Below are positions 1-59,958 of a stretch of 59,958 nucleotides of DNA, piece by piece. The stretch covers positions 1 through 59,958 of the forward strand of contig CBCSKA010000135.1 in NCBI GenBank assembly GCA_965140885.1. Direction: 5' to 3'. Position numbers and translations under genes: made by a program. This DNA is from Legionellaceae bacterium. Its GTDB lineage: Bacteria > Pseudomonadota > Gammaproteobacteria > CBCSKA01. A model generated the notes under the pieces. It saw nothing but the letters and a program-made list of their open reading frames with translations. It was not told the origin of the DNA and did no database searches. How positions within the stretch are numbered: position 1 is the first letter of the stretch; each line of letters starts with the position of its first letter.

Positions 1-656
1 CGGTTTGGACTACGATTTAATTTGATTGCCAGCATCTACAATTTTGAGCTCTATTTGTGAGTTTCGAAAGAACTCTAATAATCGAGGCAATTCGGCTCTT
101 TCTTTTTTTGCATCCGAAATTTTTTCTTGATAAATACTGAATACGAGTACAACCTGCTTCTTTAAAAGTGGTTAATTGTAGTTTGGTTAAACTACACAAA
201 CGGGGGAAGGCCATAGCAAGCTATGGAAGTGGTGAAGTCTTGAAAGCGCTTAATTCTCAAAAGCAATAAATGTAGCTGACGTTATTATGAGAGGAGTACT
301 TATCTCAGTCTATATTTATCTTATGAAGCCTTAATGTGACTCACAAGTTAAATTAGAAAATCTCAAATCATACTCATTCTTATAAATTATGGGTATTTGT
401 CGAGTAAACTAATGCTGTTACTTCAGAATTTGAATAAGTTTTACTTGTATGTTTCTATGTATATTTATTTTTAAACAAAATAGTGTTAGCGGCAAAGTTA
501 AGCTACAGGGCTTTTTTAGCCAAAATAGGAGGTAACCCATCGGTATTAAGTTCAGGCTGTTTTTTCAAATGTGCTAACTAGCCCACCGGTTTTTCCCCTA
601 AAATATTTCTAGCCTAGCGTCTATAACTCAGAACAAACATTTTTGAGGGCGACCGC

Positions 657-690
657 AATGTTAAATTTCCCGGGTTGGCAATTTAACATT
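657..690. repeat. Perfect 11-bp inverted repeat (aatgttaaatt / aatttaacatt) separated by a 12-nt G+C-rich spacer
   Basis: Read directly: arms at 657-667 and 680-690, spacer tcccgggttggc. It lies in an ~890-bp non-coding stretch upstream of ahpC. Function unknown. Confidence 0.4.
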
Positions 691-1151
691 AACCCACCAA
701 ATATTAAAAAACTATTTTCATTTTTTTTTGCAGCACTTATTTATCTGTAGGTCTATACTTAATTTTCTGCCCTAACCCTTGAGCTAAAAGTATTGCTGCT
801 AATATGTTGCTGCCAAAATATTAAGACTTAAACTTTCTTTTTTTAGCCTGTACCGCAAGGGATACATGTAGTCTTTTAGGCAAATGTATTCATCATTGCC
901 CATTATATTCAGTAATTGTAATTGGTAGAGGGAATGTTACACTAAATTTTTTTGCAGTAATAAGCCAAGCTTCTACGTTATCCTCTTCTCGATGTATTTT
1001 AATTCCTACTTTACCTGTCATTTATTCAAGCTATTTAGTGTGTCTGTAAAGAAAACTTCATAAAACATTTAAAAATAAGTGTTTTAAACATTCAATTATA
1101 TCAGTTATGCTATATAGGTTATTTTCATTATTTGCTGTTAAGGAGAAAGTT

Positions 1152-1691
1152 ATGTTAGGTGTAGGCGACAAATTTCCTGAGTTTAAATTAAAAGGGGTTA
1201 TATCTTCTTCTATCAAAGATGCATTTACTGAAATTTCTGCCGATACGTACAAAGGCAAATGGCTAGTTGTATTTTTTTGGCCTAAAGATTTTACTTTTGT
1301 TTGCCCAACAGAAATTGCAGAATTTGGACATTTGAATACAGAATTTGCTAAAAGTAATGCTCAAGTACTTGGTATAAGCACTGATAGTGAATTTGTTCAC
1401 TTGGCATGGAAACAACAAAATGAAGAAATAGGATCATTACCCTTTCCTATGCTTGCTGATATTAAGCGTGACTTATCCAGTGAATTAGGTATTTTGGATC
1501 GCGAAGAAGGAGTGGCTCAACGCGCTACTTATATTATTGGTCCTGATGGAGTTATTCGTTTTTTAATGATTACTGATTTAAATATTGGCCGAAATCCACA
1601 AGAAGTTTTGCGTATACTGGATGCTTTGCAAACAGGGGGGCTTTGTGCTTGTAATTGGAAAAAAGGTGAAGCAACAATAACAGTATCTTAA
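1152..1691 (+). CDS. ahpC: 2-Cys peroxiredoxin (AhpC/Tsa family)
   Basis: ORF 1107-1691. The internal ATG at 1152 follows aaggag (1140-1145). Peroxidatic-Cys motif FTFVCPTE; C-terminal Cys region GGLCACNWKKGE. Confidence 0.88.
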   Translation: MLGVGDKFPEFKLKGVISSSIKDAFTEISADTYKGKWLVVFFWPKDFTFVCPTEIAEFGHLNTEFAKSNAQVLGISTDSEFVHLAWKQQNEEIGSLPFPMLADIKRDLSSELGILDREEGVAQRATYIIGPDGVIRFLMITDLNIGRNPQEVLRILDALQTGGLCACNWKKGEATITVS

Positions 1692-1857
1692 TTCATAAAA
1701 TTTAGGAATTAAGAGAACACAAAAGGATAAATATTTCTTGCATAACTTTTGATTTAAACTACATTTATTAATTATCCTAATATAAAGTTAATAGTTGTAT
1801 GTCACTAATTGTTTAAATCAATAGTTTGCAAGAAATTGTTTAATAGGGGCTACAAAA

Positions 1858-2484
1858 ATGATTTCTAGTGAAAATTGGAAGAAAAACTTTTTTTACCCCA
1901 TTTTGTTTGGCTTAATCATTTTTATTTTATTTAATATACTCATTTCTCTTTTTTCACACAAACCCGATCGGAATGTAAAAGATCCTTCATTTACCATACC
2001 TGGAACAGTAAATTTACCCGATCAAGTTTTAGCGATTGATATGAAAATGGGTAAGCAAGCTATTATAACTGAGCGTGATATAGCTAATGGCAATGCCCCT
2101 TTTTTGGTATTTATTCAAGCGAATGAACAGGGAAATTATCGTGAACCCCGTTTTTTAAAGAGTTTTTCGGAATTAGTGTCTTTAGATACGACAGGCAATG
2201 GACAACTTAATTTAGCTGATAAAGATTATAAAAAGATTTATCTCGCTTATATTACACCAGAAGGTATTATTAAATATATTTCATTAGAAAATGCAGGCAT
2301 ATATGCCTTATTAATTAGTCAAGAGCATTTAACTATTGATATAAAAACAAAAGCAGGAATTTTAATTAATAATGCCGATGTTGCATTATTAAATGATAAT
2401 AGCCAACGCGCTATTATTCCTGTTTTAATTGGGCAGCAAGTTTTACTTAAATTAGTGCATACCCTAGAAAATAAAAATAATTGA
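1858..2484 (+). CDS. Hypothetical membrane-anchored protein
   Basis: 208-aa ORF with one N-terminal hydrophobic helix (FFYPILFGLIIFILFNILISLF). No motif recognised. Confidence 0.5.
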   Translation: MISSENWKKNFFYPILFGLIIFILFNILISLFSHKPDRNVKDPSFTIPGTVNLPDQVLAIDMKMGKQAIITERDIANGNAPFLVFIQANEQGNYREPRFLKSFSELVSLDTTGNGQLNLADKDYKKIYLAYITPEGIIKYISLENAGIYALLISQEHLTIDIKTKAGILINNADVALLNDNSQRAIIPVLIGQQVLLKLVHTLENKNN

Positions 2485-2547
2485 CGCTTTTAAGGAGCTT
2501 ATTTAAGCTAATTATGCTTTTCCTTTATTCTATTAAAAAGGTTTATC

Positions 2548-2955
2548 ATGCAACGACCAAATCCTTCTTCCAATCTGGGTATGCATCATATTGCTTTATT
2601 TGTTCAAAATTTTGAATCTTGTCTATTTTTTTATTCAGAATTATTGGACATGTCTATTGAATGGCAACCTGATGAAGATAATGTTTATTTATCATCTGGC
2701 AGTGAAAATTTAGCCTTACATCGGATCCCTCAACATATCACTTTTGCGCCGAATCAAGTATTAGACCATATCGGTTTTATTTTACGTACGCCGGAAGATG
2801 TTGATATTTGGTATAATTATTTGGTCGCTAATCAAGTTACTATAAAGGCTGAGCCAAGAATCCATCGAGATGGTGCAAAAAGTTTTTATTGTTTAGATCC
2901 TGATGGGAATACGGTACAAATGCTGTATCATCCTCCTCTAAGCCAAGGTAAATAA
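2548..2955 (+). CDS. VOC/glyoxalase-family protein
   Basis: 135 aa. Pattern MHHIALFV ... LDHIGF ... CLDPDGN is typical of the vicinal-oxygen-chelate fold. Confidence 0.72.
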   Translation: MQRPNPSSNLGMHHIALFVQNFESCLFFYSELLDMSIEWQPDEDNVYLSSGSENLALHRIPQHITFAPNQVLDHIGFILRTPEDVDIWYNYLVANQVTIKAEPRIHRDGAKSFYCLDPDGNTVQMLYHPPLSQGK

Positions 2956-2962
2956 ATTTTAA

Positions 2963-3397
2963 TTATTGATTTAAGTCATGTAATTTTAATTCGCAACCGG
3001 CTTCACGATAAATACGATAATGATTTCTCGCTTTATGCTTTAACTCTTCTTGATTAGGGATAATTTCAATCACGCGTTGAAATTGTTTATATTGCGAAAT
3101 AATTTCTTCTGTCAAATTAATTAATATATCAGAAAAATTTTCTGGGGGAGGAATAATCCCAATTTGAATGGGAGAATTTAACGGATTGTTTTCATTATAA
3201 ATTTGATGAGGGATGAAACTAATATCACGAAAAATCCATAATATATCATCTAATTGTTGGGCTATTTCTAGTGTATTGACTTGAATATAAATTTTATGGT
3301 TTTGCTGATAAGCTTTATCAATAATTCGGCACGCGCAATGAAGGCGCGCGCCTAACGTGTTTTCTTTTAATAAGTAAAAATCAATACGGGGCATCAT
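2963..3397 (-). CDS. holC: DNA polymerase III chi subunit
   Basis: 144 aa. N-terminus RIDFYLL and overall length match HolC. It sits immediately downstream of pepA, the conserved pepA-holC arrangement. Confidence 0.8.
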   Translation of the reverse strand: MMPRIDFYLLKENTLGARLHCACRIIDKAYQQNHKIYIQVNTLEIAQQLDDILWIFRDISFIPHQIYNENNPLNSPIQIGIIPPPENFSDILINLTEEIISQYKQFQRVIEIIPNQEELKHKARNHYRIYREAGCELKLHDLNQ

Positions 3398-3456
3398 TTA
3401 TCAAAAAATCTTTTTATAAAGATAGGTATTGATAAGCAATTTTTTCTCGTCATAAT

Positions 3457-4989
3457 TTATTGCCCACATTTTTTAAGTAAATAATGAAGTAATAACGAAA
3501 TAGGTCGTCCTGTCGCACCTTTTTCTTTTCCATTTTTCCAAGCTGTACCTGCAATATCTAAATGTGCCCATACATAATCTTTTGTAAATTGACTTAAAAA
3601 ACAGGCAGCAGTAATACTACCGGCAATTGCTGGGACAGCAATATTAGCTATATCTGCAAAATTACTATTTAATAATTCTTGATAATCTTCATGGATAGGT
3701 AATTGCCAAACAAGATCAGTGGATTCTTCTCCCGCTGTGTATAATTCATTAGCCAAAGATTGATTATTACTTAGCAATCCTGACATGACATTACCTAAGG
3801 CAATAACAACGGCCCCTGTTAACGTTGCAATATCAATCACTATTTCAGGATTAAATTTATTACAAAAAGTTAAGGCATCACAGAGAATTAAACGACCTTC
3901 TGCATCAGTATTAAGAATTTCAATCGTTTTTCCTGCCATACTTTTTACAATATCACCGGGTTTAACCGCTTTTCCACTCGGTAAATTTTCTGTTGCAGGA
4001 ATGACACCGACAATATTAATGGGTAATTGTAATTCTGCAACCGCTTTAATAAGGCCTAATACCGATGCAGCACCACACATATCATATTTCATTTCATCCA
4101 TTGCTAGCCCAGGTTTAAGGGAAATACCACCTGAATCAAATGTAATTCCTTTACCCACAAAAACAATGGGCTTACTCATTTCTTTACTACCTTGATATTC
4201 GATTGTTATTAATTTAGGCGGTTGATCACTTCCTTGAGCTACGGCAAGTAACGCTCCCATCCCTAATATTTGCATATCTGCTTTTTCAAATACAGTCACT
4301 TTTAAATTATTATAATGCGTTGTCAATTCAAAAGCTTGTTCTGCTAAATAGGTTGGGGTACAAATATTGCCCGGTAAATTACCTAAATTACGTGCTAAGG
4401 TAATCCCTTTATCTAATGCGGAACTTATTTCTGCTGCAGCGTTAATATCCTTTTGCTCCTGTTGAGTCGCAGCAGGAATCAGCATACTATTAAGTGCCGG
4501 TGGTTTTTTCTTATTATTCGTTTTTAATGAAGCAAAAGTGTATTTATTTTCGAGGATAATTTGAAATAAATGTTGAACTTTCCATTTAAAACTGCGATGG
4601 CCAGATAACGCGATTTCAGGCAAAAAGCAAATAGCATTTTGACTTCCTGTACTCATTAATACCGTTGTCATTTTAGTCATCATTTTTCTGTATTGATAAC
4701 CATCTATGGATTCAGGTTTTCCACAGCCTACTAATAAAATACGCTTAACAGGGCGTTCACCGGGTATTGGAATTAATAATGTTTGGCCTAACTCTCCTTG
4801 AATATCACCTTGGTTAATCACTTGACTCATTATACAATTGAATTGTGTATCAAGCATTTTCGCACTGGGAGATAAAACCTGGTTTTCAAATATACCAACA
4901 ATTAAGCAATCAGCAGGAAAAAGGTCTTTGCCTAATGCATCATAAATTGTTGTGGAAAATTCATTAAGAGTAATAGATTGAAATTCCAT
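3457..4989 (-). CDS. pepA: Leucyl aminopeptidase (M17)
   Basis: 510 aa. M17 signature NTDAEGRLILCDAL and VGKGITFDSGG. Divergent from lptF as in other gammaproteobacteria. Confidence 0.95.
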   Translation of the reverse strand: MEFQSITLNEFSTTIYDALGKDLFPADCLIVGIFENQVLSPSAKMLDTQFNCIMSQVINQGDIQGELGQTLLIPIPGERPVKRILLVGCGKPESIDGYQYRKMMTKMTTVLMSTGSQNAICFLPEIALSGHRSFKWKVQHLFQIILENKYTFASLKTNNKKKPPALNSMLIPAATQQEQKDINAAAEISSALDKGITLARNLGNLPGNICTPTYLAEQAFELTTHYNNLKVTVFEKADMQILGMGALLAVAQGSDQPPKLITIEYQGSKEMSKPIVFVGKGITFDSGGISLKPGLAMDEMKYDMCGAASVLGLIKAVAELQLPINIVGVIPATENLPSGKAVKPGDIVKSMAGKTIEILNTDAEGRLILCDALTFCNKFNPEIVIDIATLTGAVVIALGNVMSGLLSNNQSLANELYTAGEESTDLVWQLPIHEDYQELLNSNFADIANIAVPAIAGSITAACFLSQFTKDYVWAHLDIAGTAWKNGKEKGATGRPISLLLHYLLKKCGQ

Positions 4990-5184
4990 AATAACCTCGA
5001 TTTTTTACGATTAGAAAGAGATAATACTGAATAAGTTATAAGATGACAAAATTTTTAATTAGTTTTATGGTGTTTTTGCAAATTTATTTCAGATTATGTT
5101 TAGTGAAGCTAAAAATACTTGTTTTTCACGAACATCCCTATATAGTTAATACTTTGATTGCTTTCGAAAGGATATATTTTAAAC

Positions 5185-6297
5185 GTGATTTTACGTCGTT
5201 ATTTAATTAAAGAAATTAGCCTTGCATTATTTAGCATTACAACTGTTTTACTGATTATTTTTATGAGTAATCAATTAGTGCGCTATTTATCTTATGCTGC
5301 AGATGGGCGATTAGAAATTCTTTCTATTTTAAAATTAATGATAGTCGAAATTCCCCATTTACTGGGTTTATTATTACCGTTGGGGTTATATTTAGCCATA
5401 TTATTAATCTTTGGTCGGCTTTATGTTGATCAAGAAATGGTAGTGATAAATTCGTGTGGAATTAGTCGCCGCCAAATTTTACAAATGTTATTACCACTTA
5501 TTTTTATATTAACAGGGATTGTTGCTGTATTAACTTTAGTCATTAACCCTAAAATATTAAATTACCGTAATCAATTATTAGAACAAAAAGGTAATATGAC
5601 AATTTTGAAAACCTTATTACCAGGACGGTTTCAAGAATTACCTAGAGGTCGTTATATCATTTATGCCGGTGCTATTTCACAAAATCATGAATTATTAAAG
5701 GATTTATTTGTCGCTGAATTAAATCAAGATAAAGAGATTAAGCATTGGAATATATTAGCGGCAGGTAAAGGTTATCAACAAATAGATAAAAAAACTAAAG
5801 AAACCTTTATTATTACGACTGATAGTTATCGATATACTGGTATACCCGGAAAACGAGATTTTCAAATTGTGCATTATGGTAAATATGGTGTCAAAATCCA
5901 AAATAAAGTGACTATGGATAGTGTAGAAGAAGATGCTCTACCTACCTTATTACTTTTTCGCACCTTTAAAAAAAATCCTGAATATTTAGCAGAATTAGAA
6001 TGGCGATTTTCTTTACCAATGATGGTATTAACATTAAGTTTACTCGCTATTCCACTAAGCCGTATTAATCGAGGGGATGGAAGATACATCCGTTTTTTAC
6101 CCGCCATTTTACTTTACATTATTTATGCGAATATGTTGATTGTTTCACGTTCATGGGTTAGTCGAAAAATAATACCGGGATATATTGGTTTATGGTGGAT
6201 ACATGGCATAATTTTAATATTGATTGGGTTATATTATCGTCGCAATACTACCTGGCGATTTTTTAAAACCCGTTATTTAAAGTTAGGTAAGCCATGA
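5185..6297 (+). CDS. lptF: LPS export ABC permease LptF
   Basis: The ORF opens at TTG 5158. The in-frame GTG at 5185 gives the typical N-terminus ILRRYLIKEI. Multi-TM YjgP/YjgQ-type protein, followed by lptG with a 4-nt overlap. Confidence 0.85.
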   Translation: MILRRYLIKEISLALFSITTVLLIIFMSNQLVRYLSYAADGRLEILSILKLMIVEIPHLLGLLLPLGLYLAILLIFGRLYVDQEMVVINSCGISRRQILQMLLPLIFILTGIVAVLTLVINPKILNYRNQLLEQKGNMTILKTLLPGRFQELPRGRYIIYAGAISQNHELLKDLFVAELNQDKEIKHWNILAAGKGYQQIDKKTKETFIITTDSYRYTGIPGKRDFQIVHYGKYGVKIQNKVTMDSVEEDALPTLLLFRTFKKNPEYLAELEWRFSLPMMVLTLSLLAIPLSRINRGDGRYIRFLPAILLYIIYANMLIVSRSWVSRKIIPGYIGLWWIHGIILILIGLYYRRNTTWRFFKTRYLKLGKP

Positions 6298-7358
6298 ATT
6301 TACTAACACGCTACATAGCCAACACTATTTTTCATACCTTAGTTATTGTATTGACTGTTTTAGCTGGATTAGAAGCTTTTATATTAATGATAAGCCAGTT
6401 ACGAGAAATTGGAACAGGACATTATACTCTTTTTCAAGCATTAATTTATGTGCTTTTAACGTTGCCCTCGAAAATTTATAGTTTTTTACCTATGGCAGGT
6501 TTGATTGGCGTATTAATGGGTTTAGGAACCTTAGTAAATCATAGTGAATTAATTGTCATGCGTGCGGTAGGTTTATCATTAAAGCAAATTATTATAAGTT
6601 TATTAAAAAGTGCATTAATTTTTATCCTTATTATGACTTTATTAGGTGAAACTATAGCTCCTTATTTGCAACGACATGCCGAACGTCATAAAACATTTGC
6701 ATTAAGTAAAGGACAAACATTACAAACAGGACAAGGAATTTGGTCAAAAGATGGCTCTGCTTTTTATCATATTCAAGCCATTGTAAATCCACGGCATTTA
6801 CTTGGGATTAGTCGTTATTTATTTAATGACCATTACCAATTGATAATGGTCAGTTATGCAAAAAATGCTATTTATAAAAATAAACAATGGATATTCAATG
6901 ACGTTATTCAAACTCATATTACAGAGAAAAAAGTGTTTGCTGAAAAAATCAATACCTTAAGTTTGCCTTTAGCGCTCAAACCAAATTTGCTTAAAGTGGC
7001 TGATCTTGAACCCGCGAATATGTCTATTTTTCAACTTTTTCAAACAATTCGTTATCATTCCCGCAATGGATTGCATGTCTCGAGTTATAGTCTGGCTTTC
7101 TGGCAGCGTTTATGTCAACCTATGGCATCATTGATCATGATGTTGCTTGCTTTACCATTTATATTTGGTCCTCTTCGAGCAGCTAATCGAGGTTTGCGGT
7201 TATTAGCAGGAATTAGTATTAGTTTTGGTTTTTATATATTAAATCAATTTTTTGGGCCAGTGAGTTTGGTTATGCAATTACCACCATTTTTGGCCGCTGT
7301 TTTACCAAGTATTTTATTTGGAATGCTCGGTTTATTTTTAATGAAGCGAGCGCGTTAA
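6294..7358 (+). CDS. lptG: LPS export ABC permease LptG
   Basis: 354 aa. N-terminus LLTRYIANTI, YjgP/YjgQ family. ATGA overlap with lptF. Confidence 0.85.
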   Translation: MNLLTRYIANTIFHTLVIVLTVLAGLEAFILMISQLREIGTGHYTLFQALIYVLLTLPSKIYSFLPMAGLIGVLMGLGTLVNHSELIVMRAVGLSLKQIIISLLKSALIFILIMTLLGETIAPYLQRHAERHKTFALSKGQTLQTGQGIWSKDGSAFYHIQAIVNPRHLLGISRYLFNDHYQLIMVSYAKNAIYKNKQWIFNDVIQTHITEKKVFAEKINTLSLPLALKPNLLKVADLEPANMSIFQLFQTIRYHSRNGLHVSSYSLAFWQRLCQPMASLIMMLLALPFIFGPLRAANRGLRLLAGISISFGFYILNQFFGPVSLVMQLPPFLAAVLPSILFGMLGLFLMKRAR

Positions 7359-7410
7359 TGTTTTTTGTTACAAAGATAATTTAATGCACGATTAATAATA
7401 AAGGAGTTTT

Positions 7411-8709
7411 ATGGGTAATTATGTCGATCAATCCATGAATGATAAGCATGCTAAACCATGCTCAAGTATGTATCCTTGGTTAGTTTGGGGTTTAGCCGCC
7501 GCATTTTTTTTCTGTGAGTATTTTGCCCGCGTAGCCCCAGGCGTTATGGTTCCAGAGTTAATGAAAGATTTTAAAGTTAATGCACTCGCATTAGGTGGAT
7601 TATCCGCTTTTTTTTATTATGCTTATGTCAGTATGCAAGTGCCTGTGGGTATATTAGTTGATCGTTATGGCGCCCATCGCTTATTAACAATAAGTACTTT
7701 TATTTTTGGTATAGGTTGTATTCTTTTTGGGTTAGCCGTAAATGTATATATTGCTCAATTAGGGCGTTTCTTAATGGGGTTAAGTGGTGCCTTTGCATTT
7801 GTTGGTTCATTAAAATTAGCTTCTGTTTGGTTTCCTGCGCGACGTTTTGGATTATTATCTGGTTTAACACAAGCATTAGGTATGTTAGGTGCTTCTATTG
7901 GTGAAGCTCCTATGTCAATTTCGGTATCAGTAATCGGTTGGCGTAATACCATGCTATTTATAGCCATTATTTTTATTATACTTTCTTTTGCTATTGGATT
8001 TATTGTTCGTGATCGGCCTACTAATTCATCTTCTAATAATACACATTCCTTAGCCGCAGGAAATGGAATTTTAGCAGGATTAAAAGAAGTTTTAGCGAAT
8101 CGTCAATGTTGGTTAAATGCTTTATATGCTGGTTTTGTTTATGCGCCTACCGCAGCATTTGCTGAATTATGGGGAGTAACTTTTTTAGTACAGACACATC
8201 ATTTAGATTATCATTCTGCTGCATTAGGTGTTGGGCTTATTTTTATTGGTTGGGGTGTTGGTGGCCCAATAATAGGTTGGTGTTCTGATATTTTCATGAG
8301 AAGAAAACCCATTATGATATGCTCAGCAGCAACGGGTTTATGTTTAATGTCTTTAATTTTATATGCGCCATTACCTAAAACATTATTATTTGTTTTATTG
8401 TTTTTATATGGTATTTCTAATACGGGAGTGGCTACAGCTTATGCCGTTGCAACAGAAATCAATAAGCGTTCTGTAGCAGGAACTTCATTAGCTTTTGCTA
8501 ATATGGCTTCTGTTATTGTGGGTGCTGCATTTCAACCGATAATTGGTGCTTTTTTAGAACATCATTGGAAAGGGGAATTTATGAATGGAATTCCTGTGTA
8601 TTCAGCAACGGATTTCCGAAGTGCTATGTTATTATTACCCCTATCAATGACATTAGGATTAATTATCTCTTTTTTCGTAAAAGAAACTTTTTGTAAAGCA
8701 AAAGAATAA
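7411..8709 (+). CDS. MFS transporter
   Basis: 432 aa with ~12 hydrophobic segments. MFS loop motif VDRYGAHRLL between TM2 and TM3. Confidence 0.8.
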   Translation: MGNYVDQSMNDKHAKPCSSMYPWLVWGLAAAFFFCEYFARVAPGVMVPELMKDFKVNALALGGLSAFFYYAYVSMQVPVGILVDRYGAHRLLTISTFIFGIGCILFGLAVNVYIAQLGRFLMGLSGAFAFVGSLKLASVWFPARRFGLLSGLTQALGMLGASIGEAPMSISVSVIGWRNTMLFIAIIFIILSFAIGFIVRDRPTNSSSNNTHSLAAGNGILAGLKEVLANRQCWLNALYAGFVYAPTAAFAELWGVTFLVQTHHLDYHSAALGVGLIFIGWGVGGPIIGWCSDIFMRRKPIMICSAATGLCLMSLILYAPLPKTLLFVLLFLYGISNTGVATAYAVATEINKRSVAGTSLAFANMASVIVGAAFQPIIGAFLEHHWKGEFMNGIPVYSATDFRSAMLLLPLSMTLGLIISFFVKETFCKAKE

Positions 8710-8780
8710 GTATCCATTTTAATCGTAAAAAATGGAAAAAATCAAAGATGATATTGTTTTAATTAGGCGAGGTGAAAAAA

Positions 8781-9356
8781 ATGGAAATAAATAAATGGAT
8801 GGGCTTAACTTTTTTAAGCATTTTTTTAACAGGTTGTATTCCTGCGGTATTTGTTGCAGGTGGCGCTGCTGGTGCGGCATTATCGAGTGATAATCGAAAT
8901 TTACAAACAATTTCAGATGATACAGATACAACACATCAAGCGAATAATTTAATTCAAAATGATGAAGCCTTATCAAAAGAAGCTCATATAACAGTTACTT
9001 TATTTAATGGTAATGCATTAATTACAGGACAAGCACCTAATACTGATTTACAACAACGCCCTGAACAATTAATTAAATCACTAAAGAAAATACATAAAAT
9101 TTTTAATCAAGTTAAAATTGCAGAGCCCATTGGCGCATTTACACGCAGTAATGATGCGTTAATTACCACTAATGTAAAAACTCGAATGTTAACAACGACG
9201 GATTTAAAATCTAGCCAATTTAAAATAATTACAGAGGATGGCACGGTTTACATTATGGGATTAGCGACTAAAGAACAAGCAAGAATGGCTGTAAATGTAG
9301 CCAGTCAAAGCACGGGTGTAAAACAAGTGGTTAAATTAATTGAATATGTATCTTAA
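8781..9356 (+). CDS. BON-domain lipoprotein (DolP/YraP-like)
   Basis: ORF from GTG 8772. The ATG at 8781 follows gaggtg. Lipobox FLTGC; size and two BON-like repeats resemble YraP/DolP. Confidence 0.7.
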   Translation: MEINKWMGLTFLSIFLTGCIPAVFVAGGAAGAALSSDNRNLQTISDDTDTTHQANNLIQNDEALSKEAHITVTLFNGNALITGQAPNTDLQQRPEQLIKSLKKIHKIFNQVKIAEPIGAFTRSNDALITTNVKTRMLTTTDLKSSQFKIITEDGTVYIMGLATKEQARMAVNVASQSTGVKQVVKLIEYVS

Positions 9357-9361
9357 AAAAT

Positions 9362-9387
9362 AAAAGGGAGCTTTTGCTCCCTTTTTT
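9362..9387. terminator. Bidirectional rho-independent terminator between convergent genes
   Basis: aaaagggagc-tttt-gctccctttttt: GC stem flanked by an A-run and a T-run, located between the two stop codons. Confidence 0.8.
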
Positions 9388-10072
9388 ATGCATTACAACA
9401 TTTTTTGAATTTTTTACCACTACCACAAATACAGGGATCATTTCTTCCAATTTTGGGTTGTTCATGCCGAATTGGGTCAATATGGTGATGGTGTGAACAA
9501 TGTTGATGTTTTTGCCAAAATTGAAAAATTTGAGTAATAGTGATAGGTAATAAGTGTAAATAAGACTGGCAAATAGATTCTATGTTAATATCATTCCCTT
9601 GTGTATTTTGGGGTTGATTATTATCAAAGAATTGAGCAAAAGCGCTAATGGGCGTTAATAAGTAACGAATATCTTCATGTCCTGATGATAACCATTTTTC
9701 TTGATTAGCAGAAACACCCGCCATATAACCCGCACACCATGAAATAATCAATGCATTATTTGCTTTTTGAAAATCGATAAGTTGATGTTCACTAAAAATA
9801 AGGGGTTTTATTTCTTCTTGTTTATGAAAAGCTTGATTAATGTTTGAATATAATGTCTCAATAATTTCATTAATTTTAGCTGCATCAGGATGCTTCATTA
9901 AGCTTGAATCATCACCATAAATAGCCGCTAAGCATTGATTTATTGGAATTAGACTAGGGTGAGCAATAATGGCACATAAAAATCCATGAATTTGCTCAAT
10001 AGACATTACATTTTCTTTAAAAGGGCTTGTTTCAAGTATTGTATAAAGTTTTTCTAATTCTATGGGTTGCAT
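9386..10072 (-). CDS. UPF0149/YecA-like protein with C-terminal SEC-C metal-binding motif
   Basis: 228 aa. C-terminus [18 protein letters not shown] is the SecA-type SEC-C zinc motif. Confidence 0.75.
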
Positions 10073-10082
10073 ATCTTATTCC

Positions 10083-10979
10083 TCATGATATAAGGTTGGT
10101 TTTGAATTGAGCTAAAATACCCGCAAATTCATCCGTAGTATTATAATGGATAGTCAATTTCCCTTTACCTGTTTTCGTATGTTGAATTTTTACCAATGTG
10201 CCTAATTGCTCAGATAATTGTTGTTGTAGACTCCGAATATTAGGATCCGTTTTTTTTTCAGGTTGTGGTAAATTGGAATTTTGTAAACGTTTAACTAAAG
10301 CTTCTGTTTCCCGAACGGATAAACGTTGAGACACAATTTTTTGAGCGGCTACACGTTGATTTTGTTCTTCTAATGCTAATAATACTTTCGCATGCCCTGT
10401 TTCAATATCCCCTTGCGCTAATAAACGTTGTACATCTTCGTCTAAGTGAGTTAAGCGTAAAATATTGGTAATAGTCGTACGTGATTTCCCCACTGCTTCG
10501 GCAACTTCTTGATGTGTTAATTGAAATTCTTGTAATAAACGTTGTAATGCAAATGCTTCATCAATTGGGTTAAGATTTTCTCGTTGAATATTTTCGATTA
10601 AAGCCATGGCAATAGCCGCTTCATCAGGGACATTACGTATGATAACGGGTACTTCATTGATCCCCGCTAATTGGGCTGCGCGCCAACGTCGTTCTCCTGC
10701 AATAATTTCATATTTATCTTTTGATATAAGACGAACAACAAGTGGCTGTATAATCCCTTGACGTCGCATAGAATCAGCTAATTCTTGTAAAGCTTGCGGT
10801 TGTATGTCTCGTCGGGGTTGGTATTTCCCTGGTTGCAAAAGTTCAATAGGAATTTTACTTAACTGTTCTTCTAAAAATACTTTATTATTTTCATGAAACG
10901 TTAAAGGTTCTGTTGTTGTTTTAACCGTACTGAGTAAAAGATCTAAACTTTTTCCTAAACCGCGTTTTTTCTCTGCCAT
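10083..10979 (-). CDS. parB: Chromosome partitioning protein ParB
   Basis: 298 aa. ParB box IIAGERRWRAA, HTH region QEVAEAVGKSRTTITNILRL. Downstream of parA. Confidence 0.92.
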   Translation of the reverse strand: MAEKKRGLGKSLDLLLSTVKTTTEPLTFHENNKVFLEEQLSKIPIELLQPGKYQPRRDIQPQALQELADSMRRQGIIQPLVVRLISKDKYEIIAGERRWRAAQLAGINEVPVIIRNVPDEAAIAMALIENIQRENLNPIDEAFALQRLLQEFQLTHQEVAEAVGKSRTTITNILRLTHLDEDVQRLLAQGDIETGHAKVLLALEEQNQRVAAQKIVSQRLSVRETEALVKRLQNSNLPQPEKKTDPNIRSLQQQLSEQLGTLVKIQHTKTGKGKLTIHYNTTDEFAGILAQFKTNLIS

Positions 10980-10988
10980 ATATTCACC

Positions 10989-11831
10989 TCACGAAGTTTC
11001 AACTTGTCTTTGCTTAAGCAGAGAAGAAGGTTGATCCCTGTTGTTTTGCTTTTCCAGGGTTGGATTTTGTGTTTCTGCTCGATTTAACATTTCATTCGCT
11101 AGTGTCAGATATGCAATAGCTCCAGAAGAGCTTTTATCGTAGAGTAAGGCTGGTAAACCAAAGCTAGGCGCTTCTGCTAACCGAACATTACGAGGTATTG
11201 ATGAATTATAAAGTATATCTTTGAAATGAATCTGTAATTGTTCCGAGACTTGAGCTGTTAAACTAGTGCGCGCATCATACATCGTTCGAACAATTCCTTC
11301 AATTTTTAATTGTGGATTAACACTTTCACTCAATTTATGAATGGTATTCATTAATGCGGTTAAACCTTCTAACGCATAATATTCGCATTGTATTGGTATA
11401 ATCACAGAATTTGCTGCAACTAATGCATTAATAGTGAGCATATTTAAGGAAGGAGGACAATCTATAAGTATATAATCATAAGATGCGTTTATCTCAGCCA
11501 ATGCATTTTTTAAACGATTTTCTCGTTCATCCAATTGTGTAAGGCTTATTTCAGCATAAGTTAAATCCCCATTGGCAGGTAATAAATCAAAACCAATAGG
11601 CAAAATGACAATCGCATTACTAACATGGATTTCATTTAATAAGACATCATTAATCGTTTGTTCCAGTATATGTTTTTCTAAACCACAACCTACTGTGGCA
11701 TTTCCTTGTGGATCAAGATCAATTAATAAAACCCGTTTTTTTAAAGAAGCAATGGAAGCGGCTAAATTAACGGAAGTCGTCGTTTTACCTACGCCGCCTT
11801 TTTGATTCGCTATAGCGATAATTTTACTCAT
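10989..11831 (-). CDS. parA: Chromosome partitioning ATPase ParA/Soj
   Basis: 280 aa. Deviant Walker A NQKGGVGKTT. 4-nt overlap with rsmG. Confidence 0.92.
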   Translation of the reverse strand: MSKIIAIANQKGGVGKTTTSVNLAASIASLKKRVLLIDLDPQGNATVGCGLEKHILEQTINDVLLNEIHVSNAIVILPIGFDLLPANGDLTYAEISLTQLDERENRLKNALAEINASYDYILIDCPPSLNMLTINALVAANSVIIPIQCEYYALEGLTALMNTIHKLSESVNPQLKIEGIVRTMYDARTSLTAQVSEQLQIHFKDILYNSSIPRNVRLAEAPSFGLPALLYDKSSSGAIAYLTLANEMLNRAETQNPTLEKQNNRDQPSSLLKQRQVETS

Positions 11832-12466
11832 GAATTTTGGCTCATTTTAATACAGATTAAATGACGTTTCGCCGTTAAACCAGGAATTACTAATGTATGA
11901 CAAGCAATAATTTGATAGGGTAGTATGATGTGTTGCATTTCTTCTTCTGGATAAATACCTTTCATTGCTAAAAATTGTCCTTCAGGAGCTAATAAATGTT
12001 TTGTGTATTCAATCATATCATGGATAGTAGCAAAAGCTCTGGAAATAATAGAATCAAAGCCCGATGACTCTTGATGTATTTCAGCACGAGAATGAATAAT
12101 CGTTATATTGGATAACCCTAAAAATTGTTTAGCTTGCACTAAAAAACGTATTTTTTTATTATTACTATCCATAAGGGTGAATTTTTTTTCAGGAAATAAA
12201 ATAGCAAGGGGAATACCTGGTAAACCAGCTCCTGTCCCTACATCTAAAATAGTATCACCATGTATATAGGGTGCAATAGATAAACTATCAAGCAAGTGTT
12301 TTATAACCATCTCTTCTTTATTACGAATAGCGGTTAAATTATAAACTTTATTCCATTTTTCTAATAGATTCAGAAATTGAAATAAAGCGTTAGTTTGGTC
12401 TTCAGTGATAGGAAAATTTAATTTTGGTAATAGTTGGTTTAACAAATTCAATATAGGATTTTTCAT
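11828..12466 (-). CDS. rsmG: 16S rRNA (guanine527-N7)-methyltransferase RsmG (GidB)
   Basis: 212 aa. SAM motif LDVGTGAGLPGIPLAI. rsmG-parA-parB order. Confidence 0.9.
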   Translation of the reverse strand: MKNPILNLLNQLLPKLNFPITEDQTNALFQFLNLLEKWNKVYNLTAIRNKEEMVIKHLLDSLSIAPYIHGDTILDVGTGAGLPGIPLAILFPEKKFTLMDSNNKKIRFLVQAKQFLGLSNITIIHSRAEIHQESSGFDSIISRAFATIHDMIEYTKHLLAPEGQFLAMKGIYPEEEMQHIILPYQIIACHTLVIPGLTAKRHLICIKMSQNS

Positions 12467-12885
12467 AATTAACCTAAGTATTATTTTAGCCTAAATAGTA
12501 ATGGACTTTATATATGTTATAAATAGCTAAATTTAACATAGTTTTTAAAATTGTTGACAGTAAGAATTAAATCTTGTGTTTTTAGCATGGAAAAATAAAG
12601 AAAAATAAATTCGTCTTACTTATCGTGTAAAATGATGTAGTTTGATTTAGGGAGCTTAAATTAGATACACGTGTTTATAAGTATTTATATTTCAGAGTAA
12701 CAAAAATTTTTACAGTCATTTTTGAATTGAAACCACAAAACATCTACAAATATAAATAATATTTGCTGGATTTTTTTCTAGAAGAGGAACTCTTTGTTAC
12801 TAACTGTCACTAAAATTTCTATTCTACGGGCGAGAGAGAAGAGGCATCATTTTCATTGTATAAAATATAATCTAGTGTTTAGATT

Positions 12886-13449
12886 CTACAATCTAAAAGA
12901 TATTCTTTCTGGTAAAATAGGCGTAGCCGTGATTTTTTTTTGTTCATTTTCCAACCATTTCAAGATATTTTCACCTTCCCATATTAATGTTTTATTTTTT
13001 ATTTTATTTAAATTATCAAAATTTAAAGTTTTGGGTCTAGTATTAATACCATAAATTTGCCAAAGAGAAGCTTTATTTTTTTGAGGCGGAACTATAAACG
13101 TTATTGTATTATTAAAATCAGTAGGCACATAAGCAGTTAAAAGAACATTTTTTTCTTTTAAAATTTCAATTAGTTTCGTAGCAAATTCTAAAAGATTGTG
13201 ATCTTTATTTACCTCAGAAGTAATAAAATAAACTGTATGGATAGTTGTAGGTAAATTTTTTTCGAGTATCGTATTTGCAAATGTTTCAGGCTTTATTTTT
13301 TTCCAAAATCTATCTTCGGCATCTACGTCAAGGATAATCAATGCTCCATCCATGGGATTAAGGCCCGTAATATTATCTGTTGATAAATTTTTCAATTTTG
13401 TAAGTTCAGTTTCCGTGATTTTTATTTTTTCAGATAGTGTTATTAACAT
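12886..13449 (-). CDS. Hypothetical protein (orphan, islet gene)
   Basis: 187-aa ORF, very A+T-rich, no motif recognised. Its start codon lies 21 bp from repeat copy A. Confidence 0.5.
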   Translation of the reverse strand: MLITLSEKIKITETELTKLKNLSTDNITGLNPMDGALIILDVDAEDRFWKKIKPETFANTILEKNLPTTIHTVYFITSEVNKDHNLLEFATKLIEILKEKNVLLTAYVPTDFNNTITFIVPPQKNKASLWQIYGINTRPKTLNFDNLNKIKNKTLIWEGENILKWLENEQKKITATPILPERISFRL

Positions 13450-13470
13450 ATAGATTCCCTTCTAATTTTA

Positions 13471-13742
13471 TTCACCCGCTGTCGGCCAAGGAAGCGATGA
13501 AGGAGCGAGGCCGATAGTCCCTGGTAGACCGTAGTGCCGGATGTTTTGCCGAAGGCAAAATATAAGGCCCACAAAACGGTCGACAAGTCATTTGTGGAAG
13601 TGAAGTTATGACACCTAGTCGTGTCATAACGAGCGTACGCAGGACGGCCAGGGCTGCCGCAGGCATACTTGTCGACAATTTTTGTCCCTTTTGGGGACTT
13701 GGATGTCCCAAAAGGGGTCTCAAAAATGGCGACACTATCGTA
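13471..13742. repeat. 272-bp G+C-rich helix-dense element, copy A (candidate structured ncRNA or non-autonomous mobile element)
   Basis: Near-identical to 33969-34240 (7 substitutions, no indels, same orientation; manual alignment). Many hand-verified complementary segments (see findings). G-T appositions favour + strand RNA weakly. Confidence 0.85.
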
Positions 13743-13794
13743 GAAATACGATTATACTTTAAATAAATAAAACAAAAAAATAAAGGGAAATTTT

Positions 13795-14940
13795 ATGAAA
13801 GAAACGTCTAACAGTATAAATCCAACAAAAAATGTTATTTTAATGCTTGGTATCGATAAAACAACACATAATTCTGCTATTGGTATAGCTACGAAATTAA
13901 AAGAAAAAAATGGTAAAGAGTATGAAATAAGATTGCTTAAAGAAAACTGTTTAAATGGATTAAAAAAAGAAGATATTAGTGAAATTACTCTTGTTGGGCA
14001 TACGGATGAAAAGCAAGATAAAACGAATTCTGTTATGAAAAAAACTTATGGGAAAAATAATGATCGGGAAATAACTGATAATGATCAAAAAGCCGAAAAA
14101 GGTTTTAATGCAAAAGAATTTGTGAATTACTTTGATACTCAAGTTAGTAACGCTAATTTTGATAAAAAAGATATTAAAGTTTTACGTTGTTTTGGTTGCG
14201 AACTCGGTTTCGTTGATTTATTTCATGGGAATACTGTACCACTTGCGCAAGAATTAGTTAATGAATTTGTATTGAAAGACTATGATTTAAAATTATATGC
14301 TTTTGCTTTTGATAATAACCATGGAGAAAATATACAAGCACTACGTTTAGTTATTGCTGAAGATGGTAAGGCTGAATATTATGGCTTCGCACAAAAAAAT
14401 AAAAATATAATGAATATGGAATCAAGAATAGCAGATACAAAAGATGAGATTGAAAAAATAAAAACAAAAATAAAAGAAGTTGAAATAAATGATCCCTTTC
14501 GCCTAAAACACGGATTTTCTTATTTATTACCAAAATTAACGACTAAAATTGTCAAAGAAGAAAAATTAAAGAATTTATGTGGTTTTAATATAGAGTTAAG
14601 AGAAAAAGAAAAAGAATTGAAAAAAAAAGATAAAGAATATAATGATTTAAAAATTGTATTATTTAAGTATGGTGGAAATCCTATAGAGTTGATTGATGAA
14701 GAAAAAAATTGTTTTAAAGCAGAAACAAAAGGCAATACAATAGATTATCCTGAAAAAAAAATAGATGAAAAAATAATTAATTCTGACGAAAATATTCCTA
14801 AAGTAATTCCAATACAGGAAGATAAAGAATGTAGAAATAGTAAGCGTTATTCTTCTATGGAATCTTTGTTTAATAATAAAGCGATTAATGAAAAAAATAA
14901 TACAGAAAACGAAGCGATATTTAAAAATAATATGAAATAA
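13795..14940 (+). CDS. Hypothetical protein: N-terminal alpha/beta domain with His/Cys dyad pattern plus K/E/N-rich coiled C-terminus
   Basis: 381-aa ORF. aaagggaaattttATG provides a purine-rich RBS. ITLVGH(69)T and VLRCFGC(135)ELG each follow a hydrophobic strand. The C-terminal half is low-complexity K/E/N. Confidence 0.6.
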   Translation: MKETSNSINPTKNVILMLGIDKTTHNSAIGIATKLKEKNGKEYEIRLLKENCLNGLKKEDISEITLVGHTDEKQDKTNSVMKKTYGKNNDREITDNDQKAEKGFNAKEFVNYFDTQVSNANFDKKDIKVLRCFGCELGFVDLFHGNTVPLAQELVNEFVLKDYDLKLYAFAFDNNHGENIQALRLVIAEDGKAEYYGFAQKNKNIMNMESRIADTKDEIEKIKTKIKEVEINDPFRLKHGFSYLLPKLTTKIVKEEKLKNLCGFNIELREKEKELKKKDKEYNDLKIVLFKYGGNPIELIDEEKNCFKAETKGNTIDYPEKKIDEKIINSDENIPKVIPIQEDKECRNSKRYSSMESLFNNKAINEKNNTENEAIFKNNMK

Positions 14941-15223
14941 TTTTGTCCAGAGATAGACAAGCTTTAGCAATAAAGTTTTCTGAAAAAATATGATATAAGC
15001 TATTCAAATAAGGTTTAGTTTAATCACATCATCCGTAAAACAGGCTTAGCTGGTAATTATTACAAGAGCCTATTTTAGCTACGTTAGTTCAAAGCAAAGA
15101 CTTTATCCATTAGTTTTCTAAATAACACAAAATAACAAAGGGAATTTCTTTTTTTTTCAGCATAGCAATCTTTTCGTTAGACTGCTAAAATTTACTTTCC
15201 AGTTTAACTTTGTTTTTTTCATA

Positions 15224-16264
15224 ATGGTTATGTCAGAAATCAGCCAACGCGCACAAGAATTATTAAAAAAATTAATCGAACGTTATATTCGTGAAGGGCA
15301 GCCTATTAGTTCAAAGGTGTTAGCTGAAGATTTTTCGCAACCCATTAGTTCTGCAACTATCCGAAATATAATGGCTGATTTAGAAGCACAAGGATATATT
15401 CATTCACCGCATACTTCCGCAGGAAGAATCCCTACGCCTTTAGGTTATCGTTTTTTTGTTGATAGCTTATTAACAATCAAACCCTTAAATGATTCCGAGA
15501 TTAAGCAAGTTGAGTATGAATTAAAACCAGAATCATCGATACAATCTTTGGTAACAACCGCATCTTCTTGTTTATCAGCATTAAGTTCTTTAGCGGGCGT
15601 AGTGACTTTTCCTAAACGTAAATCATTAACATTAAGTCAAGTCGAATTTTTGCCTTTATCCGATAATCGAATTTTAGTTATTTTAGTGCTTAATAAAAAT
15701 GAAATACAAAATAGGGTTATTCATGTTGATACCCATTTTGCACCCGATCTTCTTCAAGAAGCGGCTAATTTTTTAAATAAAGAATATGTTGGTAAAGATT
15801 TAGAGCAAATACAAAAAGATTTAATTTTTTCTTTAGATAAAGTACGTGATCAAATTAGTATTATGATGCGTAAATTTATGGAAGCCATTGATAATCCAAC
15901 AGAACAACAAGAACATAGAGATGATTATGTTTTAATGGGACAAGCTCGATTATTAGATCCTGCATTTGAAAAAGGACTTGAAAGTTTACGGCAACTTTAT
16001 GATGCCTTTAGTGAGAAACGAGGTATTTTACATTTATTGGATAAAACACTCATTACTGATGGGGTTCAAATTTATATTGGTGCAGAATCAGGTTTAGATT
16101 TTTTAATGGATTATAGTGTTATTACTGCTCCTTATTCCGTGGGGGATCGAATTGTTGGAACATTGGGTGTTTTAGGACCGACAAGAATGGCTTATGATAA
16201 AGTTATTCCCATCGTTGATATGACGGCAAAATTATTGAGTGCTGCTTTGAATAAATGTTTTTAA
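15224..16264 (+). CDS. hrcA: Heat-inducible transcription repressor HrcA
   Basis: 346 aa. N-terminal winged-helix region (RAQELLKKLIERYIREGQPISSKVLAE) and C-terminal GTLGVLGPTRMAYDKVIPIVD are typical of HrcA. Upstream of grpE-dnaK-dnaJ. Confidence 0.9.
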   Translation: MVMSEISQRAQELLKKLIERYIREGQPISSKVLAEDFSQPISSATIRNIMADLEAQGYIHSPHTSAGRIPTPLGYRFFVDSLLTIKPLNDSEIKQVEYELKPESSIQSLVTTASSCLSALSSLAGVVTFPKRKSLTLSQVEFLPLSDNRILVILVLNKNEIQNRVIHVDTHFAPDLLQEAANFLNKEYVGKDLEQIQKDLIFSLDKVRDQISIMMRKFMEAIDNPTEQQEHRDDYVLMGQARLLDPAFEKGLESLRQLYDAFSEKRGILHLLDKTLITDGVQIYIGAESGLDFLMDYSVITAPYSVGDRIVGTLGVLGPTRMAYDKVIPIVDMTAKLLSAALNKCF

Positions 16265-16424
16265 ATGAAGAAATTGGAAGTATAGCTTTGATTATAATCA
16301 GTGAATCAATGTATAAGGATAGGGATTAGTAGGATTTTTTTATTTATTGAGCCTTTTTACGTTATTAATTGTTTCTACAAATTTTCAGCATAAATTAAAA
16401 AAATAAGATTTTTTTAAAATTATT

Positions 16425-16452
16425 CTTGAATTAAATAAAATCATCCCTATAT
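16425..16452 (+). promoter_or_regulatory. Sigma-32 (RpoH)-type heat-shock promoter upstream of grpE
   Basis: CTTGAA (16425-16430), 14-nt spacer, CCCTATAT (16445-16452), versus the consensus CTTGAA-N13-15-CCCCATNT. About 44 nt upstream of the grpE ATG. Confidence 0.65.
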
Positions 16453-16495
16453 AGGAAATAAGTTAAATACCTAATGAACAGTGGAGATATATGTA

Positions 16496-17095
16496 ATGGG
16501 TAATAAAGAAGATGTGTCAGTAAAACCAAGTGAAAATGTGGCGGATAAATGGGAAAAAGTGGAAAAAATGAGTGAAGACGAATCTCATCAAAAAACACAA
16601 ACCAATGATACCGTTGAAGCAATTGAGACACCTTCACATGAAGAGTTAATTGCGAAAATCAATGAACTTGAAGTTAATCAAGAAAAAATGGTGCGATTAT
16701 TAGCAGAAAAAGAAAATCTTATACGGCGTAACTATACAGAGTTAGAAAAAAATAATAAGTATGCTGTATCAAAATTATCGCAAGAATTATTAAGTGTGTT
16801 GGATAGCTTAGAGTTAAGTTTACAAGCGGCACCAAAAGATAATGACGTATTAAAATCATTTTATGATGGCATTGATATGACATTTAAAATGTTATTAGGC
16901 ATTTTAGAAAAACAAGGAATTCAATTAGTTAATCCATTAAATCAAAAATTTGATCCTAATTTTCATGAAGCGATTTCTATGCAACCCAGTAATGAAGTGC
17001 CTGATGGGCATATACTGAAGGTATTACAAAAAGGATATGTCCTTCATGATCGCTTAATTCGTCCAGCAATGGTGATTATCGCCAAAGCGTCATAA
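16496..17095 (+). CDS. grpE: Nucleotide exchange factor GrpE
   Basis: The ORF opens at GTG 16481. The ATG at 16496 follows ggagat. The C-terminal GYVLHDRLIRPAMVIIAK is GrpE-typical. Confidence 0.9.
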   Translation: MGNKEDVSVKPSENVADKWEKVEKMSEDESHQKTQTNDTVEAIETPSHEELIAKINELEVNQEKMVRLLAEKENLIRRNYTELEKNNKYAVSKLSQELLSVLDSLELSLQAAPKDNDVLKSFYDGIDMTFKMLLGILEKQGIQLVNPLNQKFDPNFHEAISMQPSNEVPDGHILKVLQKGYVLHDRLIRPAMVIIAKAS

Positions 17096-17191
17096 TTTTT
17101 TATACATTTTTTAGAGGATTCTTCTTGAAAAATGTAAAACTAACATTAGTAGTAAATTTAATTAATGATTTCGATAACGGGAGAGAATAAA

Positions 17192-19117
17192 ATGGCAAAT
17201 GTAATTATTGGTATTGATTTAGGAACAACAAATTCCTGTGTAGCCATAATGGAAAATGGTAAAACGAAAGTTATAGAAAATAGTGAAGGAAAACGAACAA
17301 CTCCTTCAGTGGTTGCTTATCCTGATGATGATTCTGATCACATTGAAGTGGGTGATGTTGCTAAACGACAAGCAGTGACACGCCCTAAACACGTACTTCA
17401 TGCAATTAAGCGGTTGATTGGACGTAAATTTGATGATCAAATTGTACAGCGTGATATCAAAATGGTTCCTTATGAAATTATGAAAGCTAAAAATGGGGAT
17501 GCCTGGGTAAGAGTTGGAAATCGAGAATTAGCGCCTCCTCAAGTTTCTGCACAAATTTTAATGAAAATGAAAAAGACAGCAGAAGATTATTTAGGATATC
17601 CTGTGAGTGAAGCTGTTATTACAGTGCCGGCTTATTTTAATGATTCACAACGTCAAGCAACCAAAGATGCTGGACGCATTGCTGGATTAGAAGTAAAGCG
17701 AATTATTAATGAACCCACTGCCGCTGCTTTAGCGTATGGTTTAGATAAGCAAAAAGGGGATTCCGTTATTGCTGTATATGATTTAGGTGGCGGTACTTTT
17801 GACGTTTCTATTATTGAAATAGCCGAAGTGGATGGAGAACATCAATTTGAAGTATTAGCGACTAATGGTGATACTTTCCTTGGTGGTGAAGATTTTGATT
17901 TACGTATTATTAATTATTTTACTGATGAATTTAAAAAAGATACCGGTATTGATTTACATCATGATCCGCTTGCATTACAGCGTCTAAGAGAAGCGGCTGA
18001 ACGAGCGAAAATTGAATTATCTTCAGCACAACAAACGGATATTAATTTACCTTATATTACGGCTGATGCAACAGGACCTAAACATTTAAATGTGAAATTA
18101 ACGCGTGCCAAATTAGAATCTTTAGTGGAAGATTTAATTTCTCGTACGATTGAACCTTGTCGTACAGCGTTAAAAGATGCAGGCTTAAAAGTATCTGATA
18201 TTAAAGAAGTGATTTTAGTCGGTGGCCAAATACGTATGCCAAAAGTACAAGAAGCTGTACGCGATTTCTTTGGCAAAGAACCACGTAAGGATGTAAATCC
18301 TGATGAAGCAGTAGCGGTTGGTGCTGCTATTCAAGGTGGTGTATTATCTGGTGAAGTAAAAGATATTTTATTATTAGATGTAACACCACTTTCATTAGGT
18401 ATTGAAACAATGGGTGGCGTAATGACTAAATTAATAGAAAAAAATACGACTATTCCTACAAAAGCAAGCCAAACTTTTACGACAGCCGATGATAACCAAA
18501 CCGCGGTAACTGTACATGTTTTACAAGGTGAGCGTGAAATGGCTTCTGCTAATAAATCATTAGGTCGTTTTGATTTAGCAGAAATTCCAACTGCTCCTCG
18601 CGGAACACCACAAATTGAAGTCACATTTGATATTGATGCCAATGGTATATTACATGTATCGGCTAAGAATAAAGCTACAGGTAAAGCACAATCTATTGTT
18701 ATTAAAGCATCAAGTGGTTTATCTGATGAAGAAATTCAAAAAATGGTTAAAGATGCGGAAGCTCATGCGGAAGAAGATAAAAAATTCCATGAATTAGTTA
18801 ATGCACGTAATCAAGCGGATACTCTTATTCATGCTACGACAAAATCATTGACAGATGTGGGTGATAAATTAAGTGCGAATGATAAAGAAGCTATTGAATC
18901 TGCCATTGCTGTCCTTAAAGAAGCTGTAAAAGGTGATGATAAGTCTGAAATTGAAGCAAAAACGAATGATTTATCAACTGCATCAGCTAAAATTTATGAA
19001 TTATTACAAGCGCAAAATCAGCAAGAAAGTCCTAAAGAAGATACACAGGATTCTGCTGAAAAAGGTGATGGTAATGTCGTGGATGCAGAATTTGAAGAAG
19101 TGAAGGATAAAAAATAA
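17192..19117 (+). CDS. dnaK: Molecular chaperone DnaK (Hsp70)
   Basis: The ATG at 17192 follows gggagag. [24 protein letters not shown] and [10 protein letters not shown] are Hsp70 signatures. Confidence 0.98.
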
Positions 19118-19141
19118 GCAACTTTAAAGGATAATGAAGAA

Positions 19142-19178
19142 AAACCCAAAGAGAAATTTTTTTCTCTTTGGGTTTCTT
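19142..19178 (+). terminator. Rho-independent terminator after dnaK
   Basis: aaacccaaagagaaa-ttttt-ttctctttgggttt followed by a T-rich tail. Confidence 0.8.
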
Positions 19179-19307
19179 TCTGATTTCTTTCTTTAGTCTA
19201 CTTGAAAATTTTTATTTAATTTTCCAAACACACCCCTGATAATATTTGGGAAAAAAACTTAGCATCGGGGAAGCTACAGATACGTAAAATTAGGTGGCAT
19301 ATCAACA

Positions 19308-20432
19308 ATGGCGAAAAAAGATTATTATGAACTATTAGGTATTTCTAAAGGTGCATCAGCGGATGAAATAAAAAAAGCATTTCGTAAATTGGCAATGAAA
19401 TATCATCCGGATAGAAATCCTAATGATAAAAATACAGAAGAAAAATTCAAGGAAGTTAAAGAAGCGTACGATATTTTATCTGATGAACAAAAACGTGCGG
19501 CTTATGATCAATTTGGTCATGCTGGTGTAGATGGTGGAATGGGTGCTGGTGGTACTGGCCATGCTAATTTTAGTGATATCTTTGGCGATATTTTTGGTGA
19601 TATTTTTGGTGGAAATCAAGGAGGCGGTGGACGAACTTATGCTCAACGGGGAGCAGATTTACGTTATCCCTTAGACTTAACATTAGAAGAAGCCGTTCAT
19701 GGAACAACGACACAAATACGTATTCCAACGTTAGTTGAATGTAATGATTGTGATGGAACAGGTGCTAAAAAAGGAACCAAGCCTGTTACTTGTAAAGATT
19801 GCGATGGAAAAGGCCAAATTCGCATACAACAAGGCTTTTTCTCTATTCAACAAACGTGTCCCTCTTGTCATGGGCAAGGTAAAGTGATTACTTCACCTTG
19901 TAATACGTGCTATGGACATGGACGAGTACAGCAAAGCAAAACACTTTCGGTTAAAGTCCCTGCCGGTGTTGACACAGGTGATAGAATACGCTTAAGTGGT
20001 GAAGGAGAAGCGGGTGCTCATGGAGGTCCTAAAGGGGATCTTTATGTGGAAGTGAGAATTAAACCACATCCTATTTTCACAAGAGAGCATGCTAATTTAA
20101 TCTGTGAAATGCCTATTAGCTTAGCCGCCGCTGCTTTAGGTGGTGAAATTAGTGTGCCTACATTGGATGGTCAAGTTTTATTAAAAATCCCATCCGAAAC
20201 ACAAAGTGGTAAATCTTTCCGATTAAGAGGAAAGGGAATTAAATCTATACGTGGTGGTGTTTCAGGCGATTTGATTTGCCAGGTTTATGTTGAAACCCCT
20301 ATCAATTTAACGTCTGAGCAAAAAGAATTATTGAAAAGTTTTGATCAATCGATTAAAAATTCAACAAAGAAACATTCTCCTAAAAGCAGTTCTTGGTTCG
20401 ATGCAGTAAAGAATTTTTTTGATAAATTATAA
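19308..20432 (+). CDS. dnaJ: Co-chaperone DnaJ
   Basis: J-domain HPD (KYHPDRN), G/F region ([13 protein letters not shown]), and four CxxCxGxG zinc repeats. Confidence 0.97.
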
Positions 20433-20447
20433 GTTTTGAGGTAAAGC

Positions 20448-20924
20448 ATGAATAATATACCAATGACCCCAGTTGGCGCACAATTATTGCGAGAAGAGTT
20501 AGATCACTATATAAAAGTCATGCGACCACAAATAATTAATGCTATTTCAGAAGCACGTGCACACGGAGATTTAAAAGAAAATGCCGAGTATCATGCTGCT
20601 AAAGAACAACAAAGTTTAATTGAAGGCCGCATCGCTGATTTAGAAGCAAAACTTTCAAATGCACAAATTATTGATATTTCAAATATTGAAAATTTAGGTA
20701 AAGTTATTTTTGGCTCAACTGTCACACTAATTAATTTAAATACGGATGAACAAGTAAAGTATCAAATTGTGGGTGATGATGAAGCGGATATTAAAGCACG
20801 AAAAATTTCAGTAAGTTCGCCTATTGCCCGTGCTTTAATTGGTAAAGAAAAAGAGAAAATTGTTGAAGTAAAAGCCCCAGCGGGTTTAATAGAGTATGAA
20901 ATTATTAATGTAGAATATTCTTAA
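20448..20924 (+). CDS. greA: Transcription elongation factor GreA
   Basis: 158 aa. N-terminus [15 protein letters not shown] and C-terminal [13 protein letters not shown]. Confidence 0.95.
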
Positions 20925-20940
20925 CTCAGTACATTTTTAA

Positions 20941-20978
20941 TTCGCGTGAATATAACTTATTCACGCGAAGTTTTTTTT
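20941..20978. terminator. Terminator hairpin shared by convergent greA and the 792-aa gene
   Basis: ttcgcgtgaata-taac-ttattcacgcgaa followed by T8. The minus-strand stop codon (20977-20979) abuts the T-run. Confidence 0.8.
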
Positions 20979-23355
20979 ACCTGCCATTGCGAAGCGTAAC
21001 TGTTTGATTTGTATAGCTTTTGCTATCTTTTACTGATTTAAAGAAACCTATATCAGCTTTAATTAATTCCCCTTTAGTTTTTAGTTGTCCAAATGGAATG
21101 ATAGGGTAACTTTTAAATTTGTTAATGGCGACAGTAATGTTATCGCCATTAACAATATCTTTAATTAATTGCGTCAATTTATTGATAAACGAATTATTTT
21201 TTTCATTAAAATTCATTAAATGATCACAGATATTTTCAATAGCTTTATCTGGCGCCTTATCGTAATGAATATTCTTGATATCAATTTTTAATTGGTTGAA
21301 TGTTTCTTCGAATAACTTATATTTTGGGTCATCCGCTAGTAAATTCAATGCTTTTAACAGATTTGCTTTAATGGCGAGGATGTAAATAAATTGGTATTCT
21401 TCCTTTTTAATTAGGTTTGTGTTTTTTCTCAAAATATTAATAATAGTATCTGTATTTTCGTAGAGAATATTTTCTAAAAAAAATAAAGGAATTTTGAGGT
21501 TAACTAACCAAGATTTAATATCTGTTATCACCGATGTTTGTGAATTATCATTCAAGGTATCGAGCAATTGTTTATTAAGTATTTTAGCCGCCTCTTTATA
21601 TATCGCTTCTAATTCAAGATCGGATCCATTTTTGTTTAAATAGGTATCTATATTTTCCATAATAGCTATTATGGAAATTTCTTTGGGTTTTTTTTCTTGT
21701 TGTAATAAATCAAGAGCAGCTTTTAGAATTTTTAGTGTATTTTCTTTATCACTTAAGTTTATTGTACTAGATAAATTGGTAAGTTCAGTGTCATATTGTA
21801 TTATGAAGTTTGTTAAGGCTTTTTGATAAATCGCTTCAAAACGTTCTTCTACTATTTTTGGATCATTAAGAATTTGTCGTTTTCTTTCTTTATAATTAAA
21901 AGATAGGTTATATAACTCATTTTCTGTTTTTATTTGGTGCAAAATAGCATTTTTATTTTGTGATAAAATTAAAATAAAATCGACAGAATTAAATAATTCT
22001 GTTTTTAGCTGACTAAATCGATTATCGATAAATTTGAGATATTTATTAAAGGCGGTATCATCTGGGATATGGGGTTTTATCATTTTTCCTATATCATCTT
22101 GAGATAGCAGAGCAAGTTTAATGAATGTTTTCCATTTATCAATACGAAAGTCAATATGCTCAGCCATATTGTTTAAACCAAATTCTTTATCAGCAGGAGG
22201 GTTTTCCTTGACTGAACCGTTTGTTTTTTCAAAATAGATAGCGTATTTATGAGGGTTATTGTAAGTACTGTTTGTTGGGCTTGGTGTGAAAATATTTTCC
22301 ATGTCTTTAGCATTTGGTTTGCTTGAAAATATAAATGTAAAGAGTTCGGGAGTAGCAGTATTTTTGTTTAATATGTTAAATTGATACTCTTTCTCTTGAA
22401 AAAATGCGGTATAATTTTGATCAAAATCAATACGAGATAATTGCCTTTCACTATTGAAACCGTAATTATTCGCGTGTAAGTCATTTTCACCCATAGCATA
22501 ACTTGCCGCCATTAAGCTACCCATCCCTGCTTTAATGAGTCTATCATTAGGAATATCTTTAACTATGGGTTTTTTTGTGATTCGATCCGAAGGTATTATT
22601 TTCGTGTCACAAAAACTTTGAAATTCAGGAATGTGTGTAGAGTAGCTACCTATTATGTCTTTCTTTTCGTTTATAATGAGCCTAACTTTTGGTACTCTAT
22701 CAGGTCCTAATAGATAACGATAAAATTCAGCAGTACATACTTCACCTATAGGTTTGTTTAACTGTAAATCATCTGGGTGATAAAATTTTGCATAGCGAAT
22801 AGTGGTTGCATAAGGTAGCGCTTTCTCTTTCTTTTCGGGCGTTTTTTCTTTTTCTGGCTTTTCCTTTTTTAGCATTTTTTTTGTAAAATGGGTCGTTTCT
22901 AGGCCTATTTGAATGTCAAATTTCTCTGTTATTTTATCCAAAAATATTTTTATTCCATTTTTACTAACGGAATGCTTCGCTGGATTAAGAAGAGTATTTC
23001 TAATAGCATCATATAATTTTTTATTAAATTCACTTTCTAATAAGGTTTGTTTTATGAGAATTTCTTTATCATTGATAGCTGTATACTGAAGATGTTTGAT
23101 TTTACTGGGATCAATTATTTTTTCATGTTTTAAAACGAATTCAAGAAGGTTATTTTCATTCAGATAAAAATAAATACATCCTGTGTTAAATTCTTGAGGA
23201 AAATCTTTATTTTTTATAAACCAGGCGTTTTCTGCCTGAATTTCCGTAGGTACAAAATTTTTATCAAGTTTATTTTTGTAACCATAAATATTTATATTAT
23301 TGTTAATTAAATTTGGCATAAAAAGCTCGCTATATTTTTCTAATTTATTATTCAT
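20977..23355 (-). CDS. Large orphan protein with atypical protein-kinase-like core plus long helical C-terminal region (candidate secreted effector)
   Basis: 792-aa uninterrupted ORF. K190 (IRYAKF), E210 (CTAEFYRYL), D292-x-H-x-x-N297 (GENDLHANNYGF), D310 (RIDFD). Spacings K-E +20, D-N +5 and D-D +18 are close to canonical kinases. K/E/P-rich linker KKEKPEKEKTPEKKEK. Confidence 0.7.
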   Translation of the reverse strand: MNNKLEKYSELFMPNLINNNINIYGYKNKLDKNFVPTEIQAENAWFIKNKDFPQEFNTGCIYFYLNENNLLEFVLKHEKIIDPSKIKHLQYTAINDKEILIKQTLLESEFNKKLYDAIRNTLLNPAKHSVSKNGIKIFLDKITEKFDIQIGLETTHFTKKMLKKEKPEKEKTPEKKEKALPYATTIRYAKFYHPDDLQLNKPIGEVCTAEFYRYLLGPDRVPKVRLIINEKKDIIGSYSTHIPEFQSFCDTKIIPSDRITKKPIVKDIPNDRLIKAGMGSLMAASYAMGENDLHANNYGFNSERQLSRIDFDQNYTAFFQEKEYQFNILNKNTATPELFTFIFSSKPNAKDMENIFTPSPTNSTYNNPHKYAIYFEKTNGSVKENPPADKEFGLNNMAEHIDFRIDKWKTFIKLALLSQDDIGKMIKPHIPDDTAFNKYLKFIDNRFSQLKTELFNSVDFILILSQNKNAILHQIKTENELYNLSFNYKERKRQILNDPKIVEERFEAIYQKALTNFIIQYDTELTNLSSTINLSDKENTLKILKAALDLLQQEKKPKEISIIAIMENIDTYLNKNGSDLELEAIYKEAAKILNKQLLDTLNDNSQTSVITDIKSWLVNLKIPLFFLENILYENTDTIINILRKNTNLIKKEEYQFIYILAIKANLLKALNLLADDPKYKLFEETFNQLKIDIKNIHYDKAPDKAIENICDHLMNFNEKNNSFINKLTQLIKDIVNGDNITVAINKFKSYPIIPFGQLKTKGELIKADIGFFKSVKDSKSYTNQTVTLRNGR

Positions 23356-23546
23356 TTAACTACAGTAATTATATATTATGAATTACTTTTTTACACAATA
23401 GGGTATAAGCAAATTATTGTAAAATCGCTTAAATTAAAGCATTATTGACAACATTTGATGAATATACATAAAGCCTTTATTAGGTTATCATGCTTTTTAT
23501 TGTTACGTTTTATGACTGTGTAAATAATAGCACATTGGAGAAAAAT

Positions 23547-24851
23547 ATGGGCAGACAATCCACAACTAATGTTTCTCATTACTTAGAAAAAACAAATCAT
23601 GTAGCCGATAGTATAGAATTTACGGGTATACTGGGCTCCGCAGTAAATAGTGCTTGGTTTGAAACATTGATGAAATATGCAGGAACTTATCTTTTTACTT
23701 TTGCATTAATATTTAATGTTATTAAATTAGGTTTTTCAATTTATAATTTTTTCTATTCACGTAATAAAAATGCAAGAGAAGCTGCTTCTTTATTATGGAC
23801 AATGCTACAAGTTAGCTTAATTGCTGTTGCTGTGATTGGGATATTGGTTGCTTCAACAACGTTTGCTGTGATAACACCTATACTTTTTTTTACTGCCATA
23901 GCCGCAGATGCATTAAGGAATATTGCGCTACTTGCATGGAACTTCTTCCAATTTATTCGATTAGCTATTTTAATCGGCCAAGAAAAAAACAATAATCTCA
24001 TCGCTGGCTTACAATATACGGAATTAAAAAATAAGTATTTAGCGAATATGCGTCAACATTTTATAGGTTCTGTTGTTCTTTTAGCAGTGGCTACCGCAAT
24101 TTTATTTATTTTTGTATTTCCGCATATTGGATTAGGTGCTGTATCTGCAACTATTGTAACAGTAGGAGCTTTGAATATTTCAGTCGCAGGACTTACAGGG
24201 GTTATTGCAGGTATTTCACTTATAGGTTCATTGATGCCTTTGATATGGCAAACCTTTCAAAAAGCTTGCAATTATTTATATAATTCTCTGTATAGCGTTA
24301 AAATTAAATATCAGCCAGTAAAAGATAATGATGAATCAAATAAAATTGATACTCAAGAAAAACTTGAAAATTTAAGTAATGCAACATTACACTTTAATGC
24401 GTTTATGTATCAAAGTAATCATAGAGAATTATTGATTAAGAATATAAGTTATAAAAAGCCAACATTAGCACTAAAGGCATTAATTGAGATGCTGGATCAA
24501 AAAATAAAATCTATTGATGATCAAATGAAGGCGAGTCAACATACTTTTTTTACTTTCACTCAAACGTATCGTTATGAAAAATTAGAAGCATTAAAGAAAA
24601 TAAAGGATTTTTTAGAAAATGGAGTAACTGAAGATAATTTGGGATCAAAAATAACCACATTTGATGGTTTAATTGATTTTATTGAAAGACAGTATCCCAA
24701 TATTCAACAATCATTCTTTAAAGAAGAAAGTGATACTGGCAATTTGTTAAAAGCGCTTAAATGTTATGCTGAAAAATTTAATTTAACTCAAAAATCAATT
24801 AGTGAAGACAGTAGTGAATCAATCACAGAGGCTAAACCTAGCTTTAATTAA
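23547..24851 (+). CDS. Orphan polytopic membrane protein with soluble helical C-terminal domain
   Basis: The ORF opens at 23490. The ATG at 23547 follows ggag. About 5-6 hydrophobic helices in residues ~50-250, then ~180 aa hydrophilic. Acidic/Ser-rich tail SISEDSSESITEAKPSFN. Confidence 0.62.
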   Translation: MGRQSTTNVSHYLEKTNHVADSIEFTGILGSAVNSAWFETLMKYAGTYLFTFALIFNVIKLGFSIYNFFYSRNKNAREAASLLWTMLQVSLIAVAVIGILVASTTFAVITPILFFTAIAADALRNIALLAWNFFQFIRLAILIGQEKNNNLIAGLQYTELKNKYLANMRQHFIGSVVLLAVATAILFIFVFPHIGLGAVSATIVTVGALNISVAGLTGVIAGISLIGSLMPLIWQTFQKACNYLYNSLYSVKIKYQPVKDNDESNKIDTQEKLENLSNATLHFNAFMYQSNHRELLIKNISYKKPTLALKALIEMLDQKIKSIDDQMKASQHTFFTFTQTYRYEKLEALKKIKDFLENGVTEDNLGSKITTFDGLIDFIERQYPNIQQSFFKEESDTGNLLKALKCYAEKFNLTQKSISEDSSESITEAKPSFN

Positions 24852-24873
24852 GACTACTTTAACCATTATAACT

Positions 24874-24903
24874 AAAAAGGGAAAATTAATTTTTCCCTTT
24901 TTT
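24874..24903. terminator. Bidirectional terminator between the membrane-protein gene and ddl
   Basis: aaaaagggaaaa-ttaa-ttttccctttttt. Confidence 0.8.
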
Positions 24904-24925
24904 ATCATTAAACCATAAATAGTAA

Positions 24926-26020
24926 TTAAGAGGGTTGATGTATAGGTAACTCAAGATAAGTTTTTAAAGATTGTTGTTGTTCGAATTTTTCAAACGCTAA
25001 TTGGATTAAACGTTCGATTAATGCTGCATAACTGATTCCACTGGCTTCCCATAATTGAGGATACATACTAGTATTGGTGAATCCAGGAATGGTATTAATT
25101 TCATTAATATAAATTTTGTGATTTGGCGTATAAAAGAAATCTACCCGAGCCATACCACTACATCCCAGAATTTCAAATGCTTTTATTGATAATTCTTGGA
25201 TGTATTTTATACCATCCTGTGGTAAATCAGCGGGTATTTTCATACTTGCGCCTTGGTCATTTAAATATTTAGCTTCATAAGAATAAAATTCAAGATGAGG
25301 CACTATTTCTCCTGGGATAGAAGCAATGGGATCCTCATTACCTAAAATAGAACATTCTATTTCACGGCTTTGTATGTATTCTTCAATAATAATTTTGTGA
25401 TCATAAGTAAAAGCCAAATCAATCGCTTTTTCAAAAGCGTGTTCATTCGCAACTTTACTAATTCCAATGGAAGAACCTAAATTAGCGGGTTTTACAAAAA
25501 AAGGTAAACCTAATTGTTTTACGAGGGTAGAAAATTGAATTGACGCTTTTTCTTTTCGGTGATAAACAAGAAATTGACTGATAGGTAAGCCCGCATCACG
25601 CATTAAACGTTTGCTGACATCTTTATCCATACAAATGGCTGATCCGAGTACATCACTTCCAACAAAAGGAATATTAGCTAATTTTAATAATCCTTGAACA
25701 GTACCATCTTCACCCTGTGGACCATGTAATACAGGAAATACTACATCTATTTCAGGCAATGTTTTATGTTGTGTTGCATCCACAAATAATTCATTTTTTT
25801 TACCGGGTAATAAACCTAAATTTTCGCCAGATTGATTATCCATTAATAATGTTTGTAAGGAATTTTCTAAATGCCATTCCCCTTTTTTATCTATGGAAAT
25901 AATGTGGATATCAAAACGATTTTTATCTAAAGCATTAATAATATTACGTGCGGAACGAATGGATATTTCATGCTCAGCTGATTGACCACCACAAAGTATG
26001 GCTATACGGATTTTTTGCAT
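24926..26020 (-). CDS. ddl: D-alanine--D-alanine ligase (DdlA-length form)
   Basis: 364 aa. N-terminus IRIAILCGGQSAEHEISIRSA, ATP-grasp region, C-terminal EINTIPGFTNTSMYPQLW. Confidence 0.93.
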   Translation of the reverse strand: MQKIRIAILCGGQSAEHEISIRSARNIINALDKNRFDIHIISIDKKGEWHLENSLQTLLMDNQSGENLGLLPGKKNELFVDATQHKTLPEIDVVFPVLHGPQGEDGTVQGLLKLANIPFVGSDVLGSAICMDKDVSKRLMRDAGLPISQFLVYHRKEKASIQFSTLVKQLGLPFFVKPANLGSSIGISKVANEHAFEKAIDLAFTYDHKIIIEEYIQSREIECSILGNEDPIASIPGEIVPHLEFYSYEAKYLNDQGASMKIPADLPQDGIKYIQELSIKAFEILGCSGMARVDFFYTPNHKIYINEINTIPGFTNTSMYPQLWEASGISYAALIERLIQLAFEKFEQQQSLKTYLELPIHQPS

Positions 26021-26027
26021 AGACAGT

Positions 26028-26312
26028 CTACTTGTTTTTTTTATTTGGTGAGGGGCGATAAATAACTAAAATATGCCCTATCAATTGAATAAAAGCAGCT
26101 TGCTGTTGTTCACAAATATGAGTGGCCATTTCGTTTTTCTCAATACGGTTTTCCGCATTAATACGAATTTTGATCAATTCATGATCGTTTAATACTTGCT
26201 CGATTTCTTTATGTACTGCTTCTGTTAAACCTTGTTGTCCAATAATGACAGTCGGTTTTAATGAATGCGCGCGCGCCTTTAAATATTTTTTTTTCGGAGA
26301 TGAAATTAACAT
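26028..26312 (-). CDS. yhbY: CRM-domain RNA-binding protein YhbY
   Basis: 94 aa. LKARAHSLKPTVIIGQQGLT motif. Divergent from rlmE-ftsH as in E. coli. Confidence 0.82.
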   Translation of the reverse strand: MLISSPKKKYLKARAHSLKPTVIIGQQGLTEAVHKEIEQVLNDHELIKIRINAENRIEKNEMATHICEQQQAAFIQLIGHILVIYRPSPNKKNK

Positions 26313-26421
26313 GAAGTATTTACTATTTTGATAAATTATAAAACCAAGAGTTTAACCTAATTTTAAACTTATGTCATACTTAATACTAATTTATTATTGA
26401 AACAAACAGATAGGTAATATT

Positions 26422-27048
26422 ATGTCGCATTCGAAAAGTAGTCAGCGCTGGTTAAAAGAACATTTTTCTGATCGCTATGTTAAATTAGCGCAAAAAGAAG
26501 GTTATCGTTCACGTGCTGCCTATAAGTTACTTGCTATCCAAGAAAAGGACCGTTTACTTAAACCGGGATTAAATATCGTTGATTTAGGTGCTGCGCCGGG
26601 TGGATGGTCGCAAATAGTAAAAAAATGGGTTGCGCCTACCGGCAGAGTCTTTGCCCTAGATATTTTACCTATGGATCCTATTCCACAGGTGGAATTTATT
26701 CAAGGTGATTTCCAATCCGAAAATGTATTGAACACTTTAATGGGTTTAATTAATAATACGGGGATTGATATCATACTTTCTGATATGGCGCCTAATATGA
26801 GTGGAAATTATTCTATTGACCAGCCGAAAGCTATGTATTTGGCTGAATTAGCATTAGAATTTGTGAATAAAGTATTAAAAGTGGAAGGAACTTTTATAAT
26901 TAAAATTTTCCAAGGAGTTGGTTTTGACGAATATTTAAAAGTGTTACGTACACAATTTAAGCAAGTCGTCATCCGCAAACCCGATGCATCACGTTCTCGT
27001 TCAAGGGAAGTTTATTTAGTTGCAAAAGGTTTTAAGAAGAAAAGCTGA
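26422..27048 (+). CDS. rlmE: 23S rRNA (uridine2552-2'-O)-methyltransferase RlmE (FtsJ)
   Basis: 208 aa. SRAAYKL...[12 protein letters not shown]. Upstream of ftsH. Confidence 0.93.
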
Positions 27049-27140
27049 TATCTCATTATTTTTGAGGTATACTTTTTTAAACGTAAGCAAAATTTTTTTT
27101 GCTTAACTTAATTATTCAACGATAAATTCGAGGTTCGACA

Positions 27141-29030
27141 TTGAATGACATGGTAAAGAATATCTTTTTATGGCTGATTATAGCCTTAATCCTGATTTCT
27201 GTTTTTAGTAATTTTTCACCTCGAGAAAGAGCGGAACAACGTTGGACATATACGGAATTTTTAAATGAAGTACAACAAGGTAATGTTGGTTCTATTACGA
27301 TAGATAATCGTAATATCAAAGGATTAACACGAAATGATAAAACATTCATTACGTATATGCCACTAGAAGACCAACATCTTTTACCCGAGTTAGTGAAACG
27401 TAAAGTTAATGTGAAAGGTCAACCACCTGAACAGCAAAGCTTTTTAATGCATATTTTTATTAATTGGTTTCCTATGTTATTGCTCATTGGCGTTTGGATT
27501 TTTTTTATGCGTCAAATGCAAGGTGGTGGCAGAGGCGCTTTATCCTTTGGACGTAGTCGAGCACGTTTATTAGGCGAAGACCAAGTAAAAGTGACATTTG
27601 CTGATGTAGCCGGTGTTGATGAAGCAAAAGAAGAAGTAAAAGAATTAGTCGATTATTTACGTGATCCTGCAAAATTTCAAAAATTAGGTGGAAAAATACC
27701 TCGTGGTGTTTTATTAGTCGGTCCTCCTGGAACAGGAAAAACCTTATTAGCAAAAGCCGTTGCGGGTGAAGCCAAAGTTCCTTTTTTCACTATTTCAGGT
27801 TCTGATTTTGTTGAAATGTTTGTCGGGGTTGGTGCATCACGTGTACGTGATATGTTTGAGCAAGCGAAAAAATATGTATCCTGTATTATTTTTATCGATG
27901 AAATTGATGCCGTTGGTCGACATCGTGGTGCAGGTTTAGGTGGTGGTCATGATGAACGTGAGCAAACGCTTAATCAATTATTAGTTGAAATGGGTGGTTT
28001 TGAAGGCAATGAAGGCGTTATTGTTATTGCAGCAACTAACCGTCCTGATGTATTAGATCCCGCCTTATTACGTCCAGGTCGTTTTGACCGACAAGTCGTT
28101 GTGGGATTACCTGATATACGCGGGCGTGACCAAATTTTACGTGTCCACATGCGTAAAATTCCGATTGATCAAGATTTTGATCCTATGCTTATTGCACGTG
28201 GAACACCGGGTTTTTCGGGTGCTGATTTATCAAATTTAGTTAATGAAGCGGCTTTATTTGCAGCGCGAGACAATAAACGCTTAGTGAGTATGGCAGAGTT
28301 TGAAAAAGCAAAAGATAAAATCATGATGGGTGCTGAAAAACGCTCCATGGTAATGAGTGAAAAAGAAAAGCGTTTAACCGCTTATCATGAAGCCGGACAT
28401 GCAATTGTGGGTCTTTTAGTCCCTAATCATGATCCAGTTTATAAAGTCACTATTATTCCTCGTGGTAGAGCTTTAGGTGTGACTATGTATTTACCTGAAG
28501 AAGATCGTTATAGCCATACAAAAGAATCAATAGAAAGCCGTATATCAAGTTTATTTGGTGGACGTATTGCTGAAGAAGTTATATTTGGTAGAGAAAATGT
28601 AACGACGGGTGCTTCTAATGATATTCAGCGAGCGACAGAACTTGCTCGTAGTATGGTAACAAAGTGGGGATTATCAGAACGCTTAGGGCCTTTACTTTAT
28701 TGTGAAAATGATGAAGAAGTATTTTTAGGACATTCAGTCGCCAAACGCAAAGAAATTTCAGAAAATACCGCTTTTGCTATTGATGAAGAAGTTCGAGTAA
28801 TCATTAATCGTAATTACGAAAGAGCGAAAAAAATACTTCAAGATAATATTAATAAACTTCATATTATGTCAGAAACATTGCTTAAGTATGAAACAATTGA
28901 TGCTGAACAAATCAGTGCTATTATGAAGGGGCAATCACCTGGCTTTCCTAAAGATTGGAAATGTGAAACGAATCAATCTGTTTCAGCGCCACCAGATGTT
29001 GCATCTAATGAAACAAAAGAAAGTCATTAA
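27141..29030 (+). CDS. ftsH: ATP-dependent zinc metalloprotease FtsH
   Basis: TTG start at 27141, 7 nt after cgagg (alternative ATG at 27150). Walker A GPPGTGKT, zinc site HEAGHA. Confidence 0.97.
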
Positions 29031-29061
29031 CACTATTACTGTATAAATTTTATTAATTTTT

Positions 29062-29898
29062 GTGAAAAACTTTTCAATTCAATGTGCAAACCAATCCTTG
29101 GATTTAACCTATCCAAGGATTATGGGTATTCTTAATATTACACCTGATTCATTTTCTGATGGTGGGTTATATTATCCCTTAGACAAAGCACTTTTTCATG
29201 CTGAACGTTTAATTCAAGAGGGTGCAGATATCATTGATATAGGGGGGGAATCTACTCGTCCTGGTGCTGAATCTGTTTCTCTACAAACAGAATTAGATCG
29301 CGTCATGCCTGTGATAGAAGCTTTACGTCGAGAATTTCCCATTTTATTATCTATTGATACTCAAAAACCTGCTGTGATGGAAGCCGCTATAAAAATAGGT
29401 ATTAATATAGTTAATGATATTTTTGCTTTACAAGCAGAGGGTGCTTTAGAGATTATAGCAAATAGTGATGTAGCCATTTGCTTAATGCATATGCAGGGAA
29501 AGCCAAAAACGATGCAAAATAAAGTGTTTGAAGGTGATATTATTCAAGAAGTGAAACAATTTTTTGATAAAAGAATTAATGCTTGTGTTAATGCGGGCAT
29601 AGATAAAAAACGGATTATTATTGACCCTGGTTTTGGTTTTGGGAAATCCATTCATGACAATTTAATATTAATACGCGATTTAGCATTATTGAATGAAAAT
29701 AATTTACCTCTGTTAGTTGGCGTTTCACGTAAATCTACTATTGGTGCAATAATCGATGCGGCACCACAAGATCGGCTTTATGGAAGTTTAGCAATGGAGA
29801 CATTAGCTATTGTTAATGGAGCACATATTATTCGGGCACATGATATTAAACCAACAGTAGATGCAATAAAAATTACACATGCCGTTTTACATTCATAA
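29062..29898 (+). CDS. folP: Dihydropteroate synthase
   Basis: 278 aa, GTG start. ILNITPDSFSDGG and DIGGESTRPG motifs. Confidence 0.93.
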   Translation: MKNFSIQCANQSLDLTYPRIMGILNITPDSFSDGGLYYPLDKALFHAERLIQEGADIIDIGGESTRPGAESVSLQTELDRVMPVIEALRREFPILLSIDTQKPAVMEAAIKIGINIVNDIFALQAEGALEIIANSDVAICLMHMQGKPKTMQNKVFEGDIIQEVKQFFDKRINACVNAGIDKKRIIIDPGFGFGKSIHDNLILIRDLALLNENNLPLLVGVSRKSTIGAIIDAAPQDRLYGSLAMETLAIVNGAHIIRAHDIKPTVDAIKITHAVLHS

Positions 29899-30084
29899 TC
29901 ATTTTTTAAAAGATTAATAGAGCCAATGACGGAAGCAATTTAATTTATAGTAAATTAAAATAATTCTGTAATAATATTTTATAAAGAATTGAGGATTATT
30001 TAAAATATCCCTCACAAAAAATAGAGATAAAGGTTTCCGTCAAAAATGGCGGGATGAGTAATAGATAATATTTGAGAAGCAACT

Positions 30085-31449
30085 ATGTATAACCAGAGAA
30101 AATATTTCGGTACTGATGGCATTCGTGGAAGAGTTGGCGAAGCACCTATTAATGCAGAATTTGTGCTTAAGTTAGGTTGGGCTGTTGGTCAAGTTTTAGT
30201 TGCGCGAGAAGGAAGGGGTAAAGTATTAATCGGTAAAGATACGCGTATTTCAGGTTATATGTTTGAATCAGCTTTAGAGGCAGGTTTATCTGCTGCAGGG
30301 GTCGATATTCATTTATTAGGGCCTATGCCTACCCCTGCCATTGCTTATTTAACGCGTACGTTACGTGCCCAAGCCGGTATTGTGATTAGCGCTTCACATA
30401 ATCCTTATTATGATAATGGGATTAAATTTTTTTCTGAACAAGGCAGTAAATTACCCGAAGAAGTTGAAATGGCTATTGAAGAACAATTGAATAAGCCTAT
30501 GGTTACTGTTGATTCTGCTCGATTGGGTAAAGCTTCTCGCGTCGTTGATGCTTCAGGGCGTTATATTGAATTTTGTAAATCAACCGTACCTTCTAACACA
30601 AGCTTAAAAGGAATACGTATTGTTATCGATTGCGCCAATGGTGCAACCTATCATATTGCGCCAGAAGTTTTCAGAGAATTAGGTGCAGACGTTATCGAAA
30701 TAAATACGCAACCAGATGGATTCAATATTAATGATGGATGTGGTTCTACCAATCCGGAAATTTTACAAAAACGGGTTTGTTCTGAAAAGGCAGATATTGG
30801 AATAGCCATGGATGGGGATGGAGATAGACTCATCATGGTTGATCATAAAGGTGAAATTTTAGATGGGGATGAATTACTTTATATTATTGCCAAAAATCGT
30901 TTAACTAATGGTAATCATACTTATGCAAAAGGTGTCGTTGGCACAGTAATGAGTAATTTAGGTTTAGAATTAGCCTTAAAAGAATTAGGTATCCAATTTG
31001 CGCGAGCTAAAGTGGGTGACAGGCATGTGATGATGGAGTTAAAACGTAAAGATTGGTTTTTAGGTGGAGAATCTTCTGGGCATATTATATGGTTGGGTGC
31101 AACCACAACAGGAGATGGCATTGTTGCTGCATTACAAGTTATTTCGGCAATGTTTTCAGCAGAAAAGAGTTTGCACGAACTGAAGCAAGGGATGCATAAA
31201 TTTCCGCAAGCGATTATTAATGTAAAATGTGAAAAGAAATTATCTAATGTTTATGTTTTAGAGAAAACCCAAATTGTCGATGCTGTCAAAGATGTTGAAG
31301 ATGCATTAGCGGGTAAGGGACGGGTCTTACTTCGACCGTCAGGAACAGAACCTTTAATTCGTGTTATGGTTGAAGGTGAAGATAAAGATTTTGTACATAA
31401 TTTAGCAAAGCAACTTGCGGATGTTATAGATACTGTAATTGTTGAATAA
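30085..31449 (+). CDS. glmM: Phosphoglucosamine mutase
   Basis: 454 aa. Active-site [15 protein letters not shown], metal loop DGDGDR. Confidence 0.95.
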
Positions 31450-31468
31450 TGGTTTGGATATATAATTA

Positions 31469-32365
31469 ATGACAGTAGAATATGACGTGCTTCAACGTTT
31501 TTTATTTAATGAATCTTCTGTAAGAGGAGTATTTGTTCGTTTAAATCAGAGTTATCAAACGATTATCAATCAACATGCCTATCCACAAATAGCCGCTGAA
31601 TGGTTAGGTGAAGCAACGGTTGCCTCTGTCTTATTAAGTGCCGGTATTAAATATCAAGGACAATTAATTTTACAAGTTCAATCATCAGGTACCTTAAAAG
31701 TATTGGTCGCGCAATGCACGAATAATAACCATATTCGAGGAATGGTTAAATGGGATACTGAAGCTTCTTTGCCTTCTAATTTTACTGATGCGATAGACCA
31801 GGGTTTGCTAGTGATTACAGTACAAACCGATAACGGGCAGCGTTACCAAGGCTATGTAGAATTAGCTAATAAAACACTTGCTGTTGGGTTAATAGATTAT
31901 TTTTACCAATCAGAGCAAATCCCCACCTTTTTAATATTAGCGGCAAATGATAAAACGGCGGCAGGTTTTTTATTGCAAAAGTTACCATCAGCATTAACTG
32001 ATACTCTATATGATGATTTTTGGGAGTATGTCGTTAAATTAGCAGAGACTTTGACAAAAGATGAATTATTAAACTTATCGAATCAAACTATTTTATATCG
32101 CTTATTTCATGAAATAGATATTACCCTATTTGATGGGGAATCCGTTAGTTTTGGTTGTTCTTGTTCTATTGCTAGAAGCGAGAAAATATTACAAACAATG
32201 TCTTATGACGAAGCTCAAGCAATACTTAAAGAATCATTGCTAGAAAATCCGGTTATTAAAGTGACTTGTGAATTTTGTAATCGGTCGTATGAATTTGATC
32301 CCGTCGATGTTGCTCGTATTTTTAGTGAAAATAGTCACTTATCTTCAACTACTCGTACTACGTAA
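31469..32365 (+). CDS. hslO: Redox-regulated chaperone Hsp33
   Basis: 298 aa. C-terminal zinc centre CSCS ... CEFC. Confidence 0.9.
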   Translation: MTVEYDVLQRFLFNESSVRGVFVRLNQSYQTIINQHAYPQIAAEWLGEATVASVLLSAGIKYQGQLILQVQSSGTLKVLVAQCTNNNHIRGMVKWDTEASLPSNFTDAIDQGLLVITVQTDNGQRYQGYVELANKTLAVGLIDYFYQSEQIPTFLILAANDKTAAGFLLQKLPSALTDTLYDDFWEYVVKLAETLTKDELLNLSNQTILYRLFHEIDITLFDGESVSFGCSCSIARSEKILQTMSYDEAQAILKESLLENPVIKVTCEFCNRSYEFDPVDVARIFSENSHLSSTTRTT

Positions 32366-32527
32366 ATTATTGTTTTATTCAAGAAATGGGTATTTTAATT
32401 AAATAGCCCTCTAGTGGAAGCCCTAGGAAAGCCCATTACTAACCCGTATTTACCAGAAGGCATTTAGCTACTATAAGTTTATTAATAAGATTTTTACTTA
32501 TTCACTATCTGAAAAGGAAATAAACTT

Positions 32528-33850
32528 ATGCCGCATGCTTTAGTTATTTTTCCGACGAATTCCAGAGAATTAAATCCAATTGTTGAAACTATTGAAAATA
32601 CAGGATTTACCGTAAGTATTGCCAGTAGTTTTTTTGCCGCTAAACAATTAACACAAGGTTTAATCCCTTCTATTGTATTTGCAGAAGCTAATTTAGGTGA
32701 AAGAAATGATGTTAGGTTATTAAATGAAGAGCCTTGGACACAATCAGTTCCTTTTGTTTTTATCGGTGATAAAAAAACATCAGAAAATGAATATACAATA
32801 TTTAATTCTCCCATAAAAGATTTTCTCTGTTCACCCATTGACCCGATTTATTTAAAAAATTTATTAATTGATTTGAAAAGTAATAAAGGAAGTCACGTGA
32901 AAGAAGAAAAAATAAAACAACAAAGTATTTCTCATTTAAAGTGTTATGGTTTACATCTTGTCGGCCAATCCCCTGTAATGAATAAGATTTATAGTTATAT
33001 CGAGCGAGTAGCACCAACTATGGCCACAGTATTGATATCAGGCCCTAGTGGTTCAGGCAAAGAATTAGTGGCAAAAACTATACATGAAAAAAGTACACGT
33101 GCCAAAGGGCCTTATATTGCTATTAATTGTGGGGCAATTCCTAAAGATTTAATTAGTAGTGCATTATTTGGGCATGAAAAAGGGAGTTTTACAGGGGCGT
33201 TACAAGCCCATCAAGGATATTTTGAACAAGCATCTGGTGGTACTATTTTTCTTGATGAAGTGACTGAAACTCTGCCTGATTTACAAATACGGTTACTACG
33301 TGTATTAGAAACAGGTAAAGTAATTCCTGTGGGGGGAAAACGACAAATTAGCGTTGATGTTAGGGTTATTGCTGCGACAAATCGAGATCCCTCTGATGCA
33401 ATAAAAGAAAATATTTTAAGAGAAGATATTTATTATCGATTAAATACATTTCCTCTATCTTTACCCCCGCTTTGTCAGCGCGCAGAAGATATTGAATTAT
33501 TAGTGAAATACTTTTTGGAAAAATTGAATAAAACGTACAAACGAAATATAGAAATAAATTCAAAAGCAATGGAGCGTTTAGAGAAATATGTTTGGCCAGG
33601 AAATGTACGAGAATTAAATAATGTGGTGCAACGCGCTTATATTTTATCTGATTCCATCATTAATGATGAGCATATTATCTTTGATAACTATGAAGGCGCA
33701 CAGCAACAATTAAAAGTAACGATAGGGAGTTCAATCAAAGAAGTTAAAACACAATTCATTAAAGCAACCTATGATTATTTTTCTCACGATATTCAAAAAA
33801 CAGCTGATACCCTACAAATGACTATCACTGAAGTAAGAAAATATATATAA
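32528..33850 (+). CDS. Sigma-54-dependent transcriptional activator with degenerate N-terminal receiver-like domain
   Basis: 440 aa. AAA+ Walker A GPSGSGKE, sigma-54 contact loop GSFTGA, ALFGHEKG, C-terminal Fis-type HTH. The N-terminal ~120 aa is receiver-like but lacks the acidic pocket and phospho-Asp (IVFAEANL). Confidence 0.85.
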   Translation: MPHALVIFPTNSRELNPIVETIENTGFTVSIASSFFAAKQLTQGLIPSIVFAEANLGERNDVRLLNEEPWTQSVPFVFIGDKKTSENEYTIFNSPIKDFLCSPIDPIYLKNLLIDLKSNKGSHVKEEKIKQQSISHLKCYGLHLVGQSPVMNKIYSYIERVAPTMATVLISGPSGSGKELVAKTIHEKSTRAKGPYIAINCGAIPKDLISSALFGHEKGSFTGALQAHQGYFEQASGGTIFLDEVTETLPDLQIRLLRVLETGKVIPVGGKRQISVDVRVIAATNRDPSDAIKENILREDIYYRLNTFPLSLPPLCQRAEDIELLVKYFLEKLNKTYKRNIEINSKAMERLEKYVWPGNVRELNNVVQRAYILSDSIINDEHIIFDNYEGAQQQLKVTIGSSIKEVKTQFIKATYDYFSHDIQKTADTLQMTITEVRKYI

Positions 33851-33968
33851 ATTTATTATCTTATTCATCTGAAAACTTGCTAGGTTGTTAAAAAACAAGT
33901 ATTTTATTCTAAAACAGTAACAATTTAGTTCATAAGATTGGGTATAGTAGAATTTATAAAATTGTTAT

Positions 33969-34240
33969 TTCATTCGCTGTCGGCCAAGGAAGCGACGAAG
34001 GAGCGAGGCCGATAGTCCCTGGTAGACCGTAGTACCGGATGTTTTGCCGAAGGCAAAATATAAGGTCCACAACACGGTCGACAAGTCATTTGTGGAAGTG
34101 AAGTTATGACACCTAGTCGTGTCATAACGAGCGTACGCAGGACGGCCAGGGCTGCCGCAGGCATACTTGTCGACAATTTTTGTCCCTTTTGGGGACTTGG
34201 ATGTCCCAAAAGGGGCCTCAAAAATGGCGACACTATCGTA
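33969..34240. repeat. 272-bp G+C-rich helix-dense element, copy B
   Basis: Same orientation as 13471-13742, with 7 substitutions and no indels. Intergenic: 118 nt after the activator stop and 156 nt before the mutT start. Confidence 0.85.
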
Positions 34241-34396
34241 TTTTCTTTTTTGTAAGACTATAAAAGTGTTTACAAATTTTAGTTATAGAAAATGAATCAG
34301 TTTAGTAACATGATTCTATCCCAAAATCTTCCTAGCAATTAACCCTATATCTTAAATATAATACAGTATGGCAAATAGCATAAAGAGAGAAATTAC

Positions 34397-34786
34397 ATGA
34401 AGATTCTCAATGTTTCTATTGGTATTATTTTTAATGAAAAGAATGAAATATTAGTTGCTTTACGAGCTGCTAATGCAGATTGGGGAGGCTATTGGGAATT
34501 TCCCGGTGGAAAAATAGAAGAAGGAGAAACCAGTGAAAAGGCATTGATACGCGAATTATTTGAAGAATTAGATATAGAAGTGATTACCTTGTCTCCATTC
34601 CTAGTCGTTGAACATGATTATCAAAAGCATAAAATTTTACTACATGTATTTAAAGTGATTGATTTTTTGCGACAACCGATTGGTAAAGAAGGGCAAGAAT
34701 TACGGTGGGTTATGTTAGATGAATTACCGTCGTTGAAATTTCCTTCCGGAAATCAAATTATTTTACAGGCTTTAGAAACATGTTGA
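34397..34786 (+). CDS. mutT: Nudix hydrolase (MutT-like 8-oxo-dGTP diphosphatase)
   Basis: 129 aa. Nudix box GGKIEEGETSEKALIRELFEELDI. Confidence 0.8.
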   Translation: MKILNVSIGIIFNEKNEILVALRAANADWGGYWEFPGGKIEEGETSEKALIRELFEELDIEVITLSPFLVVEHDYQKHKILLHVFKVIDFLRQPIGKEGQELRWVMLDELPSLKFPSGNQIILQALETC

Positions 34787-36051
34787 AAAAATTAATCAGT
34801 GGAATTTTACTATTAATATCAGTAAAAATTTATGCGCAAGAATATAAAACTTTTGAATATGCATGGATACAATTAGGTAGTGAAGGTGAAATAAGTGCCC
34901 GGCTTATTACAAAAAAAACATCCTGTCCCTTGATAACACTCGATAATAAAAAAAAGCCAATGTCACTAAGAGGTTATTATAATCATTCATTTCCTGTTAA
35001 TGTTTGTGAAGCAATAATTCCTAAAACCGTGAAAAAAGTTACTGTCGACAATCAAGTTTTAGTTTTACCGAAAAAAAATCCGACACGTTTAGTCATAGTG
35101 GGAGATACAGGATGTCGAATTAAATATTCGAACATACAAAATTGTTCTGATCCTGCAAAATGGCCATTCGCAAAAATTATACAAAAAGCGGATGAATTTA
35201 AACCTGATTTAGTTATACATTTAGGTGATTACTATTATCGTGAAACACCTTGTTTAAATAATAAAAATTGTCTCAATTCACCTTATGGAAATCATTGGCA
35301 AACGTGGAAAGCTGATTTTTTTCAACCCACTAAACCTTTATTACAACATGCACCTTGGGTATTTGTGCGAGGTAATCACGAAAATTGTGATCGGGGTGGG
35401 AAAGGATGGTTTCGTTTTTTAGCTAATGGACCTTATCATGATAAATGTGAAATCCATTCACCACCGTTTATTATCCCTTTAGGTAATGAACAATTATTTA
35501 TTATGGATAGTTCGGCTGCAAGTGATATTTCAATATTAAAATCACAAGTGAAGTTTTTGAAACCCGATTTTGAATTACTCAATAAGCAAACAAAACCTAC
35601 TTGGCTAATCAGTCATAAACCATTTTGGGGAGTGGGGCTTTTTCAAATAAAAGATATTCATTTAGATAAATTTTTTGTAACCAGTTTACAGCGAGCGTCT
35701 AATAATGAATTTAAATCTAATGTCAAAATGATTTTATCAGGACATGTCCATCTTTTTCAAACCTTAAATATTCAAGGCCAACCTGTTCAAGTGATAGCAG
35801 GGAATGGCGGTTCTCGTTTACAAACCGTTAATTATTCGAATTTAAGTGGGATTAAATTGAATAAAATGAAGGTAGATTCGGGTATTAATATTGTTGAATT
35901 TGGATATTTAACCTTAGAAAAATCACATCATGTTTGGAAAGGATTCATGAGAAATAAAGAAGGTAAAATCTTAGCGCAATGTCAATTAATCGATCAGAAA
36001 TTCATTTGTGATAAAAAAAATATAGAAAATCATACTGCGAAAAAGGGTTAA
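34780..36051 (+). CDS. Secreted calcineurin-like metallophosphoesterase
   Basis: 423 aa. Signal peptide MLKKLISGILLLISVKIYA. Motifs VGDTGC, LGDYYYR, RGNHENC, SGHVH. The start overlaps the mutT stop by 7 nt. Confidence 0.75.
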   Translation: MLKKLISGILLLISVKIYAQEYKTFEYAWIQLGSEGEISARLITKKTSCPLITLDNKKKPMSLRGYYNHSFPVNVCEAIIPKTVKKVTVDNQVLVLPKKNPTRLVIVGDTGCRIKYSNIQNCSDPAKWPFAKIIQKADEFKPDLVIHLGDYYYRETPCLNNKNCLNSPYGNHWQTWKADFFQPTKPLLQHAPWVFVRGNHENCDRGGKGWFRFLANGPYHDKCEIHSPPFIIPLGNEQLFIMDSSAASDISILKSQVKFLKPDFELLNKQTKPTWLISHKPFWGVGLFQIKDIHLDKFFVTSLQRASNNEFKSNVKMILSGHVHLFQTLNIQGQPVQVIAGNGGSRLQTVNYSNLSGIKLNKMKVDSGINIVEFGYLTLEKSHHVWKGFMRNKEGKILAQCQLIDQKFICDKKNIENHTAKKG

Positions 36052-36058
36052 AATACTC

Positions 36059-36829
36059 ATGATACGAAAAGGCGCTAAGCGTATTTCTGATATTCCTCTT
36101 GAAATTTTAAATCAATTAAATCAAGGTACACTAGAAACAGTTAATTTAATGGAATGTTTAGCGATTGATTTTAAACTACTCTTAAGTCATTGCTTCCCTT
36201 CACTATCAAATGAATTATTAGAAAAAGTAAATGTCAATGCCAAGCAAACATGGTTGGCTAAAATGCGATTAGCAAGTGAAATTCTTTACCAAAATTATGG
36301 GGAAGAAATAATAGAAACATTACTCATTCATCCTTCTGATACGTTGCGAGGTTTAGTTGCCCCTATTATTGCATTGATTCCTAATTTATCATTAGAGGAA
36401 TGTTTAACACGGATAAAACCATTAGCTAATGATAGGCATTTTGGTGTTAGAGAAGCTGCATGGTTATTTATTCGCCAAATTATTAGTGCTGATATAGTGA
36501 AAGCAATGGATTTATTTCAAGATTGGGTTAATGATTCTTCGGAAAATATTCGACGCTTTGCTATTGAATCTACACGTCCTCGTGGAGTTTGGTGTAATCA
36601 TATTGCCGTCTTAAAGGAATCTCCCGAATTAGGTATATCTTTATTAACACCATTACATGCGGATTCTTCACGTTATGTGCAAAATTCTGTTGCAAATTGG
36701 TTAAATGATGCGGCGAAATCAAAACCTGATTGGGTAAAAAATGTATGTATGGAATGGCAACAATTAAATGCGTCTAAAGCTACCGAATATATATGTAAAC
36801 GGGCTTTACGAAATTGCAAAACCCTGTGA
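36059..36829 (+). CDS. HEAT-repeat DNA alkylation repair-like protein (COG4335-type)
   Basis: 256 aa. IRRFAIESTRPRGVW ... YVQNSVANWLNDAAKSKPDWV resembles the 'DNA alkylation repair enzyme' family as I recall it. Confidence 0.6.
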   Translation: MIRKGAKRISDIPLEILNQLNQGTLETVNLMECLAIDFKLLLSHCFPSLSNELLEKVNVNAKQTWLAKMRLASEILYQNYGEEIIETLLIHPSDTLRGLVAPIIALIPNLSLEECLTRIKPLANDRHFGVREAAWLFIRQIISADIVKAMDLFQDWVNDSSENIRRFAIESTRPRGVWCNHIAVLKESPELGISLLTPLHADSSRYVQNSVANWLNDAAKSKPDWVKNVCMEWQQLNASKATEYICKRALRNCKTL

Positions 36830-36861
36830 AGGGATATAACAAAGTAACATCTTGTTTAAAT

Positions 36862-36891
36862 AAAAAAGGGAAAGTGTTTATTCCCTTTTTT
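36862..36891. terminator. Bidirectional terminator between convergent genes
   Basis: aaaaaagggaa-agtgttta-ttcccttttttat. Confidence 0.75.
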
Positions 36892-36911
36892 ATTTTTAAA
36901 GTGAAATAATA

Positions 36912-37367
36912 TTATTGTGTTTTCCATGACCCATCAGCTTGACGGCATGCAGTACCATAGACTTGTTGTTTTTTATTACCTATTAAAGCGCTTGTAATAT
37001 ATTCGCGACAAGGTTGGCCATTATCTTGTCGATACGTTTTTTCTGGTTTAACAGTATAGGTATAGCCTGTATCTGGGTTTTGCCAAGTAGAAGCTTGATT
37101 CGTTGGATTTCTTTCTAAGATGGTATTAACTTTTGATCTATCCGTATCATCCATAGATTTTCCTACAGTGCCACCAATATATCCACCAATAATAGCGCCA
37201 CCGATAGTTGCAGCAACAGCGCCTGAACCTTGGCCAAATTGGCTACCAAGTAAGCCACCAATTATTGCACCACCCGCAGTTCCCATATTTTGATTAGATA
37301 CACCAGAACAAGCAACTAAATTCAGTGTAATACTGGTTACTAAAAAAAGACTGGCTAATTTTTTCAT
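36912..37367 (-). CDS. Glycine-zipper outer-membrane lipoprotein (17-kDa surface-antigen-like)
   Basis: The ORF opens at 37382. The second ATG (37367) gives MKKLASLFLV...LVAC lipobox. Glycine zipper GGAIIGGLLG...GGAIIGGYIGG. The C-terminus has two Cys (PCREY...GTACRQ). Confidence 0.72.
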   Translation of the reverse strand: MKKLASLFLVTSITLNLVACSGVSNQNMGTAGGAIIGGLLGSQFGQGSGAVAATIGGAIIGGYIGGTVGKSMDDTDRSKVNTILERNPTNQASTWQNPDTGYTYTVKPEKTYRQDNGQPCREYITSALIGNKKQQVYGTACRQADGSWKTQ

Positions 37368-37479
37368 ATTAAAATCTCTCATTCTTATGCTACAGTAAAT
37401 TCATTTTACAAATATTTGTTGTATAAATAAATAATAATAGCGTATTTACGGAATATTGCTTTTACAAATCGTCATTATT

Positions 37480-38868
37480 TTATCCATAATTATTCGGTTG
37501 AAAATTTTCAAAACGGGTATATTTCCCTAAAAAGGTTAAACGAGTTTTGCCAATTGGCCCGTTACGCTGTTTTGCAATAATAATTTCAGCGGTTCCCTTT
37601 TCTTGACTATCGGGATTATAAACTTCATCTCGATAAATAAAGACAATTAAATCAGCATCTTGTTCTATAGCACCTGACTCTCGTAAATCAGACATGACAG
37701 GGCGTTTATCTGAACGTTGTTCTAAGCTGCGGTTCAACTGTGATAATGCAATGACAGGAACATGTAAATCTTTTGCTAGCATTTTTAAGGCTCGAGAAAT
37801 TTCTGAAATTTCTGCTGTGCGGTTTTCTCGTAAACCGGGTATTTGCATTAATTGTAAGTAGTCAATGACGATTAAGCCTAATTGTCCATGTTCTTTGGCT
37901 AAACGTCTGGCGCGTGCTGATAATTCAGCAGGAGACAAAGCGGGTGTGTCATCAATAAACATTTTTGCTTCTGAAAGCATTGTGACGGCAGAAACTAAAC
38001 GCGGCCAATCTTCTTCTGCTAATTTACCCGTTCTTATTTTGTTTTGATCAATTCGTCCTAAAGAAGATATCATCCGCATGGCAAGCGAAGAACCCGGCAT
38101 TTCCATACTGAATACTAAAACGGGTTGTGTTCCTTTAATGGCGGCATGCTCAGCAATATTCATGGCAAATGTTGTTTTACCCATGGAAGGGCGACCCGCA
38201 ATAATAATTAAATCGGAATCTTGTAAACCGGAGGTCATGTCATCTAATTCAAAATAACCTGTTGGTAAACCAGTGATGGTATCTTTCGCATTTTTTAAGG
38301 CATCAATTTTATCAATAGCTTCTGTTAATAATTGTTTAATTTCAACAGGACCACCTCCACGAGCCGTTTGTTCTGCTATAGCAAAAACTTTGCGCTCAGC
38401 TTCTTCTAATAATTCAATGCTTGAACGTCCTTGGCTTTCATAAGAATTTTGTGCAATTTCTTGCGCAACAGCAATTAATTGTCTTAATACCGAACGTTCC
38501 CGGACAATATTTGCATAGGCAGTAATATTCGTAATCGAGGGTGTATTTTTCGAAAGTTCAAAAAGATAAAATTCACCCCCAATTTGATCGAGTAAATTAT
38601 TTTTTTTTAATTCTTCAGTGAGGGTAAGAATATCTATAGGTTGACTCTTTTTAATTAAAGACGTCATTACCCGAAAAATAAGTTGATGTGCAGGCCGATA
38701 AAAATCTATTTCTTGTACACATTCAATGGTTCTATCCCAAACCGTATTATCAATGAGAATAGCCCCTATTACGGATTGTTCTGCTTCAATAGAGTGCGGA
38801 AGAATTTTATATCCAGCAAGGGATAAATCGACTGTTTTTTGATGAGGATTATTGGAAAATATTGCCAT
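37480..38868 (-). CDS. dnaB: Replicative DNA helicase DnaB (no intein)
   Basis: 462 aa. Walker A GRPSMGKT, RecA-like C-terminal domain, continuous with no insertion. Confidence 0.96.
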   Translation of the reverse strand: MAIFSNNPHQKTVDLSLAGYKILPHSIEAEQSVIGAILIDNTVWDRTIECVQEIDFYRPAHQLIFRVMTSLIKKSQPIDILTLTEELKKNNLLDQIGGEFYLFELSKNTPSITNITAYANIVRERSVLRQLIAVAQEIAQNSYESQGRSSIELLEEAERKVFAIAEQTARGGGPVEIKQLLTEAIDKIDALKNAKDTITGLPTGYFELDDMTSGLQDSDLIIIAGRPSMGKTTFAMNIAEHAAIKGTQPVLVFSMEMPGSSLAMRMISSLGRIDQNKIRTGKLAEEDWPRLVSAVTMLSEAKMFIDDTPALSPAELSARARRLAKEHGQLGLIVIDYLQLMQIPGLRENRTAEISEISRALKMLAKDLHVPVIALSQLNRSLEQRSDKRPVMSDLRESGAIEQDADLIVFIYRDEVYNPDSQEKGTAEIIIAKQRNGPIGKTRLTFLGKYTRFENFQPNNYG

Positions 38869-38977
38869 GATAGTTATCGCTATTAATGTGTTAGCTACAA
38901 ATTATTTAATTATTTTCCTTACTCACGAAGTATCATAATCTCAAATTTATTCAAGTTAGATGGAAAGATTATGTAAC

Positions 38978-39010
38978 ACCGTCTGAGAGTTTTTCTCTCA
39001 AGACGGTTTT
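38978..39010 (+). terminator. Orphan plus-strand-oriented terminator hairpin between two minus-strand genes
   Basis: accgtctgagag-ttttt-ctctcaagacggt followed by tttt on the + strand. On the - strand the stem is followed by gtgttacat, with no U-tract. Confidence 0.5.
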
Positions 39011-39046
39011 CTAGGTTTATTGTTTTGAATAAACGTTTAAAATGAA

Positions 39047-39499
39047 TTAAGCAGATTCAGAAACAATAATAATTTTGACAGTTGCATTTACATCGTTATG
39101 TAAATGTAATGCAATATCAAATTCGCCTGTGTTACGTAAAGGGCCTTCATTTAAACGAACATGATTTTTGCTGATTTCAACACCTGCTGCTGTGACTGCT
39201 TTTGCAATATCTTGAGCGCCGATAGAACCAAATAATTTACCTTCTTCTCCAGCGCGAGCGGGAATAGTCACTGTTAAATTAGCTAATTCAGCCACTTTGT
39301 TTTTAGCCATATTTAAATTCTTTTCAGCAACAGCTTCAAGTTCTGCTCGTTGAGTTTCAAATTTTTGTAGGTTTGCTTTGGTGGCAGGAACAGCTTTTTG
39401 CTGAGGAATTAAAAAGTTTCGTGCAAATCCAGGTTTAACTTTAACGGTTTGTCCGAGTTGTCCCAATTTGCGAAAATTTTCTAATAATATAACTTGCAT
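39047..39499 (-). CDS. rplI: 50S ribosomal protein L9
   Basis: 150 aa. MQVILLENFRKLGQLGQTVKVKPGFARNFLIP. Confidence 0.96.
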   Translation of the reverse strand: MQVILLENFRKLGQLGQTVKVKPGFARNFLIPQQKAVPATKANLQKFETQRAELEAVAEKNLNMAKNKVAELANLTVTIPARAGEEGKLFGSIGAQDIAKAVTAAGVEISKNHVRLNEGPLRNTGEFDIALHLHNDVNATVKIIIVSESA

Positions 39500-39577
39500 T
39501 TTTAATCTCCAAAAAACTTTTTTTAAATAATGTAAAGGTAATAGGTATGAATAGATTTTAATGATGCTAATTTTTAT

Positions 39578-40474
39578 TTAAGATATATTTTGCCTTTTTA
39601 ACTCTTTTTGCTTCATTATATTGATACCGCTATCAACGAAAGCACCTAAAATTAAAAGCAATAGGGTATAAGGAAAAAATAAAATAAGCGTAATATAAAA
39701 ACCAGTCAGCCAAATAGTTTGTTTTTCCAAATTCAACGTTAGCCGATGAAATAAACTAATACCAGCAATCAAAAAAGGAATGATAAAAATAAAACTAAGA
39801 TTAGCTGCTACACCAATATTATAAGTCACTCCTATTAGGGTTATTAGTAATATAAAGCTTGCTACGGTATTTAAACGAATATGGTAAAATTCTCTTTTAA
39901 AGCCACCAGAATGATACAGTAACGACTGCATCCAGCGGGCAAAGAATAAACTAATAATATTGCTGGTTAAAATAAGTGCGCTATAAATTCCAGTCGCAAT
40001 ATCAGAAATATCATGAATTAATTTTTTCAATGTTGTTTCTGGTATTCCTAAATCCCAAGCCGCAATATTATATTTGCTGAACAAGTGGTTAAACTGTTGT
40101 TCCCACCAAGTAGGAAGCGCTGGATAAACTGTTAAACCAATGACAACAATAGCGGCTGTGCAAGCCGTTGTTATTTGTAAAACAGTTGACCATGAATAAT
40201 TTGAACGCAATAAACTAGCCATTCCCCAAAGGGTTAAACTACCGAGTAAAACATCATTAATAAAAGGAGCAGGTTTACCGAGGAATGCAAAAATAACCCA
40301 TGGTAAAGAAGTCCAAATAAGAATGATTAAGCCTTCAATATATCCCTTACGCAAAGTAACTAAAGCAATAATGCTTAAACTAAGCCAACCACATAAGGGT
40401 AAGAAAGCGCTCAATAAAGCGGCAAGAATCGCATTTTTGCGATCTCGGATAATATATTCAGCAAAAGCGCGCAT
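39578..40474 (-). CDS. Polytopic membrane protein (DUF2232/YybS-like position between rpsR and rplI)
   Basis: 298 aa with ~7 hydrophobic helices. Located inside the rpsF-rpsR-rplI cluster. Confidence 0.68.
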   Translation of the reverse strand: MRAFAEYIIRDRKNAILAALLSAFLPLCGWLSLSIIALVTLRKGYIEGLIILIWTSLPWVIFAFLGKPAPFINDVLLGSLTLWGMASLLRSNYSWSTVLQITTACTAAIVVIGLTVYPALPTWWEQQFNHLFSKYNIAAWDLGIPETTLKKLIHDISDIATGIYSALILTSNIISLFFARWMQSLLYHSGGFKREFYHIRLNTVASFILLITLIGVTYNIGVAANLSFIFIIPFLIAGISLFHRLTLNLEKQTIWLTGFYITLILFFPYTLLLLILGAFVDSGINIMKQKELKRQNIS

Positions 40475-40495
40475 TCTTATCCCAACGTAATTATA

Positions 40496-40723
40496 TTAGT
40501 GTTGATCACAATACGCTATTAAAGCTAAAAATCGTGCATATTTAATCGCTTTCGCTAATTGACGTTGATAGCGAGCTTTTGTACCTGTAATACGGCTAGG
40601 AACAATTTTGCCTGCTTCAGTAACAAACGCTTTTAAGGTAGTAAGATCTTTGTAATCAATTTCTGTTACGCCTTCAGCGGTAAAACGACAAAATTTACGA
40701 CGGCGAAAATTACGTGGTGCCAT
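40496..40723 (-). CDS. rpsR: 30S ribosomal protein S18
   Basis: 75 aa. [20 protein letters not shown] ... [13 protein letters not shown]. Confidence 0.96.
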
Positions 40724-40811
40724 ATTTAAAATTCTCCAATTTAAGTATTTTTATTTTCATTGTTAAGTATAGATATCTTTACTTTTAATTTAATGAAAAT
40801 GAATGAGTTAA

Positions 40812-41198
40812 TTATTCAGCTTCTGTTTCTGAATACTGTTTTTCTTCTTGTGGTGCTACTTGTTCTTGAGTCCGTTCACTTTTTTGTTTTAAAAGAAGTG
40901 ACGCTTGTGTAATGGCTTGCTTACGATTTAAAACTAAATAACGTATTACAGCATCATTAAAATAGAATAAAGAAGTTAATTCATTTAAAGTGTCTTGCGC
41001 ACATTCAATATTCATTAAAAAATAATGTGCTTTGTGTGCATTATTAATAGGATAAGCAAGTTGACGACGTCCCCAATCTTCAAATCGATGGATAGTACCA
41101 CCACTCTCTTGAATCATACTGGTATAACGTTGTGTCATTGTAGATACTTGATCACTTTGATCAGGATGAATGAGAAATACAATTTCATAATGCCGCAT
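40812..41198 (-). CDS. rpsF: 30S ribosomal protein S6
   Basis: 128 aa. [18 protein letters not shown], acidic C-terminal tail. Confidence 0.96.
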
Positions 41199-41487
41199 AA
41201 ATGCTCCTTATGGATGAATGAAAAACAGCCTTCCTCAAAACTAGGTAGGTAAGGCAAGGAGACTTTGCTTTTAATAGAAATACTTATTTTTTTAAAATGA
41301 ATATAAATATATCTATAGCCAGTGAATAAAATGATCACTATTGTTTAAGCAAAGTGTAGCCGAGTATTTTAAAGGACTCTAAGATTAAAGTAAATAAAAT
41401 TGCTTAGTTTTAGGTAAAATGTATTCTATATCAAAGTATTACATACAAGGTGTAATACAAGAAGTAAATAGTTTTAGCAAAATAAGC

Positions 41488-42567
41488 TTAATTTGCATTA
41501 TTATCAATCATCGTCAATGTTTTATTTTTAGGCCATGCTCGTAAAATGGCTTTTACTAAACTAGCCAGTGGTATCGCAAAAAATACTCCCCAAAATCCCC
41601 ATATACCGCCAAAAAATAAAACAGCAATAATAATAGCCACAGGGTGTAATTTAACGATTTCTGAAAATAAGAGAGGGACTAAAATATTAGCATCTACAGT
41701 AATAATTAATGTATACGCAATAATAAAATAAGCAAAATACGCACTCCAACCCCATTGAACTCCAGCAATAATTATAATAGGGATAGTGACTATAACGGCT
41801 CCAATATAAGGAATAATGACAGATAAACCGACTAATGTGGATAAAAGTGCGGCATAATGTAAACCCATTAGTGCAAAAGTAATATAGCAAACAATGCCAA
41901 CAATTAATACTTCAAGTACTTTTCCACCAATATAATTTCCAATTTGTTCATGCACTTCTTTCCAAACGTCTTTTAATAAACGTCTGTTTTGGGGTAAATA
42001 AGATAAACACCAATTCATAATTAAATCTTTATCTACCAGGAAAAAATAAACTAATAAAGGAACTAAAACCAGGTAAATACATGTCATGATAAAACCAGGA
42101 ATAGAGGAAATCGATAAGGATAAAATGACTTGCCCTATACGTGTTAATTCTAATTTAGCTTCATCCATCAAGTGTTGTAATTGTTCTGTAGATATAAATG
42201 TGGGATATTTTTCAGGTAAATCTACAAGCAAGTTTTGCCAGCGAGTAATATTTGTGGGTAAATCATTTAAAAAACTACTTAATTGCCGCCAAAGCGCAGG
42301 TAATATTCCCAAAATACCAAAAATGACTAAACTAATAAAACTAATATAAGTAATAAAAATAGCGATACGTCGAGGTACTTTATATTTTTGCAATGAAACG
42401 ACAAGCCACTGTAATAAATAAGCAATAACAATACTAGCAAAAACGGGAGCAAAAATATTGCCCAGTAACATAGCAATAACAATACTACTGCCAAGAATTA
42501 AAACAAAAAAAATTGCTTCAGGATCACTAAAATACATGCGATACCAATTCGATAATATTTTAAACAT
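41488..42567 (-). CDS. AI-2E family transporter (PerM/YhhT-like)
   Basis: 359 aa, ~8 TM. C-terminal FGGIWGFWGVFFAIPLAS pattern is typical of the family. Confidence 0.83.
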   Translation of the reverse strand: MFKILSNWYRMYFSDPEAIFFVLILGSSIVIAMLLGNIFAPVFASIVIAYLLQWLVVSLQKYKVPRRIAIFITYISFISLVIFGILGILPALWRQLSSFLNDLPTNITRWQNLLVDLPEKYPTFISTEQLQHLMDEAKLELTRIGQVILSLSISSIPGFIMTCIYLVLVPLLVYFFLVDKDLIMNWCLSYLPQNRRLLKDVWKEVHEQIGNYIGGKVLEVLIVGIVCYITFALMGLHYAALLSTLVGLSVIIPYIGAVIVTIPIIIIAGVQWGWSAYFAYFIIAYTLIITVDANILVPLLFSEIVKLHPVAIIIAVLFFGGIWGFWGVFFAIPLASLVKAILRAWPKNKTLTMIDNNAN

Positions 42568-42579
42568 GTGAGTGATTCC

Positions 42580-45500
42580 CTATTGAGGTATGGTAGGTCC
42601 TATTGGATAAGATTTAATATGGATATCTTGTTCTGGATGTGGGGCGATTTTTATTCCCAAATTTTTACAGCAATCCCAAATAGCAAATAATATTTTTGAA
42701 CGCATTTCTGCGCGAGAAATAGTCACTTTTAAATTGATATAATAACGGGCTTCAAAGTCTAAAAAACCTTCATTGATTTCTCTAAAAAAAACTTCAGGTG
42801 CTGGATTTGAAACCACGCCAGGTATTTCTTTAATAATCTTAACTATTCCATCTTGAACGATGTGAGGATTATCATTAGGCGATATTCGTAATGTGATCAC
42901 ACCTCTAACGATATGATGACATAATGTCCAATTGACGAATGTTTTACTAAAGGCTTCTGAATTTGGTACCACGGCTTCTGTTAAATCACCCGTATAAACG
43001 GTAATAGAACGCATTCCAATATGTGTGACTTCACCTTCATAATTTCCAATAGTCACTAAATCCCCTTTGCGTAAAGGTCGTTCTATTAATAAAAGAATAC
43101 CACACGCAAAATTATTGGCTAAATCTCGTAAACCCAAACCTACACCAAACGCAAAGGCACCCGCTACAGCGGTTAGTGCAAATAAATTAATTCCAATAAT
43201 TTTCAAACAAACCAGTATACCAATACTGACTAAGGTATATTGTGTAAAGATGGCGGAACTATTACGCAAACCAATATCTTTGATATGTGCAAATAACCAA
43301 CGGTGAGCAAATTCAGGTGTCCATTTCGCTAACCAAATAATTATGCTTAATACAATGAATAATTCTAATAGTGTTAACAAATTAATATCGCCACCGGCAA
43401 GAGAAAATAATTTTGCGCGTAGTATTTCATTAAATTTTATAACAATAAAAGAATATTGATTTAAATCACAGAGTAAGAAAAAAAGATACGTGGTGAAAAT
43501 GAAAACCGCAATTTTTACAATTTTATCTAAGGGTTTTAAAAAAGCTTCACTCCATAACCAACCATTTCGTGAATTACGTATTAAGGCTTTGGATATCCGA
43601 ATAATGATTTCACGTAATGTCCCTTTAATGATTAAATAAAATATTAATAATAATAAAAATTTACCGGCATAATGAAAAATAGTCCAAGCTAATTCAATAT
43701 AACCAATTAAACCCACAATCGCTGTTGTAGAAAGAATAATGGGAAATAAAATATTTAATAAACGGATAATTTTTTTAAAATATTGTGGAACATTTTGTGT
43801 GTAAGGTTTCAGTAAATGGGTGACAATATACTTTCCTTTAAAAAGAACGATAGAAATAATTAATAAGAAAAGCATAAATAAGCGGTTAAAACTATCTTCA
43901 ACTTCATACGAGATAGGTAATTGGCGGGCTAATACAATAAAGCTGGTTAATATCCCCCCTAAAATGACAAATCGTTTTAATCGTTGGTAAAATTTAATAT
44001 TGCGCTTAGTCGCGTTTTCTATATTTTCAAAAATAGAAATTTTAATGATTTCATTTAATCCATTAAAGCTAAACCATACAATAGCCAAATAAAAAAACAC
44101 CATGAAAATTTTATTTGAAACATGGCTAGCATAAAATAAAATAGTTAAACCTGTACCAAAAGTGATACCTATAAAATTTCGGCGTATTAATTCTAAAATA
44201 ACATAAATAGTATTTGCACTTGAACCATGAACATCATCATGATAGTAAGTCACTAATTTTTTTAAACGTGGAAAAAACCAAGCCATTACAGATAGCCACA
44301 TTATTTCTAATAAAAGCCAGCCACATAAATAAGGCATTTTTAATTCTTTAATCCCTGACCATAATTGATGCACTGTCGCTTTTAATGTTTGCAAAATAAC
44401 GGTGGGAAATTGACCTATTTTTTGTCCTAAAATTAACCATTCTTGCAAATTGAGGCCAGGTAATACTTGACGTTTAGCCAAAGCCCGACGTAATTTTTTA
44501 TTGATAATCTTTTTATAGGATTCAGCTTGCTTTGATAAATTATCAATAAGCGTTTTTCGCTTTTCATAATTATATAAAAGATTTTGTAATATTTTTAAAT
44601 TAGCATTTAATTCTTTCGTATTAATGATGCCATTTTCTTTACCTTTTGAGCCAATTTGTTGATGTTGTTGTATTAATATAATTTTGCCTTGGATTAATTC
44701 ACTCGCTTTACGTAAACTTTCACTAATAGATTCAATTTCAGTTTCTGCAGTATTCCAATCGGTTATTGAGTGATCATGTTGAATAAGGATATTAATACTT
44801 TCTAATTGGTTAGCCAGGCGAGCAGAAACTAATTCAAGATGATTTAAATTTGTTTTTTCTTCTGTGTCTAATATTTTTACCGTTAAGTTAGAATAAGCGG
44901 GAGTATCTGTTAAACCTTGTTCTTCTAACACTTTTAATTGTTGATTAAGTATCGCTAATTTCTTTAAGGATTTTTGCTGCATCGCTTGTAGTGATAAAGC
45001 GAGTTGTTCTAGAGATAATTTGCGTTTTTCATTTTGATACGTTTGATATAATAATTGAAGACGATTTCGCCATTCTTGTAGGATTTCCAATTCTTGTTTA
45101 ATCCTATTTTGCATGGAGTAAAGATTTTTAATTCGCGTTTGTTGTATTTTAAATAAGGCGCGTTCTTGATTAAGACTTTTTTGAATTTCAAGCGCTTGCG
45201 ATTTATTACTACTGTTATTTGCAATATTGATATCTTGTAATTGATTTTCTAAATCAAGTATGTTTCGTTTTAAATAATCAATACTTTGTTCAATATCATC
45301 TAATGTTAAGGTGATAGCATTTAAATCAGCTTGGGCTATAGCAATATCCAGATCAGCCCGATTTAAAACCGTTTGTTCAATATTTTTTGCATGTAGCGTT
45401 TGTATTTGTTGCTGTTTTTTTAATATTAATTCTTGTAAACGATTTTTAGCTATATTATCTCGTTCACGTTCAACAAGTAATTGTTGAATGGCACTATTAA

Positions 45501-45612
45501 TTGTTAACGTATGAGGAAGAGCTGAATCAAAGGTAGATTCAGCTTTCGCGGATGGAAATAACAAAATAGAGAAAATGAATAAACAAAGAGTAAAAAAAAA
45601 TTTTTTTATCAT
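42580..45612 (-). CDS. Large mechanosensitive channel (MscK/KefA-like)
   Basis: 1010 aa. Signal peptide, ~400-aa Q/L/E-rich coiled-coil region, ~11 TM, and a C-terminal MscS core (GDLVTIGNYEGEVTHIGMRSITV). Confidence 0.85.
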   Translation of the reverse strand: MIKKFFFTLCLFIFSILLFPSAKAESTFDSALPHTLTINSAIQQLLVERERDNIAKNRLQELILKKQQQIQTLHAKNIEQTVLNRADLDIAIAQADLNAITLTLDDIEQSIDYLKRNILDLENQLQDINIANNSSNKSQALEIQKSLNQERALFKIQQTRIKNLYSMQNRIKQELEILQEWRNRLQLLYQTYQNEKRKLSLEQLALSLQAMQQKSLKKLAILNQQLKVLEEQGLTDTPAYSNLTVKILDTEEKTNLNHLELVSARLANQLESINILIQHDHSITDWNTAETEIESISESLRKASELIQGKIILIQQHQQIGSKGKENGIINTKELNANLKILQNLLYNYEKRKTLIDNLSKQAESYKKIINKKLRRALAKRQVLPGLNLQEWLILGQKIGQFPTVILQTLKATVHQLWSGIKELKMPYLCGWLLLEIMWLSVMAWFFPRLKKLVTYYHDDVHGSSANTIYVILELIRRNFIGITFGTGLTILFYASHVSNKIFMVFFYLAIVWFSFNGLNEIIKISIFENIENATKRNIKFYQRLKRFVILGGILTSFIVLARQLPISYEVEDSFNRLFMLFLLIISIVLFKGKYIVTHLLKPYTQNVPQYFKKIIRLLNILFPIILSTTAIVGLIGYIELAWTIFHYAGKFLLLLIFYLIIKGTLREIIIRISKALIRNSRNGWLWSEAFLKPLDKIVKIAVFIFTTYLFFLLCDLNQYSFIVIKFNEILRAKLFSLAGGDINLLTLLELFIVLSIIIWLAKWTPEFAHRWLFAHIKDIGLRNSSAIFTQYTLVSIGILVCLKIIGINLFALTAVAGAFAFGVGLGLRDLANNFACGILLLIERPLRKGDLVTIGNYEGEVTHIGMRSITVYTGDLTEAVVPNSEAFSKTFVNWTLCHHIVRGVITLRISPNDNPHIVQDGIVKIIKEIPGVVSNPAPEVFFREINEGFLDFEARYYINLKVTISRAEMRSKILFAIWDCCKNLGIKIAPHPEQDIHIKSYPIGPTIPQ

Positions 45613-45615
45613 AAT

Positions 45616-46932
45616 TTATTTAGTTGTTCTCCATTGCATCCAAACATAAACAGGAACGCCACTAAAAAATAAAAGGCTACCATAAAAAACAATTTTTTCA
45701 CCTGAGCCTACAATAGCCCAAAAAGAATATATTGTAGCTAAAATAGCAATAATCGTTGAGCCTAAAAAGCGTTTTGTATTAAATTCTTGTCGCATTTTAA
45801 TAAAAATCATTAATTCTGCTAATGCGGTAAAGAAATAAGGGATTAATGATGATAGTGTTGCTAATAAAATAATTAATGTAAATTGTTCGATTAAACTTGA
45901 ATTTACCGTTAGTAATAATAATATAGAAATAATTATTGCAGAAACCGTTATCCCATTAACAGGAGTTCCAAAGCGAGTTGATTCTTTAGCAAAAAATTTG
46001 GGAAATAATCCATCTCGTGCTGCAGCCATTGGGATTTGTCCTTGTAATAACGTCCAGCCATTAAGAGCACCGATACAAGAAATCAACGCACCAATAGCAA
46101 TAAATAATCCTCCTGCTTTACCAAAAATTAAGGTCGCTGCTTCAGCATAAGGAGCATTACTATGCACTAATTGAGAAGGTTTAATTAACCCCATGATAGC
46201 TGTTGTGCTCAAAATATAAATGATAGCAGCAATACTCGTACCTAAAATAGTTGCTTTAGCGATATCTCGTGGATTTTTTGCTTCTTCAGCGGGAACAGTC
46301 GCAGACTCTAAACCAATAAAAGACCATAAAGTCAGGGTTGCGGCTCCAGTAAATGCCGTAAAATTTGATTGGCCAGTCAGATTAAATTCAGTAAAGTGAT
46401 GAGGATTTAGGTAGCATAAACCAATCGTTGAAATTAATAATAAGGGTAATAATTTTAAAATAGTGGTGATTAATTGAAAGTTACCCACATTTCGTATCCC
46501 TAAAATATTAATCAATGCCATAATCCAGACAAAAGCTATTTTAACGAAAAATGATAATAATACATTGGTATGTAAAGCAGGCCAAAAGGGTTCTAAGTAA
46601 CCGACTAAAGCAACGACAATAGCGGCATTGCCCACACATAGCGCAATCCAATAATTATAAGCGACTTGAAATCCAATAAAATCACCAAAACCTGCGCGGC
46701 AATAGGCATAGGGGCCCCCGGTTTTGGGAATTAAAATACTCAGTTTTGCAAAAACTAGAGCAATGAATATGGCGCCAATACCCGTAAATATCCAAGATAA
46801 AATACTAATACTTCCATAATGAGCTAAGGAAGCAGGTAATAAGAATATACCTGAACCTATTATATTTCCCGCAACAAGCGCGGTAAGCATCCATAAACCT
46901 AAGCCACCCTTGTTTTTGGCTGTTAATGTCAT
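45616..46932 (-). CDS. APC-superfamily amino acid/polyamine permease
   Basis: The ORF opens at 46962. The ATG at 46932 follows aggag. 12 TM, N-terminal GNIIGSGIFLLP motif. Confidence 0.85.
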   Translation of the reverse strand: MTLTAKNKGGLGLWMLTALVAGNIIGSGIFLLPASLAHYGSISILSWIFTGIGAIFIALVFAKLSILIPKTGGPYAYCRAGFGDFIGFQVAYNYWIALCVGNAAIVVALVGYLEPFWPALHTNVLLSFFVKIAFVWIMALINILGIRNVGNFQLITTILKLLPLLLISTIGLCYLNPHHFTEFNLTGQSNFTAFTGAATLTLWSFIGLESATVPAEEAKNPRDIAKATILGTSIAAIIYILSTTAIMGLIKPSQLVHSNAPYAEAATLIFGKAGGLFIAIGALISCIGALNGWTLLQGQIPMAAARDGLFPKFFAKESTRFGTPVNGITVSAIIISILLLLTVNSSLIEQFTLIILLATLSSLIPYFFTALAELMIFIKMRQEFNTKRFLGSTIIAILATIYSFWAIVGSGEKIVFYGSLLFFSGVPVYVWMQWRTTK

Positions 46933-47597
46933 TATTAATACTCCTAAATCAAACTTTTTCAAAAATTAAAATTTTGATACCTGTCATGAAAAACTAATTT
47001 GATAGCAATTCAGTGAAAATATTTTTTTGTAAATACGGTACTCATTAGGTTAATTAGCCTAAACAATAGGCATTATAAAAATAAGTGACTCAATTTCATG
47101 GCTATTGCTATGAGCAACATAATATCTACGCTTGTCAGAGCTTATTATAGAAAAAGTAATAATAAGGCAAGTGTGACTTACAATGTGTCTATATACACGA
47201 AAAATGTGTATATCCAGCCATGACGTTATTGAGTGACAAGTTTTATAAAAAAGTCATTCTCCTCAAAAAGAATATTTTTGATTATGCTAGCAAATACTGC
47301 AAATAAATAATAAATATTTTAAAGTTCGCAAGATACCAAAAAAGTGTAAGGTAGGATATAGGGATAAGCTATTTAATCAGTAACTCTTTGCTTAAACGTT
47401 ACTTAATAGTGTTATGGTCTCGATTAAGTTAAATAAAAAAGCATAAAATTATTGATAAAAAGAAAGTTGTATCGCAGGAAATAAATTTTGTGTGATTGAT
47501 AGATAAATCAATTTAAAAATACGTTAAACAAGAATATTTAACAAATATGATTTTCAAAGAACAAGGGAATTTTAGAAGTTAAAAAGACGTTTTTTAA

Positions 47598-47631
47598 TAA
47601 AAGCCGTGCTAAATATAAAAGCACGGTTTTT
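47598..47631 (-). terminator. Rho-independent terminator after mip
   Basis: Minus strand reads aaaaaccgtgc-ttttatattt-agcacggctttt and then a T-rich tail. About 23 nt after the mip stop. Confidence 0.8.
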
Positions 47632-47653
47632 ATATTTACATTATTGATTACTA

Positions 47654-48418
47654 TTATTTATGTTGAATAGCGGATTTAGCATTGGCATTACTAATTCCAT
47701 TGAGTTTAATAGTAAAAATGAGTGTTTGATTAGGGCCAATAGGGCTTCCAGGAATAGTGATACCCGTTGCACCATAGGCAAGATTGGGGGGTACAACAAT
47801 TTCCCACTCAGAACCCACTTTCATCATTTTAAGTGCTTCTTTCCAACCTGAAATAACATCAGATAATTTTACAACGGCAGGTTTACCATTTTTATAAGAA
47901 CTTTCAAAAATATCACCATTTAATAATTTACCTTGATAATCCACGATAACTTCATCATTGTCGGTTGGGATTACGCCAGTTCCTTCCTTTATTATGTGAT
48001 ATTGAAGGCCATTAACTGTTGTTTTTACCGCTGGTTTTACTTTATTTGCATTTAAATAGGCTTCACCTGCTTGTTTATTTTTTTGTGCTATTTGTTTGAA
48101 TTCAATTTCTTTTTTCGCGATTAATTCTTTTTGTACTTTTTGAATAACTTCTTGGCGTTGTGCTTCTGTTAATACAGAAGAGGCATTATTTAATGCATCT
48201 TTTAATCCTTGTGACATAATCGATGTATTGAAAGCAAAACCTGTTTTTTTCAGTTTATCTCCGATATCCCATCCGATAGCATAACTAAATTTATCATTAT
48301 CGGTGGTTAATGAAATGGGCTTATTTTGAGGTGTTTGTGGTGCTGGAGTATTTGCTGACATAAGTGATGAACTGAATAAACTTGTTGCAATAACGGTTAT
48401 GAGTAATCGTAACTTCAT
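47654..48418 (-). CDS. mip: FKBP-type peptidyl-prolyl isomerase Mip (macrophage infectivity potentiator-like)
   Basis: 254 aa. Signal peptide, long dimerisation helix, C-terminal FKBP domain (VIVDYQGKLLNGDIFESS ... VISGWKEAL ... LAYG ... IGPNQTLIFTIKL). Confidence 0.9.
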   Translation of the reverse strand: MKLRLLITVIATSLFSSSLMSANTPAPQTPQNKPISLTTDNDKFSYAIGWDIGDKLKKTGFAFNTSIMSQGLKDALNNASSVLTEAQRQEVIQKVQKELIAKKEIEFKQIAQKNKQAGEAYLNANKVKPAVKTTVNGLQYHIIKEGTGVIPTDNDEVIVDYQGKLLNGDIFESSYKNGKPAVVKLSDVISGWKEALKMMKVGSEWEIVVPPNLAYGATGITIPGSPIGPNQTLIFTIKLNGISNANAKSAIQHK

Positions 48419-48731
48419 GGTAACTCCTGTTAAGTTATAAATGATATAAATGAGTTATTCCTTATACGGAATAAGTGATGATAGAGTATCTTTTTACAAG
48501 CAACAATCTTTATTAAAAAAAATTCTCACCTAAGCTAAATTTTTGGTGATAGATAACTTTTTTTTCTTACTGAAGTTAATGAATGTTTTGCTGATACCGT
48601 ATTTATACTTTATCAGTAAACAATAAAAACTATTTGCAACATAATTAAATATTATTCATAACGGCTTTTTTCAGGCATAATAAGATACCTATTTTTACAA
48701 TAATAAATAGGAAATAAAAGAGGGTATTAAC

Positions 48732-50096
48732 GTGGCAATTAGCATTTTTGATTTATTTTCAATTGGTATCGGCCCATCAAGTTCACATACCGTGGGTCCA
48801 ATGAAAGCGGCTTATAAATTTATTCAAAGCATGAATCAACTGGCTGACGTTTATCAAATTAAAATAGAATTATTTGGTTCATTAGCATTAACTGGGAAAG
48901 GACATGGTACGGATATCGCCATTTTAAATGGTTTAGAAAATAAATTACCTCACTTAGTTGATCCTGATACAGTAAGAAGTAGAGCCGAAGCCATTATCGC
49001 CAACCAAACGTTATTAGTAGCCAATCAATATCCCATCCCATTTATTCCTGAAAAGCATTTAATCTTTCATTATCAAGAATTATTACCTTTACATACGAAT
49101 GGAATGCGATTTTCGGCTTATGATAAAAAAGAAGAATGTATCAAACAAGCGATTTATTATTCCATCGGTGGTGGTTTCATTATTACCGAAGATGAAAATA
49201 AGCAAGTTACTTCAAATATAGCGCTTCTATATCCATTTAAAACAGCGAAAGAATTATGGCAACATTGTCATAATAACCAATTAAAAATTAAAGATGTCAT
49301 GTTAGCCAATGAATTAATATGGCGTAGCGAAGAAGAGATACGAACACATTTACTTCAAATAGCCGATATAATGCAGAATTGCATTGAAAAAGGCTGCCAT
49401 ACAGAAGGGATATTACCGGGTGGTTTAAATGTTAAACGCCGTGCTTCCCCCTTGTATAAAAAACTACAATCAAAAGATTTACCAAAAAAAACATCTTTTC
49501 CAGAATTATCATTATGGCCTACGGTTTATGCAATGGCCGTCAATGAAGAAAATGCCGCAGGAGGGCGTATTGTTACGGCGCCAACGAATGGTGCAGCAGG
49601 AATTATACCTGCGGTATTAACTTGCTATCGTCGTTTTTTTGAAAGCGCAAGTGAAGATGGCATTATTGAATTTTTGTTAACGGCGGGCGCTATAGCGATT
49701 CTTTATAAAACCAGTGCATCTATTTCTGGGGCTGAAGTGGGTTGTCAAGGTGAAGTGGGCGTTGCGTGTTCTATGGCAGCGGGTGCGCTGACAGCCGTTT
49801 TAGGTGGTACTTTGAAACAAATTGAAAATGCTGCAGAAATGGCAATGGAACATCACTTGGGGATGACGTGTGACCCTGTCGCAGGTTTAGTGCAAATACC
49901 TTGTATTGAGCGTAATGGTGTTGCTGCCGAGAAAGCCATTCGGCTTTCTCAATTAGCATTACTTGAAACAGGGGAAGATAAAAAAATTTCCCTCGATAAA
50001 GTTATTTTGACTATGCTGCAAACCGGAAAAGATATGAAGAGTATCTATAAAGAAACCTCTTTGGGTGGTTTGGCTGCCAATATTGCGGGATGTTAA
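48732..50096 (+). CDS. sdaA: L-serine ammonia-lyase (Fe-S, single-chain)
   Basis: 454 aa, GTG start. [22 protein letters not shown]-terminus and Cys-containing C-terminal domain. Confidence 0.93.
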
Positions 50097-50854
50097 CTTT
50101 TTTCAATCATTAGTTTTTTCTTTGCACGTCTTAATTTTTGGCGGCTTATTACTGTGTAAAAAATGCCAGATATTCCATAAAAGAAAAAGAGTAAAAATAA
50201 GACTTCAGGTGGATCAATGGATATCGCAACGAAAATTAAAATCACAATTAAAATAGCAATAAAAGGGACTTTATTTTTTAAATTAAAATCTTTGAAGCTG
50301 TAATAACGAATAGTACTAACCATTAAACCTGCCACAATAACAGTGAAACAAGCAATAATGCTATTAGCAAAAATACTCGGCGTTGTGCCATATTGATGTC
50401 CAACCCATACAAAACCACTAATGATGGCAGCAGCAGCAGGAATCGGTAAACCTTGGAAGTAATTTTTATCGGCAATTCCTACTTGCGTATTAAATCGAGC
50501 AAGACGTAAAGCACCTGCAGCCGTATAAAGAAAAACGGCTAACCAACCAAATTTTCCTAAATGATATAAAGTCCAATTATACATAATTAAAGCGGGGGCA
50601 ATACCAAAACTCACTATATCAGATAAACTATCGTATTCTGCACCGAATGCGGTTTGAGTATTTGTTAATCGGGCAACACGGCCATCTAAAGAATCAGCAA
50701 TCATAGCAATGAATACAGCGATAGCAGCAATATCAAACATTCCTTTCATGGCGGCAACAATGGCATAAAAACCGGCAAATAATCCTGCTGTTGTAAAAAG
50801 ATTGGGTAGTAAATAAATACCCCGCCGATTTTCTTTTATTGATTCATCTTTCAT
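50093..50854 (-). CDS. pssA: CDP-diacylglycerol--serine O-phosphatidyltransferase
   Basis: The ORF opens at TTG 50869. The ATG at 50854 follows tggag. CDP-alcohol motif [23 protein letters not shown]. Confidence 0.88.
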
Positions 50855-51060
50855 TATTACTCCATTCAAATTTTTAAACTGAAAAGAATTATCCTTATAA
50901 ATGGGTTAAAAGTAAAATATTTGCTGAAATTTCCACTAAATTAGTGAATGTATCTCTTCAAATTTATGAAAATAGTTTATGATAGATTAAATAAATCTTT
51001 TTTCGATTAACCCAATGCTATCTATAAATATCGATAGGTGAAATAGTTTGAGAAATATGT

Positions 51061-51354
51061 GTGGATAAAAACGAACCTAAGAAAATAATTATTGAAGGTG
51101 TTACTGAAGAAGGCGAATTATTTAGGCCTAGTGATTGGGCTGAACGTATGAGTGGAAGTTTGTGTACTTTTCGTAACCGACGTATTACTTATTCTCCTTT
51201 ATTGCAACCGATAGTAAAAGGTGGTAATAAATGTGTATTAGTGGATCCTATGCTTCGTGAAACGAATCCTGCCTTATATGAAACGATTATGGCTTTTGCG
51301 CGTGTTAATCATTTGAAAGTGGGTAGTGAAACTAATGATGATGAAACCACGTAA
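51061..51354 (+). CDS. Small conserved protein (DUF3579-like, from memory)
   Basis: 97 aa, GTG start. FRPSDWAERMSG ... YSPLLQP ... NKCVLVD pattern. Confidence 0.55.
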   Translation: MDKNEPKKIIIEGVTEEGELFRPSDWAERMSGSLCTFRNRRITYSPLLQPIVKGGNKCVLVDPMLRETNPALYETIMAFARVNHLKVGSETNDDETT

Positions 51355-51361
51355 TCAAATT

Positions 51362-52657
51362 TTATAAAACAATTTTAAAATCCCCAGCCACGCGTTCAAG
51401 ATCTAAACGATTAAAAAAATTAGCGTAACACATCCATGCACTTAATGATGCTAAATCTTTGAATTGGGGAGGAATAAAGGTAGGAGGAATAAGAACTTTT
51501 TCAGCAATTAATTCTTCATAAACTTTCAAATCTTCAAGCACGGTTTTGCCACAAAATAATAAAGGAATACGATTAATTAAACCTTGATGGATGGCAATTT
51601 GTAAATAATTATAAATTAAAACAAAACCTTTGCTATAAGATAAATCTTTAGTGAAAGGGCCAGCATCAGGTAAACTACCTCTAAATATTCTAACACTATT
51701 GGCATAACTTTCTTCATTAGATAAATCTTGTTCACGAAAAAAGTTAAAGATATCTAAAAAATTTGCGCCTTTTTCAGCCTTATGAATGGCTGTGATGCGA
51801 TTAGTTAATCGTTTCACGCGTCCAGGAAATGAAGCAAACGTGAATATCTCCATAATAATAGCTAGCCCTTCTTGTGTCACTGTTGTGGAAGGGGTGCCTA
51901 TACTAAGAAAAGTACACGTTGGCTGTGCTTGTCCATTAAGCGTTGTGCCAATATGTACCCATCCTTCGTGAACTTCTAAGATACGTATATCTCTTTCACT
52001 GAAAAAGGTATCCGGCCGTATTTTAATGGTATCTGCTCCTGCCGCTGCATCACTGATGATCCCATCATCTAAAATTACTTTTACGGGTTTGGAGGATGCT
52101 TGAAAATAAGTATCCATTCGCTGTTGCAATAATTCTACCGTTTCTTTGCTACTGTATTTTTTTTCATCAATTGCAGTTTCAGTTTGTATATTTAAATTAT
52201 TCAAAGCACTAGAAATCATTTGTGCAAGATCTTTTAAATTGGGAGCGCCTGCAAAAAAAGCATCTTCAGAGCTCCCGTATAATTCTTGTGATAACCACGA
52301 AAATTCAGGTTGTCCACGGAACATAATTAAATTTACAACTTTTCGGTATTCTTGACAGATGCGCTGCATGATATTGCCAATGGGGCTAAATTGCCCCAAA
52401 TGGTGACGAATATCACGTTCTATCGTATAAAATTCATCAATTTTTTCTTGAGGATTATAGGGTAAAGGATTTTTCTCATAATAATAGCGATTAATCGCAG
52501 GTAATTTAGTAAACTTATGTTTAAAAAAATCTTCTTGGATAGATTTATGCCATTTAATGGAATCTAAAATTCGCAAAGGTCGCTGTGCTTTAACAATTCT
52601 ATTTGAAAGTGTTTTAATTAAATCACAATATTTTTGATGAGAAGTATTTTTAGACAT
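51362..52657 (-). CDS. QEGLA-motif protein (DUF1704; MATCAP-like gluzincin metallopeptidase)
   Basis: 431 aa. Contains the literal VTQEGLAI motif and an HExxxH-type site HEGWVH 28 residues upstream. Confidence 0.8.
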   Translation of the reverse strand: MSKNTSHQKYCDLIKTLSNRIVKAQRPLRILDSIKWHKSIQEDFFKHKFTKLPAINRYYYEKNPLPYNPQEKIDEFYTIERDIRHHLGQFSPIGNIMQRICQEYRKVVNLIMFRGQPEFSWLSQELYGSSEDAFFAGAPNLKDLAQMISSALNNLNIQTETAIDEKKYSSKETVELLQQRMDTYFQASSKPVKVILDDGIISDAAAGADTIKIRPDTFFSERDIRILEVHEGWVHIGTTLNGQAQPTCTFLSIGTPSTTVTQEGLAIIMEIFTFASFPGRVKRLTNRITAIHKAEKGANFLDIFNFFREQDLSNEESYANSVRIFRGSLPDAGPFTKDLSYSKGFVLIYNYLQIAIHQGLINRIPLLFCGKTVLEDLKVYEELIAEKVLIPPTFIPPQFKDLASLSAWMCYANFFNRLDLERVAGDFKIVL

Positions 52658-52659
52658 TG

Positions 52660-53193
52660 TTATTTTTTCGGAAGCTTATCCACTAATTTAATTGTTAATT
52701 CATAAGCACCATTGCTACCTGTTAATAACATTTTCTGTACTGTTTTATCATTTAATTGCTTGATATCTTTTTTTAGTAAACCTTCTTTGACACTCCATAA
52801 TATTTTTAATCCTTGTTTTGTATTCATTAATTTTAATTGAACAACACCTAATAAATCATCTGGATCAAAAGGCGGATTATCTTGTTCGGCTAAAGTCAAA
52901 ATAATATCAGCGGCTTCTCCTTCTGCTAAGGGATGACTCCATAATGATAAATCTTTAAGCTGACTTAAGTTTTTTGTAGACCAAGCGGAAGGGGATAATG
53001 GTTTATTAATGGAATGCGTTTTACCGTTAGGTAAATAACTTGTAATATTTAAGTAAATTTCATCGCCTGTTTCTTCTGTGGCTTTTATGGATTTTATACT
53101 TTCTAATACCAACATAGGTTGCATCACTTTAGCATAAACAGGATTGATCATTAATGTGAGTAATAAAGCAAGAATGGAATTGGAATATTTCAT
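52660..53193 (-). CDS. Secreted hypothetical protein, co-transcribed with the QEGLA gene
   Basis: The ORF opens at 53268. The ATG at 53193 follows aaggaag and gives the signal peptide MKYSNSILALLLTLMINPVYA. 2-nt gap to the next start. Confidence 0.55.
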   Translation of the reverse strand: MKYSNSILALLLTLMINPVYAKVMQPMLVLESIKSIKATEETGDEIYLNITSYLPNGKTHSINKPLSPSAWSTKNLSQLKDLSLWSHPLAEGEAADIILTLAEQDNPPFDPDDLLGVVQLKLMNTKQGLKILWSVKEGLLKKDIKQLNDKTVQKMLLTGSNGAYELTIKLVDKLPKK

Positions 53194-53381
53194 ATTTATA
53201 GCTTCCTTTTGTGTCAGAACGGATTTGTCATACGCTTTTTTATGAGGGTTTGTGAGTAAACTATACACTTAGTTTAGTCAATTAAATAAAAAAATGTATA
53301 TGTTCTATTTTAAAGTCATCTTTGGTTTTCCCTAACTTCAAAATGAAAAGAATTCATTTGATTGACAGTATAGCGTGTCAA

Positions 53382-53672
53382 TCAAGACATATCCATTTTC
53401 GTAAGAAATTTTTTTATTGAATCATTCAAAGGGATATTTATTCGTTTTGTGACAGTATGCAATCCTGATACTATTTTTATGTTTTGTTTTGAAATCATTA
53501 ATTCTTGGGCAAGAAAATGAATCAATGCGGTATTTGCTTTTCCATCAATCGGTAATGCTTTAATTGAAATTTTTAAGAAATTGGCATGAATACCCAGTAT
53601 TTTATTTTCTTTTCCATTAGTTTTTACTTTGATATTGAGTGTTACGCTATCTTTACTCATTTGATACCACAA
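53382..53672 (-). CDS. DUF167/YggU-family protein
   Basis: 96 aa. PIDGKANTALIHFLAQEL ... IKIVSGLHTVTKRINI matches the YggU pattern. Confidence 0.7.
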   Translation of the reverse strand: MWYQMSKDSVTLNIKVKTNGKENKILGIHANFLKISIKALPIDGKANTALIHFLAQELMISKQNIKIVSGLHTVTKRINIPLNDSIKKFLTKMDMS

Positions 53673-53840
53673 TCTTCACCTCATTCTGAAGCTAATATTG
53701 AAAAAAATAATCCTTAATTTTTCCACTTTTAGGGTTATTGTAACTTACTTTTTGAATATTAAGTTAATAACACGTTTGATAAACGTTATACTTCAAGCTA
53801 ATATCTATAGAATAATCGATAAAAGGGAGTTGAAAATTGA

Positions 53841-55220
53841 ATGAAAAATATATTCTTACCACGCATTTTGCGTGGGCTAGTATTACTATCATTATCCATT
53901 TTTTCCGTGTTAAGTTCTGCTGAAAATAATCTTCATTTAACGGGCGTTACGGTTGATAATTTGCCCAATATGCTAGAAAAAGTAATGCCCAGTGTTGTTA
54001 ATATTTCAGCACAAGGTGAAATTAACCCTATGATGGAATTAGCGATAGTTCCTAATAATCCACAAAATGAAGGGGCTATAAATCCACATGATATGCGTCC
54101 AAGACAATTTGAAAGTTTGGGTTCAGGAGTCATTGTTGATGCTGCTAAACGTCTTGTTTTAACGAATGCACACGTTATCAGTAATGCGAAAACCATTACG
54201 GTAACATTAAGTGATGGTAGAAAATTACCCGCTAAATTAATTGGTGCTGATCCTTTATCTGATATTGCTGTATTACAAATCAATACAAATAATTTAAGAG
54301 CGATACCTTTTGGTGATTCTGATCATTTACGTGTGGGTGAATTTGTTGCGGCGATAGGAAACCCTTTTGGATTAAATCAAACAGTGACGACTGGCATTGT
54401 CAGTGGTTTACAAAGGAATAAATTAGGGATAGAAAGTTTTGAAAATTTTATACAAACCAATGCCTCAATTAATCCAGGAAATTCTGGAGGCGCATTAGTT
54501 AATCAAAAAGGAGAATTAATTGGTATTAATACGGCAATATTAGGACCTAATGGTAATATCGGTATTGGGTTTGCCATACCTGCAAATATGGCAAAAAGTT
54601 TAATGCTTCAATTAATTCAATATGGTTCAATTCAGCGTGGCTTAATTGGAGTTATGGCACAAGATCTTACACCCGATTTAGCTGATGCATTTGGTATGCA
54701 TGGTATAGAAGGGGCTGTAGTTACTTTTATTACCCCATCCTCTCCGGCAGAAAAAGCAGGGATTAAAATTGGCGATATTATTCAATCAATTAATGATAAA
54801 AAGATTAAGAGTTTTGAAGATATTCGAAATATGGTGGGCTTATTGCGAGTCGGTTCTAGTGTCAATATTAATGCATTACGGAATAAGAAAACGATTCAAT
54901 TTAAAATAGCTACTGCAGATCCAAAAATTTATCAACAAGAAAATATTATTAGTAATCCATTTCTCTATGGTTTAGGTTTGAAAAATTTTGAACAAGTTTC
55001 ATCTGTACAAGGACATATTAAAGGTGTTCAAATTCTACATGTCAAACAAGATAGTGCAGCTTGGAGAGCAGGATTACGTCCGCATGATATTATTGTGTCA
55101 GCGAATAATACGCCGACCTTTAATATTGAACAATTAATGAATGCCGCTAAGAAAGATAATCACCAATTATTAGTGAATATTTTTAGAGAAGGCGCCGCTA
55201 ATTTTGTCGTGATTAAATAA
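53841..55220 (+). CDS. htrA: Periplasmic serine endoprotease DegP/HtrA (two PDZ domains)
   Basis: 459 aa. Signal peptide; catalytic triad contexts TNAHV, DIAVLQ, GNSGGAL; two PDZ-like repeats. Confidence 0.95.
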   Translation: MKNIFLPRILRGLVLLSLSIFSVLSSAENNLHLTGVTVDNLPNMLEKVMPSVVNISAQGEINPMMELAIVPNNPQNEGAINPHDMRPRQFESLGSGVIVDAAKRLVLTNAHVISNAKTITVTLSDGRKLPAKLIGADPLSDIAVLQINTNNLRAIPFGDSDHLRVGEFVAAIGNPFGLNQTVTTGIVSGLQRNKLGIESFENFIQTNASINPGNSGGALVNQKGELIGINTAILGPNGNIGIGFAIPANMAKSLMLQLIQYGSIQRGLIGVMAQDLTPDLADAFGMHGIEGAVVTFITPSSPAEKAGIKIGDIIQSINDKKIKSFEDIRNMVGLLRVGSSVNINALRNKKTIQFKIATADPKIYQQENIISNPFLYGLGLKNFEQVSSVQGHIKGVQILHVKQDSAAWRAGLRPHDIIVSANNTPTFNIEQLMNAAKKDNHQLLVNIFREGAANFVVIK

Positions 55221-55231
55221 ACAGTAATAAA

Positions 55232-55266
55232 AAAGGGAAGCAAATGATTATTTTTGCTTCCCTTTA
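55232..55266 (+). terminator. Terminator after htrA
   Basis: aaagggaagcaaa-tgattattt-ttgcttcccttt. Confidence 0.7.
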
Positions 55267-55380
55267 ATCAAATCACATTAAAAAACAGTGGAATTATTAA
55301 ATAATCAAGACTTGTATCCTAAGCAGACTTTTTGTATGGCAAAAAGATCACAGAGAAAAAAATAAAGGTAAGATAAAAAA

Positions 55381-55625
55381 GGTTTTATTGTATTTGATGA
55401 TTTGGTGTTGGATAAGCAATATTCGCGTAAAATTGATTCTGTCCGGTGGCAGGATAGTGGGAATGTCTATCGAGTTATCCGAGGAATAGGGTTATTGAAT
55501 TGTATTTATGTTAATCCTGAAACCAAGCAAAGTCACTCACGTGAAAGAAATGCTTCACAAAGTTATCCAGCACAAACAATTGTCTTTTAAAACGGTGTTA
55601 ATGGATAGCTGGTATGCCCAATTAT
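55381..55625 (+). pseudogene. IS4/IS701-like DDE transposase fragment
   Basis: Translation GFIVFDDLVLDKQYSRKIDSVRWQDSGNVYRVIRGIGLLNCIYVNPE, then after a frameshift FKTVLMDSWYA. This is only an internal ~80-aa piece of a transposase. Confidence 0.6.
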
Positions 55626-55650
55626 CAATTAATGCTATATATCCCTCATC

Positions 55651-56296
55651 ATTAGAAAACGACAATGCTTGTGTAGAATGACAGCAAGTGAAATCATGCG
55701 CATTGTCATTTTATTTCAGTCACTATCGGACCTCCAAAAATTATTATCATGTTTACGTCGTTATTTTCTTAATTGTTATCGGGTTTAGGTAAAAAAAACT
55801 GAAATATACTATGTCGATTCAAGCATGCTCAAGGTGTGACATAATCGTCGCATAAATTGACACAAGACATTTTGGTGTGTAGCGATCGAGGTAAAACAAT
55901 CATGGGCTAGTTTTATGATTTAAAATGGTATATTGACATCAATCATAAAGGTGAAATTGTTTCGTTTTGCGTTAGTCGTGGCAATGTCAATGACTGAAAA
56001 CCGATAGAACAATTATTTGTCCCTTTAGATGGACTAGCTGTAAGTAGTAAAGAATATTTGTCAAAACGGAAAAAAATGTTAAAGCAAAAGTTAAAATCAA
56101 TCACGTACGTGAAAAAAATATGAAAGAAAAAGTGATTATAGCATTTGAAAAATATTTTCTTGGAGAGTGTAGAATTGTTGAAACAGTCACTGAATAACTT
56201 AAATCAATTTGCCAGATTGAACACACTTGTCATCGCAAGCTGGGTAATTTTCTTATCAATTTACTAGGTAGGTTGATGGTATATATGCTAAAGTAA
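55651..56296 (+). pseudogene. IS982-family transposase, heavily decayed (multiple stops and frameshifts)
   Basis: Piecewise translation: MTASEIMRIVILFQS..., IYYVDSSMLKVCHNRRI, INHKGEIVSFCVSRGNVND, RIVETVTE.LKSICQIEHTCHRK..NFLINLLG. This follows the IS982 order as I recall it. No intact ORF. Confidence 0.65.
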
Positions 56297-56464
56297 AAAA
56301 CTAATTAAAAATTTATTCTATCAATAAAAAATCAAGGCTTCTTATGTCGAGCAGAGGTTAATATTAAGAACAATATTTGGTTGACTACAGGGGTATAGAC
56401 ATTTAGATTTCGCTTTTTCTTTAATAAATATAATTTACATTATAAAACTATTAGAATAGTTAAC

Positions 56465-57400
56465 ATGAATTTATCATATAATCCCTTTTGCCGATTAACC
56501 ACAAACAATAAATATCGTAAAACAAACAAATTGTTTTCTTCCCACTTTTCTTCCTTTTTTCAAAGATTAAAAGAAACATATATGATTTTCAATGGTTCTT
56601 CTTCTACAGAGGATTTATCGGTAGGTATAATGGATTATATCATTCCTATTTCATTATTTTTTTTGGTAATGCAGTTTTATGTTATGAAAGCACCTAAGCT
56701 GATAAGGTTTTTGTTAACTCCTATCATATTAATTCTTCATTTACCGTTTGCATTGTTAAAAACGATAATTTCTTCAGTATTAACAGCATTGGTTTCTCCT
56801 ATTGTTTTAATAATTCATTTAGCCTTAAAAGGAAAAACAACGGAATTAAAAAATCAATCAGAAAAAGTCTTAGTAGCGAGAGCAGTTGGAAATAAATTTG
56901 AATCTTCTCATACTGAACAGGAAGATCCTGTTATCCTTGCAAACGACTATAATAAAGAAGAAAAGAGTTTATCAGCACTGGGAAATAATAATCCCTTAAA
57001 AAGTAAATTTGATTTATTGTATCTACTTATTAAAATGAAAATTTCTGTTAAGCCTTTTTATGTTGATTATACAAATGGAAATGTACCCACTCTTTTTAGT
57101 CCTTCAAGGTTTAATTTATCTCAGCAGATGAATAAAAAAATGTATTTAAAAATTTTTGTGAAACATCCAGAACAACTTAAAACATATCTCAAAAGCGGTT
57201 TAATTGAAACAATGGGAATAATAGAAGTATCAAAAAAAAATGCTAATGCAATTGAAGCTATGCTTAAAACTAATTATTTCAATATCGTAGATGAGCTTAG
57301 CTTACAAGAAATTTTAACATTAGAAAGTGAAATATCTAAAGATGAGAAAAAAGAAATAAGCGAAAATAAAAGGGAAGTTGTTAGTTCCCTGGAGATGTAA
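56465..57400 (+). CDS. Orphan membrane protein with clustered hydrophobic hairpin and coiled/acidic C-terminus
   Basis: 311-aa ORF (the alternative start M40 is possible). Hydrophobic segments at ~55-120 (IIPISLFFLVMQFYV; LLTPIILILHLPFALL; VLTALVSPIVLIIHLAL). C-terminal EISKDEKKEISENKRE. Confidence 0.55.
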   Translation: MNLSYNPFCRLTTNNKYRKTNKLFSSHFSSFFQRLKETYMIFNGSSSTEDLSVGIMDYIIPISLFFLVMQFYVMKAPKLIRFLLTPIILILHLPFALLKTIISSVLTALVSPIVLIIHLALKGKTTELKNQSEKVLVARAVGNKFESSHTEQEDPVILANDYNKEEKSLSALGNNNPLKSKFDLLYLLIKMKISVKPFYVDYTNGNVPTLFSPSRFNLSQQMNKKMYLKIFVKHPEQLKTYLKSGLIETMGIIEVSKKNANAIEAMLKTNYFNIVDELSLQEILTLESEISKDEKKEISENKREVVSSLEM

Positions 57401-57698
57401 AATTCAGCTTTCAATAAGCTAGTTGTAGCCATTTTTTATTAGGATGTTTTTTTGTAATAACTCAAGGCATAGGGAGGCACTAAATCAATTGGTGCCGCCC
57501 TTGTTTTCCCTTTTCTATAAATATTTTTTACTTCTTTTGAAGTTGATGTAAGTTTTGCATGCCTTCAAGGGGAAATAAAATGAATATATCCTATAGGGTA
57601 ATTTACTGAAAGCGTTAAGGTTTCTCAATAGTTAATGCTGAACATAGGCTTACAATAAACAGTTTTTTTTATTGTGTTGGTTAATTAATTTTATTTTC

Positions 57699-57751
57699 AA
57701 AAATGGGCTATGCCTAACTAATATAAAAGTTAGCCATGGCCCATTTTTTTT
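57699..57751. terminator. Long imperfect hairpin flanked by A-run and T-run (bidirectional terminator)
   Basis: aaatgggctatgcctaact-aatataaa-agttagccatggcccattt followed by T-run. 17 pairs with one mismatch and one G-U. Confidence 0.7.
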
Positions 57752-57821
57752 ATGATTAAATTTGTAGATAGAATTTAAATAGCGAGTGAAATTTTATATT
57801 AGCCAAAAAATAATTACTCTA

Positions 57822-58289
57822 TTAATCAATGCGTAGCCATTTTTGCGTGCGACCAAATAAGGGTATTCCAATATAGCCTCTTACTTTTAATTGTTTCCCG
57901 GTTTTTGATAATGTGAGTTGGCATTCATATATTTTACCGGTTTTGGGATCTAAAATTTTACCATTTATCCATTGAAGTGGATTTTTGGGACTTTGGGAAA
58001 ACCCCCATAAAAAAACCATGCCTATTTTCTTTTGGTTATACCATTTACCAGGGCACTTATCACATAATTCATGGAAATCTTCATTAGGTTGAGTAAAAAT
58101 TTGCTCAATTTTTCCTTCTAAAGTCCCTTGATTTTCTTTGATGTCAACAATACTCCGGGGTTGATGAGTTTTATCATCTATTGTTTTCCATTTTCCTATG
58201 GGTGATGAAGGATTCGCATAACCAGCAGAAACCATACTTAAAAGGCTAATGAATATAAGCCCTTTTTTTAAGGTATTTAAAAAAAACAT
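57822..58289 (-). CDS. DUF2147-family secreted protein
   Basis: 155 aa. Signal peptide; GKWKTIDDKT ... CDKCPG ... GKILDPKTGKIYECQLTL ... LKVRGYIG..FGRTQKW pattern. Confidence 0.72.
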   Translation of the reverse strand: MFFLNTLKKGLIFISLLSMVSAGYANPSSPIGKWKTIDDKTHQPRSIVDIKENQGTLEGKIEQIFTQPNEDFHELCDKCPGKWYNQKKIGMVFLWGFSQSPKNPLQWINGKILDPKTGKIYECQLTLSKTGKQLKVRGYIGIPLFGRTQKWLRID

Positions 58290-58314
58290 AAAGACTCCCT
58301 AAATGCAATTGGAT

Positions 58315-58875
58315 TTATTGATGCTCAGGCGCAACTTCAAATATGCCTGGTGCATTACGCAAGTATTCTTCGTAATCTAAACCATAACCAAAAACGAATC
58401 GATCTTCTACCATTAAAGCGGTAAAATCCGCTGTTTTTAAGCCTCCTTCCATACGTGTTGCTGTTTTATTTAATAATACTGCGGTTAAGGTTTTTTTAGC
58501 GCCTTGTTCTTGGCAAAAATCAACAATGGATTGTAAAGTGATTCCGCCGTCAAGAATATCATCTAAAATGAGAACGGTTCGGTCCTTAAGTTTAACTTGC
58601 GGAATAACTTTCCAATGTAATTCTCCACCTTGTGTTGCACCTTGGTAGCGGGTGGCATGTACGCAATCTAATTCTAGAGGAAAATCTAAGCGAGGCAATA
58701 AATTGCCCGCTAATACAATACCCCCTTTTAATACACATAATAAAACAGGATTACTTTCAGATAAGGTATTATGAATTTCGATAGCCATTTCATCTAATGC
58801 TTTTTCAATTTGTGTTTTTGTAAAAATACACGTTGATTTTTGATAAACTTCTTGAATACGTTGGGGTATAGACAT
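58315..58875 (-). CDS. hpt: Hypoxanthine(-guanine) phosphoribosyltransferase
   Basis: 186 aa. PRPP-binding loop VLILDDILDGGITL. Confidence 0.9.
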   Translation of the reverse strand: MSIPQRIQEVYQKSTCIFTKTQIEKALDEMAIEIHNTLSESNPVLLCVLKGGIVLAGNLLPRLDFPLELDCVHATRYQGATQGGELHWKVIPQVKLKDRTVLILDDILDGGITLQSIVDFCQEQGAKKTLTAVLLNKTATRMEGGLKTADFTALMVEDRFVFGYGLDYEEYLRNAPGIFEVAPEHQ

Positions 58876-59213
58876 AATTTCCTCTAGTTAGTGCTGAAAC
58901 AGTCATCATTTTATTCAATGATGGTTATTTATTAGCCAAGCTAGATAATGAATTCATGTTTGGCTAATTAGCGAAAAGCATAATACTACACTTTATCTTC
59001 CTTAATTGGGAATAAAATTATGAGGTGAATACCTGTATTTTTTAAATCAGCCTTACGAAAAAAGAAAATTAATTAAAAATTTTATTTAGTTTAAAAAAAT
59101 ACATTATTACAAAGTTAAAAGCATTTACAGAAAGCCTAATACATATTCGACGCTATTTAAAAAGCTCAAAGCTTATTTAAATCACAATAGTAAATATTAA
59201 TATTGTTGTTTAG

Positions 59214-59556
59214 GATAAAGAATCGAAAGTATTGTTTAAAACAGTGAAGTACCATTCCACGTTTTCAATGTTAATGAAATTTCAAATGCTTGAGCAAGCG
59301 CGTCAATGGTGCGAAAAGTTTGTGATCTGGCATAACCAGGAATATTTACATAGCGTATTAAAATTTATAATTCTTGCAGTAGCGCTACACAGGTGAAGTT
59401 AGGAAAATTAGAATTAAACTGCATCTTGCGTATCAAATGGCAAGAAGGTAATACCCTGAACATTTGTCAAGTAAAACACGTGATTGGTTATTACCCAATG
59501 GTGTCACACTGAACCCAAATAAGGAAAATAAACAAATTAAGCGACTGCTTGCATAA
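59214..59556 (+). pseudogene. C-terminal fragment of an rve/DDE-integrase-type transposase, frameshifted
   Basis: DKESKVLFKTVKYHSTF...ARQWCEKFVIWHNQEYLHSVLKF, then after a frame change GEVRKIRIKLHLAYQMARR / PEHLSSKTRDWLLPNGVTLNP. This is the pattern of the C-terminal tail of IS3/IS481-like enzymes. Confidence 0.6.
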
Positions 59557-59600
59557 AAGCGTAACGGAGTTTCAATAAAAAATAAAACAGTATGAGTGCG

Positions 59601-59774
59601 ACTTTTATCAAATAATGCATCGACTCCGCCTTCTTCAACCACTGTTTTATAACGATAAAAAGTGTCTCTTGAAAAACCCATCACTTTATAGGCTCTTGGC
59701 ACATTATTCAGTTCTTCCGCTAAATTTAATAAGCCAGCTTTGTTTTTAATAACCTTTTCATTACACGGTAACAT
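59601..59774 (-). pseudogene. N-terminal HTH fragment of a transposase (IS481-like), on the opposite strand from the C-terminal fragment
   Basis: The first ~58 aa of ORF 59433-59774 (LNLAEELNNVPRAYKVMGFSRDTFYRYKTVVEEGGVDALFDKSR) resemble transposase HTH domains. The rest of the ORF reads antisense through the other IS fragment. Confidence 0.55.
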
Positions 59775-59958
59775 AAGGTTATCCTTTTAATTTTTGATGT
59801 TAATTGGCATAACTATCAAAACGGATAACCTTACTTTTTTCAAGTGTTTTGTCAGATTAGGTCTAAACTAATTCATATTAGTTTGTTAACACCAAGCGAT
59901 TTTGTCGTATCTTAATTACCAAGGGAAATTGACGGATCCAACTAATCAGTGATTTTCT

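Follow-up and report, generated by a model that had tools for sequence, protein, structure and literature searches.

The G+C-rich block at positions 13471-13742 of the window, by which we mean the whole 59,958-nt stretch of Legionellaceae DNA that was analysed, is a single copy of a transposable element without ORFs, ~260-320 bp long and present in many copies, that inserts precisely, with neither a target-site duplication (TSD) nor terminal inverted repeats (TIRs). The first-pass annotation of this DNA had proposed that the block was either a novel structured RNA or a non-autonomous mobile element. The second proposal is confirmed, since the element is multicopy, lies at unrelated sites, is found inside genes, and in one case can be removed to give back an intact ORF. 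Of the first proposal, a conserved and covarying fold that belongs to no Rfam family stood; the folded molecule may be RNA or single-stranded DNA.

Copy A of the element occupies 13477-13740 on the + strand (264 bp, CGCTG...GGCGACACTATCG). These ends are the limit of similarity to more than 150 relatives, and they are also the end points whose removal restores a 1044-aa Tn3-family ORF in Legionella antarctica pTUM19329-1, described below. The 272-bp block that was first delimited is real, but its outermost bases (13471-13476, TTCACC, and 13741-13742) lie beyond the end of similarity and are flank, so that the true extent is 264 bp. The block was also described as G+C-rich and dense in helices, which agrees with its 52.2% G+C over 13471-13742, compared to 32.7% for the whole window, and with a predicted fold far outside the range of shuffled sequences (z = -5.9). 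On the same strand, blastn finds a second match at 33969-34240 that is 97.4% identical to 13471-13742, within which copy B of the element spans 33975-34238 (264 bp); any sub-part of copy B is found by adding 20498 to the copy A coordinate. A profile search of the whole window found no third copy. The two copies differ at seven positions, two in the flank (13475-13476) and five inside the element, and none of the differences breaks a helix: 13536 and 13568 change together from G:C to A:U, which is compensatory, 13718 changes a G·U to a G-C pair, and 13498 and 13575 are unpaired in the conserved model.

The gene content of the window is that of an ordinary bacterial chromosome, including gidB, hrcA, dnaK, hsp33, a sigma-54 activator, mutT, ftsH, dnaB, and serine dehydratase. 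The only other stretch above 50% G+C, at 49725-49893, is within the serine dehydratase gene (SDH_beta and SDH_alpha) and has no relation to the element. Five ORFs of considerable length gave no match in Pfam (12886-13449 on the - strand, 13795-14940 on the +, 20977-23355 on the -, 23490-24851 on the +, and 56465-57400 on the +); given that this is a Legionellaceae genome, they may be lineage-specific secreted effectors. For the 381-aa ORF adjoining copy A there is no exact sequence on record.

Counting copies outside the window, as the first-pass annotation had suggested, gave ~18 in the source Legionellaceae MAG (counted by paralogous spurious ORFs, discussed below) and more than 150 relatives in Methylococcales, L. 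antarctica plasmids, one IMG/VR contig, and metagenomes. The description of the block as one of two copies is therefore correct for the window but not for the genome. Full-length relatives were found by blastn on plasmids (two from L. antarctica, one from Methylobacter, and one from Ca. Methylocalor), and there are additional copies on Methylomonas plasmids, one of which has the element in 10 places. A degenerate pattern made from the 5' region of the element matched one IMG/VR contig and at least 84 genome stretches, almost all of them from Methylococcales among the matches listed, with 16 matches in Methylotuvimicrobium buryatense 5G alone. A narrower pattern matched 68 metagenome stretches, and profile searches gave at least 95 matches in the genome stretches and 73 in the 68 metagenome stretches. 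The phage collection had no match to the element by blastn. Copies of 52% G+C that are ~97% identical within a 33% G+C genome mark recent horizontal transfer. In Methylotuvimicrobium we also noted pairs of copies that point the same way and are only a few hundred bases apart (L049, 3988-4296 and 4525-4833; L018, 2-137, 354-614, and 6353-6615), which may reflect local hopping or insertion hot spots.

In all copies the similarity starts at CGCTG; at the other end it stops after a tail of 6-7 nt, which differs between subfamilies and comes after a conserved GGCGAC-type segment. In L. antarctica pTUM19329-1 (L002), the element lies antisense within a Tn3-family transposase gene and splits the gene in two. 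Deleting CGCTG...CTATCG (261 bp) from this copy gives a single 1044-aa ORF, and the restored ORF aligns without gaps across the junction to the solved transposase of Tn4430 (TnpA), so the insertion was precise and made no target-site duplication. A more distant Tn3-family protein has indels near the junction when compared to the restored ORF. No terminal inverted repeats were found at the ends of the more than 150 copies. What had been read from the window alone, that the element has no TIRs, no TSD, and no adjacent transposase, is confirmed. Other near-identical Legionella-type copies are located at the 3' end of an IS91-family transposase gene (L001), in a umuC-like gene, and ~12 codons into a P4-type integrase gene. 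In Methylomicrobium sp. wino1, a copy sits at the end of istA in an IS21 element (istA/istB) that is present twice (L048, 2528-4603, and L087, 5925-8000), so here the element hitch-hikes on another insertion sequence.

The target site is marked by one base on the + strand, a C at position -4 in the left flank (13473 in copy A and 33971 in copy B). Among the matches listed, it is present in 85 of 88 non-redundant left flanks (~97%), a second count gave 51/52, and the metagenome copies that we read have it as well. T is weakly preferred at -5, -2, and -1 (42/88 at -1). No other flank position is conserved on either side, the right flank being featureless, and the target site does not form hairpins, with left and right flanks folding equally weakly. 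We found no head-to-tail or circle junctions in 158 loci. A first count of agreement with GC skew was suggestive of a replication-strand bias (38 loci against 14 at |skew| > 0.03, among the matches listed, possibly strand-biased), but it was not upheld in M. buryatense, where the local skew agreed for 9 of 16 copies. In three pairs of metagenome contigs (L099/L138, L090/L100, and L111/L152-153), there is complete identity from the left flank to the 3' end of the element, exactly where the sequences begin to diverge, and no pair shows the reverse. These could be assembly chimeras at the repeat, recombination between copies, or insertions beside the 3' end.

Folded as RNA, the + strand reaches -111.6 kcal/mol (z = -5.9), and none of 200 dinucleotide shuffles was as good. 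The - strand as RNA has z = -5.2, and with DNA parameters both strands are again outliers (z = -5.2 and -4.8). For covariation we used a MAFFT alignment of 21 members less than 93% identical to one another, except for the two window copies, and a nested model of 51 pairs. In this alignment 94.6% of the cells in the model are paired, compared to 34-49% when partners are slid by 1-3 columns. Both sides have changed in 30 of the 51 pairs (7-14 when slid), and the covariation score is 0.374 (at most 0.109 when slid); for all three measures, 0 of 500 shuffles reach the value. Three G·U pairs recur in all or most of the alignment (21, 19, and 17 of 21 sequences), and because these would be A·C mismatches on the - strand, the + strand is the strand under selection. 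A fold conserved on the + strand in 21 members, with more than half of its pairs changed on both sides, answers the call for a covariation test in the first-pass annotation and strengthens its weak claim for the + strand.

The model consists of six helical parts, all on the + strand. P1, the 5'-terminal hairpin (13478-13487/13509-13518), has a purine-rich loop with two AGCGA motifs. Its inner pairs covary, and it contains a G·U at the first base pair in 21/21 sequences and at the fourth in 19/21. Within the P1 loop (13488-13508), the one or two bases between the AGCGA motifs toggle between T and C among near-identical copies (T/C at 13498 in the window, and TT, CT, CC, or TC in Methylotuvimicrobium). 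P2 is a long-range helix, 13519-13525 CCCUGGU with 13647-13653 GCCAGGG, that encloses the P3 and P4 arms; 99% of its cells are paired and two of its pairs switch, one from C-G to U-A and the other from G-C to A-U. The P3 arm (13527-13581) has the base GACCGU/ACGGUC, then GCC/GGC, and then AUGUUUUGCC-GAA-GGCAAAAUAU. Nine of the 12 distal pairs of P3 have changed on both sides, and the compensatory difference between the window copies at 13536/13568 is in this arm. The P4 arm (13587-13645) is closed by GUC (13587-13589) and UGUG (13593-13596) pairing with CGCA (13638-13641) and GAC (13643-13645), and it ends in a hairpin at 13605-13614/13621-13630. The closing helix changes from GUC/GAC to GCC/GGC in the Methylotuvimicrobium subfamily (seen partly by reading the alignments), and the stem of the hairpin is kept across subfamilies despite different sequence. 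P5 is a mini-hairpin, GCC-GNA-GGC (13656-13664), that is nearly invariant and 97% paired; because it never varied on both sides, it is neutral as evidence for the fold. P6, the long 3' hairpin (13670-13734), reads UGUCGAC..AUUUUUG...CAAAAAU..GGCGACA with a conserved GGA in the end loop, and five of its six basal pairs covary, for example to CGCCAAG/CUUGGCG in Methylotuvimicrobium. After P6 there is an unpaired 3' tail (13735-13740, CUAUCG) that is specific to the subfamily and nearly always ends in G (CUAUCG, CAAUCG, UCCCCG, CGCUUG, and UCGCUG), for which we found no family-wide pairing partner. The geometry of the ends is thus asymmetric, with a hairpin one base from the 5' end and a long hairpin 6-7 bases from the 3' end.

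Most of the helices that had been paired by hand in the first-pass annotation are conserved and covary in the relatives (13478-13487/13509-13518, 13527-13532/13576-13581, 13536-13568, 13605-13630, and 13684-13696/13706-13718). Two did not survive: 13579-13588/13667-13676 is absent in the relatives and competes with the conserved base of P6 (13670-13674/13730-13734), and the match of the tail, 13512-13518/13734-13740, is found only in the window and the Legionella subfamily. The relatives add 13519-13525/13647-13653, the closing helix of the P4 arm, and the mini-hairpin at 13656-13664. There are also internally deleted derivatives of the element in which the P3 and/or P4 arms are lost (L008, 4454-4611; L064, 3774-3977; L081, 6111-6270). 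What remains in them is the 5' part together with the 3' hairpin and tail, suggesting that it is the two ends that must be retained.

On the - strand, an 87-aa ORF spans 13472-13735 in copy A and 33970-34233 in copy B. That the element codes for a protein on this strand is extremely unlikely in our judgment, even though the frame is open in both window copies and its paralogues are annotated ~18 times as 'hypothetical proteins' in the source MAG, one of them fused to a neighbouring gene (279 aa). All three internal amino acid changes between copies A and B are non-synonymous, whereas the base changes keep the helices. The frame is lost in other subfamilies, where the spurious ORFs are in different frames, and a protein search gave matches confined to the source MAG. 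We consider the ORF spurious, probably an annotation artefact of a G+C-rich element. The element would then account for ~18 false 'hypothetical proteins' in the source MAG and many more in other genomes.

Both window copies are upstream of a + strand gene, and the first-pass annotation had noted that the promoters or 5' UTRs of the genes beside copy A must overlap it. A cis-acting leader, promoter element, or riboswitch for the flanking genes is nevertheless very improbable as an explanation of the family. Across loci, copies face either way relative to the adjacent genes without preference (opposite/opposite 12, same/same 7, same/opposite 5, and opposite/same 2), and the orientation looks random; the neighbouring genes are unrelated, there is no fixed sense position upstream of related genes, and several copies interrupt genes, some of them in antisense. 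Such a role is not supported, and the element does not regulate the two genes that flank it in the window.

An all-against-all blastp of the ORFs from ~150 loci found no conserved neighbouring gene, only the spurious ORFs that span the element and unrelated families. In these loci there is no transposase, reverse transcriptase (RT), nuclease, or recombinase at a fixed position, and no Y1 or Y2 HUH transposase, TnpB, or IscB is consistently near the copies. The only TnpB that we saw, at L003, has no sequence relation to the element and was rejected as a partner. We found no autonomous, ORF-bearing version either; every split copy in the profile search (gap of 1.2-1.9 kb) turned out to hold an invader.

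These invaders are of two types. Group II introns, whose RT/maturase ORFs measure 416-438 aa when complete, are found at three sites, always in the sense orientation: in the P1 loop (L045, ~2900-4750, where an intron GTGTG...AC lies between CTTGGA and AACGG, and L055), at model position ~134 (L104, 5985-7895, L125, and L091), and directly 3' of the element (L130). IS110-family transposase genes of 338 aa each are inside the element at L126 (625-2202, model position ~122) and L150 (102-1354, model position ~95). For group II introns the element seems to act as a homing target, and site-specific elements of the IS110 family use the repeat as a landing site, making it a repeated target for both.

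The introns raise the question of whether the element is itself a SINE-like, retro-mobile RNA, with the 264-nt fold as an intermediate that is copied by an RT acting in trans, for example that of the resident group II introns. Structure that is conserved over the full length, both ends included, would suit such an intermediate, as would precise ends without TSD, which are also seen for group II introns, and the RTs of group II introns are present in 6 of ~150 loci, always in sense. However, these RTs belong to invaders inside or beside the element at three different sites, not to partners at a fixed position. The element lacks the 5' GUGYG, the 3' AY, and the domain V of group II introns, matches no ribozyme in Rfam, and has no internal promoter that we could find, and no bacterial mechanism is known for TSD-less retrotransposition in trans of an RNA that is not an intron. 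We think it improbable that the element moves in this way.

Searches of Rfam 15 gave 0 matches for the whole window at the gathering score. Three diverged members searched at E <= 10 gave only hits at the level of chance, and no family turned up repeatedly at one position. The first-pass annotation had likewise recognized no signature of RNase P, tmRNA, 6S, SRP, a group I/II core, or a common riboswitch, and Rfam gave no match to group I or group II introns. No description of the element was found in the searchable literature.

The Rfam searches also bear on the possibility that the element is the orphan gene of a guide or bridge-type RNA (a TnpB/IscB ωRNA or an IS110 bridge RNA), left over after deletions in an autonomous element. 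In size and complexity it is like an ωRNA, the missing TSD and TIRs agree with IS200/IS605 and IS110, and there is a published precedent in ORF-less IS200/IS605 derivatives (PATEs) that carry ωRNAs and rely on proteins acting in trans (PMC10055086). Against this, none of the three diverged members matches HEARO, IS605-orfB, or another Rfam family at E <= 10, and near-identical copies at unrelated targets exclude targeting of the bridge-RNA type. The split copies are intron or IS110 invasions instead of an autonomous ORF-bearing form, and there is no adjacent motif of 4-5 nt in the left flank or in the right flank, which would be the source of a TnpB guide. An orphan guide RNA is unlikely on this evidence.

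The facts that narrow the mechanism are the lack of TSD and TIRs, the asymmetric ends, the hairpins near both ends, the strand-specific conservation, and the one-base target on the same strand. Four of the insertion sequence families in ISfinder are known to insert without target duplication, namely IS200/IS605, IS91, IS110, and IS607. RNA-guided targeting of the IS110 type is excluded because near-identical copies have unrelated flanks, and a crossover at a shared dinucleotide as in IS607 does not fit because positions -1 and -2 vary. With these two set aside, single-strand HUH systems are the closest working analogy.

We tentatively favour the reading of the element as an HUH-like transposon, strand-asymmetric and mobilised in trans, with an RNA-like module in its interior, and regard this as plausible without holding it firmly. 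Its mobilisation would depend on an enzyme acting in trans from another place in the genome, most likely one that handles a single DNA strand, like the HUH-type transposases of IS200/IS605 or IS91/Helitron. P1 at one end, and P6 with the tail at the other, would be the structures by which the ends are recognized. The interior, P2-P5, could act as an RNA-like module after read-through transcription, possibly supplying the machinery of mobilisation or retention with a cofactor or a guide-type RNA, like the ωRNA of some PATEs. An RNA-like role for the interior is suggested because hairpins for end recognition would not by themselves need so much conserved structure. We found no + strand promoter within the element, so the case for RNA lies in the extent of the interior covariation.

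Several observations argue against an HUH-like transposon with an RNA module. No HUH transposase, TnpB, or IscB partner is consistently near the copies, the sole conserved target base is three bases from the end, P1 is unlike P6, the IS91 target tetranucleotide is absent, and the replication-orientation signal is weak (9/16 in M. buryatense). There is also no + strand promoter within the element, no ωRNA-type match in Rfam, and no head-to-tail junction in 158 loci. It is possible, although we are rather doubtful, that the element is the first member of a new class, in which either the structured nucleic acid itself is mobile, as an ORF-less retroelement or ribozyme-like RNA that inserts with no duplication of the target, or it serves as the cofactor RNA of an unrecognised family of transposases with a single-C target. 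If so, its spread in Methylococcales and Legionellaceae would offer group II introns and IS110 elements a landing pad. The element is a tractable model, because M. buryatense and Methylomonas can be genetically manipulated.

Among known systems, the PATEs of IS200/IS605 share many features with the element. Both are short, ORF-less, and multicopy, without TSD or TIRs, with asymmetric ends, subterminal hairpins, and strand-specific structure. Both have an interior able to encode a structured RNA, and PATEs are mobilised in trans, as the element would be. IS200/IS605 elements have a 4-5-nt motif directly beside the left end and similar hairpins at both ends. In contrast, the element has only the C at -4, with positions -3 to -1 varying, and its P1 and P6 differ in sequence and size. 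The 5' hairpin starts one base from the end (P1 from base 2), leaving no room for a 5' DNA guide, and on reading the alignments we saw no covariation between the tail and the bases 5' of P6. The element also lacks a match to ωRNA models and a TnpA, TnpB, or IscB partner.

IS91, ISCR, and Helitron elements are similar in that they have no TSD or TIRs, their 5' terminus is strictly conserved, what they require of the target lies on the 5' side of the initiating end, and close to the 3' end they have a hairpin and then a short tail; in the element, P6 and its 6-7-nt tail are present in every subfamily. The target of IS91 is the tetranucleotide GTTC or CTTG and that of Helitrons is A^T, but neither is found at the initiating end of the element. 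There is no Y2 partner, and the Y2 gene at L001 is itself interrupted by the element. We saw no read-through copies, and the 200-nt conserved interior fold has no counterpart in these families.

HEARO RNA, the ωRNA of IscB (RF02033), is likewise structured, ~300 nt, multicopy, and mobile in behaviour, and it often interrupts genes. The element differs in having no covariance-model match and no HNH or IscB ORF, and its structured strand and flank conservation do not fit the guide and adjacent-motif geometry of IscB. ORF-less group II introns resemble the element in precise insertion without TSD, in high structure, and in dependence on proteins in trans, which for the element is what we infer. 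The element is far smaller, however, with the ends CGCUG and ...CG instead of GUGYG...AY and no domain V; it is found antisense in genes, has no conserved pairing site for a 5' exon, and has no Rfam match. A group I intron was rejected, as T at -1 is found in only 42/88 flanks, there is no Intron_gpI match, and copies are antisense in genes. We also rejected an IS110 bridge or seek RNA, since near-identical Methylotuvimicrobium copies have unrelated flanks with no long shared target. Integron attC sites have R''/R' boxes (RYYYAAC...GTTRRRY) and form arrays beside intI; direct reading of the ends of the element found no such motifs, and its copies are dispersed, so an attC cassette was rejected as well.

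MITEs, REP/REPIN, ERIC, Correia, and RPE repeats are, like the element, intergenic, multicopy, shifted in G+C, and hairpin-forming. They either have TIRs and TSD or are simple palindromes of 20-150 bp, whereas the element is multi-domain, with a long-range helix and asymmetric ends; a DDE-type MITE was rejected because there are no terminal inverted repeats and no target-site duplication. By its behaviour the element is of a kind already known, a non-autonomous, TSD-less transposable element. Its sequence, fold, target rule, and end geometry fit no family tested, and it corresponds to no RNA or transposon family in the catalogues. If the fold is an RNA, a large and strongly covarying structured RNA family has been missing from Rfam, one with hundreds of members among well-studied methanotrophs and relatives of Legionella. 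If it acts as single-stranded DNA, it would belong to a transposition system that lies, in target rule, end geometry, and enzyme, outside the four insertion sequence families that insert without TSD.

Follow-up and report, generated by a model that had tools for sequence, protein, structure and literature searches.

A stretch of DNA of 59,958 nucleotides from a Legionellaceae bacterium (GCA_965140885.1 CBCSKA010000135.1:1-59958), hereafter the window, contains a 272-nt sequence twice on the same strand, at positions 13471-13742 and 33969-34240, and the question raised by this locus is what the repeated sequence is and how it came to lie in two places. The copies, designated A and B, are 97% identical, and since the next best direct repeats in the window reach at most 44 nt at 67-80% identity, the resemblance lies beyond chance. 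The direct-repeat search agreed with a first-pass annotation on the common orientation and the offset of 20498 bp, and a MAFFT pair alignment placed the seven substitutions, without indels, at the positions read off by eye in that annotation. Outside the repeat the flanks are unalignable and similarity ends sharply on both sides. Each copy has a G+C content of 44-45%, compared with mostly 25-40% across the window. Gene annotation also bore out the earlier statement that the contexts are unrelated: copy A lies between two ORFs lacking a Pfam match, with gidB-parA-parB and hrcA-grpE-dnaK-dnaJ nearby, whereas copy B has a sigma-54 activator on one side and a NUDIX (MutT-like) gene on the other.

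The limits originally given to the repeat proved too wide, as the leading TTCAYY (6 bases) and the trailing TA belong to the flanks. Alignment of the whole family, together with the empty and filled sites described below, defines an element of 264 nt in the window. Under the corrected 5' boundary, the cc>tt change at 13475-76 falls in the target site and, like the change G87E in the minus-strand ORF, outside the element. The features of the two loci are as follows.

33975 to 34238, + strand: copy B of the element, 264 nt, reading CGCTG...GGCGACACTATCG; limits from the family alignment and empty/filled pairs; nhmmer E=5e-81.
13477 to 13740, + strand: copy A of the element, 264 nt, with five substitutions relative to copy B inside these limits.
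33971 to 33974, + strand: target tetranucleotide of copy B, CATT (C at -4), part of the flank; the commonest target tetranucleotide.
13473 to 13476, + strand: target tetranucleotide of copy A, CACC (C at -4), part of the flank.
33970 to 34233, - strand: spurious 87-aa ORF, not a gene; its frame is not conserved.

The simplest accounts of such a pair would be a segmental duplication or a small protein-coding gene, given that two copies in the same orientation lie 20 kb apart and that the 87-codon minus-strand frame is, as annotated at first pass, present in both. Identity nevertheless stops exactly at the element ends, and hundreds of copies occupy unrelated sites in other genomes. Measured against the window copy, every other subfamily shows 6-12 shifts of frame, and the longest open frame switches strand and frame between subfamilies. 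Protein matches to the ORF were confined to the MAG 'Legionellaceae bacterium LEGION0398', the source of the window, where 17 distinct hypothetical proteins, 79-279 aa long depending on the flank, are spread over at least 14 contigs. A stretch in a + frame that might be left over from a TnpB C-terminus (RRTARAAAGI versus RRLAAGIP) was dismissed because the likeness is too weak. Judged from these alignments, the element is non-coding, without a conserved reading frame, and we regard both simple accounts as already refuted by the data.

The 17 distinct ORF-matching sequences imply at least 17 copies of the element in the source MAG. Beyond this MAG, blastn retrieved relatives of 70-78% identity on plasmids of Legionella antarctica, Methylobacter sp. 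YRD-M1 and Ca. Methylocalor; a blastn search against phages did not find the element. A degenerate pattern derived from a four-taxon alignment and run on a collection with one genome per species returned at least 109 loci. Among the loci listed, most came from the methanotrophic gill symbionts of Bathymodiolus japonicus and B. platifrons, and the other hosts included Methylobacter, Methylovulum, Methylicorpusculum, Methyloglobulus, Legionella drancourtii, uncultured Legionella and uncultured Gammaproteobacteria. An nhmmer profile applied to these listed loci (at least 109) gave 229 matches, 133 of them full length, and the methanotrophic symbionts of Bathymodiolus hold well over 100 full copies. 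Metagenomes added 30 loci with a narrower pattern, and viral contigs nine with a related pattern lacking the 3' GCGAC anchor, at least two of which (L118, L119) have no nhmmer match. Relatives measure 224-300 nt, in a family of elements of about 260-300 nt, and a GC-rich subfamily begins with GAAGGAGCAC in place of CGCTG. Rfam 15 contained no match at the gathering threshold, nor any at E<=10 for the window copy or at E<=1 for about five other diverse members, and no account of the element was found in the searchable literature, including searches with conserved-motif strings and for MITEs of Legionella and Bathymodiolus symbionts. The family, absent from both Rfam 15 and the searchable literature, is previously undescribed.

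The symbiont copies share a conserved block that runs from CGCTG to 7 nt past GCGAC and is preceded by variable bases. Many of them lie inside multicopy IS elements, so that paralogous IS copies serve as empty sites. Comparison of filled and empty sites at the symbiont loci gave 591 matches, all with zero shift, which indicates that no target duplication is made and that the last two bases, although variable (GA/AA/GC...), belong to the element. Two further empty/filled pairs were identified in L. antarctica, both exact with at most 1 nt of ambiguity. A Tn3 tnpA gene is interrupted on plasmid 1, with an intact paralogue elsewhere on the same plasmid and flanks that are 100% identical. The other pair concerns an IS91-family gene, which carries the element at its 3' end on plasmid 2 but is uninterrupted on plasmid 1; here the flanks are 99.8-100% identical. 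Identity of this order implies that the L. antarctica insertions are recent. The insertions disrupt other transposons and genes, and those in genes are antisense and truncating. The first-pass view that the window copies reflect mobility rather than segmental duplication thus holds, on the strength of unrelated flanks and exact empty/filled pairs.

No terminal inverted repeats were found at the element ends, and the classical MITE criteria of terminal inverted repeats plus a target duplication are unmet. The target, in turn, is short and one-sided. A C at position -4 upstream of the element is present in 113 of 115 copies and in all 33 further ones drawn from metagenomes and viral contigs, so that 146 of 148 independent copies have it; 12 of the 33 belong to the GC-rich GAAGGAGCAC subfamily and retain it. 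In the set of 115, position -5 is seldom C, positions -3 to -1 are poor in G, and the downstream side shows no conservation. CATT, CCTT and CAAT are the commonest tetranucleotides, usually preceded by TT, giving a consensus of about TTC-ATT|element in which the 5' end of the element falls 3 nt downstream of the target C. The first-pass proposal to look for a short target motif at the 5' side was therefore well founded, except that the motif had been counted inside the element. No flank hairpins of the kind present in group IIC or IS1111 targets were found. Both window copies are on the G-rich strand, as are 73 of 125 symbiont copies (binomial p=0.07; Mann-Whitney p=0.02; draft 8-kb blocks only), and the bias toward that strand is weak.

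To define the fold, 24 diverse members with a mean column identity of 67% were aligned, and a consensus was calculated with RNAalifold. The consensus comprises 43 pairs in eight helices, of which helices 1-5 correspond to P2-P6 and helices 6-8 to P7/P8, and the features of copy B are listed here by position.

33977 to 34015, + strand: P1, 5' hairpin CUGUCGGCC / GGCCGAUAG with a purine-rich, GGA-containing loop, taken from the MFE fold.
34015-34022 with 34146-34152, + strand: P2, long-range helix; 97.6% of cells pair and three pairs are changed on both sides.
34025-34030 with 34075-34079, + strand: P3; 95% of cells pair and three pairs are changed on both sides.
34034 to 34066, + strand: P4 hairpin with closing pair 34034/34066; 98.1% of cells pair and six pairs are changed on both sides.
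34103 to 34128, + strand: P5 hairpin GUUAUGACAC / GUGUCAUAAC; five pairs are changed on both sides.
34154 to 34162, + strand: P6 mini-hairpin GCC-GCA-GGC, within the most conserved stretch GGGCNGCCGNAGGCAU.
34169 to 34231, + strand: P7/P8, 3' subterminal long hairpin, GUCGAC...GGCGAC around GUCCCUUUUGGGGAC-UUGGAUG-GUCCCAAAAGGGG.

Changes on both sides were recorded in 22 of the 43 pairs. Cells forming a standard pair amounted to 93.8%, compared with 81.4% after shuffling (the observed value being attained in 0 of 500 trials) and 35-45% with slid partners, and the covariation score was 0.336, compared with 0.124 (again 0 of 500) and 0.05-0.10, respectively. These figures call for caution, given that the members share ancestry and that scoring used the very alignment that had produced the structure; in the method's own trials, relatedness alone nevertheless fell far short of the contrast with slid controls and of the count of double changes seen here. 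P2, exemplified by one pair that is AU in 12 members, GC in 11 and CG in one, closes a domain with P3, P4 and P5 inside. P5 has a wholly different sequence in other subfamilies with its pairing kept, whereas P6 is invariant and neither supports nor opposes pairing. P1 was left out of the formal covariation count because MAFFT misaligned it; its stem evidently covaries, reading UCGGCC/GGCCGA, CCAGCC/GGCUGG, CAGGCC/GGCCUG or AAAAUC/GAUUUU in different subfamilies. The 3' hairpin P7/P8, from which seven unpaired bases lead to the 3' end, occurs in all subfamilies, and the 5' hairpin in most, the GC-rich subfamily starting GAAGGAGCAC... instead. The loops of P1 and P8 both contain GGA motifs, and that of P8, ARGGAUG, resembles the CsrA-binding consensus.

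The differences between copies A and B fit the same fold. The closing pair of P4, 34034/34066, is G-C in copy A and A-U in copy B, as the first-pass annotation had proposed, and its reading of t13718>c as a change from G.U to G-C (34216, in P8, within P7/P8) was equally correct. The remaining in-element substitutions, at 33996 and 34073, are unpaired, and all helices stay intact under the five changes. Conservation is accordingly structural rather than coding, as suggested before: pairing is kept in the 24 relatives while the frame shifts and the ORF has homologues in its own MAG only.

Folding energies of copy B were -110.3 kcal/mol (z=-5.4) for the + strand and -99.0 kcal/mol (z=-4.9) for the - strand. 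The helix cells contain 64 G.U against about 10 A.C, and at two pairs G.U is nearly invariant, occurring in 22 of 24 sequences at each, so that the + strand is the folded one. The data do not separate RNA from single-stranded DNA. Taken together, we consider that the repeat belongs to a family of non-coding, structured mobile elements that insert without duplication, a reading to which we assign a probability above 0.9.

A compact whole-element fold supported by covariation, with exact ends and no target duplication, is also what an intron would display, and group II intron RTs are encoded by some hosts. An unrecognised intron or ribozyme that is reverse-spliced or reverse-transcribed into its sites must therefore be weighed. 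It would have to do so without an Rfam intron match, a GUGYG motif or a domain V, with a base other than U at -1 and a last base other than G. Its insertions into genes (the Tn3 tnpA, the IS91-like gene and a group II intron) are antisense and truncating, and near-identical copies in unrelated targets leave no exon-binding specificity. Neither poly-A tails nor a systematic excess of 5' truncation was observed; each partial copy inspected either sits at the edge of its locus or is split by another insertion. Such a retro-mobile RNA appears to us highly improbable.

The first-pass annotation had called for an autonomous partner (TnpA-Y1, TnpB/IscB or RT) to be sought, and none could be tied to the element. 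Queries in tblastn were Y1 (approximate sequences), TnpB, RT, Y2 and IS110 proteins, and in about 1 Mb around the copies no Y1, Y2, TnpB, IscB or RT gene was recurrent. Clustering of ORFs of at least 90 aa in sampled loci, mostly of the B. japonicus symbiont, yielded IS4, IS630, IS3, IS6, IS30 and IS66 as the frequent families; these recurrent neighbours were rejected as partners because they are DDE transposases, all of which make duplications. The full annotation of both L. antarctica plasmids contains no IS200/IS605, TnpB or IscB gene. An IS91-family Y2 gene is present on both of these plasmids, and the Y2 and integrase genes beside the plasmid 2 copy were discarded as candidates since their plasmid 1 paralogue is free of the element and represents the empty site; moreover, the ends of the IS91 unit are unlike those of the element. 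At loci L113 and L079, the element splits domain D1 of a group II intron (RF02005) that is contiguous across it, which excludes the RT of this intron. Relics of Y1 tnpA were found in the B. japonicus symbiont (L009 4221-4650, L041 3150-3503), with an intact relative in Methyloprofundus; the L009 relic lies directly upstream of a copy of the element, which is inserted within the right end of that very IS. A Y1 TnpA whose IS shares the element ends was not found, the LE and RE of these Y1 IS being different, in a search that did not extend to whole genomes. Every adjacent transposase is a victim of insertion and not a partner.

One neighbour deserves separate consideration. On the Methylobacter plasmid, a tnpB gene lies 55 nt from one copy of the element, and the idea that the element is an orphan omega-RNA gene of the TnpB type, on the + strand and with its guide taken from the 3' flank, which lost its nuclease gene, acts in trans with a TnpB/IscB-like nuclease from another locus and is moved by the TnpA of that system, draws on this proximity. 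It also draws on a length and complexity (about 260-300 nt, many helices, a long-range closing helix) like those of the omega-RNAs of IscB, IsrB and TnpB, on a fold that extends to both transposon boundaries, and on a target motif located 5' of the structured strand, as in the geometry of TnpB omega-RNAs. The Methylobacter gene is, however, on the opposite strand and encodes a common plasmid TnpB with its own canonical 3' omega-RNA/RE; the element has landed in the region upstream of this gene, homology ends at the ORF, and hundreds of plasmids bear relatives of the gene without the element. No other TnpB was found within about 1 Mb around the copies, and six diverse members matched neither HEARO nor any other Rfam model at E<=1-10. 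Furthermore, a usable TAM would require more than one conserved base, and the long-range helix spans the element and leaves no space for a formerly nested nuclease ORF. We therefore hold an orphan omega-RNA gene to be unlikely, without dismissing it.

Duplication-free insertion and asymmetric ends are likewise compatible with a MITE that is moved through a circular intermediate by a site-specific recombinase of the tyrosine, serine or DEDD/IS110 type. Integrase, serine recombinase and IS110-family transposase genes are present in element neighbourhoods, and the last two bases vary in the manner of coupling sequences. The targets, on the other hand, are very diverse with a single conserved base, whereas recombinases of this kind need a longer core, and IS110 needs an RNA-programmed target of 10-14 nt; the two junctions have no common core, and flank bases showed no covariation with variable element bases in a mutual-information test for a guide (108 tests, minimum p=0.04). 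The sole IS110-family IS found, which has inverted ends of its own and forms a 1.5-kb interruption at L075, has the element as its target, and two unrelated samples show it at one and the same internal position. A recombinase of this type is, in our judgement, unlikely.

Among known mechanisms, single-stranded DNA transposition by an HUH nuclease is the best match to the insertion signature. The element would be a non-autonomous, PATE-like passenger, mobilised when an HUH nuclease supplied in trans carries out 'peel-and-paste' or rolling-circle transposition of single-stranded DNA; the enzyme, which we could not identify, might be a Y1 of the IS200/IS605 type or, less likely, a Y2 of the IS91 type. 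This proposal rests on the asymmetric ends, the one-sided short target and a fold on the strand that has the motif 5' of the element, and it gains some support from the weak bias toward the G-rich strand and from the Y1 and Y2 genes of the hosts. We regard the odds on it as about even. According to previous work, members of the IS605 superfamily make no duplication when they insert, the insertion points lie within or adjacent to 4-bp sites such as TCAT (N|ATGA when read on the complementary strand), and the left end of some families begins with CG (PMC4810608). The TAMs of IscB and TnpB include TTCAT and TTTAT, and published cut sites also include GT|GG. This flexibility of target cutting in the IS605 superfamily makes an offset, C-containing, T-rich target plausible.

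Three observations count against HUH-mediated movement. The textbook IS200/IS605 target is a specific motif of 4-5 nt abutting the left end, whereas here a lone strongly conserved base lies 3 nt from the junction, which is unlike that scheme. The 5' terminus differs by subfamily (a CGCTG hairpin versus GAAGGAGCAC), which would be odd for one transposase. Finally, no cognate autonomous element was found around the copies, and the IS200-like ends seen there are unlike those of the element.

Comparison with established systems gives a similar picture. PATEs and other non-autonomous IS200/IS605 derivatives (IS1341/IS605B, ISC; Y1 TnpA in trans) share with the element exact insertion without duplication, the lack of terminal inverted repeats, the 3' subterminal hairpin (in all subfamilies of the element) and 5' hairpin (in most), strand-specific folding, a short target, rich in T and C, that is confined to the 5' side (cf. 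TTAC, TTGAT, TCAT, TTCAT), and numerous orphan copies that frequently lie within other repeats. They differ in that the target of the element is one strongly conserved base set off from the junction, its 5' terminus varies, and the whole of it forms one covarying fold with a long-range helix instead of two end hairpins around dispensable DNA; neither a cognate TnpA nor a matching autonomous IS has been found for it. The omega-RNAs of IscB/IsrB (HEARO, RF02033) and TnpB are alike in size, complexity and multicopy mobile distribution, and are likewise bounded by a transposon end, but the element lacks similarity to the Rfam models and an adjacent nuclease gene on the same strand, and its fold fills the entire mobile unit.

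REP/REPIN sequences and their RAYT, a domesticated Y1 HUH enzyme, offer a further parallel, being non-autonomous, hairpin-forming, strand-specific and moved in trans, and a comparable single-copy HUH enzyme acting in trans could explain the missing linked transposase. REPINs, however, are paired palindromes of 20-40 nt, intergenic and restricted to one genome lineage, in contrast to a multi-helix unit of 260-300 nt that crosses orders and resides on plasmids. Classical MITEs (Correia/NEMIS, ERIC, RUP, BOX; QMITEs of Coxiella) are also short, non-coding, structured if transcribed and present in tens to hundreds of copies, but they carry inverted repeats at their termini and, through DDE enzymes, duplicate their target; the element shows neither feature. 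IStrons, composed of a group I intron and IS200/IS605 ends, similarly combine a complex RNA fold with a duplication-free, target-specific transposon, whereas the element has no group I features, Rfam match or ORFs, and its insertions into genes are antisense and disruptive. In behaviour it comes closest to PATEs or orphan omega-RNA elements, but its structure is new. The chance that it lies further from the known systems is a real one, if clearly a minority one.

Long-range helices and covarying interior hairpins exceed what recognition of the ends would need, and on this inference the element may also be transcribed into a functional RNA, conceivably an omega-RNA-like scaffold or a protein-binding RNA. 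Both transcription and role are inferred; promoter and terminator scans were uninformative in this respect. A bolder possibility, which we entertain only tentatively and hold clearly less probable than movement by an HUH nuclease, is that a new class of complex-fold RNA, about 260-300 nt long with eight helices and a long-range closing helix, is encoded here by a gene that is itself mobile, the RNA being the functional cargo or the agent. Such an RNA might serve in trans as a scaffold or guide for an unidentified nuclease or recombinase, might be a ribozyme aiding its own excision or integration, or might act as a protein sponge, in view of the GGA motifs in the P1 and P8 loops; its spread would then occur by a mechanism outside the known IS families.

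Whichever enzyme moves it, the element is demonstrably mobile; it has passed between Legionellales and Methylococcales, has multiplied within both, and is carried by chromosomes as well as plasmids. Annotators of genomes with the element should mask its spurious ORFs, which measure 79-279 aa in the source MAG. For RNA biology, covariation at this length ranks it with the large structured bacterial RNAs. An IS200/IS605-like signature, combined with a loose, offset target and no visible partner, makes it a test case for the mobilisation of orphan elements in trans, and also for whether more RNA-guided or RNA-dependent transposition systems exist. In the mussel symbionts, the element has expanded in reduced, IS-ridden deep-sea genomes, where it disrupts transposons and genes.

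The region of window copy A of the element is flanked on either side by a gene cluster, and includes a further reading frame:

10083-12466, minus strand, parB-parA-gidB, on one side
13795-14940, ORF of 381 aa rich in K, N and E
15224-20432, plus strand, hrcA-grpE-dnaK-dnaJ, on the other side

No Pfam match was obtained for the 381-aa ORF. The cumulative GC skew climbs over the entire window and, therefore, no replication switch point lies within it.

Beyond the window, further copies of the element were noted at several loci. A group II intron, consisting of RF02005 domains D1-D4, an RT/maturase ORF and RF00029 domains D5-D6, carries an antisense copy in domain I (locus L113, 2926-5120). The unit formed by intron and element, with a 287-aa ORF, occurs twice in inverted orientation on a single contig, the second copy being locus L079. 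In a GC-rich metagenome contig, the 3' end of an HNH_2 endonuclease gene (L155, 3009-3989) runs into an element copy, which looks like another gene truncated through element insertion. A 4.6-kb peat metagenome contig (L138) contains six element matches, belonging to at least two subfamilies, beside a plasmid Rep-like ORF, and represents a local accumulation of copies. Furthermore, two pairs of metagenome contigs (L130/L136 and L135/L153) share an identical left flank and element copy, with divergence setting in precisely at the element 3' end; assembly switching at the repeat is the likeliest explanation, with one-ended events not excluded.

The symbiont loci also contain a second family, about 320 nt in length, and a variant of it, which partly resemble the element. 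Examples are:

L088, 5401-5080
L040, 3763-3440
L059, 2040-2540

Both families have in common the 5' ~65 nt (CGCTG-hairpin-TAGTCCCTGATAG) and a GACGCAGGRCG...CAGGGC core, the second family ending in ...GGTAGCATGGCGCGCCTG. The presence of a C 4 nt upstream of the 5' end holds for the second family too, and each family was found inserted in the other in these loci.

Genes for IS200-type Y1 transposases (tnpA) were identified in the hosts:

L009, 4221-4650, degraded tnpA, Bathymodiolus japonicus symbiont
L041, 3150-3503, degraded tnpA, B. japonicus symbiont
L125, 3001-3441, intact relative of 146 aa with its ends, Methyloprofundus

Insertions resembling IS30 and IS4, as well as a small palindromic insert, interrupt the two relics.

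GGA motifs in the loops of the 5' hairpin P1 (33986-34006 in window copy B) and of P8, in the 3' subterminal hairpin (34197-34202), are retained across all subfamilies. The P8 loop reads ARGGAUG, which resembles the CsrA/RsmA binding consensus, and csrA paralogues are present on both L. antarctica plasmids. Since the total GGA count of the element, by rough estimate rather than computation, does not exceed base-composition expectation, a link to CsrA remains only a lead.

The element is itself interrupted by an IS110-family insertion sequence in two unrelated samples:

L075, 361-1839, uncultured Legionella MAG
L158, 112-1590, metagenome

In both, the IS encodes a 359-aa protein with DEDD_Tnp_IS110 and Transposase_20 domains, and the insertion point is identical (GGCGTCA|GTCATT). 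The element appears to be a specific target of this IS, resembling the REP-like repeats that are used as targets by other IS110/IS1111 members.
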